Virus record (IMG/VR): IMGVR_UViG_3300043120_000047
Span: 1 to 37,965 of that record
Reading direction: 5' to 3' (one strand)
Origin: a virus
Taxonomy: Duplodnaviria > Caudoviricetes
DNA length: 37,965 nt
Both the position numbers and the translations under genes were made by a program. This document shows positions 1-37,965 of this stretch, piece after piece (within the stretch, counting starts at the first letter, position 1; every line of letters starts with the position of its first letter). A model generated the notes under the pieces. The model saw only the letters and a list, made by a program, of their open reading frames with translations. It did no database searches and was not told the DNA's origin.

Positions 1-30
1 AAGGGATTGCGCACAAAGTGAGTATGAAAG
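1..30 (+). repeat. Terminal direct repeat / circular assembly overlap, left copy
   Basis: aagggattgcgcacaaagtgagtatgaaag identical to 37936-37965. Confidence 0.97.
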
Positions 31-112
31 TTTGAAAGAGGCACTTTATACAAAGAGGTTACAGTTAAAAATAGCACGAGCAGAGGTTGAGGAAGATAGG
101 AGGGGGATGTGA
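1..112 (+). CDS. 3' part of hypothetical protein starting at 37721 (crosses the join)
   Basis: Frame continues ...QSEYESLKEALYTKRLQLKIARAEVEEDRRGM* to TGA 110-112. Confidence 0.85.
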   Translation, partial: RDCAQSEYESLKEALYTKRLQLKIARAEVEEDRRGM

Positions 113-243
113 ACAGAGTAAAAAATCCATGTGAACGCTGCACAGATAGAACCCCGACTTGCCACGCAAAATGTGAATCATACGCAAAGTTTACCGAGTA
201 TAGAAAATGGATCGGTGAGCAAAGGATTAAACAACAATACTAA
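109..243 (+). CDS. Small Cys-rich hypothetical protein (44 aa)
   Basis: GTG after AGGAGG, overlapping upstream stop; NPCERCTDRTPTCHAKCESY; terminator follows. Confidence 0.7.
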   Translation: MNRVKNPCERCTDRTPTCHAKCESYAKFTEYRKWIGEQRIKQQY

Positions 244-249
244 CATACG

Positions 250-270
250 GCACTCGCAAGGGTGCTTTTT
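250..270 (+). terminator. Intrinsic terminator
   Basis: gcactc-gcaa-gggtgc then ttttt. Confidence 0.8.
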
Positions 271-341
271 CACTGCAATAAATTGCATGCAGACATTTGC
301 ACGATATTAAATAAAAAACTTTTGTTTTAGGACATTTATAG

Positions 342-371
342 TTGACATACAAACAAAAAATGGTTTATACT
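342..371 (+). promoter_or_regulatory. sigma-A-type promoter for HTH/replication operon
   Basis: TTGACA (342-347), 18 nt, TATACT (366-371); RBS AGGAGGT downstream. Confidence 0.75.
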
Positions 372-390
372 TGTATTAGGAGGTGAGAAA

Positions 391-582
391 ATGAAAACTA
401 AGAAATTGTTAAAAGCAATGATTGACAAAGATTTAAACAACGTTAAATTGGCAGAATTGACAGGAGTTACAGACAGACAGATCAGAAGAATTATTATTGG
501 CAAGTCAAACGGTTCTTTGAAGTGGTGGAAAAAAGCAGCAGAGGTATTAGGAGTTGATGTTACTGAAATTATAGAGGATTAG
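391..582 (+). CDS. XRE/Cro-like HTH regulator
   Basis: 63 aa; LAELTGVTDRQIRRIIIGKSNGSLKWWKKAAEVLGVDV is an HTH_3 pattern; first gene after promoter. Confidence 0.85.
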   Translation: MKTKKLLKAMIDKDLNNVKLAELTGVTDRQIRRIIIGKSNGSLKWWKKAAEVLGVDVTEIIED

Positions 583-596
583 AAAGGGGAATAATT

Positions 597-1436
597 ATGT
601 TGATAGGAACACCAGTAAAAAGAAAAATTAAAACTGAATTATACCATGATCATTTTCAAAATTTCAAAAGGTATAATATCCCTAAAGCGCAATTAGTAAT
701 TGCAGATATACCGTATAATTTAGGCAAAAACGCTTATGGTTCATCAACTGAATGGTATGTTGGTGGAGAAAACAAAAATGGTGAAAGTGACAAAGCTGGA
801 AAATCGTTTTTTAAAACTGATGAAAAATTTAATCTTGCAGAATATATGCATTTTTGCAGTAAATTGTTGAAACCAGAAGGAAAAGAAAAAGGCAAATCGC
901 CAGCCATGATAGTTTTCTGTAGTTTTGAACAAATGCCAATGGTTATTGAATATGGCAAAAAGCACGGCTTTACAAATAACTATCCAATATTTTTTATCAA
1001 AAATTACTCATCACAAGTGTTGAAAGCTAACATGAAAATAGTCGGTGCTACGGAACATGCGGTAGTTTTATACAGAGATAAATTACCGAAATTCAATAAT
1101 GGCAGAAAAATTGGAGAAGATGGCAAGACGATCAGAGGAACCGGTAAAATGATATTTAACTGGTTTGAATGGAAAAGGGATAATGCAAAAGTATATCCCA
1201 AAATACACCCAACTCAAAAACCTGTTAATGTTTTGAAAACATTGATAGAAATATTTACCGATGAGGGCGATGTTGTAATTGACCCATGTGCTGGTAGTGG
1301 TTCAACGTTGAGGGCGGCAAGAGAATTAAAAAGAAATTCTTACGGGTTTGAAATTGAGAGAAAATTCTATAATGACGCTATAAGCGAAATGTTAAAACCA
1401 GAAGAAGAACAAATGCAATTGGAAATCATAATTTAA
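597..1436 (+). CDS. DNA methyltransferase (N6-A/N4-C, beta class)
   Basis: DIPY catalytic motif, HPTQKP, DPCAGSGST SAM motif, GFEIE. Confidence 0.92.
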   Translation: MLIGTPVKRKIKTELYHDHFQNFKRYNIPKAQLVIADIPYNLGKNAYGSSTEWYVGGENKNGESDKAGKSFFKTDEKFNLAEYMHFCSKLLKPEGKEKGKSPAMIVFCSFEQMPMVIEYGKKHGFTNNYPIFFIKNYSSQVLKANMKIVGATEHAVVLYRDKLPKFNNGRKIGEDGKTIRGTGKMIFNWFEWKRDNAKVYPKIHPTQKPVNVLKTLIEIFTDEGDVVIDPCAGSGSTLRAARELKRNSYGFEIERKFYNDAISEMLKPEEEQMQLEIII

Positions 1437-1451
1437 AGAAAAGGGGTTGAA

Positions 1452-2240
1452 ATGAAATACACGATACTCGGATTCCAACAGGAAAAACTAATAAAAGCCA
1501 ATTTAACAGTTGAGGACGCTTTTTTATTGAGGATGATAAAGGACATGTATTCATCGGCTAGTATGGAATTTTTAGAACACGAACAATCAAAATATATGTG
1601 GATAAATTATTCGTATTTGTTAGAACAACTTCCGATAATGGGTAGTAAAAGAAATATAATGAGAAAGATTGAACGATATGGAAACGAGTTGTATATATTG
1701 AGATTGCTTAAACATAGCAGACGAGGAAATAAAGGTAATTTTTCTTATATATGTCCAACAATTAAACTTGACGAACTACAGGATTTTGACCTTATGACAG
1801 AATCGCATAAGGGTTATGACAAAATTGACATAAGGGTTATGACAGAATCGCACAACAAAGATTCTTCTATAAGAGATACTTCTATAAAAGATAATAAAGA
1901 CATATTGTCTGACATTGAAGAAATCAGATCAAACTACAAAGGCACAAAGACAAAAGCGGAAGCATACAAGAAGTTACCCAAGTTAATCAAGCTTTATAGC
2001 AAAGAAGAACTAATACAAGCCATCACTAACTATAACAAACACGTAGAGAAAGAACGCAACAACGGATTTAAAGATTTAAAGTATATGAATGAGTCGACTT
2101 TTTGGAATGGTAGGTATATGGATTACCTAGATGAAAACTTTGAAAAAGAGGTGAATAACAATGGACAAGATTTCGAAGAAATCCTTTCCCGAAATGAAAA
2201 CAGAACCTACACATACGAGGAAGGTGACGACATCATTTGA
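1452..2240 (+). CDS. Replication initiator / replisome organizer (lambda O-like)
   Basis: Internal iterons; C-terminal KYMNESTFWNGRYMDYLDE motif; overlaps DnaC-like gene. Confidence 0.8.
   Translation: MKYTILGFQQEKLIKANLTVEDAFLLRMIKDMYSSASMEFLEHEQSKYMWINYSYLLEQLPIMGSKRNIMRKIERYGNELYILRLLKHSRRGNKGNFSYICPTIKLDELQDFDLMTESHKGYDKIDIRVMTESHNKDSSIRDTSIKDNKDILSDIEEIRSNYKGTKTKAEAYKKLPKLIKLYSKEELIQAITNYNKHVEKERNNGFKDLKYMNESTFWNGRYMDYLDENFEKEVNNNGQDFEEILSRNENRTYTYEEGDDII
1791..1893 (+). repeat. Iterons / putative lytic origin inside initiator gene
   Basis: Three units TTATGACA(G/A)AAT..CA(T/C)AA at 1792, 1814, 1837, then two CTTCTATAARAGATA at 1864 and 1879. Confidence 0.8.
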
Positions 2241-2937
2241 TTGTAAATTATGTAAAGACACTGGATGGATATTGAATGATGATGGTTATGCAGAAAAATG
2301 TGAATGCGTAGCAATGAATATATCTAGGAATATTGTTGAACTTGCAGGAATCAATCACGAGGACAAAGCAAAGACTTTTAAAAACTTTGAGAAATCTCAA
2401 ATAGAAAACATAAACAACGCTAAAGCGAATGCTATTGAGTATGTGAAGAAGTTTAAAACAATATGCAATGATAGACACAATTCTATATGCTTGCTTGGTA
2501 AAATTGAGTCAGGAGAGAAAAAAGGCGTAGGAACCGGAAAGACTCATTTAGGTATAGCTATAACAAACAACCTGCTTCATAAAGGAATCGCGGTTAGATA
2601 TTTTAGTTATCGTGAAGAAATAACCAAAATCAAACAAACAATTACAGACCACGAGGTTTATCAAAGAGAATTAAACAAATGGAAGAATTGCAAAGTATTA
2701 TTTGTAGATGACATGTTTAAGGGCCGTATAACAGATTCAGACATTAATATAATGTTTGAGATAATAAACCACAGATATCTTAATAGGTTGCCTATGATCA
2801 TCACAAGTGAACTAGATATAGACTCTATGAACAATATCGACCAAGCAATAACATCAAGGCTTTATGAAATGTCTAGGGGATTTTTTAATATAATGGGCGG
2901 AAAGAACGCAAACTATAGATATCAATCGGATAAATAG
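2161..2937 (+). CDS. DnaC/IstB-like AAA+ helicase loader
   Basis: CKLCKDTG...CEC Zn motif, GTGKTHL Walker A, VLFVDD Walker B, IITS. Confidence 0.92.
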   Translation: MDKISKKSFPEMKTEPTHTRKVTTSFDCKLCKDTGWILNDDGYAEKCECVAMNISRNIVELAGINHEDKAKTFKNFEKSQIENINNAKANAIEYVKKFKTICNDRHNSICLLGKIESGEKKGVGTGKTHLGIAITNNLLHKGIAVRYFSYREEITKIKQTITDHEVYQRELNKWKNCKVLFVDDMFKGRITDSDINIMFEIINHRYLNRLPMIITSELDIDSMNNIDQAITSRLYEMSRGFFNIMGGKNANYRYQSDK

Positions 2938-2946
2938 GAGGTAAAC

Positions 2947-3231
2947 ATGAACGGATTATATTTGAGTAAAAAAAGAATGGACATTTTAAAAACTATAAAA
3001 CCTATATGTGAATTATTTGGTATAGAAGAATATGATTATATTGTGAAAGAGAGTGGACAACTTGAAACTCTTGTTTTAGATGGAACACCGATTGGCTGTA
3101 GTGGTAATTCAACAATCGCTGTTGTTGATGAATTAATAGGATATCTTTTTATTGAAAAATGGTGTAAACATAGATGTTTAGGTGCTTTTGAAAAACAAAG
3201 TACAAATGTTATTACTAGAAATTGGTTGTAA
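2947..3231 (+). CDS. Hypothetical protein
   Basis: AGGAGGT RBS, 94 aa. Confidence 0.75.
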   Translation: MNGLYLSKKRMDILKTIKPICELFGIEEYDYIVKESGQLETLVLDGTPIGCSGNSTIAVVDELIGYLFIEKWCKHRCLGAFEKQSTNVITRNWL

Positions 3232-3243
3232 TAGGAGGTAAAT

Positions 3244-3615
3244 ATGAAACTAAGTGAAGTAATAAAGGCTATTGAGGACGGAAGCAAGAGTAAGTTTGAA
3301 AATGGATTTTTAACATTAAAGCAATGTGAAATAATGCGTTCAATTGAATTAGGTTATTCAAATATAGATTTAGCAATTAATTTTGACGGTTGGAAAGAAG
3401 TAAAACCACCTAGACAATGGAGTGAAAAAGAACTGATGTTGTTTAAGTTGTTGCCAGATTGGGCGAAGTGGATTGGTATAACTGGATTAAAAATAGTGAT
3501 TAAAGAATTTGAAAAAAACACACGATTTGCTGAACTTGATAAAGATACATTTTCGTTTTTATCTATAAAACCAGAAGAAGGTTTAGTATACATGGGTGAT
3601 ATGAAGGGAGATTAA
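3244..3615 (+). CDS. Hypothetical protein
   Basis: AGGAGGT RBS, 123 aa. Confidence 0.75.
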   Translation: MKLSEVIKAIEDGSKSKFENGFLTLKQCEIMRSIELGYSNIDLAINFDGWKEVKPPRQWSEKELMLFKLLPDWAKWIGITGLKIVIKEFEKNTRFAELDKDTFSFLSIKPEEGLVYMGDMKGD

Positions 3616-3618
3616 AAC

Positions 3619-3861
3619 ATGAAACATGAACTTAAAATAGTAATAGGCGATTATGGTCACAAGGCGGGAGATGTTACAGAATATAAATTGTTTGGCGATC
3701 TGACTACCAAAGAAATAAACGCTAGTGTTGGCACGCCTGAACTCTTTAGCAAAGATGACATATTTGTAAAAGACAAATCAAGCGAAGATGTAAACGCATG
3801 GGGTTTTATGCACAGCAGAGAAGTTAAAATCATTGAAAGTGAGGATTCCGATGAAACATGA
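3619..3861 (+). CDS. Hypothetical protein sharing first 7 codons with next gene
   Basis: GGAG RBS; starts MKHELKI. Confidence 0.7.
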   Translation: MKHELKIVIGDYGHKAGDVTEYKLFGDLTTKEINASVGTPELFSKDDIFVKDKSSEDVNAWGFMHSREVKIIESEDSDET

Positions 3862-4102
3862 ACTTAAAATATTACCACAATTCTTTAAGGCAGTAAAAAA
3901 CAGATCAAAAACTTTTGAAATTAGAGTTGATGACAGACCATACGAAGTAGGCGACACAATCCATTTTAATGAGTGGACTGGTACGAAATACACTGGCGAT
4001 GAAGCCGAGGCGAAAATTAATTATCTTCTTAGAGATACAAATTATGTAAAAGAAGGAATGGTAGTTATGGCTATTGAGTTGATTGAAAGCGAGGTTAAAT
4101 AA
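3851..4102 (+). CDS. DUF3850 / ASCH-like protein
   Basis: HELKILPQFFKAV..RSKTFEIRVDDRPYEVGDTIHFNEW; ATG 3851 follows GAGG. Confidence 0.85.
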   Translation: MKHELKILPQFFKAVKNRSKTFEIRVDDRPYEVGDTIHFNEWTGTKYTGDEAEAKINYLLRDTNYVKEGMVVMAIELIESEVK

Positions 4103-4443
4103 TGGACGGAACAACAGCTATTAAAATTGATTACTACGAGGAATTGAAAGCAAAAGCGGATAAATATGACGATGCAAAAATAATTATTGACTTTACAAAC
4201 TCAATTTTGTATTCAAACGAAGAAAAATACAGCATATTGCCAATATTGAGATACAGTGCTTTTGAAAAACTGAGAGAAAAATCAGATAAGTGGGATGAAA
4301 GAGAAAAAGGTGTACTCATAGAATGGGATGGAGGAATGTATTTACCTATATGTAAACATTGTGGTTTTGACTCCGTTCAGTACGAAGAAAAATATTGCTC
4401 GAATTGTGGAATAAAGTTAAATTGGTCAGAAAGTGAGGATTAA
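4102..4443 (+). CDS. Hypothetical protein with C-terminal zinc ribbon
   Basis: CKHCG...YCSNCGIKLNW. Confidence 0.75.
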   Translation: MDGTTAIKIDYYEELKAKADKYDDAKIIIDFTNSILYSNEEKYSILPILRYSAFEKLREKSDKWDEREKGVLIEWDGGMYLPICKHCGFDSVQYEEKYCSNCGIKLNWSESED

Positions 4444-4767
4444 ATGAATAAATACAACAATAAAAAAGTTGTTATTGATGGCATAACGTTTGATTCTAAA
4501 AAAGAAGCTAATAGATACGGCGAATTGTGTATCTTACTAAAAGCAAACATAATTCAATCATTAGAACTACAACCAGTATTTGAAATACAACCCAAATATA
4601 AGCGAGAAGGTAAGACTATACGATCAATAAAGTATATAGCAGACTTTAGATACACTGAAAATGGCAAAACGATTGTAGAGGACGTTAAGGGGTTTAAAAC
4701 AGATATATACAAACTAAAGAAAAAGTTAGTTGAGTACAAATTTGGTGTGGTAATCTGGGAGGTATAA
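4444..4767 (+). CDS. DUF1064-family PD-(D/E)XK nuclease-like protein
   Basis: KYNNKKVVIDGITFDSKKEA...YIADFRY...VEDVKG. Confidence 0.9.
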   Translation: MNKYNNKKVVIDGITFDSKKEANRYGELCILLKANIIQSLELQPVFEIQPKYKREGKTIRSIKYIADFRYTENGKTIVEDVKGFKTDIYKLKKKLVEYKFGVVIWEV

Positions 4768-4768
4768 A

Positions 4769-5050
4769 GTGGAATTTAAAATAAATATAAGGAATCCAAA
4801 TGTTAAAGAGTCACTTTTGAAAATACCTAAAAGAACTTTTGAAAAACCTGTTATAATTGAGTTCTCATTTGAACACAAAACAGATATTGAAAATTCATAT
4901 AAAATTATAAATGAAATAGTTGATTCACTTGTAAAATTAGGGTGGTTAGTAAAAGATGACCGTAACCATGTACTAGGGTATTCGGTAAGATTTAAACATG
5001 ACGATGAATTTGTTGGCAATGGCGTTAAGGTAACTGTTAAGGAATACTAG
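4769..5050 (+). CDS. RusA-like resolvase (divergent)
   Basis: DIEN..K...VDSLVKLGWLVKDD..HV resembles RusA DxDNxxK...DxL..G...DD. Confidence 0.55.
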   Translation: MEFKINIRNPNVKESLLKIPKRTFEKPVIIEFSFEHKTDIENSYKIINEIVDSLVKLGWLVKDDRNHVLGYSVRFKHDDEFVGNGVKVTVKEY

Positions 5051-5059
5051 GAGGGTGTT

Positions 5060-5539
5060 ATGAAAAATAGGTTTTTTAATAAAGATGATTGGGGTACACC
5101 AAAATATTTTTACGATGAATTAAATAAAGAATTTAATTTTGATTTCGATCCGTGTCCGTTGCGTTTTGTAAACGATGGTTTTGATGGACTAAAAATAGAA
5201 TGGGGAAAAAGCAATTTTATAAACCCGCCGTATGACAGAAAACTAAAACCACTTTTCGTCGAAAAAGCTATAAATGAAAGTTTAAAAGGTAAAGTGTGTG
5301 TTATGTTGTTGCCTGTAAGCACATCAACAAAGTTGTTTCACGAAAAAATAAAACCTTTTGCAAAAGAAATAAGATTTTTGAAAGGAAGGGTGCCATTTAT
5401 AGGGATTAATTCAAAAGGCGAGTATGTGAATTGGCATTTTGAAAATTTAAGTGGTTTAAAACCTCCACAAAACGTAAAACATGTTAAAGCAAACGGACAA
5501 CAAGATTTAATGTTGGTTATATTTGATGGAACAAAATAA
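5060..5539 (+). CDS. Phage Dam-type N6-adenine methyltransferase
   Basis: WGTP..FYDELNKEFNFDFDPC, FINPPY, VMLLP, IRFLKGR. Confidence 0.88.
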   Translation: MKNRFFNKDDWGTPKYFYDELNKEFNFDFDPCPLRFVNDGFDGLKIEWGKSNFINPPYDRKLKPLFVEKAINESLKGKVCVMLLPVSTSTKLFHEKIKPFAKEIRFLKGRVPFIGINSKGEYVNWHFENLSGLKPPQNVKHVKANGQQDLMLVIFDGTK

Positions 5540-5549
5540 AGGAGGAGTT

Positions 5550-5816
5550 ATGCAAGAACTTATAGAAATCCTATCCGAAAGAAAAGTAACCCGGGGAGAG
5601 TTGTCCTCTCTCTTGGGTGAATCGGACAGAACATCGAGAAGGTACATAGAGAAACTAAGACAACAAGGTCATATAATAATTAACGATGGAGATGGTTACA
5701 CTATACCAACTAAAAAAGTTGATGTATACGATTTTTTAAAGACATACTACCATCAATCGAAAACAATGGCAAAGACGCTTGAAAAAATGATGAAAAATTA
5801 TAATAAACTTGAATAA
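5550..5816 (+). CDS. Winged-HTH protein
   Basis: TRGELSSLLGESDRTSRRYIEKLRQQGHII; ATG after GGAGGA. Confidence 0.75.
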   Translation: MQELIEILSERKVTRGELSSLLGESDRTSRRYIEKLRQQGHIIINDGDGYTIPTKKVDVYDFLKTYYHQSKTMAKTLEKMMKNYNKLE

Positions 5817-5821
5817 ATGTA

Positions 5822-5850
5822 TTGCACAAGTTAAACAAGTGTGATAGAAT
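5822..5850 (+). promoter_or_regulatory. sigma-A-type promoter with ACAAGT direct repeat
   Basis: TTGCAC-17-TAGAAT with TG extension; ACAAGT at 5826 and 5835. Confidence 0.7.
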
Positions 5851-5872
5851 TATTGTAGAAAGAGGTGATTAA

Positions 5873-6598
5873 ATGAAAAAAGAAAAAATAAAAATTGCTT
5901 GGTTTAGTGCTGGGGTTTCAAGTTTTTTAGCAGCATATTTATCAAAAGACATTGATAAAATAGTTTATATACACATTGACGACCAACACGAAGATACTTT
6001 AAGATTTTTAAAAGATTCAGAAAAATTACTTGGAAAAGAAATTGAAATATTGCAATCAAGGTATAAAAATGTTGACGAAGTAGTAAGACAATTTAAATAT
6101 ATAAATGGTGTAGCGGGGGCAACCTGTACAAAAACACTTAAAAAAAGAGTGAGAAAAGAGTGGGAAAAGCAATTTAAAAATAAAGAGATAACTTACGTTT
6201 GGGGATTTGATTTAACCGAAACAAATAGAGCAGAAAGATTAGTTGAAAGCATGCCAGAGTTTAAACATGAGTTTCCTTTGATTGACGCTCAACTAAAAAA
6301 AGAAGATGTACACGCAATTGCTAATAAATTAGGGTTAAAAAGACCTTACATGTATGATTTAGGGTATAGAAACAACAATTGCATAGGTTGTGTGAAAGGA
6401 GGAATGGGTTACTGGAACAAGATACGAAAAGACTTTCCTGATGTATTTGAAAGTAGAGCAAAACTTGAACGATTAATAGGAGCAAGTTGTTTAAATGGTA
6501 TTTATCTTGATGAATTAGATCCGAATAGAGGAAGATTTGAAGAAGAAATACAAGAAGATTGCAACATAATATGTCAAATACAATATAGTGATTTATAA
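5873..6598 (+). CDS. PAPS-reductase-family (adenine nucleotide alpha hydrolase) protein
   Basis: WFSAGVSS PP-loop variant; YDLGYRNNNCIGCVKGGMGYW; C-terminal CxxxC. Confidence 0.8.
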   Translation: MKKEKIKIAWFSAGVSSFLAAYLSKDIDKIVYIHIDDQHEDTLRFLKDSEKLLGKEIEILQSRYKNVDEVVRQFKYINGVAGATCTKTLKKRVRKEWEKQFKNKEITYVWGFDLTETNRAERLVESMPEFKHEFPLIDAQLKKEDVHAIANKLGLKRPYMYDLGYRNNNCIGCVKGGMGYWNKIRKDFPDVFESRAKLERLIGASCLNGIYLDELDPNRGRFEEEIQEDCNIICQIQYSDL

Positions 6599-6612
6599 AA
6601 AGGGGTGATTAA

Positions 6613-6774
6613 ATGGATCGCAGGAAAACGTATTACATCGACAAAGAACTACAACACTTTATCAAAGTTGAATCAGCAAAAAGAAGAACAACGGAATCAG
6701 CGTTAATTGAATTTTTAATTACTCAATTAAAACTAGAAGTGGAGGGCAAGGACTATGAAAATAACAGAAATTGA
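6613..6774 (+). CDS. Ribbon-helix-helix-like regulator (53 aa)
   Basis: MDRRKTYYIDKELQHFIKVESAKRRTTESALIEFLI; RBS GGGGTG. Confidence 0.7.
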   Translation: MDRRKTYYIDKELQHFIKVESAKRRTTESALIEFLITQLKLEVEGKDYENNRN

Positions 6775-7123
6775 ATTTGGAAAAAGAAAAGTTTATGTGG
6801 ATGAAAATAAAATGGTGTGGAAAGTTGGAGAAAAAGACGTTTGGCGAAACGATTCAACGCAAGAAGATATATGTGAGTGCTATCATTTAAAAGAATTGTT
6901 AAATGTGAACTTTGAAGAACAAGTTGACTGGAGCAAAGTCGAAGTTGACACGCCTATATTGGGCTCTTTTGATAATGTAAAATGGGAACACGCTCATTTT
7001 GAATCGTTTTCAGAAGGCAAAATTTATGCTTATGGAAATGGAAAAACTTCATGGAGTTGCAAAGACAATGATGCATATTTAGCAAAAGGATACTTATACG
7101 CAAAACTCGGTGACGTAAAATGA
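6755..7123 (+). CDS. Hypothetical phage protein
   Basis: VDWSKVEVDTPIL...HF...GKTSWS motif recurrent in Firmicute phages. Confidence 0.75.
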   Translation: MKITEIEFGKRKVYVDENKMVWKVGEKDVWRNDSTQEDICECYHLKELLNVNFEEQVDWSKVEVDTPILGSFDNVKWEHAHFESFSEGKIYAYGNGKTSWSCKDNDAYLAKGYLYAKLGDVK

Positions 7124-7374
7124 AAAAACTCATAATGTTAATCATACTTTTGGTTTTACTTATCGTTTTTACCGCCATGACGCTTGACAGGTTGAACGAA
7201 ACGGCAAAAGAGATACAATCTACCAACGAAAAATTAAAACAGCGTGTAGAGCGCATTACGGACGAATTGACTACATTAGAAATCAAGCTAGACAATTCAG
7301 ATCCGATGGAAATTACAGATAAAATGATTTACGTATGGGATAACAAAGAGTTATTTGAAGGGGTGGGCAAATGA
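7120..7374 (+). CDS. Membrane-anchored coiled-coil protein
   Basis: Hydrophobic N-terminus then heptad-rich segment; ATGA overlap with next gene. Confidence 0.75.
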   Translation: MKKLIMLIILLVLLIVFTAMTLDRLNETAKEIQSTNEKLKQRVERITDELTTLEIKLDNSDPMEITDKMIYVWDNKELFEGVGK

Positions 7375-7592
7375 AAGTTAGATTGAGATATGATTATCTT
7401 ATTGGTGATTTAAGTGACGAGCAAGACCAAAAGCCTTATATATTTGAAAAAGGAAAAGAGTACGAAGTTGTTTATCAATTCGAACACGAAGAATATGGAT
7501 TGGGCGACCATACGGTATATGTCATTATAAATGAACATGGGGAATCAACGTCGTTATCAGTTGAAGTTTGTGATGAGGTGCAAAATGATTAA
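7371..7592 (+). CDS. Hypothetical protein
   Basis: RBS GGGGTGG, coupled start. Confidence 0.7.
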   Translation: MKVRLRYDYLIGDLSDEQDQKPYIFEKGKEYEVVYQFEHEEYGLGDHTVYVIINEHGESTSLSVEVCDEVQND

Positions 7593-7785
7593 AATAGTTG
7601 GAATAAACCCGATAACGCTTGATGTGTATTTATCAGATGGCGAAAAGCTACACGTTAAGGATTTTCACGATACGCCAAAAGTCGGATATGGCGTGGAATC
7701 GTTTGACGATTTCGGTTACAGGTGTATCGCAATAGGTGATGACACGGAATGTGTGTCTTGTGGACTCGATAACATAGGGGTGTGA
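7585..7785 (+). CDS. Hypothetical protein
   Basis: ATG after GAGGTG; MIKIVGINP... Confidence 0.65.
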   Translation: MIKIVGINPITLDVYLSDGEKLHVKDFHDTPKVGYGVESFDDFGYRCIAIGDDTECVSCGLDNIGV

Positions 7786-7787
7786 AT

Positions 7788-8243
7788 ATGAAAGAACAAT
7801 ATATAAAGGTATCTGATTTTTTAAAGTATTGTACGGATTCAGCCAAAGTATCAAGAGGGTTATACCATAAATGTTTAGACCAAGCGGTAAAAGGACCGGC
7901 AGCGAATTTATCGGCAGCAGCATATTTCGACCAGCAAACGATGATGTATGAGTACAACATACCGAACGTGATTCAGAATTTGGAATTGGTTGAGTTAGGT
8001 TTTGATGAATATGACAAAATGCCTGTTGAAGCGATGGATTTTAGCGCCAAAACATATCACTTGTTAAAAAGAAATGGGATTGAAACGGTTGGCGAACTTT
8101 TAGAAAAATATGAGTTTGAATTAATTAAAATAAGAAACATGGGTGGCAGAGGGTTACAAGAGATAAAAACAGCGCTTAAAGAACGCGGGTTATCATTGAA
8201 AGGAAAAACAAACAATGACAAGTATTCAGAAACAAACATTTGA
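7788..8243 (+). CDS. Protein with C-terminal RNA polymerase alpha-CTD domain
   Basis: PVEAMDFSAKTYHLLKRNGIETVGELL...LIKIRNMGGRGLQEIKTALKERGLSLK parallels RpoA CTD. Confidence 0.85.
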   Translation: MKEQYIKVSDFLKYCTDSAKVSRGLYHKCLDQAVKGPAANLSAAAYFDQQTMMYEYNIPNVIQNLELVELGFDEYDKMPVEAMDFSAKTYHLLKRNGIETVGELLEKYEFELIKIRNMGGRGLQEIKTALKERGLSLKGKTNNDKYSETNI

Positions 8244-8709
8244 TACCATGCAGCAATTGAAAATTGATCTAGGAAGAAAACCCGAACCACAAGAAGTAGC
8301 CGATGCGCTCGGTAAAGACCTGAACAATGTTTTGAGAGTTTTGAAAAGACTTGCGCTATACGAAGATAGAGAACTTTTAACAGAATCAGAAACACTTGTA
8401 TACAGAGTCTATAGAAAAGGTTTGACGTTTAATGACTTGTCGGAAATGACTGGACTCACTACAGGAATGGTTAAATTTGTACTCAAACAGTTATCAGCGA
8501 AAGGTGTTATCGAGCGTAAGAAGTATGAAAAAGCAAATCGGGATGAAGCGCCACCGACTTATATATCAATTACAGAAGGTGACTATAAGGGTTGGCGAGG
8601 GTATATCGGTAAAAATGATAAGTGCACAGTGTTTGATTGTTTTGGGAATGAGATTGAAAAATATTTTGAACCCAATGAGTATGAAGTTATTGAAAGGAGA
8701 AAAACGTGA
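8215..8709 (+). CDS. Protein with two HTH-like segments
   Basis: PEPQEVADALGKDLNNVLRVLKRL and TFNDLSEMTGLTTGMVKFVLKQLSAKGVI. Confidence 0.7.
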   Translation: MTSIQKQTFDTMQQLKIDLGRKPEPQEVADALGKDLNNVLRVLKRLALYEDRELLTESETLVYRVYRKGLTFNDLSEMTGLTTGMVKFVLKQLSAKGVIERKKYEKANRDEAPPTYISITEGDYKGWRGYIGKNDKCTVFDCFGNEIEKYFEPNEYEVIERRKT

Positions 8710-8834
8710 GTCATGTACTGGTATTCGTTGCAACAACATTAATTACAATGTGGTTAAGTTTGACGTGGCAGGAACTAAGAGGAATAAAAAAAGCACTTGA
8801 GAACATCGAAGAAAACCAAAGGATGGTGAGATAA
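8706..8834 (+). CDS. Small single-TM protein (42 aa)
   Basis: GTG after AAGGAG; fills gap exactly; hydrophobic N-half. Confidence 0.6.
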   Translation: MSHVLVFVATTLITMWLSLTWQELRGIKKALENIEENQRMVR

Positions 8835-9317
8835 ATGTTAAATGGAAAAGTAAGGTGTTTGGAGTGGGAAGGTAGTGTTTATAAAAAAGGTAATGTGTAT
8901 GAATTTATTAATGGACACACTTATTTAGAAGGAGGTAAGAAAAGTCAAAGTTGGGATTCTTTAGAAGAATTAAATTATAGAAACCAAGGTTATGGCAAAT
9001 TTGAAATGGTAGTAAAAGAACCACACAAGTCATTGTTGAAAAGTGGAATGAAGGTGGTAATGAGGGATAGAATTGAAAGATATGTAATATTAGAAATTCG
9101 AAAAATATTTAGAGAAAATTTAGAATACTTATTTTTAACTGATTTTACAGAAGAATTGAATTGTATAATTAACAAGTTTGACGTAATGGAAATATGGGAC
9201 GGTGAAACACTTATTGCAAAGCGATCAGAAAAGACGGCACAACAAATAGAAATTGAACGCATTGAAAACGAAATGAGAAAACTGGCAGACGATTTAAGAA
9301 AGGTAAAAGGTGAGTGA
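8835..9317 (+). CDS. Hypothetical protein
   Basis: 160 aa; LKSGMKVVMRD...FDVMEIW motif. Confidence 0.75.
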   Translation: MLNGKVRCLEWEGSVYKKGNVYEFINGHTYLEGGKKSQSWDSLEELNYRNQGYGKFEMVVKEPHKSLLKSGMKVVMRDRIERYVILEIRKIFRENLEYLFLTDFTEELNCIINKFDVMEIWDGETLIAKRSEKTAQQIEIERIENEMRKLADDLRKVKGE

Positions 9318-9661
9318 TGATCGAGCGCAAAGCGTATATTTGTGAGTATTGTGACAAACACAAACCTATTAAGAAGCATGCTTATTTGTCAAAAGAAAAG
9401 GCGGATAAACATGAAAGAATTTGTTTTTATAACCCAAAACTTAGAACTTGCTTTACATGTAAACACAATGATTACAGCTACAAAGGAAACATTTGTAAAA
9501 TCAATCAAAACGAGAATTATTTGTATGAAGTTAGGTATTGTGCGGATCATGGATTTAACATTGAAGAAGGATATCCAATTATGCCTAAATCAATGCAGAT
9601 TATGAGAAATTGCAAACACTGGGCTTATGCTCACAAAATTGATGAAAGCGAGGGCGAATGA
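9317..9661 (+). CDS. Cys-rich (zinc-finger-like) hypothetical protein
   Basis: YICEYC...HERICFYNP...CFTCKH. Confidence 0.75.
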   Translation: MIERKAYICEYCDKHKPIKKHAYLSKEKADKHERICFYNPKLRTCFTCKHNDYSYKGNICKINQNENYLYEVRYCADHGFNIEEGYPIMPKSMQIMRNCKHWAYAHKIDESEGE

Positions 9662-9855
9662 TGTATCTTAACATTGTACTAACGCTTATATTATTGGTAT
9701 TCACAGGCAATCTATGGGCTAATCTAGGATACGGAACAAGACAAGAAGCAAGGCAACAAGAAGTTATAGACAAGCAAAGAGAATTGAATGATTACATGGT
9801 TATGCTACATGAGGAAATGGTCAGAGAACTTAAACGGATAAACGGAGGTAGTTAG
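9658..9855 (+). CDS. Small membrane protein
   Basis: N-terminal hydrophobic helix; ATGA overlap. Confidence 0.65.
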   Translation: MMYLNIVLTLILLVFTGNLWANLGYGTRQEARQQEVIDKQRELNDYMVMLHEEMVRELKRINGGS

Positions 9856-10275
9856 ATGAATCAAGCAAACATCATAGGCAGACTTGTGCGTCAAGTAGAT
9901 TTAAGATTTATACCTGGAAGTGGCAGCGCAGTTGCTAAATTTAGCGTGGCTGTTGACAAGGGGCTTTCAAGAGAAAAGAAAGCAGAGTTTGAAGCAGCAG
10001 GAAAACCAACAGTAGATTTTATCAATGTAGTTGTGTTTGGGAAACAAGCAGAGAACGCAAGCCAGTATTTAGACAAGGGTCGATTGGTCGGAGTAAGTGG
10101 ATCAATTCAAACGGGCAGCTACAAAAATACAAAAGGCGATACAGTTTATACCACTGAAATTCTAGCAAACCATGTTGAGTATTTAGAATGGGGTGAGAAG
10201 AAAGAAGAAAAGAAAGACGATCTATCGTTTGACGATTTCCAAAGTATTGAGGATGATTCAAGTTTGCCTTTTTAA
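9856..10275 (+). CDS. ssb: Single-stranded DNA-binding protein
   Basis: NQANIIGRL...DFINVVVFGKQAEN..YLDKG.LVGVSGSIQ; acidic tail ending LPF. Confidence 0.96.
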   Translation: MNQANIIGRLVRQVDLRFIPGSGSAVAKFSVAVDKGLSREKKAEFEAAGKPTVDFINVVVFGKQAENASQYLDKGRLVGVSGSIQTGSYKNTKGDTVYTTEILANHVEYLEWGEKKEEKKDDLSFDDFQSIEDDSSLPF

Positions 10276-10298
10276 AACGTTGATATTTCAACATTTAC

Positions 10299-10327
10299 TT
10301 GCAATTGTCTGATAATTATGCTATAAT
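10299..10327 (+). promoter_or_regulatory. sigma-A-type promoter
   Basis: TTGCAA-17-TATAAT with TG extension. Confidence 0.85.
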
Positions 10328-10332
10328 TAAGG

Positions 10333-10494
10333 TGACCGAAGGCGTTACAATGCGGTTGGAATTACGCCAGTTTCCGGAACTGTAAAACCGGACAACTTAA
10401 AACAGTAATTGCTATGGGACAGGTCGGCGGACTTTCTGATACCCGAATATCAGATTACCATAGCAATTATGATTACCTTTCGGGAGGTATTGAT
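10333..10494 (+). ncRNA. Structured 5' leader / cis-regulatory RNA of unknown family
   Basis: Two hairpins, a three-way junction closed by a perfect 12-bp stem (10406-10417/10458-10469), and an RBS-sequestering hairpin. Confidence 0.65.
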
Positions 10495-10788
10495 ATGATT
10501 CAACGTAACATAGAACTAGGCTATGGAATTGTAACCAAAGACGCCATGCAAGACCGCAATTTAACCATTGAAGCAAAAGCAATATATTCATACTTGTGTA
10601 GTTTTGCAGGTGGTAAAGACGAAGCATGGCCAAGCATAGACAAAATGTGTTATGATTTCCAGATAGAGAAAAGAAGATTAAGAAAGCATATAAAAGTATT
10701 GGTTGATAACGAATACATTGAGATAGAAAAGTATAGATATACCAAAACAAGTCAATTTGCAAATAATCATTACATCATATTGAAGTAG
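10495..10788 (+). CDS. Minimal initiator-like HTH protein (97 aa)
   Basis: GYGIVTK..MQD..LTIEAKAIYSYLCSFAG....AWPS is the N-terminal HTH of Firmicute phage initiators; ATG 6 nt after GGAGGT. Confidence 0.8.
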   Translation: MIQRNIELGYGIVTKDAMQDRNLTIEAKAIYSYLCSFAGGKDEAWPSIDKMCYDFQIEKRRLRKHIKVLVDNEYIEIEKYRYTKTSQFANNHYIILK

Positions 10789-10797
10789 CCATAGTAC

Positions 10798-10931
10798 CAA
10801 AAAGGCATCACGGCAAAAAGGCGCAGTGGTAATTTGGCACAGTGACAAAATAGCACCTATAATAATAACAGTTTTTAATAATAACAATCTTTAATAATAA
10901 CAAAAACAAATAAGTCTGTTTTTCAACAGAC
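10798..10931 (+). repeat. Origin-like array: four 16-bp iterons, three AT-rich repeats, inverted repeat
   Basis: caaaaaggcatcacgg / caaaaaggcgcagtgg / taatttggcacagtga / caaaatagcacctata; TAATAATAACA at 10860, 10876, 10892; gtctgtt-tttc-aacagac. Confidence 0.7.
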
Positions 10932-10966
10932 ACATGTTTTTAAATATTTTTACAAGGAGTGCTAAG

Positions 10967-11107
10967 ATGGAAGAAAAAGTTATTGAAACAAAAGATTTTA
11001 CAAAGCAAGAAGCTAATGAGATAGAAAAACAAAGGCAAGGAAAATTTCACTCCGAAGAAATAATTGATACAATGCTAAAAGAATCCGGTTATAAAGGCAT
11101 TTTATAA
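10967..11107 (+). CDS. Hypothetical protein (46 aa)
   Basis: AAGGAG RBS, ATG. Confidence 0.6.
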   Translation: MEEKVIETKDFTKQEANEIEKQRQGKFHSEEIIDTMLKESGYKGIL

Positions 11108-11119
11108 GGTGGTGATCAT

Positions 11120-11365
11120 ATATCTGAACATGACATTATCATAAAAAAAGTACACACTGGTTATATAGTTCATGTAAAAGGTAGAGAGAACCACGCACAT
11201 TTTTCACATAGAAACGGTTGTGAGATGCTAAAGAAACTTTTGGTCAAAGGATTGTTACCATCAAGAGAATATTTTTTAATCGCTGCCCAACGTATCTTGA
11301 CTCAAAAAGAGATAAGCGAATTGAAAATAATTAGGAAACAACAGTACATAAATAAGAAGGTGTGA
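11120..11365 (+). CDS. Hypothetical protein with probable ATA start (81 aa)
   Basis: AAGGTGGTGA RBS then ATA; open frame fills the gap to the MTase. Confidence 0.6.
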   Translation: MSEHDIIIKKVHTGYIVHVKGRENHAHFSHRNGCEMLKKLLVKGLLPSREYFLIAAQRILTQKEISELKIIRKQQYINKKV

Positions 11366-11367
11366 TA

Positions 11368-12087
11368 ATGGATATACAATTATACAATGGAGATTGTTTA
11401 GAAGTAATGGATAGATTAATTGAAGAGGGTGTAAAGGTTAACGCAATCATCACTTCACCGCCTTATAATTTAGGTGGAGATTTTCATACTTTTGTAAATG
11501 GTAAAAGAGTTACTTATGGGGACTATGGTGTATACAATGACAATCAAGACGAACAAGACTATCAAAATTTCCAAATTAATTTCTTGGAAAAAGCATATAA
11601 TGTATTAAGCGATTATGGTGTGATGTTTTATAATCATAAAAACAGAATTGTTAAAGGAAATGTTATTAGTCCTTTTGAGTGGATTTCTAAAAGTGAATTT
11701 AATGTGATGCAAGTTATTATAATGAATTTAAAATCAACTCCAAATGTAGATAAAAGAAGATTTTTCCCAGTACATGAATTAATATTTGTTTTAACTAAGA
11801 ATAAAGATTTTAAGTTAAACAACAAAGAATGCTTTACGGACGTATGGGAAATGAAAAAAGTTTCAAGGAAACAGTCTGGGCATCCAGCAACATTTCATAT
11901 TGATATGCCGACTAGATGTATTAACTCATTACCATTTGATAGTGGAATAATATTAGACCCTTTTATGGGGACTGGAACAGTAGGGGAAGCTTGTATTGAA
12001 ACCGCGTTTGATTTCATCGGTATAGAACTAGATGAAACCTATTACAACATAGCAAAAGAGCGTATAGAACAAGCAAAAGAGGTGTGA
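11368..12087 (+). CDS. DNA methyltransferase (probable N4-C, beta class)
   Basis: TSPPY, HPATF, LDPFMGTGT, GIELD. Confidence 0.92.
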   Translation: MDIQLYNGDCLEVMDRLIEEGVKVNAIITSPPYNLGGDFHTFVNGKRVTYGDYGVYNDNQDEQDYQNFQINFLEKAYNVLSDYGVMFYNHKNRIVKGNVISPFEWISKSEFNVMQVIIMNLKSTPNVDKRRFFPVHELIFVLTKNKDFKLNNKECFTDVWEMKKVSRKQSGHPATFHIDMPTRCINSLPFDSGIILDPFMGTGTVGEACIETAFDFIGIELDETYYNIAKERIEQAKEV

Positions 12088-12089
12088 TA

Positions 12090-12287
12090 ATGGATCGGTA
12101 TTGTAAAGATTGTACATGCCATAACTGCATAGACCGTATTAACTGCGACAGGTGCCACGAGTGTTATGAAGGCAACAGACACATTAAAAACTGTACGGCA
12201 TATAATCATGGGTATAAAGAGAACTGCACGTACTGCGGAAATGTGAAGCGTGAGGACATATGTAACTTATGCGGAAAGAGGGGATAG
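12090..12287 (+). CDS. Cys-rich hypothetical protein
   Basis: Multiple CxxC; GAGGTG RBS. Confidence 0.65.
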   Translation: MDRYCKDCTCHNCIDRINCDRCHECYEGNRHIKNCTAYNHGYKENCTYCGNVKREDICNLCGKRG

Positions 12288-12288
12288 A

Positions 12289-12495
12289 ATGAAAAAAATA
12301 TTCCAAAAGTGGTGGAAAGAAAAACAGTTTAGCATAATCAATTACAAAAAGTCATGGAAAGAAAATGGAAATAAACCTAGAATATATTTTCATTGGAACA
12401 AAGCGAGAAAAGGTATCGACAGTTGTTTTGATGCAAGTTTAATAATTGGTTATACTATATTCAACTATACAAACTTTAATTACAATGGGGGATAA
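12289..12495 (+). CDS. Hypothetical protein
   Basis: ATG after GAGGGG. Confidence 0.6.
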   Translation: MKKIFQKWWKEKQFSIINYKKSWKENGNKPRIYFHWNKARKGIDSCFDASLIIGYTIFNYTNFNYNGG

Positions 12496-12657
12496 ATGAC
12501 TATAAGAGATTATAAAAAGATGCTCTATGACCTTCTAAACGAATTTGAAGGGTTTGACGATGATGAACCGGTAGAAGAATTTGAGGAAGCTGACGGAGGG
12601 ATTATTTATATAATAGGCAAAGAAGCTATTGAGAGTTACGGCGATACGCTTAACTAA
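12496..12657 (+). CDS. Small acidic protein (53 aa)
   Basis: GGGGG RBS; 16 D/E vs 4 K/R. Confidence 0.65.
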   Translation: MTIRDYKKMLYDLLNEFEGFDDDEPVEEFEEADGGIIYIIGKEAIESYGDTLN

Positions 12658-12682
12658 AAAAATCCCCTATAAAGAGGATTTT
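12656..12682 (-). terminator. Terminator between convergent operons (possibly bidirectional)
   Basis: Minus strand aatcctct-ttat-aggggatt followed by T run. Confidence 0.7.
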
Positions 12683-12810
12683 AATATTAACCATGTACCG
12701 TATGCCTTGCGACAAACTAACTTACCTTTTTCACATTGTTGTTGGATCGCCCGAACGGATACTTTTTTAATGATTGCAGCTTCTTGAACTGTAACAACTT
12801 TATCTAACAT
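12667..12810 (-). CDS. Small HTH (excisionase/MerR-like) protein, 47 aa
   Basis: MLDKVVTVQEAAIIKKVSVRAIQQQCEKGKLVCRKAYGTWLILKSSL; GAGGTG RBS. Confidence 0.8.
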   Translation of the reverse strand: MLDKVVTVQEAAIIKKVSVRAIQQQCEKGKLVCRKAYGTWLILKSSL

Positions 12811-12980
12811 GATTTCACCTCTCTATATACTTTTCTAACTACTGTTAACACTTCATCACTATCAAACATATTCATCATTATACGGAGTTGCTTTTCAAGT
12901 TCTTCAAATTTTTCTTGCTTAACTGATTTATCAGATGGTTCGATACCCATTGTTGACCAATACAATTTATTCTTATTCAT
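12804..12980 (-). CDS. Hypothetical protein
   Basis: GGTGG RBS; overlaps neighbours. Confidence 0.65.
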   Translation of the reverse strand: MNKNKLYWSTMGIEPSDKSVKQEKFEELEKQLRIMMNMFDSDEVLTVVRKVYREVKSC

Positions 12981-13317
12981 GATTACCACCAATTGAAACC
13001 TGTTTTACTTCTACATATTCTTTAGGATATTTTTCTTTTATTCTAAACGCGATATTAAGAGCTTGTTCTTCTGTTTTAATATTGTTATAACCCAATTGCG
13101 AGTATCCACCAACATATATTGCATACACTATTTGGTTTTCAACTATAATTATTTTGCTTTCTTCTTTTGATAAAAACTTGCAACCACAGAAAGGACAGAA
13201 ATCCCAATCAGGATCCTCAATAAGTTTATCACATTCAGGGTTGCCGCAATACTGTTCTGCATTGTCTTTAGCTTCATTAGTAGCTATTTCGTGTCTTACA
13301 ACAAAACCTATTTTCAT
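12973..13317 (-). CDS. Zinc-ribbon hypothetical protein
   Basis: CGNPEC...FCPFCG; AAGGTGG RBS. Confidence 0.75.
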   Translation of the reverse strand: MKIGFVVRHEIATNEAKDNAEQYCGNPECDKLIEDPDWDFCPFCGCKFLSKEESKIIIVENQIVYAIYVGGYSQLGYNNIKTEEQALNIAFRIKEKYPKEYVEVKQVSIGGNHE

Positions 13318-13334
13318 AATATCCACCTTTCTAA

Positions 13335-13553
13335 TTATACTAAGTAAACAAAGTAACGATCTTTAGTGTGTGATTCTGTTTTTATTCCAAGTCTATGAAG
13401 TTCAGACCATATCGGAGTAACGTTTGGTATTTCCATATATACAATACCTTTAGACGGTTTACATTTTACAGTGTCGCTAACTTTAACATCTTGATTGATA
13501 TAATTTTTAATGTGATTAGCTAAGTCTTGACCAGTTTCAAATCTTCTTTCCAT
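13335..13553 (-). CDS. Hypothetical protein
   Basis: GGAGG RBS. Confidence 0.7.
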   Translation of the reverse strand: MERRFETGQDLANHIKNYINQDVKVSDTVKCKPSKGIVYMEIPNVTPIWSELHRLGIKTESHTKDRYFVYLV

Positions 13554-13578
13554 AATATCCTCCAACTCGATTTATGGA

Positions 13579-13914
13579 TTATCGAGAACCGATAAATGAT
13601 AAAATTTCTTTGTTTAGTTTTTTACTTGAATTATTGTAACTTGTTGATGTGATTTCTCTTTTGGTTGCTTCACCGTATGAGTTTACAAATGTTTTATTAA
13701 TTGATTGTCCTGTTTTAGGTTGTACCATTTCAAGTTTTCTTAATTCGCTTTCAAGTCTTTTTAATTCTTTGCTACCATTGCGCCATTCAATTAATATTGG
13801 TTCTGCTTTTTCGTTTAATGGATCTTGACGTGATGCACATGGAATTGATTTATATAATTTAATGTTGATTTCTTTTTGAATTTCAATTGCTTGCTTGATT
13901 TCTTTAATGTTCAT
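13579..13914 (-). CDS. Hypothetical protein, first gene of inverted operon
   Basis: AGGAGGT RBS downstream of consensus promoter. Confidence 0.75.
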   Translation of the reverse strand: MNIKEIKQAIEIQKEINIKLYKSIPCASRQDPLNEKAEPILIEWRNGSKELKRLESELRKLEMVQPKTGQSINKTFVNSYGEATKREITSTSYNNSSKKLNKEILSFIGSR

Positions 13915-13955
13915 CTTATTACCTCCTATGTGGCTTACCGCCATCTGATAAGTTA

Positions 13956-13984
13956 ATTATACTACGCAATTACGAAGGTGTCAA
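13956..13984 (-). promoter_or_regulatory. Perfect consensus promoter with quasi-palindrome in spacer
   Basis: Minus strand TTGACA-17-TATAAT; spacer holds TTCGTAATTGCGTA. Confidence 0.9.
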
Positions 13985-14021
13985 CAGGTTTTATGAAAAT
14001 AATATGAAAAAGTTTTCAAAC

Positions 14022-14034
14022 ATGGTATAATGTA
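14022..14034 (+). promoter_or_regulatory. Extended -10 promoter upstream of packaging operon
   Basis: TGGTATAAT with poor -35; same 13-mer at 19122. Confidence 0.6.
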
Positions 14035-14059
14035 GGTATACAAAGGAGGGCAAGACCCC

Positions 14060-14203
14060 ATGAAACACAACAAATATTACAAACTTAACTATATAGCCTT
14101 TGGTATTACTTTAGGAATGAGTATAATGTCAGATAAACCATTGATTATAGCAATGTTAATGTTGACAGGGTTAGTAAATTTATATTGTGCAATTAAACTT
14201 TAA
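14060..14203 (+). CDS. Small hydrophobic protein (47 aa)
   Basis: AAGGAGG RBS; two short hydrophobic segments. Confidence 0.65.
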   Translation: MKHNKYYKLNYIAFGITLGMSIMSDKPLIIAMLMLTGLVNLYCAIKL

Positions 14204-14218
14204 GGAGGACTAGATCCC

Positions 14219-14428
14219 ATGACTAAACAAGAAGAAAGAAACCTATCTAATGAAATAGCAATAGAATGTCAGAAATTAGCGTTAAAGATACTTAGAACAA
14301 ACCCAATAACAGACGTACAAATTGATTATGCACTAACACTAATAAGAATGTATGATACTATGGTTAGTCCGGAGAAACCAACAATAACAACAACTCCAGG
14401 AACGGTTGAACCAAAACAACAAAGATAG
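14219..14428 (+). CDS. Hypothetical protein
   Basis: AAGGAGG RBS. Confidence 0.7.
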   Translation: MTKQEERNLSNEIAIECQKLALKILRTNPITDVQIDYALTLIRMYDTMVSPEKPTITTTPGTVEPKQQR

Positions 14429-14439
14429 GAGGTATTGAA

Positions 14440-15030
14440 ATGACTAACAAAAACAAAGGACCAACAAAGAAGAAACCTACAAGAAGCAGATTAACAGATA
14501 GACAAGAAGAATTTATATATAGAGTTGTTAAAGGTAGCACACAAGCAGACGCCTATAGACACGCCTACAGCACGAAAAACATGGCAGACAAGACAATTAT
14601 CGAGAAGGCTTCTAAACTCATGGCACAGGACAACATACGGGCAAGGTATGACGAATTAAAGGGTAAAATAACACAAAGATTAGAAGAAGATTGCATAGTT
14701 ACAGTTGAAGAAGTGGTTAGAGAACTTAAAAAAGTAGCATTTGCAGATATAAAGGATTTTCTTGAATATAAAACTGATCTATCGGTTGTAGCTTACGAAG
14801 ATGGCGAACCTGTAACGGACTATCGGACAGTTGTCCAATTGAAAGAATCTGAAATGGTTGATGGGACTATGATTGGGGAAGTAAGCATATCGAGAGATGG
14901 AACGTTAAAATTTAAATTACATGATAAAATGGTTGCACTCGAAAAGATAGGTAAACACTTAGGTATGTTTACAGATAAAGTTGAACATAGTGGTAAAATA
15001 GAAATGCCTACAATAATTCTTACAAAGTAA
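14440..15030 (+). CDS. terS: Terminase small subunit
   Basis: LTDRQEEF...TQADAYRHAYS...ASKL; VVRELKKVAFAD; KLHDKMVALEKIGKHLGMF; precedes TerL. Confidence 0.93.
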   Translation: MTNKNKGPTKKKPTRSRLTDRQEEFIYRVVKGSTQADAYRHAYSTKNMADKTIIEKASKLMAQDNIRARYDELKGKITQRLEEDCIVTVEEVVRELKKVAFADIKDFLEYKTDLSVVAYEDGEPVTDYRTVVQLKESEMVDGTMIGEVSISRDGTLKFKLHDKMVALEKIGKHLGMFTDKVEHSGKIEMPTIILTK

Positions 15031-15108
15031 CACCTGTACTAAACTTTTTACTATGTTTGTATCAGAAAAACACGAGTTTAGACACACGAAAATGAGGATT
15101 GATGCTAA

Positions 15109-16551
15109 ATGAGTAAAAAAACAAAAGAAATAAAGTTAACGCCGTTATATTTTAATTATGTTTTGGGTTCTGAATATGATGCTATAGTCGAAATCGGTGG
15201 GAGATATTCCGGGAAATCTTACAATAGTCAAATTGAAGAAGCTGCAAACCTTGCGAGTAAAAAAGATTATAAACTACTAATCATACAAGATTTAGACAAA
15301 GGTGGATCAGACGGCTACTATGCAGGGTTGGTTGATAAAATTGAACAGTTTGGACACACGCCTGCATATAATATAACCACCAGTAGCACAAAAATAACAA
15401 ACACCATCAATGGAAACTCTGTACTATTTAGAGGATACAAAACAGATCAGCAAAAGAAAGACGTTAAGAATATTGACCAAGTAACAAAGATAGTTGTCGA
15501 AGAAGGGGAATGGATGACCTTTGACGACTTTTTAGCGTTAATACAACAATTGAGGGGAAAGGTTGAGAGTGACAGACGTTTAGATATTCTATTGAACCCG
15601 GTAAATGAATATTGTTTTGCTAATACTGAATTGGTAGAGAAACCGCCGGATAAAGTGTTGGAGTATTTTCCTAACAGTAACAGACCTAAAGTATTTGAAA
15701 GACATTTCAAAGTTGATACAGTGGACGAAGAAGGAAAAGAAATACAACTATCAATAAATGTGCTTGTGGTATTATCCACTCATTTTGATAACCCCAACTT
15801 AAACGGAATACAAAGAGCAGCAATTGAGATATATAAGAAAACTGATCCGGATAAATATAAGCAACTTGGAGAAGCGAGATTCATAAAAAGTGGTGGAGTT
15901 TATTTCAATGAGTTTGAAAGGCATATACATGTTGTTGAACCTTTTGTGATACCAGAATACTGGCGCAGATATTTTGTAATGGATTATGGACTTGATATGT
16001 TGGCAGGCTACTGGATAGCGTTAAGCGATAACAACAAAGCATTTTTCTATAAAGAAGTATACAAGAGTGATTTGATTATATCGGACGCAGCAAAAGAAAT
16101 AAGAAAGTTGACAAATGAATCTATACATCAATACTTTGCACCACCGGATATGTGGAACCGTAGACAGGAAACAGGCAAGAGCGCAGCAGAAATATTCGTT
16201 GACAATGGCATAAGGTTTACCAAGACTAATAATAACAGGGTACAAGGTTGGCTTAACGTGAAAGAGTGGATGAAACCATTCGAGGACGAACAAGGCATAT
16301 TGACTGCTAATGTTCAGATATTTTCTAACTGTACAAATCTAATCAGATGTTTATCACAAATTAAACGATCAGAACGTGACCCTAACGATGTAGCAAATGA
16401 ACCTCACGAGTTAACGCATGCACCAGACGCATTCAGAGGATTCTTTGCAGGCAGACCATCACCAAATGCAAAATTAAACGTTAGACACCAACCGGAAAAC
16501 TTTTTATTCACCGACTACACCAATACAGGGGGAGGACTTCAAGAATGGTAG
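15109..16551 (+). CDS. terL: Terminase large subunit
   Basis: GGRYSGKS Walker A, IVVEE Walker B, MDYG nuclease Asp, HAPDAFRG. Confidence 0.93.
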   Translation: MSKKTKEIKLTPLYFNYVLGSEYDAIVEIGGRYSGKSYNSQIEEAANLASKKDYKLLIIQDLDKGGSDGYYAGLVDKIEQFGHTPAYNITTSSTKITNTINGNSVLFRGYKTDQQKKDVKNIDQVTKIVVEEGEWMTFDDFLALIQQLRGKVESDRRLDILLNPVNEYCFANTELVEKPPDKVLEYFPNSNRPKVFERHFKVDTVDEEGKEIQLSINVLVVLSTHFDNPNLNGIQRAAIEIYKKTDPDKYKQLGEARFIKSGGVYFNEFERHIHVVEPFVIPEYWRRYFVMDYGLDMLAGYWIALSDNNKAFFYKEVYKSDLIISDAAKEIRKLTNESIHQYFAPPDMWNRRQETGKSAAEIFVDNGIRFTKTNNNRVQGWLNVKEWMKPFEDEQGILTANVQIFSNCTNLIRCLSQIKRSERDPNDVANEPHELTHAPDAFRGFFAGRPSPNAKLNVRHQPENFLFTDYTNTGGGLQEW

Positions 16552-16724
16552 TAAAGGAATTAATTGAGTTATTGGAAAAATTAGATCAAGATAAGAAAGT
16601 GTTTATTTTTGACAATAATTATTGTGTGTTTGAAGAAGTGGAAAATGTATTGTTAAATGGAGTTGATGAAAAAGGTTTCAAAATTCATGGTTTAACTTGT
16701 GATGGATACTTGATATATGGATAG
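16545..16724 (+). CDS. Hypothetical protein (59 aa)
   Basis: MVVKELIELLEKLDQDKKV motif; GGAGG RBS. Confidence 0.7.
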   Translation: MVVKELIELLEKLDQDKKVFIFDNNYCVFEEVENVLLNGVDEKGFKIHGLTCDGYLIYG

Positions 16725-16736
16725 GAGGGTACAGGA

Positions 16737-16916
16737 ATGGTAGACATTACGCCTAATCAACTAGAATATGCTGCACTAAGAGCGTTTGCAAGAAAAACTA
16801 ACTTAGAACCACTAAATATAAGTAAAGAAGAATTAAACAACGAATTAAATGGAGTTGTGGCAATTAAAAAATATAACAACGATGGAAGCGTTACATTAAC
16901 TTTTGAGGAGGTTTAA
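16737..16916 (+). CDS. Hypothetical protein (59 aa)
   Basis: GGAGG RBS; fills gap. Confidence 0.65.
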   Translation: MVDITPNQLEYAALRAFARKTNLEPLNISKEELNNELNGVVAIKKYNNDGSVTLTFEEV

Positions 16917-17144
16917 ATGATTACAATATTGATAGTGTTATCCATGCTTCTATCTTTTGGGCTAGGCGCATTTGTAGCGACAAAGACATTACAACTAGGA
17001 CTAAAGTATCAAGTATTAATCAACAAAGAGGTAGCACCGGAGTTAAACGTGTTTGAACGTATAGATAAAGAACGAGAGAGAAAAGAAGTCGAGAAGGTAA
17101 ATAATCTCACAAGCGAAATGTTATCAGATATAATGGGGGGTTAA
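16917..17144 (+). CDS. Small membrane protein
   Basis: N-terminal TM helix; GGAGG RBS. Confidence 0.7.
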   Translation: MITILIVLSMLLSFGLGAFVATKTLQLGLKYQVLINKEVAPELNVFERIDKERERKEVEKVNNLTSEMLSDIMGG

Positions 17145-17145
17145 G

Positions 17146-18888
17146 ATGGATGATCGCAATTTAACACCATCGGCAATTATAGAAAATTGGAAACGTGACA
17201 AGAATTATAAGAACAAAGCAGGGTTTATTGCTAAATGGCCAGAACTGATGAACTTTAAAGAGGGTATACAGTGGCCACGTTCAGCGGTAGCAAAATGGAA
17301 GAACTTCACATTCATTACACTGAATCAATGTAACTTTATTATTAACAACCGGAAGTCAAACATCTTGTCGCAATCCATTAAGATTGTATTTAATCCAGAA
17401 GCGTCTTTAGAGGGTGAAGAAGTCGATGAGAGCATGATCAAAAGTGCTGACGATTACACCACACTCACGCAAAACACATGGGATGATGTAGATCAAGACC
17501 AACTCAACAATGATGCGGTTGATGATGCTTTGACGATAGGCACAGGGGTTTATCATTACTACTTTGATGAAAAGTATTCAGGCACAAAGAAGAACCCGAC
17601 AAAGGGCAAGATATGCGGTCATACGATTGACGCACTAGATGTTGCACTTGCCAACCCGCAATTGAAATCTCATGAGCTCAACAAACAAAAATGGATACTC
17701 GTTAGAACTTACGAAGATACCGACAAACTAAAAGAGTATGCAAAGAAACACGGCGAAAACTACATGAACATTGTGCCAAACGTGGACAATGACGAAGAAT
17801 ACGAAAATGGCAAAATTGATCTTGAACAACCAAACAAAACCGTAGCTTATACCATGTACTATAAAGAGAATGGTGAGGTGTGGTGGATTAAAGTATGTGC
17901 AGGCGCAACTATACAGAAGAAGCGCAGACTATCCCCAACGGAAACAAAATTCAAAGTATACCCTGTAGAGTTCCTAACATTTGAACCTAGAAACAAATCG
18001 TCATATGGTAGAAGTGCAATTGAAGATGCTATATCTGTTCAGAAAGCTATTAACTTCCTTTACTCTATGATTGCATACGGAGTACAACAAACCGCATGGC
18101 CTAAGATTCTAGCCAAAGCAGGGGCGTTATTACAAGCAATTACAAACAACCCCGGCGAGGTTATAACAGACCACGACAACGGAAACCCAGCGGATTCGGT
18201 TAAGTTTATGCAACCACCGAACTTTTCTAATGCACCGCAGGCACTTATTGATAATTTGACTGCTACACTAAGACAAACAACTGGATCTGATCAAACTATC
18301 AGTGGTGAAGCACTTGGGGCAAATATGGCTGCATCGGCTATCATCGCACTACAGAACCAAGCGAAGAAACCGAATGATTACGCTATGAAACAATTGTTTG
18401 CATCTAGTAAGCGTATCGGCAAGATTTGGGAAAACTTCTACAAGTGTTACTATATTATGGAACGTACCATAGTAAAAGAGGATTCAAAAGGATTAAAGAC
18501 CGCTAAGAGAATTACACCTAGCGAATACAAAGATATGGATTTCGGCATGACCATCGATGTTGGACCGGGTGGGGATTATTCAGAATCGTTACAATTTTCA
18601 TTCGTAGAGGGTTTATACACCAAAGGCGATATAACAAAGTATCAGTATGTCAAGTATGCACCGAATAATGTTGTACCACCGGAAATGAAATCAGACTTTG
18701 AGGAAGAAGAACAGAAGGTGATTGAGCAACAGGAAATGCAAGCAGAAATGCAACAGAATCAGCCAATAGGACCACAGGTTCAGCAACCGGGTATCAACAT
18801 GGGCGAGATAATGGCACAATTGACACCGGAAGAACAACAAGCAGTCATGAATGATCCATCATTATTACAAGGAATAGGAGGCATCTAA
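17146..18888 (+). CDS. Portal protein (P22-like)
   Basis: 580 aa after TerL; GIQW, DALTIGTG, SYGRS..E....QKAIN, ASAIIALQ, Q-rich tail. Confidence 0.88.
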   Translation: MDDRNLTPSAIIENWKRDKNYKNKAGFIAKWPELMNFKEGIQWPRSAVAKWKNFTFITLNQCNFIINNRKSNILSQSIKIVFNPEASLEGEEVDESMIKSADDYTTLTQNTWDDVDQDQLNNDAVDDALTIGTGVYHYYFDEKYSGTKKNPTKGKICGHTIDALDVALANPQLKSHELNKQKWILVRTYEDTDKLKEYAKKHGENYMNIVPNVDNDEEYENGKIDLEQPNKTVAYTMYYKENGEVWWIKVCAGATIQKKRRLSPTETKFKVYPVEFLTFEPRNKSSYGRSAIEDAISVQKAINFLYSMIAYGVQQTAWPKILAKAGALLQAITNNPGEVITDHDNGNPADSVKFMQPPNFSNAPQALIDNLTATLRQTTGSDQTISGEALGANMAASAIIALQNQAKKPNDYAMKQLFASSKRIGKIWENFYKCYYIMERTIVKEDSKGLKTAKRITPSEYKDMDFGMTIDVGPGGDYSESLQFSFVEGLYTKGDITKYQYVKYAPNNVVPPEMKSDFEEEEQKVIEQQEMQAEMQQNQPIGPQVQQPGINMGEIMAQLTPEEQQAVMNDPSLLQGIGGI

Positions 18889-19088
18889 TGAAATGCTCTA
18901 AATGTGGTTTAAGATTAGTACGTGCTAAGGACGGCTACAAGTCCGATGTAGGCACTACAGAGGTACAACGTATAGAACAATGGGTGTGCTCAAATAAATC
19001 GTGTGAGCGTTACGCAGGGGCAGATTTAACCAACCCGGAGAAGGTGGAACAAACATCTATTGAAACAGTCGAACCATTTACCGTTTAG
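18888..19088 (+). CDS. Zinc-ribbon protein
   Basis: MKCSKCG...WVCSNKSC. Confidence 0.75.
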   Translation: MKCSKCGLRLVRAKDGYKSDVGTTEVQRIEQWVCSNKSCERYAGADLTNPEKVEQTSIETVEPFTV

Positions 19089-19102
19089 AGGTGCAAAAGT
19101 TT

Positions 19103-19131
19103 TTGCTATTCCGTAATAAAAATGGTATAAT
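19103..19131 (+). promoter_or_regulatory. sigma-A-type promoter for com-like gene
   Basis: TTGCTA-17-TATAAT with TG extension. Confidence 0.8.
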
Positions 19132-19149
19132 GTATGTGAGAGGTGACGG

Positions 19150-19302
19150 ATGAAAGAACATAGATGCCCGAAGTGTAACAAATTGCTTTTTAAGTATTCT
19201 GACGATGGTGAAGTTACTCAAGGTAAAATTGAGATCGAAACACAACACCATTGTAAATCAGAGGACAAAGCAAAGGTTAAGGACGTGAAAGTATTCGAGT
19301 AG
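19150..19302 (+). CDS. Mu Com-like zinc-finger regulator (50 aa)
   Basis: MKEHRCPKCNKLLFK...KIEIETQHHCK vs Mu Com RCKNCNKLLFK...IEIRCPRCK; GAGGTG RBS. Confidence 0.75.
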   Translation: MKEHRCPKCNKLLFKYSDDGEVTQGKIEIETQHHCKSEDKAKVKDVKVFE

Positions 19303-19320
19303 ATACCCTAGGAGGTGCAT

Positions 19321-19548
19321 ATGAGAAGATTCATGATATCAAGAAATAGCAATTTTGATACTGACAATCAATTTTATTCAGAAGAAGAAATATTAAAAAA
19401 TGGTTTATCTGTATACGAATATGATTCCATAGTTGAAGTCAAACAACTTGAACCAACAGATGAAATATATAAAATATTTAAAGAGTCTAAACAGAAAAGC
19501 ATTGAAACGAGAATGTTAAATATTACTAAAAGAAACACAACTAAATAA
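19321..19548 (+). CDS. Hypothetical protein
   Basis: AGGAGGT RBS. Confidence 0.65.
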   Translation: MRRFMISRNSNFDTDNQFYSEEEILKNGLSVYEYDSIVEVKQLEPTDEIYKIFKESKQKSIETRMLNITKRNTTK

Positions 19549-19561
19549 CCGAACGCTTGAA

Positions 19562-19589
19562 GCGTCTTGATTAATTTCAAGGCGTTTTT
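19562..19589 (+). terminator. Intrinsic terminator before scaffold gene, overlapping a Com-like site
   Basis: gcgtcttga-ttaatt-tcaaggcgt-tttt. Confidence 0.75.
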
Positions 19590-19620
19590 ATATTATCCCC
19601 AAGAGGGAAAGGAGAATTAT

Positions 19621-20388
19621 ATGTTAAAAAATGAAAATTCTGTAAACGCAGAAGTCAAGGAAGTCGTAACCCCTCAAGAACCTACAGAAGTGGAAACAAC
19701 TGAAAGCGTACCATCGGAAGTCGCACCCGATACGGTTGAGAAAACAGAAGTGGAACAATCGCCGGAGGAAAATGCAAAGTTTAAAGAGATTCGATTGAAG
19801 TACGAGAGAGAGAAGCAAGAAGCAATCGACAAAGAATATTCTCAAATGTACGGAGAATCTCACAACATTCATTCCAAGGCTGATTATGAAAAAGCAGTCA
19901 GAGAGCAACAAGAAGCAGAAATGTTAGAACGTTTGAAGCAAGACGAAGTAGATCCTAAAGAAATCTATTCCAAACTAAAAGAAAATGATCCTGACTTTCA
20001 AGAACTAAAGAAGATTAAAACTGAAACCTATACACAGAACCAACTGAAACAACTTAACGATGATTTGAAAGATTTAGACATTGATGTTTCCATCAAATCC
20101 TTAGACGATATAGCGAAACTTGAAAACGCAGACAGTATCATTAAACAAATTGAGCAAGGTAAAACTTTATCGGAAGCGTATTTCTTGGCAAACAGAAAGC
20201 AGATCATTCAAAAGGAAGCTGAAAAGGTTAGGTTGGATACACTTAAAAAAACTGAAATGTTGAGTAATTCATCGCCCGGCGCACTCGATAACAGTGGTGG
20301 TGATGATAAACCCCATTCTTTCTCTACCATGAGTTCAGAAGAATTTGCAAAGTACAAAGAAGATGTACTTATGGGGCGAAAGAAATAA
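19621..20388 (+). CDS. Scaffolding protein
   Basis: Acidic helical protein directly before MCP; C-terminal MSSEEFAKY motif. Confidence 0.8.
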   Translation: MLKNENSVNAEVKEVVTPQEPTEVETTESVPSEVAPDTVEKTEVEQSPEENAKFKEIRLKYEREKQEAIDKEYSQMYGESHNIHSKADYEKAVREQQEAEMLERLKQDEVDPKEIYSKLKENDPDFQELKKIKTETYTQNQLKQLNDDLKDLDIDVSIKSLDDIAKLENADSIIKQIEQGKTLSEAYFLANRKQIIQKEAEKVRLDTLKKTEMLSNSSPGALDNSGGDDKPHSFSTMSSEEFAKYKEDVLMGRKK

Positions 20389-20412
20389 AAACCCATATAA
20401 GGAGATACAACT

Positions 20413-21375
20413 ATGGCTACTAAATTACAAACGTATACCACGCCTTCAGATGCAGGTAACAACAGATTAACTAACGAGAACGCAGAATTTTACCAACGCA
20501 CATTACTTGAAGCACTTATGAATTCTGTTGTTTATATGCCTTACGGTAAAAAGACTCCGATTCCTAAGAACGCAGGCGCAACAACTTCATGGAGAAGATT
20601 AGAAATGCCGGCAGTAACTTCTACAGCATTGACAGAAGGTATTACACCGGACGGAATCGATCTCACAGTGAACAAAGTATCAGCAACTGTACAACAATTT
20701 GGTACATTCACTAAGATTACTGACTTGCTAGACATGACAGGCCTTGACCCACTAGTAACAGAAGTAGCGTCAATGTTTGGTGATCATGCAGGCTTATCAA
20801 TGGATATCGTAGTAAGAGATATTTTACTCGCAGGTACAAACACTCAATTTGCTAACTCTAAAGCAACTAGAGCATTGTTAGCAGCAGGTGACGTATTAAC
20901 AACTACTGAAATTCAAAAAGCAAGAGCAACAATGAAAAAGAACAATGTCAAAATGATTAAACTTCCTAACGGTATGATGGGTTATGTTGCATTTATTCAC
21001 CCTGATACAGCAACAACTATTTTTAACTTGCAAGAGTGGAAAGACCAAAACACTTACGTAGACGTTAAGAATAGAGAAGCAGGTATCGTGGGTCAAATGT
21101 ACGGCATTTACTTTATCGAAGCTAATACAGCAGCTACATTCGCAGACGGTGGTGCAGGTGGAAACCTTGCAGGTAAATCAATGCTTATTATTGGAGAAGG
21201 CGCATTTGGTATTCCTGATGTTGCAGGTTCATCTAAGCCGGAAATCTTAGTTTACACTGATGGTTCAACAGAAAACCCACTTAAGCAATATTCAACTGTT
21301 GCTTGGAAATCAACGTTTACAACTGCCAGACTTCAAGAATTAGCAATTTTACGTCTCGAATTCTTGAATGTATAA
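20413..21375 (+). CDS. Major capsid protein (N4-gp56-like family)
   Basis: IPKNAG...W, LTEGITP, QQFG...ITD, YVAFIHPD, NPLKQYSTVAWK. Confidence 0.92.
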   Translation: MATKLQTYTTPSDAGNNRLTNENAEFYQRTLLEALMNSVVYMPYGKKTPIPKNAGATTSWRRLEMPAVTSTALTEGITPDGIDLTVNKVSATVQQFGTFTKITDLLDMTGLDPLVTEVASMFGDHAGLSMDIVVRDILLAGTNTQFANSKATRALLAAGDVLTTTEIQKARATMKKNNVKMIKLPNGMMGYVAFIHPDTATTIFNLQEWKDQNTYVDVKNREAGIVGQMYGIYFIEANTAATFADGGAGGNLAGKSMLIIGEGAFGIPDVAGSSKPEILVYTDGSTENPLKQYSTVAWKSTFTTARLQELAILRLEFLNV

Positions 21376-21381
21376 TCAAAT

Positions 21382-21410
21382 AGAGGGGAGTAAAATCCCC
21401 TTTTTCTTTT
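21382..21410 (+). terminator. Intrinsic terminator after MCP
   Basis: agggga-gtaaaa-tcccct then T run. Confidence 0.8.
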
Positions 21411-21426
21411 AAGAAAGAGGTAATTT

Positions 21427-21780
21427 ATGCCCAAAGGTATACCGAACAAACCAAAAGAACAAGTAAAACAAACAATTGCCGTAGAGCAAAAGGAGGACCA
21501 CATGAAAATCACGAAAGACACTCCAAAATGGGGAGAATTTACAGCAGAAACACACAATTTGACTTTTATCGGTGAAGATTTGGTAGAAATGGAAATCCCA
21601 TACGATGAACAAAACCCGGTAAACCATCACATCACGTGTTTGAATGGAAATCAGATCATCCTTGGAGTTGACAAGGTATTAAAAGTACCTAAATCGGTTC
21701 ATGACAACTGGAAAAAATCGGTGAGAGAAACCAACTCCGCCAAAAAAAGAATGAATCATACTGTAGAACTTAAAGTTTAG
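21427..21780 (+). CDS. Hypothetical head-module protein
   Basis: Follows MCP; GAGGT RBS. Confidence 0.75.
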   Translation: MPKGIPNKPKEQVKQTIAVEQKEDHMKITKDTPKWGEFTAETHNLTFIGEDLVEMEIPYDEQNPVNHHITCLNGNQIILGVDKVLKVPKSVHDNWKKSVRETNSAKKRMNHTVELKV

Positions 21781-21785
21781 AACAT

Positions 21786-21819
21786 AAGAGGATTAGCCAA
21801 ATGGTCAATCCTCTTTTTT
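21786..21819 (+). terminator. Intrinsic terminator
   Basis: aagaggatt...aatcctctt plus T run. Confidence 0.75.
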
Positions 21820-21836
21820 AAAGAGGAGGGCAGGCT

Positions 21837-21926
21837 ATGAGCATATCACAAATACTACATGATAAATTTGTGTCCGCTTTAGTATCCAATTTGATTTTTA
21901 CGAAGATATATAGAGGTGAAAAATGA
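21837..21926 (+). CDS. Possible 29-aa peptide coupled to adaptor gene
   Basis: GAGGAGG RBS; ATGA overlap at 21923. Confidence 0.4.
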   Translation: MSISQILHDKFVSALVSNLIFTKIYRGEK

Positions 21927-22834
21927 ACACTAAATTAGACGCACAGAATTATCTGTTAAATTTAATAGATGAATATTCAAAGAAGGGTGTTGATATTGCC
22001 CCTTCAAAGAACGCAGATTATAGAACTAAATTCAATCAATTCTTGGATTCAGCGCAAAAATATATTGCAGGCATTATCAAAATCCCAGCAGTATTCACAG
22101 TAACACAAAATGCAGTACAAAATATGGAAGGGTTGTTCAATGGGTTTGATATTGAACTTATTTTACCGGATAAACCCAAAGTGTATACGTTCACAGGGTG
22201 TAAGTCCATGTATTTCGAGGTAGACAACGTTTGTACGGTAGTTATCAAGGTTAATGGGGTAACAATCGAAACCATATCAAATACTGTTAAACGTCAATTT
22301 ACGGCGTATAAAAGACTAACAGGCGCAACGTCTACAGACACGGTAGAAATTACATTTTCAAGCTTATATCCATTCAACAAAAGAAACACAGGTTTTTACG
22401 CCTATGCGTTCCCACTCGAAGCAGATGTACCTGAATACCAACCGTTCTTGACATATGACATGCCGTCAGACTTTTTAGAGTTTGACTCTATTATCATCAA
22501 ATCAGACCCTAGAATATACCAATCTTACATTGCTCACAAGTGGGAGAACAACAAGAAAATAGTATTAAACTACTACGATAAAGGTTCGTTTGATATTCAC
22601 TATTACAGATACCCGGCTTACATTGCACCGGACGCACCTGACAACACAATTTTAGAAGTAGAAGAAAAAGCGTTTGAACTTGTGGCACTACAGTGTGCAA
22701 TCATGGCGACAGCCGCAGACAATCCATCGTTATCAAGTTGGATCAGGTCGCTCTATGTAGAGAAAATTCAGAACGTTTCACAGAAAGAACAGCCTATAGA
22801 GAATAAAATACAAACGGTGTTTTCCATAGGATAG
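21923..22834 (+). CDS. Probable head-tail adaptor
   Basis: Position; YDMPSDF and IHYYRYP motifs. Confidence 0.65.
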   Translation: MNTKLDAQNYLLNLIDEYSKKGVDIAPSKNADYRTKFNQFLDSAQKYIAGIIKIPAVFTVTQNAVQNMEGLFNGFDIELILPDKPKVYTFTGCKSMYFEVDNVCTVVIKVNGVTIETISNTVKRQFTAYKRLTGATSTDTVEITFSSLYPFNKRNTGFYAYAFPLEADVPEYQPFLTYDMPSDFLEFDSIIIKSDPRIYQSYIAHKWENNKKIVLNYYDKGSFDIHYYRYPAYIAPDAPDNTILEVEEKAFELVALQCAIMATAADNPSLSSWIRSLYVEKIQNVSQKEQPIENKIQTVFSIG

Positions 22835-22843
22835 GAGGACAAC

Positions 22844-24700
22844 ATGGCATTTATAGTACCTAACTTTTCACAACCTAAAACACCAAAGCCGGAATATTGG
22901 CCTGATAAAGATTACCCTTTAAATGGGGGTTTAGATTTGGATGGTACGGAATTTGAGTTACCTGAAAACAAAACAAACAAATGTTTGAACGTTTGGTACA
23001 AAGACGGCGAACTCGACAAAAGATGGGGGCAAGATTTCCTAGATGAAATGGAAGTCGTTGAACCACTCGGACATTCGGCGTATCGTTATTTGTACAAAGG
23101 AGAGATAATCAAACACAGTGGTACAAAACTCTACTCACAGACCACAGCGGGGGTTGTTACAGAGGAATTTAGCGGACTTAGTGATGTGAAGTCGCGTATC
23201 TTTAAGTTTGGTGAGAACATCTATCTAAAACAAGCCGGGCATTATGTACAGTTTGACGGAACCACAGCAGGCGAGGTTGTACCTTATATCCCTACAATTA
23301 TTATAAACAGAACGCCTACAGGTGGTGGGGACTTACTGGAAGATTACAACAGACTTGGTGCAGGATTCAAGAATAACTTTAGCGGTGACGGCGCGGCAAC
23401 GGTTTATACTTTAACAGATACAGACCTAGACTTAACAACGGTTACTATCACGGTAGGTGGCGTTGCAAAAACAGAAGGTGTGGACTTTACAGTAAACCGT
23501 ACCACAGGGGTTGTTACTTTCGGCGTAGCACCTGCACTTGGAACGAATAACGTAATAGTCACAGCGTACAAGACAGAGCAAGATGATATTGATTCAATAC
23601 TAGATTGTTTGTCAATCATTCCTTTTGGTGGTCAAAACGATAATAGGTTATTCTTTGGAAACAACGGAACAGGATTTTACTACTGGACTGGAATCAGTGC
23701 AAACGGAGTTGATCCTACGTATTTTCCATTAAGTAATTTTAACATCGTTGGACTTAGTGACGAGAACATCACAGGATTCGGAAAACAACAAAACGTGTTA
23801 CTTGTTATTAAAGAGCGTGAAGTTTATGGCGTTGAGTATTTCTTTAACGGAACTATCGGAGTTTTCAACTCATACCCAATTAGTGACGTGTTCGGTTGTG
23901 ACTGTCCTTGGACGATTCAAACGGTAAACAATGCGACAGTGTTCCTTTCGACAGAGTTTGGACCTTGTATAGTACAGTCCACTAACGTAAGCAATCAGAG
24001 ATCTGTTTTTTCCATCGGTCGCAACATCAATGCAAGACTTTTGAAAGAAACCAACTTGACAAGCGCAACATCTTTAGAGTACGAGGGTAAATACTGGATA
24101 TGCGTTAATGACAAGGTTTACTTGTGGGACTACTTCATAGCACCTTATTATGATACAGGTAACCCGGACGATAACGCAAAAAGACTCTCATGGTGGTATT
24201 TCGATAACATCAACGCAGAAGCGTTTATAAAAAATGGTGACGAGTTGTATTACATCAAAAGAGATACAGGAAAAACCGTACAATTCCACACCATTTATGA
24301 TAACGAACAATACTATGATTTCAGTGTAGGATATGAAGCAGTTTATCGTTATCCGTACCGTTTGATAGGTGGTGGACTCTATGAATTTACCGTAATTAAT
24401 GGTATAATAGGGGTAAGAGGAGATAGGCGTACACAGTACAACGTGACGTACTTTACCAACGATGATTTATTAGGCGAGGTAGAGATTGAACCAATAGAGG
24501 TAGGATCATTCGCATGGGATACATTTTTATGGGATGATTTCACTTGGGGCGTAATGGGACCGCTTTATATATGGCCATTAAGACCTAGCTTGAAAAACAT
24601 ACAATACTTTGCGGTAGAGTTCAGTAATTCAGAAGCCGGAAAGACAATCAATATACAGTTTATGAAATGGCAATACCTTATCAAAAAACAGATAAAATGA
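22844..24700 (+). CDS. Probable tail nozzle / P22 gp10-like stabilization protein
   Basis: LNGGLD, DPTYFP, ITGF, FGCDCPWTIQ repeats; inserted beta domain GDGAATVYTL...APALGTNNV. Confidence 0.7.
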   Translation: MAFIVPNFSQPKTPKPEYWPDKDYPLNGGLDLDGTEFELPENKTNKCLNVWYKDGELDKRWGQDFLDEMEVVEPLGHSAYRYLYKGEIIKHSGTKLYSQTTAGVVTEEFSGLSDVKSRIFKFGENIYLKQAGHYVQFDGTTAGEVVPYIPTIIINRTPTGGGDLLEDYNRLGAGFKNNFSGDGAATVYTLTDTDLDLTTVTITVGGVAKTEGVDFTVNRTTGVVTFGVAPALGTNNVIVTAYKTEQDDIDSILDCLSIIPFGGQNDNRLFFGNNGTGFYYWTGISANGVDPTYFPLSNFNIVGLSDENITGFGKQQNVLLVIKEREVYGVEYFFNGTIGVFNSYPISDVFGCDCPWTIQTVNNATVFLSTEFGPCIVQSTNVSNQRSVFSIGRNINARLLKETNLTSATSLEYEGKYWICVNDKVYLWDYFIAPYYDTGNPDDNAKRLSWWYFDNINAEAFIKNGDELYYIKRDTGKTVQFHTIYDNEQYYDFSVGYEAVYRYPYRLIGGGLYEFTVINGIIGVRGDRRTQYNVTYFTNDDLLGEVEIEPIEVGSFAWDTFLWDDFTWGVMGPLYIWPLRPSLKNIQYFAVEFSNSEAGKTINIQFMKWQYLIKKQIK

Positions 24701-24715
24701 TTTTAGGAGGTCAAT

Positions 24716-26848
24716 ATGGCTTTTAACGCAAGAACAAAAGATTTAAAGAGCAATGTTTATAGCCCAACAAAACCGGAAAGCGAAGCAGCAATAAGGAAAC
24801 AAATAGATGATTCAATACAAGAGGTGTTCGACAACGTAACCACACCTCTAATTTCCATTGCAGACGGCGCAAGTGGTGCCGATAACGTAGGTGCTACGCC
24901 TATAAGTGGTGGAACTGCTAACACAGTACAAGGTGTACTTGAAGAACTCAAAACATTTGACACAGTAAACAACGTAAAACTCACAGGTAACCAAACGGTA
25001 GCAGGAATTAAGACCTTTTCATCGAGTCCGGTAGTTCCGAGTGCAACCACGTCAACACAAGCAACAAACAAAGGACAAGTGGACACATTAGACGTTCAAA
25101 ATGTAAAACTTACAGGAAATCAGACTATAGCAGGAGTCAAAACATTTTCATCAAGTCCGATTGTTCCGGTTGCTACAACATCAACACAAGCGCCACAAAA
25201 ATCACAAGTTGACACAGTACAAACTAATCTAAACACACATAAAACAAGTTCAGATCATGACGGAAGGTATTATACTGAAACTGAGGTGAATGCTTTACTT
25301 ACTACAAGAGACAATAACCTCAATACACATAAATCATCTTCTGACCATGACGGAAGGTATTATACCGAAACTGAACTTAACAATGGTCAGCTTGATAACA
25401 GGTATTATACTGAGACAGAAATTAATGCAAATCATTATACTAAAACTGCAATAAACTCAGAAGCATTAGATGCTACTGGTGCTCATTTAGTTGGTGCTAA
25501 TGTAGGTGGTGTTGTTGGAAGTAACGTTAATGATGTAATGGTTGTATTAAGAGATAGAATAAATGATGCACAAGCAGGACTTATTCCTGATGGTTCTATT
25601 TCTGATGTGAAACTGTCTGATGAAGTAGGTTCTATCAAACCAAGGGTTGCCGCTCTTGAAGTAGACATGCCTTTACTTTTTCAATCTGTCAGTGATGGAA
25701 AAGCTTCTATCGCATCCGCTATCACTGGCAAAGGTGTACCAACGGATAGCGATGCCGAATTTGCAGTAATGGCTACAAATATTGATTCAATTGAAACAAT
25801 TATAGATCCACCATTAACAGCAGAAGTGAATCACGTATTGGTTAGTAGAACATTCTCTAAAGATGGACAAGTTGTTTTAACTGGTACAATGCCTGATAAT
25901 GGAGCTGTAACATTCACTCCAACAGATTCCACACAAACATCTGGATCTGGATATTATTCAGGTGTAACAGTTAACCCTAGACCACCATTAAGTGGTAATG
26001 CATTAACTTCTCAAGTATTAGCAGGAATAGATTTTTACTCAAACACATATACAAAACAAACCGGTACTATACCAAGTAAGACTGCACAAACATTTACACC
26101 TGGAACTACAAATCAAACAATAGGGTCTGGTCAATATTTATCTGGTGTTCAAACAATATCAGGTGATGCTGATTTGGTTTCTGGAAACATAAGATCAGGT
26201 GCTAATATATTTGGTGTAGCAGGAAATAGTAATGTTGTTGATACGTCTTCTGGTACTCTCACAAGTGGTTCTCAATTGCTTAGTGGGTACAGAGGTTGGG
26301 CTGATGGTGTTGAACGTGTTGGAACAATTCCTTCAAAAAGTTCTCAAACATTCACTCCTGGTACAACAAATCAAACAATAGCATCTGGACAATACTTGTC
26401 TGGCACACAGACGATTGCCGGTGATGCTGACTTGGTTGCGGAAAATATCAAGAGTGGTGTGAATATTTTCAATGTGGTTGGAAATTTAGTTCAAGGTAAA
26501 AAATTTGCTTCTGGCACACTCGATCTTTTTGTTAATGGTGCTTATACAGCCATAAATGAATCTGGTAATTCTATTGGTTGGGCAAACTGGGCACAAGTGT
26601 CCGGTTTAACATTTACACCATCTGTAATAATCACAATAAACTCAAATGACCCTTCATCTGGTTTTAATCTTTACACAGCACAACAGAGGAAATATGATGA
26701 CTACGGTACAAAAGTGTATAATGTTAGCAATGAGGGTGGTACTTATTTCTTTAGACTTGGTGGTAATGCTTATGTAAACTCAACCGGGTTTAGAATACCT
26801 AGTGGTCAACAATATGGTCCTGGGTGTTTGTGGTTCGCTTACGAATAA
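24716..26848 (+). CDS. Tail fibre / receptor-binding protein
   Basis: Repeats VKLTGNQT.AG.KTFSSSP x2, HDGRYYTETE x2, TIPSK..QTFTPGTTNQTI.SGQYLSG x2. Confidence 0.88.
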   Translation: MAFNARTKDLKSNVYSPTKPESEAAIRKQIDDSIQEVFDNVTTPLISIADGASGADNVGATPISGGTANTVQGVLEELKTFDTVNNVKLTGNQTVAGIKTFSSSPVVPSATTSTQATNKGQVDTLDVQNVKLTGNQTIAGVKTFSSSPIVPVATTSTQAPQKSQVDTVQTNLNTHKTSSDHDGRYYTETEVNALLTTRDNNLNTHKSSSDHDGRYYTETELNNGQLDNRYYTETEINANHYTKTAINSEALDATGAHLVGANVGGVVGSNVNDVMVVLRDRINDAQAGLIPDGSISDVKLSDEVGSIKPRVAALEVDMPLLFQSVSDGKASIASAITGKGVPTDSDAEFAVMATNIDSIETIIDPPLTAEVNHVLVSRTFSKDGQVVLTGTMPDNGAVTFTPTDSTQTSGSGYYSGVTVNPRPPLSGNALTSQVLAGIDFYSNTYTKQTGTIPSKTAQTFTPGTTNQTIGSGQYLSGVQTISGDADLVSGNIRSGANIFGVAGNSNVVDTSSGTLTSGSQLLSGYRGWADGVERVGTIPSKSSQTFTPGTTNQTIASGQYLSGTQTIAGDADLVAENIKSGVNIFNVVGNLVQGKKFASGTLDLFVNGAYTAINESGNSIGWANWAQVSGLTFTPSVIITINSNDPSSGFNLYTAQQRKYDDYGTKVYNVSNEGGTYFFRLGGNAYVNSTGFRIPSGQQYGPGCLWFAYE

Positions 26849-26861
26849 TTAGGAGGTTTAT

Positions 26862-27116
26862 ATGGAATATTTAATAATTTATGATAGTGAAGGTACAATA
26901 TTTTTTAATGGGTCTGGTTCAGTATCCGAACCTGTTGGTGTACCATTCTTAAGGGTATCAGTACCTGTTGAAAAGATGGTTACAAAAATTGATACAACAA
27001 AAAATCCTCACGAACCCATATTTGTTGATATACCTAAGAATGCTGTCGATAATGAAATCGAACAACTGAAACTCATGGTCGCAGACCTAGCACTTAATCA
27101 AGGAGGTATGTTATAA
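26862..27116 (+). CDS. Tail-fibre-associated protein
   Basis: LIIYDSEG.IF motif; follows fibre. Confidence 0.7.
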   Translation: MEYLIIYDSEGTIFFNGSGSVSEPVGVPFLRVSVPVEKMVTKIDTTKNPHEPIFVDIPKNAVDNEIEQLKLMVADLALNQGGML

Positions 27117-27253
27117 TGTGGGGAAAACTATTTGGCGATTTTATCATCGCAGAAAAATACACATACGCATTTGTAATTGAGCGTAGACCTGATTTCAAAG
27201 CAGAGATTGATGCTTACTTGACAGAGCAAGGTAGAGAAGATTTAATTGTGTGA
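27116..27253 (+). CDS. Small tail-fibre-associated protein (45 aa)
   Basis: AGGAGGT RBS; YTY..V....PDFKAEIDAYL...GREDLI. Confidence 0.7.
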   Translation: MWGKLFGDFIIAEKYTYAFVIERRPDFKAEIDAYLTEQGREDLIV

Positions 27254-27260
27254 TAAATAT

Positions 27261-27278
27261 AGGGGTAGAAATACCCCT
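27261..27278 (+). terminator. GC hairpin, weak terminator
   Basis: aggggta-gaaa-tacccct; poor U tail. Confidence 0.5.
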
Positions 27279-27306
27279 TGTTTCACATACTAAAGGAGGT
27301 AGTAAT

Positions 27307-28914
27307 ATGGCAGTATCAAAAGAACTTCAAGCGTTAAATGATGCTCTAGCGAGAAAAGCAATAACGCCAGATCAATATTCAAAGCAATTCTTAGCGCAAG
27401 CGAATGTTGATTCGACAGCTAGGGCAGAGCAACTAAGAGCATCAAAACAACCATCGACTGCACCTGTAAAGGGTTCTGACTTTGTTAAGATGTGGACAGG
27501 TGACGGAATAGCAAGCGTTAATCCTAACTTTGTTGCACAAAAACAAGCAGAGGGTTTCTCTACTACTATTCCCACACAGGACGAAATGTCTAAACTAATA
27601 GAAATGGCAAGGCGTGGAGAACAAGGCACATTTACTCCCGGAGTTGGCGTTGGTGCAAAAATTCCTGCACCTACTCAAACGGTACAACCTACATCGGGTA
27701 TTAATCAAACTATGCAACAAACACTACAACCTACTAATCAAAACGGCATGATTTCTGATATGTACAAAGGTCAAACTGACGCACTGGTGGCTCAAATTAG
27801 AGCGAATATCGCAAGGGCTACGCAAGGTCAACGAGATATCATAGGTGGCGCACAGCAAAGATACGACCCGTTAAGAGCGCAATCAGAACTCACACGAGAG
27901 CAACAATTGAGATCAACGCTAGAACGTAACGCTAACTTGGGTGACAGAGGTGGAGTCGGTAGAATAGCGGCACTTGAAACTCAAACAGCCGGCGCAAATA
28001 GACTTAATTCCATCGACTTACAACAACAAAATCTAATTGATTCAGCCAATCAAGAAATAGCAAACCTAGAGAGTCAAGGACGATTTGAAGAAGCAAGCGT
28101 TATCGCTAGTCAAAGAGCGCAAGAACTACAGGCACTTTTAGAGAATCAACGTTATCAATCAGAAATATCACGTGCAGACCAAATTAGACAAGATGATTTA
28201 GCAAGACAAGAACAAATTAGACAAGAAGGTTTAACCGCACAATCCGAAGCACAGAGTAGAAATGATTTCCAAAATCAAATACTCGCTAATTATATGGACT
28301 TAGCAGGTTTTGCACAGAGATTGAGAAGTTCCGGCGCACCACAATGGCAGATCGACCAAGTAGAAGCTGCAAGGGTACAAAAGGTCATTGAAAATAATCT
28401 CAATCCATCAACAGGTCTAGCAAATCCAGTAGACACTACACCAAATATCACATCATCTACAGCGGCACTCACATTATGGGAACAACTAGGTGTAGCAAAC
28501 GAAGCGGTTTCAAGAGCATTGGGGATACCTGTAGGTACACCATTCACACCACAATATACAGGTGGTTCAAGTGGTGGAGGGGGAGGATCTCAATTTAATC
28601 CAATGACTACACCACAACCCGAAGCTTTACCACCTAAAGAAGCAATTGCAATAGTCACTGATGCAATCAGAGGTGTAACAGGCCCGGCGGCAGCTGATGT
28701 ACTTGAACAAATGAACCAACAAGGCTACTTTGATAACTTGACAGCATCAGAAATCAAGTCATTAATGAATAAAGCCGGGGTAACTGATTTACAACTTGAA
28801 CAAGCTTACAACAGAGCGACACAACCGATTATACTACCATCGGGTAAAGGTGTAATACAAGGCGCAAACGCAGTACTAAATAGAAGAAATTCAGATACTG
28901 TATTAAGTCAATAG
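27307..28914 (+). CDS. Probable internal virion / ejection protein
   Basis: Q/A-rich helical protein; ATG 27307 after AAGGAGGT; podovirus position. Confidence 0.65.
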   Translation: MAVSKELQALNDALARKAITPDQYSKQFLAQANVDSTARAEQLRASKQPSTAPVKGSDFVKMWTGDGIASVNPNFVAQKQAEGFSTTIPTQDEMSKLIEMARRGEQGTFTPGVGVGAKIPAPTQTVQPTSGINQTMQQTLQPTNQNGMISDMYKGQTDALVAQIRANIARATQGQRDIIGGAQQRYDPLRAQSELTREQQLRSTLERNANLGDRGGVGRIAALETQTAGANRLNSIDLQQQNLIDSANQEIANLESQGRFEEASVIASQRAQELQALLENQRYQSEISRADQIRQDDLARQEQIRQEGLTAQSEAQSRNDFQNQILANYMDLAGFAQRLRSSGAPQWQIDQVEAARVQKVIENNLNPSTGLANPVDTTPNITSSTAALTLWEQLGVANEAVSRALGIPVGTPFTPQYTGGSSGGGGGSQFNPMTTPQPEALPPKEAIAIVTDAIRGVTGPAAADVLEQMNQQGYFDNLTASEIKSLMNKAGVTDLQLEQAYNRATQPIILPSGKGVIQGANAVLNRRNSDTVLSQ

Positions 28915-28923
28915 GAGGATGAT

Positions 28924-31900
28924 ATGGCTAGAACTTCATTACTAGAAAAACTAGGCTCAAAACCAAAATATCAGAGTCCTACAAAGGCGATTACAAGTAC
29001 ATTGAAACCGATTAGAGATATAGGCAGACAAGCGTATGATGAGGGTGCGCTTGTTTCCTCAAAACCTGTTGAACCTAAAGAACAATCGTTTGAAGATATT
29101 CAGAAGGAAATCAAAGCACTTGTATCAAAACCTAACAAGACACAAGCGGAAATTGATCGCGCTAAAGCATTATCGCAAGAGTTTTACTCTAAACAAGCAG
29201 AAGAAAAGAAATTCGGTCAAGGTTTTGCAAGTGGTGTTTCAGCAGGAATTGCACCAAGAATAACAGAACAACTTTATACACCGGAAACCAAATCAAGAGT
29301 TGATACAGCTAAAAGCGGACTACCTTATATCGCAGGTAACTTGCTCGGTACTGGTGCATTAATAGCAGGTGGCTATGGTGCATTTGGTGGTGCAGTAACG
29401 GGCCCTGCAATAACTGGTGGTGGTGGCGTAGGTGGCGCAACTGGAACTCTAGCACCTAGCCTTGCACAGAAAATTGGTTATTTGGGTGCTACTGGCACAG
29501 CAGGGGCGTTAGCAGGGGAACTAGCAAAAGACGTTGCAATTGGCGCACCAATAGCTGCGGTTCAATCTTTAGCAAGCGGACGTGATGTTAAAAAAGAACT
29601 CGCTGAAAACTTACTTATAGATATTGCAATGGGTACTGGATTCTCGTTACTTGGTAAAGGATTCAAAGCACTCAAAGGATTAAAACAAACTGACGATGTA
29701 GTTCAACAGCTTGCTAAACAATCAAACATACCTTTAGATGAAGCTAAAAAAGTGATTGACGATGTTATTGACAACACACCAGTACAAAGAACAGATGAAC
29801 TTATGCAAATGAGAACTAGAACGCCACAGGCAGAACCTATATTAAGTGGTGTAGATAACGTTGCTTCTAGTGTTGACAATATTGTGGGTAGTGTGGATAA
29901 CGTCACACCTAAACCGTCAATACTTCAAAGAATGAACGAAACACCATTAGAAAATTTGGACAACCAAGCAAACAGGACAATGGCGGCTAATATTGAAACT
30001 GACATACCGTCACAAACCATTGCACAAGATACATTGACTTTAAAAGAACGTGGTTTCAGTGAGAATATTAGAACTGACGCAAACAGGGTTGACGAATTGA
30101 GAAAAGAATTTGATAGCAACCCGGAATTTTACGATGTTCTAAGCAATAAATCAACACTAGATTCTGCACAGGCTAGATTTGATAAAGGATATGAAGAAGC
30201 ATTAAAAGATTTTGATGCTACTAAAAAACAATTAAGACCCGACAATGTGCCTTTATCAAAATTAATAGCTGATGAAGCTGTAAGACGTGGTGATATGCAA
30301 ACTGCTCGCAGAGTTATAATTGATGTTGCTGAAAGTTTGACAACTGCCGGACAATATTCGCAAGCGGCTAAAATACTAAGAGAGTCTAATGATCCTGTTA
30401 CCGTATTAAGATTTGTTCAACAAGAAATAAACAAACTTAATGAACAAGGATTAAAAAGACTAGGTAAAGGTACTAAATTATCTAAAGGTTGGGAAGATAT
30501 ACAACTCAACAACGATGAACTTGAATTGATCGGTAGAATAGGCAAAGACGCTACAGACGAACAAAAAGAAGAACTGTTCCAACAATTGTTTAATAGCGTT
30601 TCAAAAAGAATCCCAACAACCAATAGAGAAAAGTTTGACTCATTTAGACGTATGGCAATGCTTTTCAATCCAAAAACTCACGTTAGAAACACTTTAGGTA
30701 ATGCAATAATGGGTGCTACTAAAAAAATAGCAGATACAATAGCTGTTGGACTAGAAAAAACATTACTTCCTAAAGAGTTAAGAACAAAATCCTTGTCTGC
30801 ACCAAAAGAACTAAAAACAATTGCAGAGAATTATTGGGAAGCAAACAAGAAACAACTTGTGGAAGGTAGCAGATGGGAAATATTCGGAACAAAGACACCT
30901 TTTGCTGACAAAAGAATCTTTAACAATAACGTGTTAGAAAAGCTAAATCAAATAAGTAAAGACACACTTAATGAAGAAGATATATTTTTCTTTAAACGTC
31001 ATTTTAAAAGTGACTTAGCAAACTTTATGAACGCTAGAGGGTTAAAAGAACCTACCAAAGAAGCTACTGATTACGCATTAAGACGGGCGCAAGAAGCTAC
31101 TTTTAGAGAAGCAAACGCTTTGTCTGATGCAATCAACAAATTAAAAGGGACCAAAGCAGGACTTATAGTTGATGCAGCTATTCCTTTCACAAAAACACCT
31201 GCTAACATTTTAGTAACAGGTACGAAATTTTCGCCTATAGGATTGGTAGAAAGTGTATATCAATTAGCAAGAGGAGAAACTCCGGAGAAGATCATTGAAA
31301 CATTTTCAAAAGGATTAACTGGTACTGGACTTACAATGGTTGGTTACTACATGGCAATGAATGGTTTTGCTCGTGGGGAATATGAGAAAAACAATAGAGT
31401 GGAAGGATTAAAACAAGCTAGTGGCGAACTTCCAAACTCTTTAGTATTTCCGAACGGTAGTTACACAATAGATTGGGCGCAACCTACAGCAATACCTTTC
31501 TTTATGGGTGTTGGTTTAGCCGAATCTCTTAAAAAATCAGAGGGGGAGGATAAATTATCTGCCGGGTTTGAAGCGTTAGTTGCAGGTGGTGACACTCTTG
31601 TAAATTCATCGATGCTTAGGAATGTAAAGGATTTATTCGGGGGCTCGTACGGTTCAACTACCGAAAACTTATTACAATTGCCTATTGATTACTTAACACA
31701 GGCTTTCCCTACTGTATCCGGTCAAATTGCAAGAACAATAGACCCTACAAAACGCCAATTAGACTACAATTCATTTGCTGAAACTACAAAGCAACAACTT
31801 CAAGCTAAAACGCCGGGGTTGAGTAAATTATTACCACCTAAGCGTGATGTATTAGGACAAGAAATGAAATATGGTAGTGGTTTCTTAAATGCCATACAAC

Positions 31901-32235
31901 AATTTTTAAGTCCGGGATATGTTGGCGTAAAAGCAAACGAACCAGTTTTAAACGAACTCAACAGGCTTTACGAATCAGAGGGATCAAGTTTCTTGCCTAG
32001 AGCAAAAGTAAATAGCTTTACATCTGATAAAGTTAAATATACACTTGATAACAAAGAGATAAGTGAATTTCAAAAGATTATGGGTAACTATACTAACGAC
32101 AAAATATCTAGCATAATAAAAACTTCCGGTTACAAAAGCTTATCTGATGAAGGAAAAGCCAAAGTTATAAAAGACATCAACGATGATGGTTATGATTTGG
32201 CAAAAGAAAAAATAATATCATCAAGGAGGAAATAA
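28924..32235 (+). CDS. Large internal virion / DNA ejection protein
   Basis: 1103 aa; G/A-rich hydrophobic segments; MLFNPKTHVRN, IPFTKTPANI, YTIDWAQP motifs. Confidence 0.7.
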   Translation: MARTSLLEKLGSKPKYQSPTKAITSTLKPIRDIGRQAYDEGALVSSKPVEPKEQSFEDIQKEIKALVSKPNKTQAEIDRAKALSQEFYSKQAEEKKFGQGFASGVSAGIAPRITEQLYTPETKSRVDTAKSGLPYIAGNLLGTGALIAGGYGAFGGAVTGPAITGGGGVGGATGTLAPSLAQKIGYLGATGTAGALAGELAKDVAIGAPIAAVQSLASGRDVKKELAENLLIDIAMGTGFSLLGKGFKALKGLKQTDDVVQQLAKQSNIPLDEAKKVIDDVIDNTPVQRTDELMQMRTRTPQAEPILSGVDNVASSVDNIVGSVDNVTPKPSILQRMNETPLENLDNQANRTMAANIETDIPSQTIAQDTLTLKERGFSENIRTDANRVDELRKEFDSNPEFYDVLSNKSTLDSAQARFDKGYEEALKDFDATKKQLRPDNVPLSKLIADEAVRRGDMQTARRVIIDVAESLTTAGQYSQAAKILRESNDPVTVLRFVQQEINKLNEQGLKRLGKGTKLSKGWEDIQLNNDELELIGRIGKDATDEQKEELFQQLFNSVSKRIPTTNREKFDSFRRMAMLFNPKTHVRNTLGNAIMGATKKIADTIAVGLEKTLLPKELRTKSLSAPKELKTIAENYWEANKKQLVEGSRWEIFGTKTPFADKRIFNNNVLEKLNQISKDTLNEEDIFFFKRHFKSDLANFMNARGLKEPTKEATDYALRRAQEATFREANALSDAINKLKGTKAGLIVDAAIPFTKTPANILVTGTKFSPIGLVESVYQLARGETPEKIIETFSKGLTGTGLTMVGYYMAMNGFARGEYEKNNRVEGLKQASGELPNSLVFPNGSYTIDWAQPTAIPFFMGVGLAESLKKSEGEDKLSAGFEALVAGGDTLVNSSMLRNVKDLFGGSYGSTTENLLQLPIDYLTQAFPTVSGQIARTIDPTKRQLDYNSFAETTKQQLQAKTPGLSKLLPPKRDVLGQEMKYGSGFLNAIQQFLSPGYVGVKANEPVLNELNRLYESEGSSFLPRAKVNSFTSDKVKYTLDNKEISEFQKIMGNYTNDKISSIIKTSGYKSLSDEGKAKVIKDINDDGYDLAKEKIISSRRK

Positions 32236-32366
32236 TGTTAGAATTTATAGACCGTTTGTATATTATCGCAACCTTGGTATCTTTAGCAATGGCCGCTTTA
32301 ATCTATATAGCAATGTTCGTAGCAAAGGGGGTAAACCGTGCAAGAAAATCATCCAAATTACAGTGA
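32235..32366 (+). CDS. Small single-TM protein (43 aa)
   Basis: AAGGAGG RBS; TAATG coupling; hydrophobic core with basic tail. Confidence 0.55.
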   Translation: MLEFIDRLYIIATLVSLAMAALIYIAMFVAKGVNRARKSSKLQ

Positions 32367-32610
32367 ACATACTAAACTATTTGACAGACAACATGAAATC
32401 AATTCAGACTTTGAAAGAAGGTTGAGTAGAGTGGAAAGCCGACAAGACGTATCGGATGAAAAGTTTAGTCAAGTCTTCAAAAAACTTGATGAAATAATCG
32501 AAATACTCAAAATAAGTCAATCAAGACTACCTAACATGGTTTGGGGATTGGCAGGATCGGTTGGAGGAGGTGTGGCTGTATGGCTAGTACTTCAATTCAT
32601 CCAAAAATAA
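32338..32610 (+). CDS. XhlA/holin-like protein
   Basis: Coiled coil plus C-terminal TM; lysis module. Confidence 0.65.
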   Translation: MQENHPNYSEHTKLFDRQHEINSDFERRLSRVESRQDVSDEKFSQVFKKLDEIIEILKISQSRLPNMVWGLAGSVGGGVAVWLVLQFIQK

Positions 32611-32888
32611 AATACTTTCTAATATGCTTTATAGTGGCTTCTATGGTGATTGGGTTGTGCTTGGTACTAAGTTATAAACCAAGCATAAAAACAGCTACAG
32701 ACGAAGATTTGAACGCTATACACGGCATTAAGATTACCTTTAGTGATGGGGCTGTAAATTACGGTCCCATTGCCGAAGATATTGTTGGTTACATAAATCA
32801 AAACCCTAAAGTAAAAGTTGAAGATTTACGCATAATCAAGGGTGTTGACGATATGATAATCGACCAACTAAAGGAGAAATACAGATGA
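32580..32888 (+). CDS. Membrane-anchored ComEA-like helix-hairpin-helix protein
   Basis: TM then IKTATDEDLNAIHGI...IAEDIVGY...VEDLRIIKGV. Confidence 0.7.
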   Translation: MASTSIHPKIKYFLICFIVASMVIGLCLVLSYKPSIKTATDEDLNAIHGIKITFSDGAVNYGPIAEDIVGYINQNPKVKVEDLRIIKGVDDMIIDQLKEKYR

Positions 32889-33427
32889 TAAACAGTAGAC
32901 TAGCATCAGACTTGCATTTGATAGTAGAAACAAAAGCAATTGAACATATTAAAAGATGCAAAGACAGAGGGATTAATATTATATTGACTTCTACTTTAAG
33001 GGATGATGAATATCAAGGTAAACTGTACGAACAAGGACGATCAGCACCCGGACAAATTGTTACCAACATGTCACGTACTGGGGCGCATGGATTAGGCTTG
33101 GCTTATGATGTGGTTCCGGTTGATGTTAACGGTAATGCGATTTGGTCAGATGATAGATTGTGGAATATTATCGGAGAAGAAGGTGTTAAATTAGGCTTTG
33201 TGTGGGGTGGTAATTGGAAGTCTTTCGTAGACTCGCCACACTTTGAATTAACGGACGGATTAAAGTACAGTGATTTGAGAGAAGGTAAAAGACCTGCGTG
33301 GTTTAACAATCCTTCATTTTATGGTTATGTTGCATTTAGAACTAAATTTGAAGGGCAAACAATGGATTTTTTAGACGCTTACAAATACGCCGATCCGTTG
33401 TTTGAAAGACTTGCAAAACTACTCTAG
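32885..33427 (+). CDS. Endolysin, M15 (L-Ala-D-Glu) peptidase
   Basis: R...Q..LYEQGR..PG.IVT, HGLGLAYD, WGGNW..FVDSPHFE. Confidence 0.92.
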   Translation: MINSRLASDLHLIVETKAIEHIKRCKDRGINIILTSTLRDDEYQGKLYEQGRSAPGQIVTNMSRTGAHGLGLAYDVVPVDVNGNAIWSDDRLWNIIGEEGVKLGFVWGGNWKSFVDSPHFELTDGLKYSDLREGKRPAWFNNPSFYGYVAFRTKFEGQTMDFLDAYKYADPLFERLAKLL

Positions 33428-33435
33428 GGGGCATT

Positions 33436-34332
33436 ATGGATTTAAGAGAAAGACAATGTAAAGGTGTTATGAAAATAGGTGTAATAGAAATGTATTCCAA
33501 CGGTAAAGAGGACGCTATAAAACCTTTTGATATGCCAACCCATGAGAAAGAGTCTTGGACGAATCACGCAAGCAACGTTATAGCGATTATTAAACATTAT
33601 GTTCCTAACGCCGAAATTCACCTTGTACCAAGTTCTAAGCAAGGGATAGACTATCTTATTAAGAATGAAATAAAACTCATCAACATGTCATTATCAAGCT
33701 ATGCGGCACCTTGGCACAAAGAGTTATCTAATCATTCGTTTATATGCATAGCTGCCGGGAATGATGGCGCAGAAGGTGAAAGCGGGGTTGCTCGGATACA
33801 GAACGCTTGCGCAGTCGGTGCAATCAAATCGGATTTAAGTCCTCAATCGTATTCTAGCTATGGCAAAGGAGTTGTAAAAACTTGTGCTATTACAGGACTT
33901 GACACCTACACAGGTAAGATGTTACACGGTACTTCTTTTGCTTCTCCTGTTATTACTGGATTATTGGCGCAATGGTTTATATGGTTCAAAGAGTCTTTCG
34001 GGGTTTATCCGTCAATTAGACACACAAACAGATTTATTATTGAGAACTCACATGACGTGTTTGATGATGCGTGGGATTTACGCACAGGTTACGGGTTGTT
34101 TAGACTTCCAAAGATATTTGAACACAAATCACTAGAGTTGAAAGACGGTGAGAAAGTCGCTATAATTAATAAGGTAACTGAATCAATTGTAGTCCGATCA
34201 GAAATCGATCTTGTTTTAACTCCTTTTATTAAAGAAGGTAGATTTGTAACATCAACAAGGGACATAGGGGATTTTGCAGAAATGACTGTAAATTGGGAAC
34301 AAGCAACTAAAACAGGCGTGTTTATAGAATAG
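33436..34332 (+). CDS. S8 subtilase with C-terminal copper-amine-oxidase-N-like domain
   Basis: NHASNV, INMSLS, AAGNDG, AVGA, GTSFASP, TGYG; tail PFIKEGR...R...VNW...TKT. Confidence 0.85.
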   Translation: MDLRERQCKGVMKIGVIEMYSNGKEDAIKPFDMPTHEKESWTNHASNVIAIIKHYVPNAEIHLVPSSKQGIDYLIKNEIKLINMSLSSYAAPWHKELSNHSFICIAAGNDGAEGESGVARIQNACAVGAIKSDLSPQSYSSYGKGVVKTCAITGLDTYTGKMLHGTSFASPVITGLLAQWFIWFKESFGVYPSIRHTNRFIIENSHDVFDDAWDLRTGYGLFRLPKIFEHKSLELKDGEKVAIINKVTESIVVRSEIDLVLTPFIKEGRFVTSTRDIGDFAEMTVNWEQATKTGVFIE

Positions 34333-34342
34333 GGAGGAATTT

Positions 34343-34519
34343 ATGTTGAAAAGATTGGAAAAACTTATAGACGTTAAAACAATCATTACTTTTGGTTTTG
34401 TATTTGCTTTTATCTATCTAGCTTTTAGAGGTGATATACAAGCAACTGCACTCGAAAACATTGTACTCATGATTGTAGGTTTTTACTTTGGCACACAGTT
34501 TCAGAAATCAAAAGAATAG
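34343..34519 (+). CDS. Putative holin (58 aa, 2 TM)
   Basis: KLIDVKTIIT...IVGFYFGTQ; GGAGG RBS. Confidence 0.75.
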   Translation: MLKRLEKLIDVKTIITFGFVFAFIYLAFRGDIQATALENIVLMIVGFYFGTQFQKSKE

Positions 34520-34521
34520 TA

Positions 34522-34550
34522 TTGACATTTAATTTTAAAAGTTGTATATT
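34522..34550 (+). promoter_or_regulatory. sigma-A-type promoter for putative sRNA
   Basis: TTGACA-17-TATATT. Confidence 0.75.
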
Positions 34551-34555
34551 AAAAG

Positions 34556-34636
34556 CGGGTTATGAATCGGGAGTACCGACAACCTATAGAAACTTATAAG
34601 AACCACTACAAAGACCACTCGAAAGGGTGGTTTTTT
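34556..34636 (+). ncRNA. Putative ~80-nt small RNA
   Basis: Between promoter and terminator; no RBS-led ORF; nested hairpin. Confidence 0.55.
34613..34636 (+). terminator. Intrinsic terminator ending late operon / sRNA
   Basis: gaccactc-gaaa-gggtggtt-tttt. Confidence 0.88.
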
Positions 34637-34675
34637 CATGCCTAAAATTAATTAAAAAAACTTTTCAAATGTCTA

Positions 34676-34704
34676 TTGACGATACCGTATATACGTGGTA
34701 AGAT
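34676..34704 (+). promoter_or_regulatory. Early promoter with palindrome in spacer
   Basis: TTGACG-17-TAAGAT with TG extension; CGTATATACG at 34686-34695. Confidence 0.75.
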
Positions 34705-34743
34705 AAGAGTATCAAATAACACAAACCAAGAAAGGAGAACAAT

Positions 34744-34887
34744 ATGAGCGAAAAAAGAGAAAGATTTGAAACAACGTTAAAACCCGAATTAAAAGAAAAA
34801 TTAAAGCTAGTTGCAATCAAAAGAAAAAAGAACATCAACGAATTGATTGAAGAATGGATACAGAATCTTAAAGTTAGTGAAAAGTAG
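34744..34887 (+). CDS. Ribbon-helix-helix regulator (47 aa)
   Basis: RERFETTLKPELKEKLKLVAIKRKKNINELIEE; AAGGAG RBS. Confidence 0.8.
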   Translation: MSEKRERFETTLKPELKEKLKLVAIKRKKNINELIEEWIQNLKVSEK

Positions 34888-34892
34888 GGGTT

Positions 34893-35295
34893 ACAGTAAA
34901 TAAACTGATAGAGAATTTATAGGAGGGTTATGATTTTTAATATGGAAAGATTTAAAAAAAGACATGATGAATTAGAAAGACTTATAAATATAGATTATGC
35001 AATAGAAAAAGCAGTTAAAGAAGAATATTATTTTGCTAATCCAATCAATGACGGAAGAATAACAAAAGATGATATAAAAGATTTAATTGATTGGGCAAAT
35101 GAGGAACAAATAAAAAAAGAATATAGAGGTTGTTATCATTGTAAACATTTTAAATCTAACCCAACTGAAAACGAATGTCTTATAACTCGTGATTATTGTT
35201 ATCCTGCACACGAAATTGATAATTGCGAAGATTTTGAACATTACGAAACTAAGGATAAGACGGTAAATAAACTGATCGAGAATTTATAGGAGGGT
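34893..35295 (+). repeat. 36-bp direct repeat pair flanking CDS 34930-35289
   Basis: 34893-34928 vs 35260-35295, 34/36 identical. Confidence 0.9.
34930..35289 (+). CDS. Hypothetical Cys-containing protein
   Basis: AGGAGG RBS; CYHCKHF. Confidence 0.7.
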   Translation: MIFNMERFKKRHDELERLINIDYAIEKAVKEEYYFANPINDGRITKDDIKDLIDWANEEQIKKEYRGCYHCKHFKSNPTENECLITRDYCYPAHEIDNCEDFEHYETKDKTVNKLIENL

Positions 35296-35298
35296 AAG

Positions 35299-35547
35299 AT
35301 GAAAGCTGAATTAATAAGAGAAGCGTTAACTCATGTAATATTTTGGAATAAAATTATGGATGCCACTTGTACGTGTTTAGATTGCAGAACTCAACAAAAC
35401 ATCGAAGCAGAACTAGCCGAACTTGAACGCCTTGCAGAAATCGGACGTGCGACAGAGAAATTATTTAAAGCATATGCTTGGGTGGAAACAATAGGTGAAG
35501 ATTTTAAATCCGTTGAAGAATTACTAAATTGGGCTAAGGAGGACTAA
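35299..35547 (+). CDS. Hypothetical protein
   Basis: AGGAGG RBS. Confidence 0.7.
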   Translation: MKAELIREALTHVIFWNKIMDATCTCLDCRTQQNIEAELAELERLAEIGRATEKLFKAYAWVETIGEDFKSVEELLNWAKED

Positions 35548-35709
35548 ATGACTTACAAAGAAGCATATATGAACTGCAAAACTTTAGAAGAATTAGAAAA
35601 AGAAGTTGAAAAAGATATTAAGATAGCTATTTTAATTAATCCTGACAGAATAGCTGTAATCAAGAAAGTGTGCGAAGAAGTAGCAAATTTAAAGTTTAAG
35701 GAGGACTAA
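35548..35709 (+). CDS. Hypothetical protein (53 aa)
   Basis: AAGGAGG RBS; fills gap. Confidence 0.7.
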   Translation: MTYKEAYMNCKTLEELEKEVEKDIKIAILINPDRIAVIKKVCEEVANLKFKED

Positions 35710-36036
35710 ATGACTAGCATAGTTGTATATAACGTTAATTCAATGGTACACGAAAAAGTAAAAACAGAATCGGTTGAAAAGTTTTCAAGGTTTAGAGTCA
35801 AAGACAAAACAACAAGCATAGACATGTTTGTAGACGAAAAAGACATTGTGTTAAAATTAGGATCTACTAAAACAAAAGTAAAGTTTTCTACATTGTTACA
35901 AGCGGTAGCAGACGCATTTGAAAATGGCGAGTTTTATTTGGAAGAATCAGATGATATTTGTTACATGTTAGAAAATGAACGTGATCAACTTAGAAGGGAG
36001 TTAGAACATGGGCGAACAGTATTACTTAACAGATGA
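35710..36036 (+). CDS. Hypothetical protein
   Basis: AAGGAGG RBS. Confidence 0.7.
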   Translation: MTSIVVYNVNSMVHEKVKTESVEKFSRFRVKDKTTSIDMFVDEKDIVLKLGSTKTKVKFSTLLQAVADAFENGEFYLEESDDICYMLENERDQLRRELEHGRTVLLNR

Positions 36037-36094
36037 ACAGAACCAAGAGTATGAGGAATGGTTGGCGAATCAAAACGATGATTATCAAAGTTGA
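36008..36094 (+). CDS. Possible acidic 28-aa peptide
   Basis: GGGAG RBS; MGEQYYLTDEQNQEYEEWLANQNDDYQS. Confidence 0.4.
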   Translation: MGEQYYLTDEQNQEYEEWLANQNDDYQS

Positions 36095-36102
36095 GGTGTA
36101 AT

Positions 36103-36633
36103 ATGAACGAAATATTTAATCAATTACTAATGTCTACAAAAATAGCAGGTATCGGAAATCTTATAGAATATCTAGGTTTAAATGGATTTTATACTTGCCC
36201 TGCATCATCATCGCATCATCTTTCTTGTGAGAATGGATTACTAGAACACAGTTTGAACGTGTGGAATGTTGCAAAAGAATTACCAATGGTAAAAGAAGTT
36301 GATAGAAACGATTTGATCATAGCGTGTTTATTGCATGACGTTGGTAAGATGGGTTATTTCGGGCAACAAATGTATTTGCCAAATATCTTAAAAAGCGGTA
36401 AAGTTTCAGAATCAAAACCTTTTGAAACGAACAAAACACTTGTGATTGAACATCAAGATTTGTCGCTTATGATTTTATCAAAATTTATTGAACTGACGCA
36501 AGAATCAGCAATAGCAATTAAATTTCATAATGGATTGTATACTCGTGATGGTTATACAATTAGTGGAAAAGAAACGAAACTACAAATGATATTACATTTC
36601 GCTGATATGTGGGCGAGTAGGGTGGTGGAATAA
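36103..36633 (+). CDS. HD-domain phosphohydrolase (YhaM-like)
   Basis: PASSSHH...GLLEHSLNV, LLHDVGK, IKFHNG, LHFADM. Confidence 0.9.
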   Translation: MNEIFNQLLMSTKIAGIGNLIEYLGLNGFYTCPASSSHHLSCENGLLEHSLNVWNVAKELPMVKEVDRNDLIIACLLHDVGKMGYFGQQMYLPNILKSGKVSESKPFETNKTLVIEHQDLSLMILSKFIELTQESAIAIKFHNGLYTRDGYTISGKETKLQMILHFADMWASRVVE

Positions 36634-37248
36634 ATGGGATTACATGAAAAGATGTATCAAATAATGTGTGAAAGCGAATCGTTAAAAAAAGATATGCAAG
36701 TCGGAGAAACAGGAAAATCATACTCATACAAAGCAATAAGTGAAGCAACGGTATTAAATTTGATCAAACCTTTATTTAAAACTCATAAATTAATAATATT
36801 TCCAGTAGGCGTTGATATTAACGAGCTGGACACTAGGAAAATGACACAACTTAAAACAAAATGGAAATTGGTAGACATAGAAAGCGGTGAGTTTGAATTA
36901 CTAGAAGCACCTGGAAATGGCGCAGACTCTCAAGACAAAGGAAGTGGCAAAGCGTGGACGTACGCATATAAAGCAGTATTACAAAAGACATTCATGTTAT
37001 TCAGTGGTGAAGATACAGACAACACACATAGTGATGAAATCGGAAAATCAGAAGAAGAACCTAAAAAAATTACTACTCAAATGTTACTTGACATTGCAAA
37101 AACTAAAAACATTTTTGAAGGTGGATTGATTGCAAGGTATAAAAAAGACACAGGAAAAACAATCAGCGAAGTTAAATTTATACCTCAAGATTACAAAACA
37201 AAGTATTACAACGCTATTAAAGAATTAGATTTGGATCACAAGGAATGA
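36634..37248 (+). CDS. erf: ERF-family single-strand annealing protein
   Basis: YSYKA.SE..V...IKPL; G.DSQDKGSGKAWTYAYK. Confidence 0.88.
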   Translation: MGLHEKMYQIMCESESLKKDMQVGETGKSYSYKAISEATVLNLIKPLFKTHKLIIFPVGVDINELDTRKMTQLKTKWKLVDIESGEFELLEAPGNGADSQDKGSGKAWTYAYKAVLQKTFMLFSGEDTDNTHSDEIGKSEEEPKKITTQMLLDIAKTKNIFEGGLIARYKKDTGKTISEVKFIPQDYKTKYYNAIKELDLDHKE

Positions 37249-37538
37249 GAAACCCGTCTATTATACAAATAAAGAAGGAGTCCTACCTAAGCCGTAGGAC
37301 CGATTCTTTGCAACCTCACGAACCAATTGGGAACGCAAGCAAACGCATATCAGAGCGTGAAGGTTTATGGATATGGCTCACATTTGACGAACACAGATGG
37401 ATACATGACACAGAAGAAGGTGAACTCAAAGACGCTGAACTATCAGCATTAATGGAACGTGAATGGTACAAACATACAGGAAAAACAAAACAAGAATGGT
37501 ATAGGCTGTTCTACAAACATTATAACTTGGAGGATTAA
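37245..37538 (+). CDS. Degenerate HNH-like protein
   Basis: SIIQ..KESYLS...QPHE...SEREGLWIWLTFDEH..IH. Confidence 0.55.
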   Translation: MRNPSIIQIKKESYLSRRTDSLQPHEPIGNASKRISEREGLWIWLTFDEHRWIHDTEEGELKDAELSALMEREWYKHTGKTKQEWYRLFYKHYNLED

Positions 37539-37539
37539 T

Positions 37540-37716
37540 ATGAAAATAAAATTAGATATATGGACAACACACAATGGTAAAGATGATAAACCTTACAAAA
37601 AGTTGCATCACGAAGAATTTACAGAAGAAGAAATAATTGAAATTTTAAAAAAAGAATTAAAAGAAAAATATCATGAACCATTTACAGTAGAAATTGATGA
37701 AATTACAAGTAGGTGA
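37540..37716 (+). CDS. Hypothetical protein
   Basis: GGAGG RBS, ATG 37540. Confidence 0.65.
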   Translation: MKIKLDIWTTHNGKDDKPYKKLHHEEFTEEEIIEILKKELKEKYHEPFTVEIDEITSR

Positions 37717-37720
37717 TTAA

Positions 37721-37965
37721 ATGGAAGGACTAGAACTTCAAGCCAAAATAAATGACGATCTAAACAAAGCAATACAACTATACAAAGAAAGAGGTCGCGC
37801 ATACGCCGAAAAAGAGCGTATATATAGAGTTTTACTATCCAAGTTGATATTGTCCTACCGCGCCGAAGGTATGCCTGTAACGATTATATCGGACGTGTGC
37901 AGGGGTGACGATTCTGTAGCACTGGCAAAGTTTGAAAGGGATTGCGCACAAAGTGAGTATGAAAG
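37721..37965 (+). CDS. 5' part of 108-aa hypothetical protein crossing the join
   Basis: AGGTG RBS; MEGLELQ...GMPVTIISDVCRGD; no stop before window end. Confidence 0.85.
   Translation, partial: MEGLELQAKINDDLNKAIQLYKERGRAYAEKERIYRVLLSKLILSYRAEGMPVTIISDVCRGDDSVALAKFERDCAQSEYE
37936..37965 (+). repeat. Terminal direct repeat / circular overlap, right copy
   Basis: Identical to 1-30. Confidence 0.97.

Follow-up and report, generated by a model that had tools for sequence, protein, structure and literature searches.

The leader core at 10406-10489, which precedes a gene for a small DNA-binding protein, is a member of a phage RNA family outside Rfam 15 with about 120 distinct copies, and on comparative sequence evidence this motif is a widespread, uncatalogued phage cis-regulatory RNA that is real and well supported. 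We consider it probable, at roughly two chances in three, that a predicted kissing interaction between two of its loops (L3 and L4) locks a weak hairpin (P4) over the SD and keeps downstream translation low, so that the leader would work as a repressive clamp.

The window, i.e., the whole stretch of DNA analysed (37,965 bases), is the complete virus record IMGVR_UViG_3300043120_000047, and its genes, which include a methylase, a DnaC-like loader, ssb, terminase, portal and capsid, point to a Firmicutes-type tailed phage. It also carries three DNA methyltransferase-like genes (597-1436, 5060-5539 and 11362-12087), a PAPS-reductase-like gene (5873-6598) and a gene with an RNA polymerase alpha C-terminal domain (Pfam RNA_pol_A_CTD; 7782-8243). 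The features around the leader are collected in Table 1. The leader transcript likely starts at about 10333, assuming use of the promoter-like site listed there, which is present with few changes in related contigs.

Table 1. Positions of the leader elements, the downstream gene and its repeats in the window.
Feature	Position	Strand	Remarks
ssb gene	9856..10275	+	5' context of the leader/HTH_36 cassette
Promoter-like site, sigma70/sigmaA-type	10299..10327	+	TTGCAA-17-TG.TATAAT; 10/12, extended -10
Two hairpins	10341..10397	+	second hairpin keeps loop CUGUAAAA
Three-way junction	10406..10469	+	P1, J1/2, P2, P3, J3/1
P1	10406-10417/10458-10469	+	12 bp, 100% complementary
J1/2			GAC, between P1 and P2
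J3/1			UUA, between P3 and P1
P2	10421-10434	+	L2 tip GGCG at 10426..10429
P3	10435-10454	+	L3 loop CCCGAA at 10442..10447, predicted anti-SD kissing loop
P4 hairpin	10474..10489	+	loop UUCGGG at 10479-10484, kissing partner
SD GGAGGU	10483-10488	+	first two bases in P4 loop, rest in P4 3' strand
97-aa stand-alone winged-helix protein (HTH_36)	10495..10788	+	like N-terminal DNA-binding domain of phage replication initiators
Four degenerate 16-bp-period repeats, iteron-like	10795..10858	+	directly 3' of stop codon
Three AATAATAAC repeats, AT-rich	10859..10905	+	kept in five homologous loci

The helices, the junction and the SD hairpin that had been proposed from this sequence are each present in the window, and the L3 loop is, as had been claimed, the exact complement of the loop of the SD hairpin, a match that shuffling of the 45 downstream bases produces in 0.4% of cases. 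Because the SD is split between the loop and the stem of P4, the kiss and P4 together would cover all six of its bases. The calculated free energy is −4.3 kcal/mol for P4 alone and −7.8 kcal/mol for the kiss as a free duplex, and the leader folds with a z of −2.56, equalled in 2 of 200 shuffles, which is modest as evidence from a single sequence. The true start codon is the ATG at 10495, where the homologues begin; an in-frame ATG at 10414 was ruled out on the same grounds. Pairing of L2 (GGCG) with CGCC at 10365 was also rejected, as it comprises only 4 bp and is expected by chance. The covariance model described below detected no second copy of the motif in the window (next best E 0.43).

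The family was assembled from a first pattern built on the window and its closest homologue, L123 (78% amino acid identity in the downstream protein), which returned 58 IMG/VR loci. By-eye selection left 31 distinct true copies that, together with the window, L123 and L249, form the 34 rows of alignment A3; the pattern loci left out were chance matches or duplicates. A covariance model that leaves the kiss out recovered 11 copies from one 89-kb fragment and 5 from a second one, and the model together with further patterns gave 84 copies (83 distinct). A later set added 37 further distinct copies from 51 matches, 90 of 121 loci having been scored by the model and the rest taken as duplicates by contig name. 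Most copies were found with patterns that fix the core, and the copies are related to one another, so that the counts given here are inflated and the invariance of the core is partly circular; only 14 copies, from two genomes, were found by the model alone and are free of the pattern circularity. When J1/2 was left free in the pattern, 16 of the 43 matches had another tetramer; one of the 16 was L223, a known member in shifted register, and 12 of the other 15 were scored, all of which failed the model.

The view that the leader could not be assigned to a known RNA family held when checked: a scan of the window against Rfam 15 gave 0 matches at gathering score, no match lay over the motif in the 40 loci scanned (32 of them motif-bearing), and relaxed scans returned only noise at E of 7 or more. 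The exact 14-mer of P3 had only chance matches in IMG/VR besides the window's own copies, and blastn searches of cultured phages with the leader or two other copies as query gave no full match. A search of 5 and of 151 bacterial genomes with the model returned nothing, which is uninformative, as only a fraction of the candidates was scored and the search had no positive control. We found no description of the motif in the literature covered, which included few subscription papers; families reported by Weinberg et al. (PMC5737381) should be within the reach of the Rfam scan insofar as Rfam contains them. The candidate DNAVirus_8080 of Fremin et al. 2023 (79 nt, 29 sequences) comes from IMG/VR and lies upstream of mixed HNH, GIY-YIG and AP2 genes (PMC10690425). 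Its gene context is similar, and the motif could be DNAVirus_8080, judging by the available description rather than by its alignment; the mechanism proposed here is absent from that description.

Homologous leaders do covary, contrary to the outcome that had been named as speaking against the original prediction. In the 84-row alignment, which was fitted to the model and hence leans toward its structure, 92% of the cells pair, compared with 67% in shuffled and 41–53% in slid alignments, and 16 of the 18 pairs have changes on both sides; P1, P2 and P3 thus covary as far as aligned sequences can tell. ACA and UUA at the junction are invariant in all 84 copies and recur in all 14 model-only copies, where the neighbouring pairs vary (two genomes). 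The junction further contains a near-invariant G-U pair, while GAC and UUA are unpaired. In the L123 leader P1 and P3 are altered on both strands, and GACA and UUA are kept.

The kiss is conserved as a pairing and not as a sequence. At least 6 Watson-Crick pairs between L3 and L4 are available in 77 of the 84 copies, with 58 distinct loop words, as against 2.4% of 6928 swapped pairs, when the partner is counted within a fixed interval of 45 bases downstream and the L3 of L190 is set by hand. The same holds for 46 of 50 copies outside the training set and for 35 of 37 later unseen copies (4.2% when swapped), the kiss falling below 6 Watson-Crick pairs in 7/84 and 2/37 copies. In L123, CCCGAA/UUCGGG has become CCGUCA/UGACGG through three compensatory pairs, so that the kissing loop foreseen for the window is borne out both in the closest homologue and by compensatory changes across the family.

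The position of the kissing strand is consistent with a role in translation. A median of 9 nt separates its end from the start codon (n = 70), and an overlap of at least 2 nt with the SD is seen in 55 of the 64 copies with a called SD; in 7 of the 64 the strand ends before the SD, and the kiss could there act only through P4 or by steric hindrance. P4 itself is moderately supported by these comparisons, more weakly than the kiss: 62 of 77 copies can form a P4 of at least 4 bp, as can 47% of swaps, and the mean energy of the P4 region is −3.0 kcal/mol in the family vs. −1.7 kcal/mol in swaps. A geometric rule tying the linker to P3 length was sought and not found, as the distance from P1 to the kissing strand does not follow P3 length (rho −0.13, p 0.25, n = 75); the kiss may thus be intramolecular or could form between molecules.

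In 52 of 84 copies a promoter-like site is found 8–30 nt 5' of the top of P1, compared with 1 of 82 further upstream, and a promoter-like word lies inside the linker in 6 of 84, in a scan blind to unrecognised phage promoter types. With a promoter directly 5' of P1, the structure belongs to the gene's own message, where it would act as either a constant damper or a true switch. Antisense promoter-like sites were not enriched across the family (24/84 vs. 18/82 in the control), and a consensus scan found none in the window. Two related contigs carry a frameshift in the only upstream mini-ORF (10350-10385), which stops 110 nt short of the start codon; no conserved leader peptide was found, and L123 has no room for one.

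Two further hairpins at the 5' end of the leader had been included in the original prediction, and they are indeed present, but outside the conserved unit. In L123 and most family members the leader begins at a promoter-like site immediately 5' of P1, the two-hairpin element is missing from L123, and among 11 pattern matches in IMG/VR only the window's own copy was found. The second hairpin shows three compensatory pairs (10374-76/10389-91) in one related contig, and 10290-10392 is common to related contigs, which then diverge. On this sequence evidence, the 5' hairpins are a separate, locally conserved element. We take the loop of the hairpin at 10372-10393 (CUGUAAAA) to resemble the anticodon loop of tRNA-Tyr; a tRNA-like reading of the 5' hairpins was discarded, as ARAGORN and Rfam were negative and the order of the arms does not fit. 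The stretch 10389-10404 appears as a junction point, with two contigs diverging after 10392 and one carrying 93 extra letters there. In another contig the letters before 10404 look like the tail of an SD hairpin from an additional copy of the motif, and tandem leaders may therefore exist in relatives.

In the reading that we favor, the junction, with its GAC, UUA and near-invariant flanking pairs, would orient P3 toward P4, and the kiss would clamp P4, which is weak by itself. Lying in the gene's own transcript, the clamp would not be bypassed as the hairpins of T4 endonuclease genes are, and the protein might be made only in a short co-transcriptional window or once the clamp has opened. The genes under this control act on phage DNA by cutting or binding it; they are mostly nucleases, and the small initiator-like protein of the window would bind the repeats behind its own gene.

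A second contact may be superimposed on the clamp. The tip of P2 is self-complementary in 72 of 84 copies, compared with 29% of shuffles, while the P3 tip is so in 9 of 84; counted by distinct P2 sequence, 40 of 51 have a palindromic tip, with 10 central tetramers represented, and in the later set 29 of the 37 copies have one. It is likely that the self-complementary tip adds control by RNA-RNA dimers in most copies. The L2 tip of the window, GGCG, is not self-complementary and is among the 12 exceptions of 84; the window copy has likely lost its palindromic tip and retained the clamp, and would then work as a plain damper. However, a plain damper has no obvious need of an invariant core, which favors some kind of switch.

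The family heads genes of several kinds. In the first set, 57 of 75 downstream proteins are of HNH, GIY-YIG, NUMOD3, EndoVII-like or TnpB type, and the others comprise 7 DUF7487, 3 initiator-like, 2 DUF5055 and 6 unassigned proteins, after 9 that were near-duplicate, very short or from the window itself had been left out. In the second set (34 proteins), 30 match endonuclease-annotated PHROGs, another 2 are initiator-like and the remaining 2 gave no match. TnpB genes follow the motif in G008, L212, L224, L227, L249, L314, L329, L353 and L393, and a group I intron match lies about 150–200 bases 5' of the motif in L212, L224 and L227. The copies in L341, L347 and L475 lie within apparent tail operons and have non-palindromic P2 tips, with a DUF5055 gene behind the motif in L341 and L347; these copies were possibly domesticated for a structural gene. 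In L208 (2276-2390), an Rfam drum RNA stands directly 3' of the motif-headed endonuclease gene.

The gene behind the window leader belongs to the initiator-like minority. The match of the 97-aa protein to initiator profiles is confined to their N-terminal part. There are 37 database proteins that match it at 59–100% identity, mostly with a common end, 34 of which end in or read through an ILK-like end, and a weak search for full-length relatives returned only two, 47–48% identical. Seven close metagenome loci of the protein are available, among which L123 alone has a homologous leader, and in the 47 protein-found loci (L123-L169) and L002 the motif was likewise found only in L123. L124, L125, L127, L128 and L129 have other leaders, in which long hairpins or alternative pairings span the SD region and extended -10-like words can be made out by eye on the antisense strand, a picture that suggests antisense or attenuator control. 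L125 and L127 share a near-identical upstream Erf/Sak-like gene and a similar leader, and differ in the C-terminal halves of the HTH protein, an apparent allele exchange.

The repeats behind the initiator-like gene are likely its binding sites. A period of 15–16 bp or 31–32 bp is also found in L123, L127, L128 and L129, and weakly in L124, and in-frame stops interrupt the repeats, indicating that they are kept as DNA. The AATAATAAC tract that follows resembles the unwinding region of origins in initiator genes and may have that role. Origins within full initiator genes have this same layout of iteron-like repeats followed by an AT-rich tract, and the linker of P0039 served for comparison. In the window, a 262-aa gene with internal direct repeats and no family match (1452-2240) lies directly 5' of the DnaC-like gene and is likely the phage's main initiator with its own origin; the repeats that it carries are unlike those at 10795-10905.

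The combination of leader, stand-alone initiator-like domain and repeats occurs in the window, L123, L440, L219, L215 and L425, with four protein types: L440 has three near-identical 14-15-mers, L219 encodes a Phage_rep_org_N protein and L215 has four repeats. A terminase-small-like gene (called by PHROG in L123 and L219, by eye in L440) follows directly in L123 and L440 and one small gene further on in L219. Irrespective of the leader, stand-alone domains are followed by their own iteron-like arrays, often with an AT-rich tract, in the window (10495-10931), L123, L124, L127, L128, L129, L215, L219, L425 and L440, and among homologues the repeat sequence differs along with that of the recognition helix. 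In one related contig the window leader is unchanged to 10498 and is followed by a gene beginning like the L440 protein, so that the gene behind the leader appears to have been exchanged at the start codon.

One reading would join these observations, although we hold it only tentatively and think it more probably wrong than right. The motif would be a copy-counting RNA class, in which leaders dimerise through the self-complementary P2 tip as phage DNA and transcripts rise, thereby setting the SD clamp and dosing selfish DNA-acting cassettes. These would include an undescribed non-nuclease kind, made of a stand-alone initiator DNA-binding domain plus its iterons and exchanged between related phages, which would likely serve as a private replication-fork barrier or second origin.

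Alternatively, the junction might bind a small molecule or host factor that closes or opens the kiss on the SD, which we regard as unlikely; the repressive fold would be the same as in the favored reading, with the junction serving as a binding pocket. Weinberg et al. flag sophisticated RNAs by a multistem junction, a pseudoknot and conserved bases (PMC5737381), and the motif combines all three. The unpaired GAC and UUA are invariant, the G-U pair at the junction is nearly so, and the element sits at the 5' end of the transcript and overlaps the SD; it thus has, as a riboswitch does, a conserved core with an expression platform at the SD in the 5' UTR. However, the downstream genes are unrelated DNA-acting families without a common metabolite, they cannot all supply one RNA-binding protein, and the core is small enough to be purely architectural.

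Less probable is that the kiss activates, competing with P4 to hold the SD open under antisense control, as the analogy with IncI/IncB plasmids in the original prediction would imply. In ColIb-P9 repZ (IncI-alpha/IncB/IncL/M), a pseudoknot keeps the SD open and activates, translation of a leader peptide is needed, and the antisense Inc RNA blocks the pseudoknot (PMC4705826). The analogy stands in that loop pairing is predicted at the SD of an initiator-like gene, the kissing strand does end before the SD in the 7 copies mentioned above, and the same protein family elsewhere has alternative SD hairpins and antisense -10-like words (by eye). The sign of the analogy is likely wrong: the kiss covers the first SD bases in most copies, and the kissing strand is the loop of P4 and not one of its strands, so that the two are compatible. 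Neither enriched antisense promoters nor a conserved leader peptide was found.

The chances are slimmer still that the motif is a new class of small self-cleaving ribozyme whose cleavage frees the SD after a delay. It has a compact junction and a pseudoknot with invariant bases, and ribozymes are often found near phage endonuclease genes. However, no Rfam ribozyme matched at any threshold tried, nothing marks a cleavage site, and the hammerhead core (CUGANGA, GAAA and UH around three stems) was not seen when the window and L123 were inspected on both strands. Least probable of all is that the window leader is a remnant inherited from a nuclease cassette and no longer regulates: its palindromic L2 tip is lost and five other close protein homologues have unrelated leaders, but all helices and the kiss are perfect in the window copy, L123 preserves them in front of the same gene family by compensatory change, and three other initiator-like protein types are also preceded by the motif.

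The motif is a widespread uncatalogued RNA fold in which covariation speaks strongly for a kissing loop on the RBS, and, read as a repressive clamp, it bears on how phages tolerate homing endonuclease and TnpB genes with their own promoters. The window adds that the same leader marks cassettes of a mini-initiator and iterons, and these suggest that mobile DNA-acting modules of a second kind exist in Firmicutes-type phages. One 89-kb phage fragment (G003; L301-L310 and L179) carries 11 copies, each with a different kissing word; a TAAATA late-promoter-like word stands just 5' of these copies, and the palindromic tip is lost in several. With 11 different loop words on one fragment, such copies would form a natural set of orthogonal translation clamps.

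For the protein-plus-site module, the nearest model may be the roadblock at SPP1 oriR. There, apart from the main origin, G38P binds a second iteron site near ssb and recombination genes, and one full initiator serves both sites (PMC3485210). The window resembles SPP1 in pairing an initiator-type DNA-binding domain with a second iteron site in such a neighbourhood, but it differs in having a separate, C-terminally truncated protein with repeats of its own, distinct from those at 1452-2240.

For the RNA, the comparison closest in purpose is with the T-even phages, in which RBS-sequestering structures repress the homing endonuclease genes I-TevI, I-TevII, I-TevIII, segB and Aeh1 mobE; these are single hairpins that are bypassed by an internal late promoter (PMC2988022). 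The motif likewise would bury the SD of a phage gene, as covariation and position predict, and likely serves the same purpose. Unlike these hairpins, it has a conserved three-way junction and a kissing loop, usually lies wholly downstream of the gene's own promoter, and is used by HNH, GIY-YIG, EndoVII-like, TnpB and non-nuclease genes. The window gene is an HTH_36 gene and not a homing endonuclease, whereas most other copies head endonucleases.

The preQ1, SAM-II and SAM/SAH riboswitches also bury the SD in a pseudoknot. As in these, the pseudoknot helix takes in the first SD bases and a small conserved core lies in the 5' UTR; however, fold and sequence are different, there is no Rfam match and the gene context is not metabolic. 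With IncI rep the motif shares a loop-mediated long-range pairing beside the SD of an initiator-type gene, and differs in that, at the sequence level, the kiss takes in part of the SD and can coexist with the SD hairpin. Among kissing complexes, the HIV-1 DIS is a palindromic kissing loop, and TAR-TAR* and ColE1 RNA I/II are fully paired 6/6 or 7/7 complexes. The L2 tip of the family stays self-complementary like the DIS, though the window's own tip does not and the dimer is a prediction, and L3 and L4 are 6–8 nt loops paired along their length, as in TAR-TAR* and ColE1 RNA I/II. Most likely the motif acts like the T-even RBS hairpins and the SD-burying pseudoknots, yet is a member of neither group, nor of the IncI systems.
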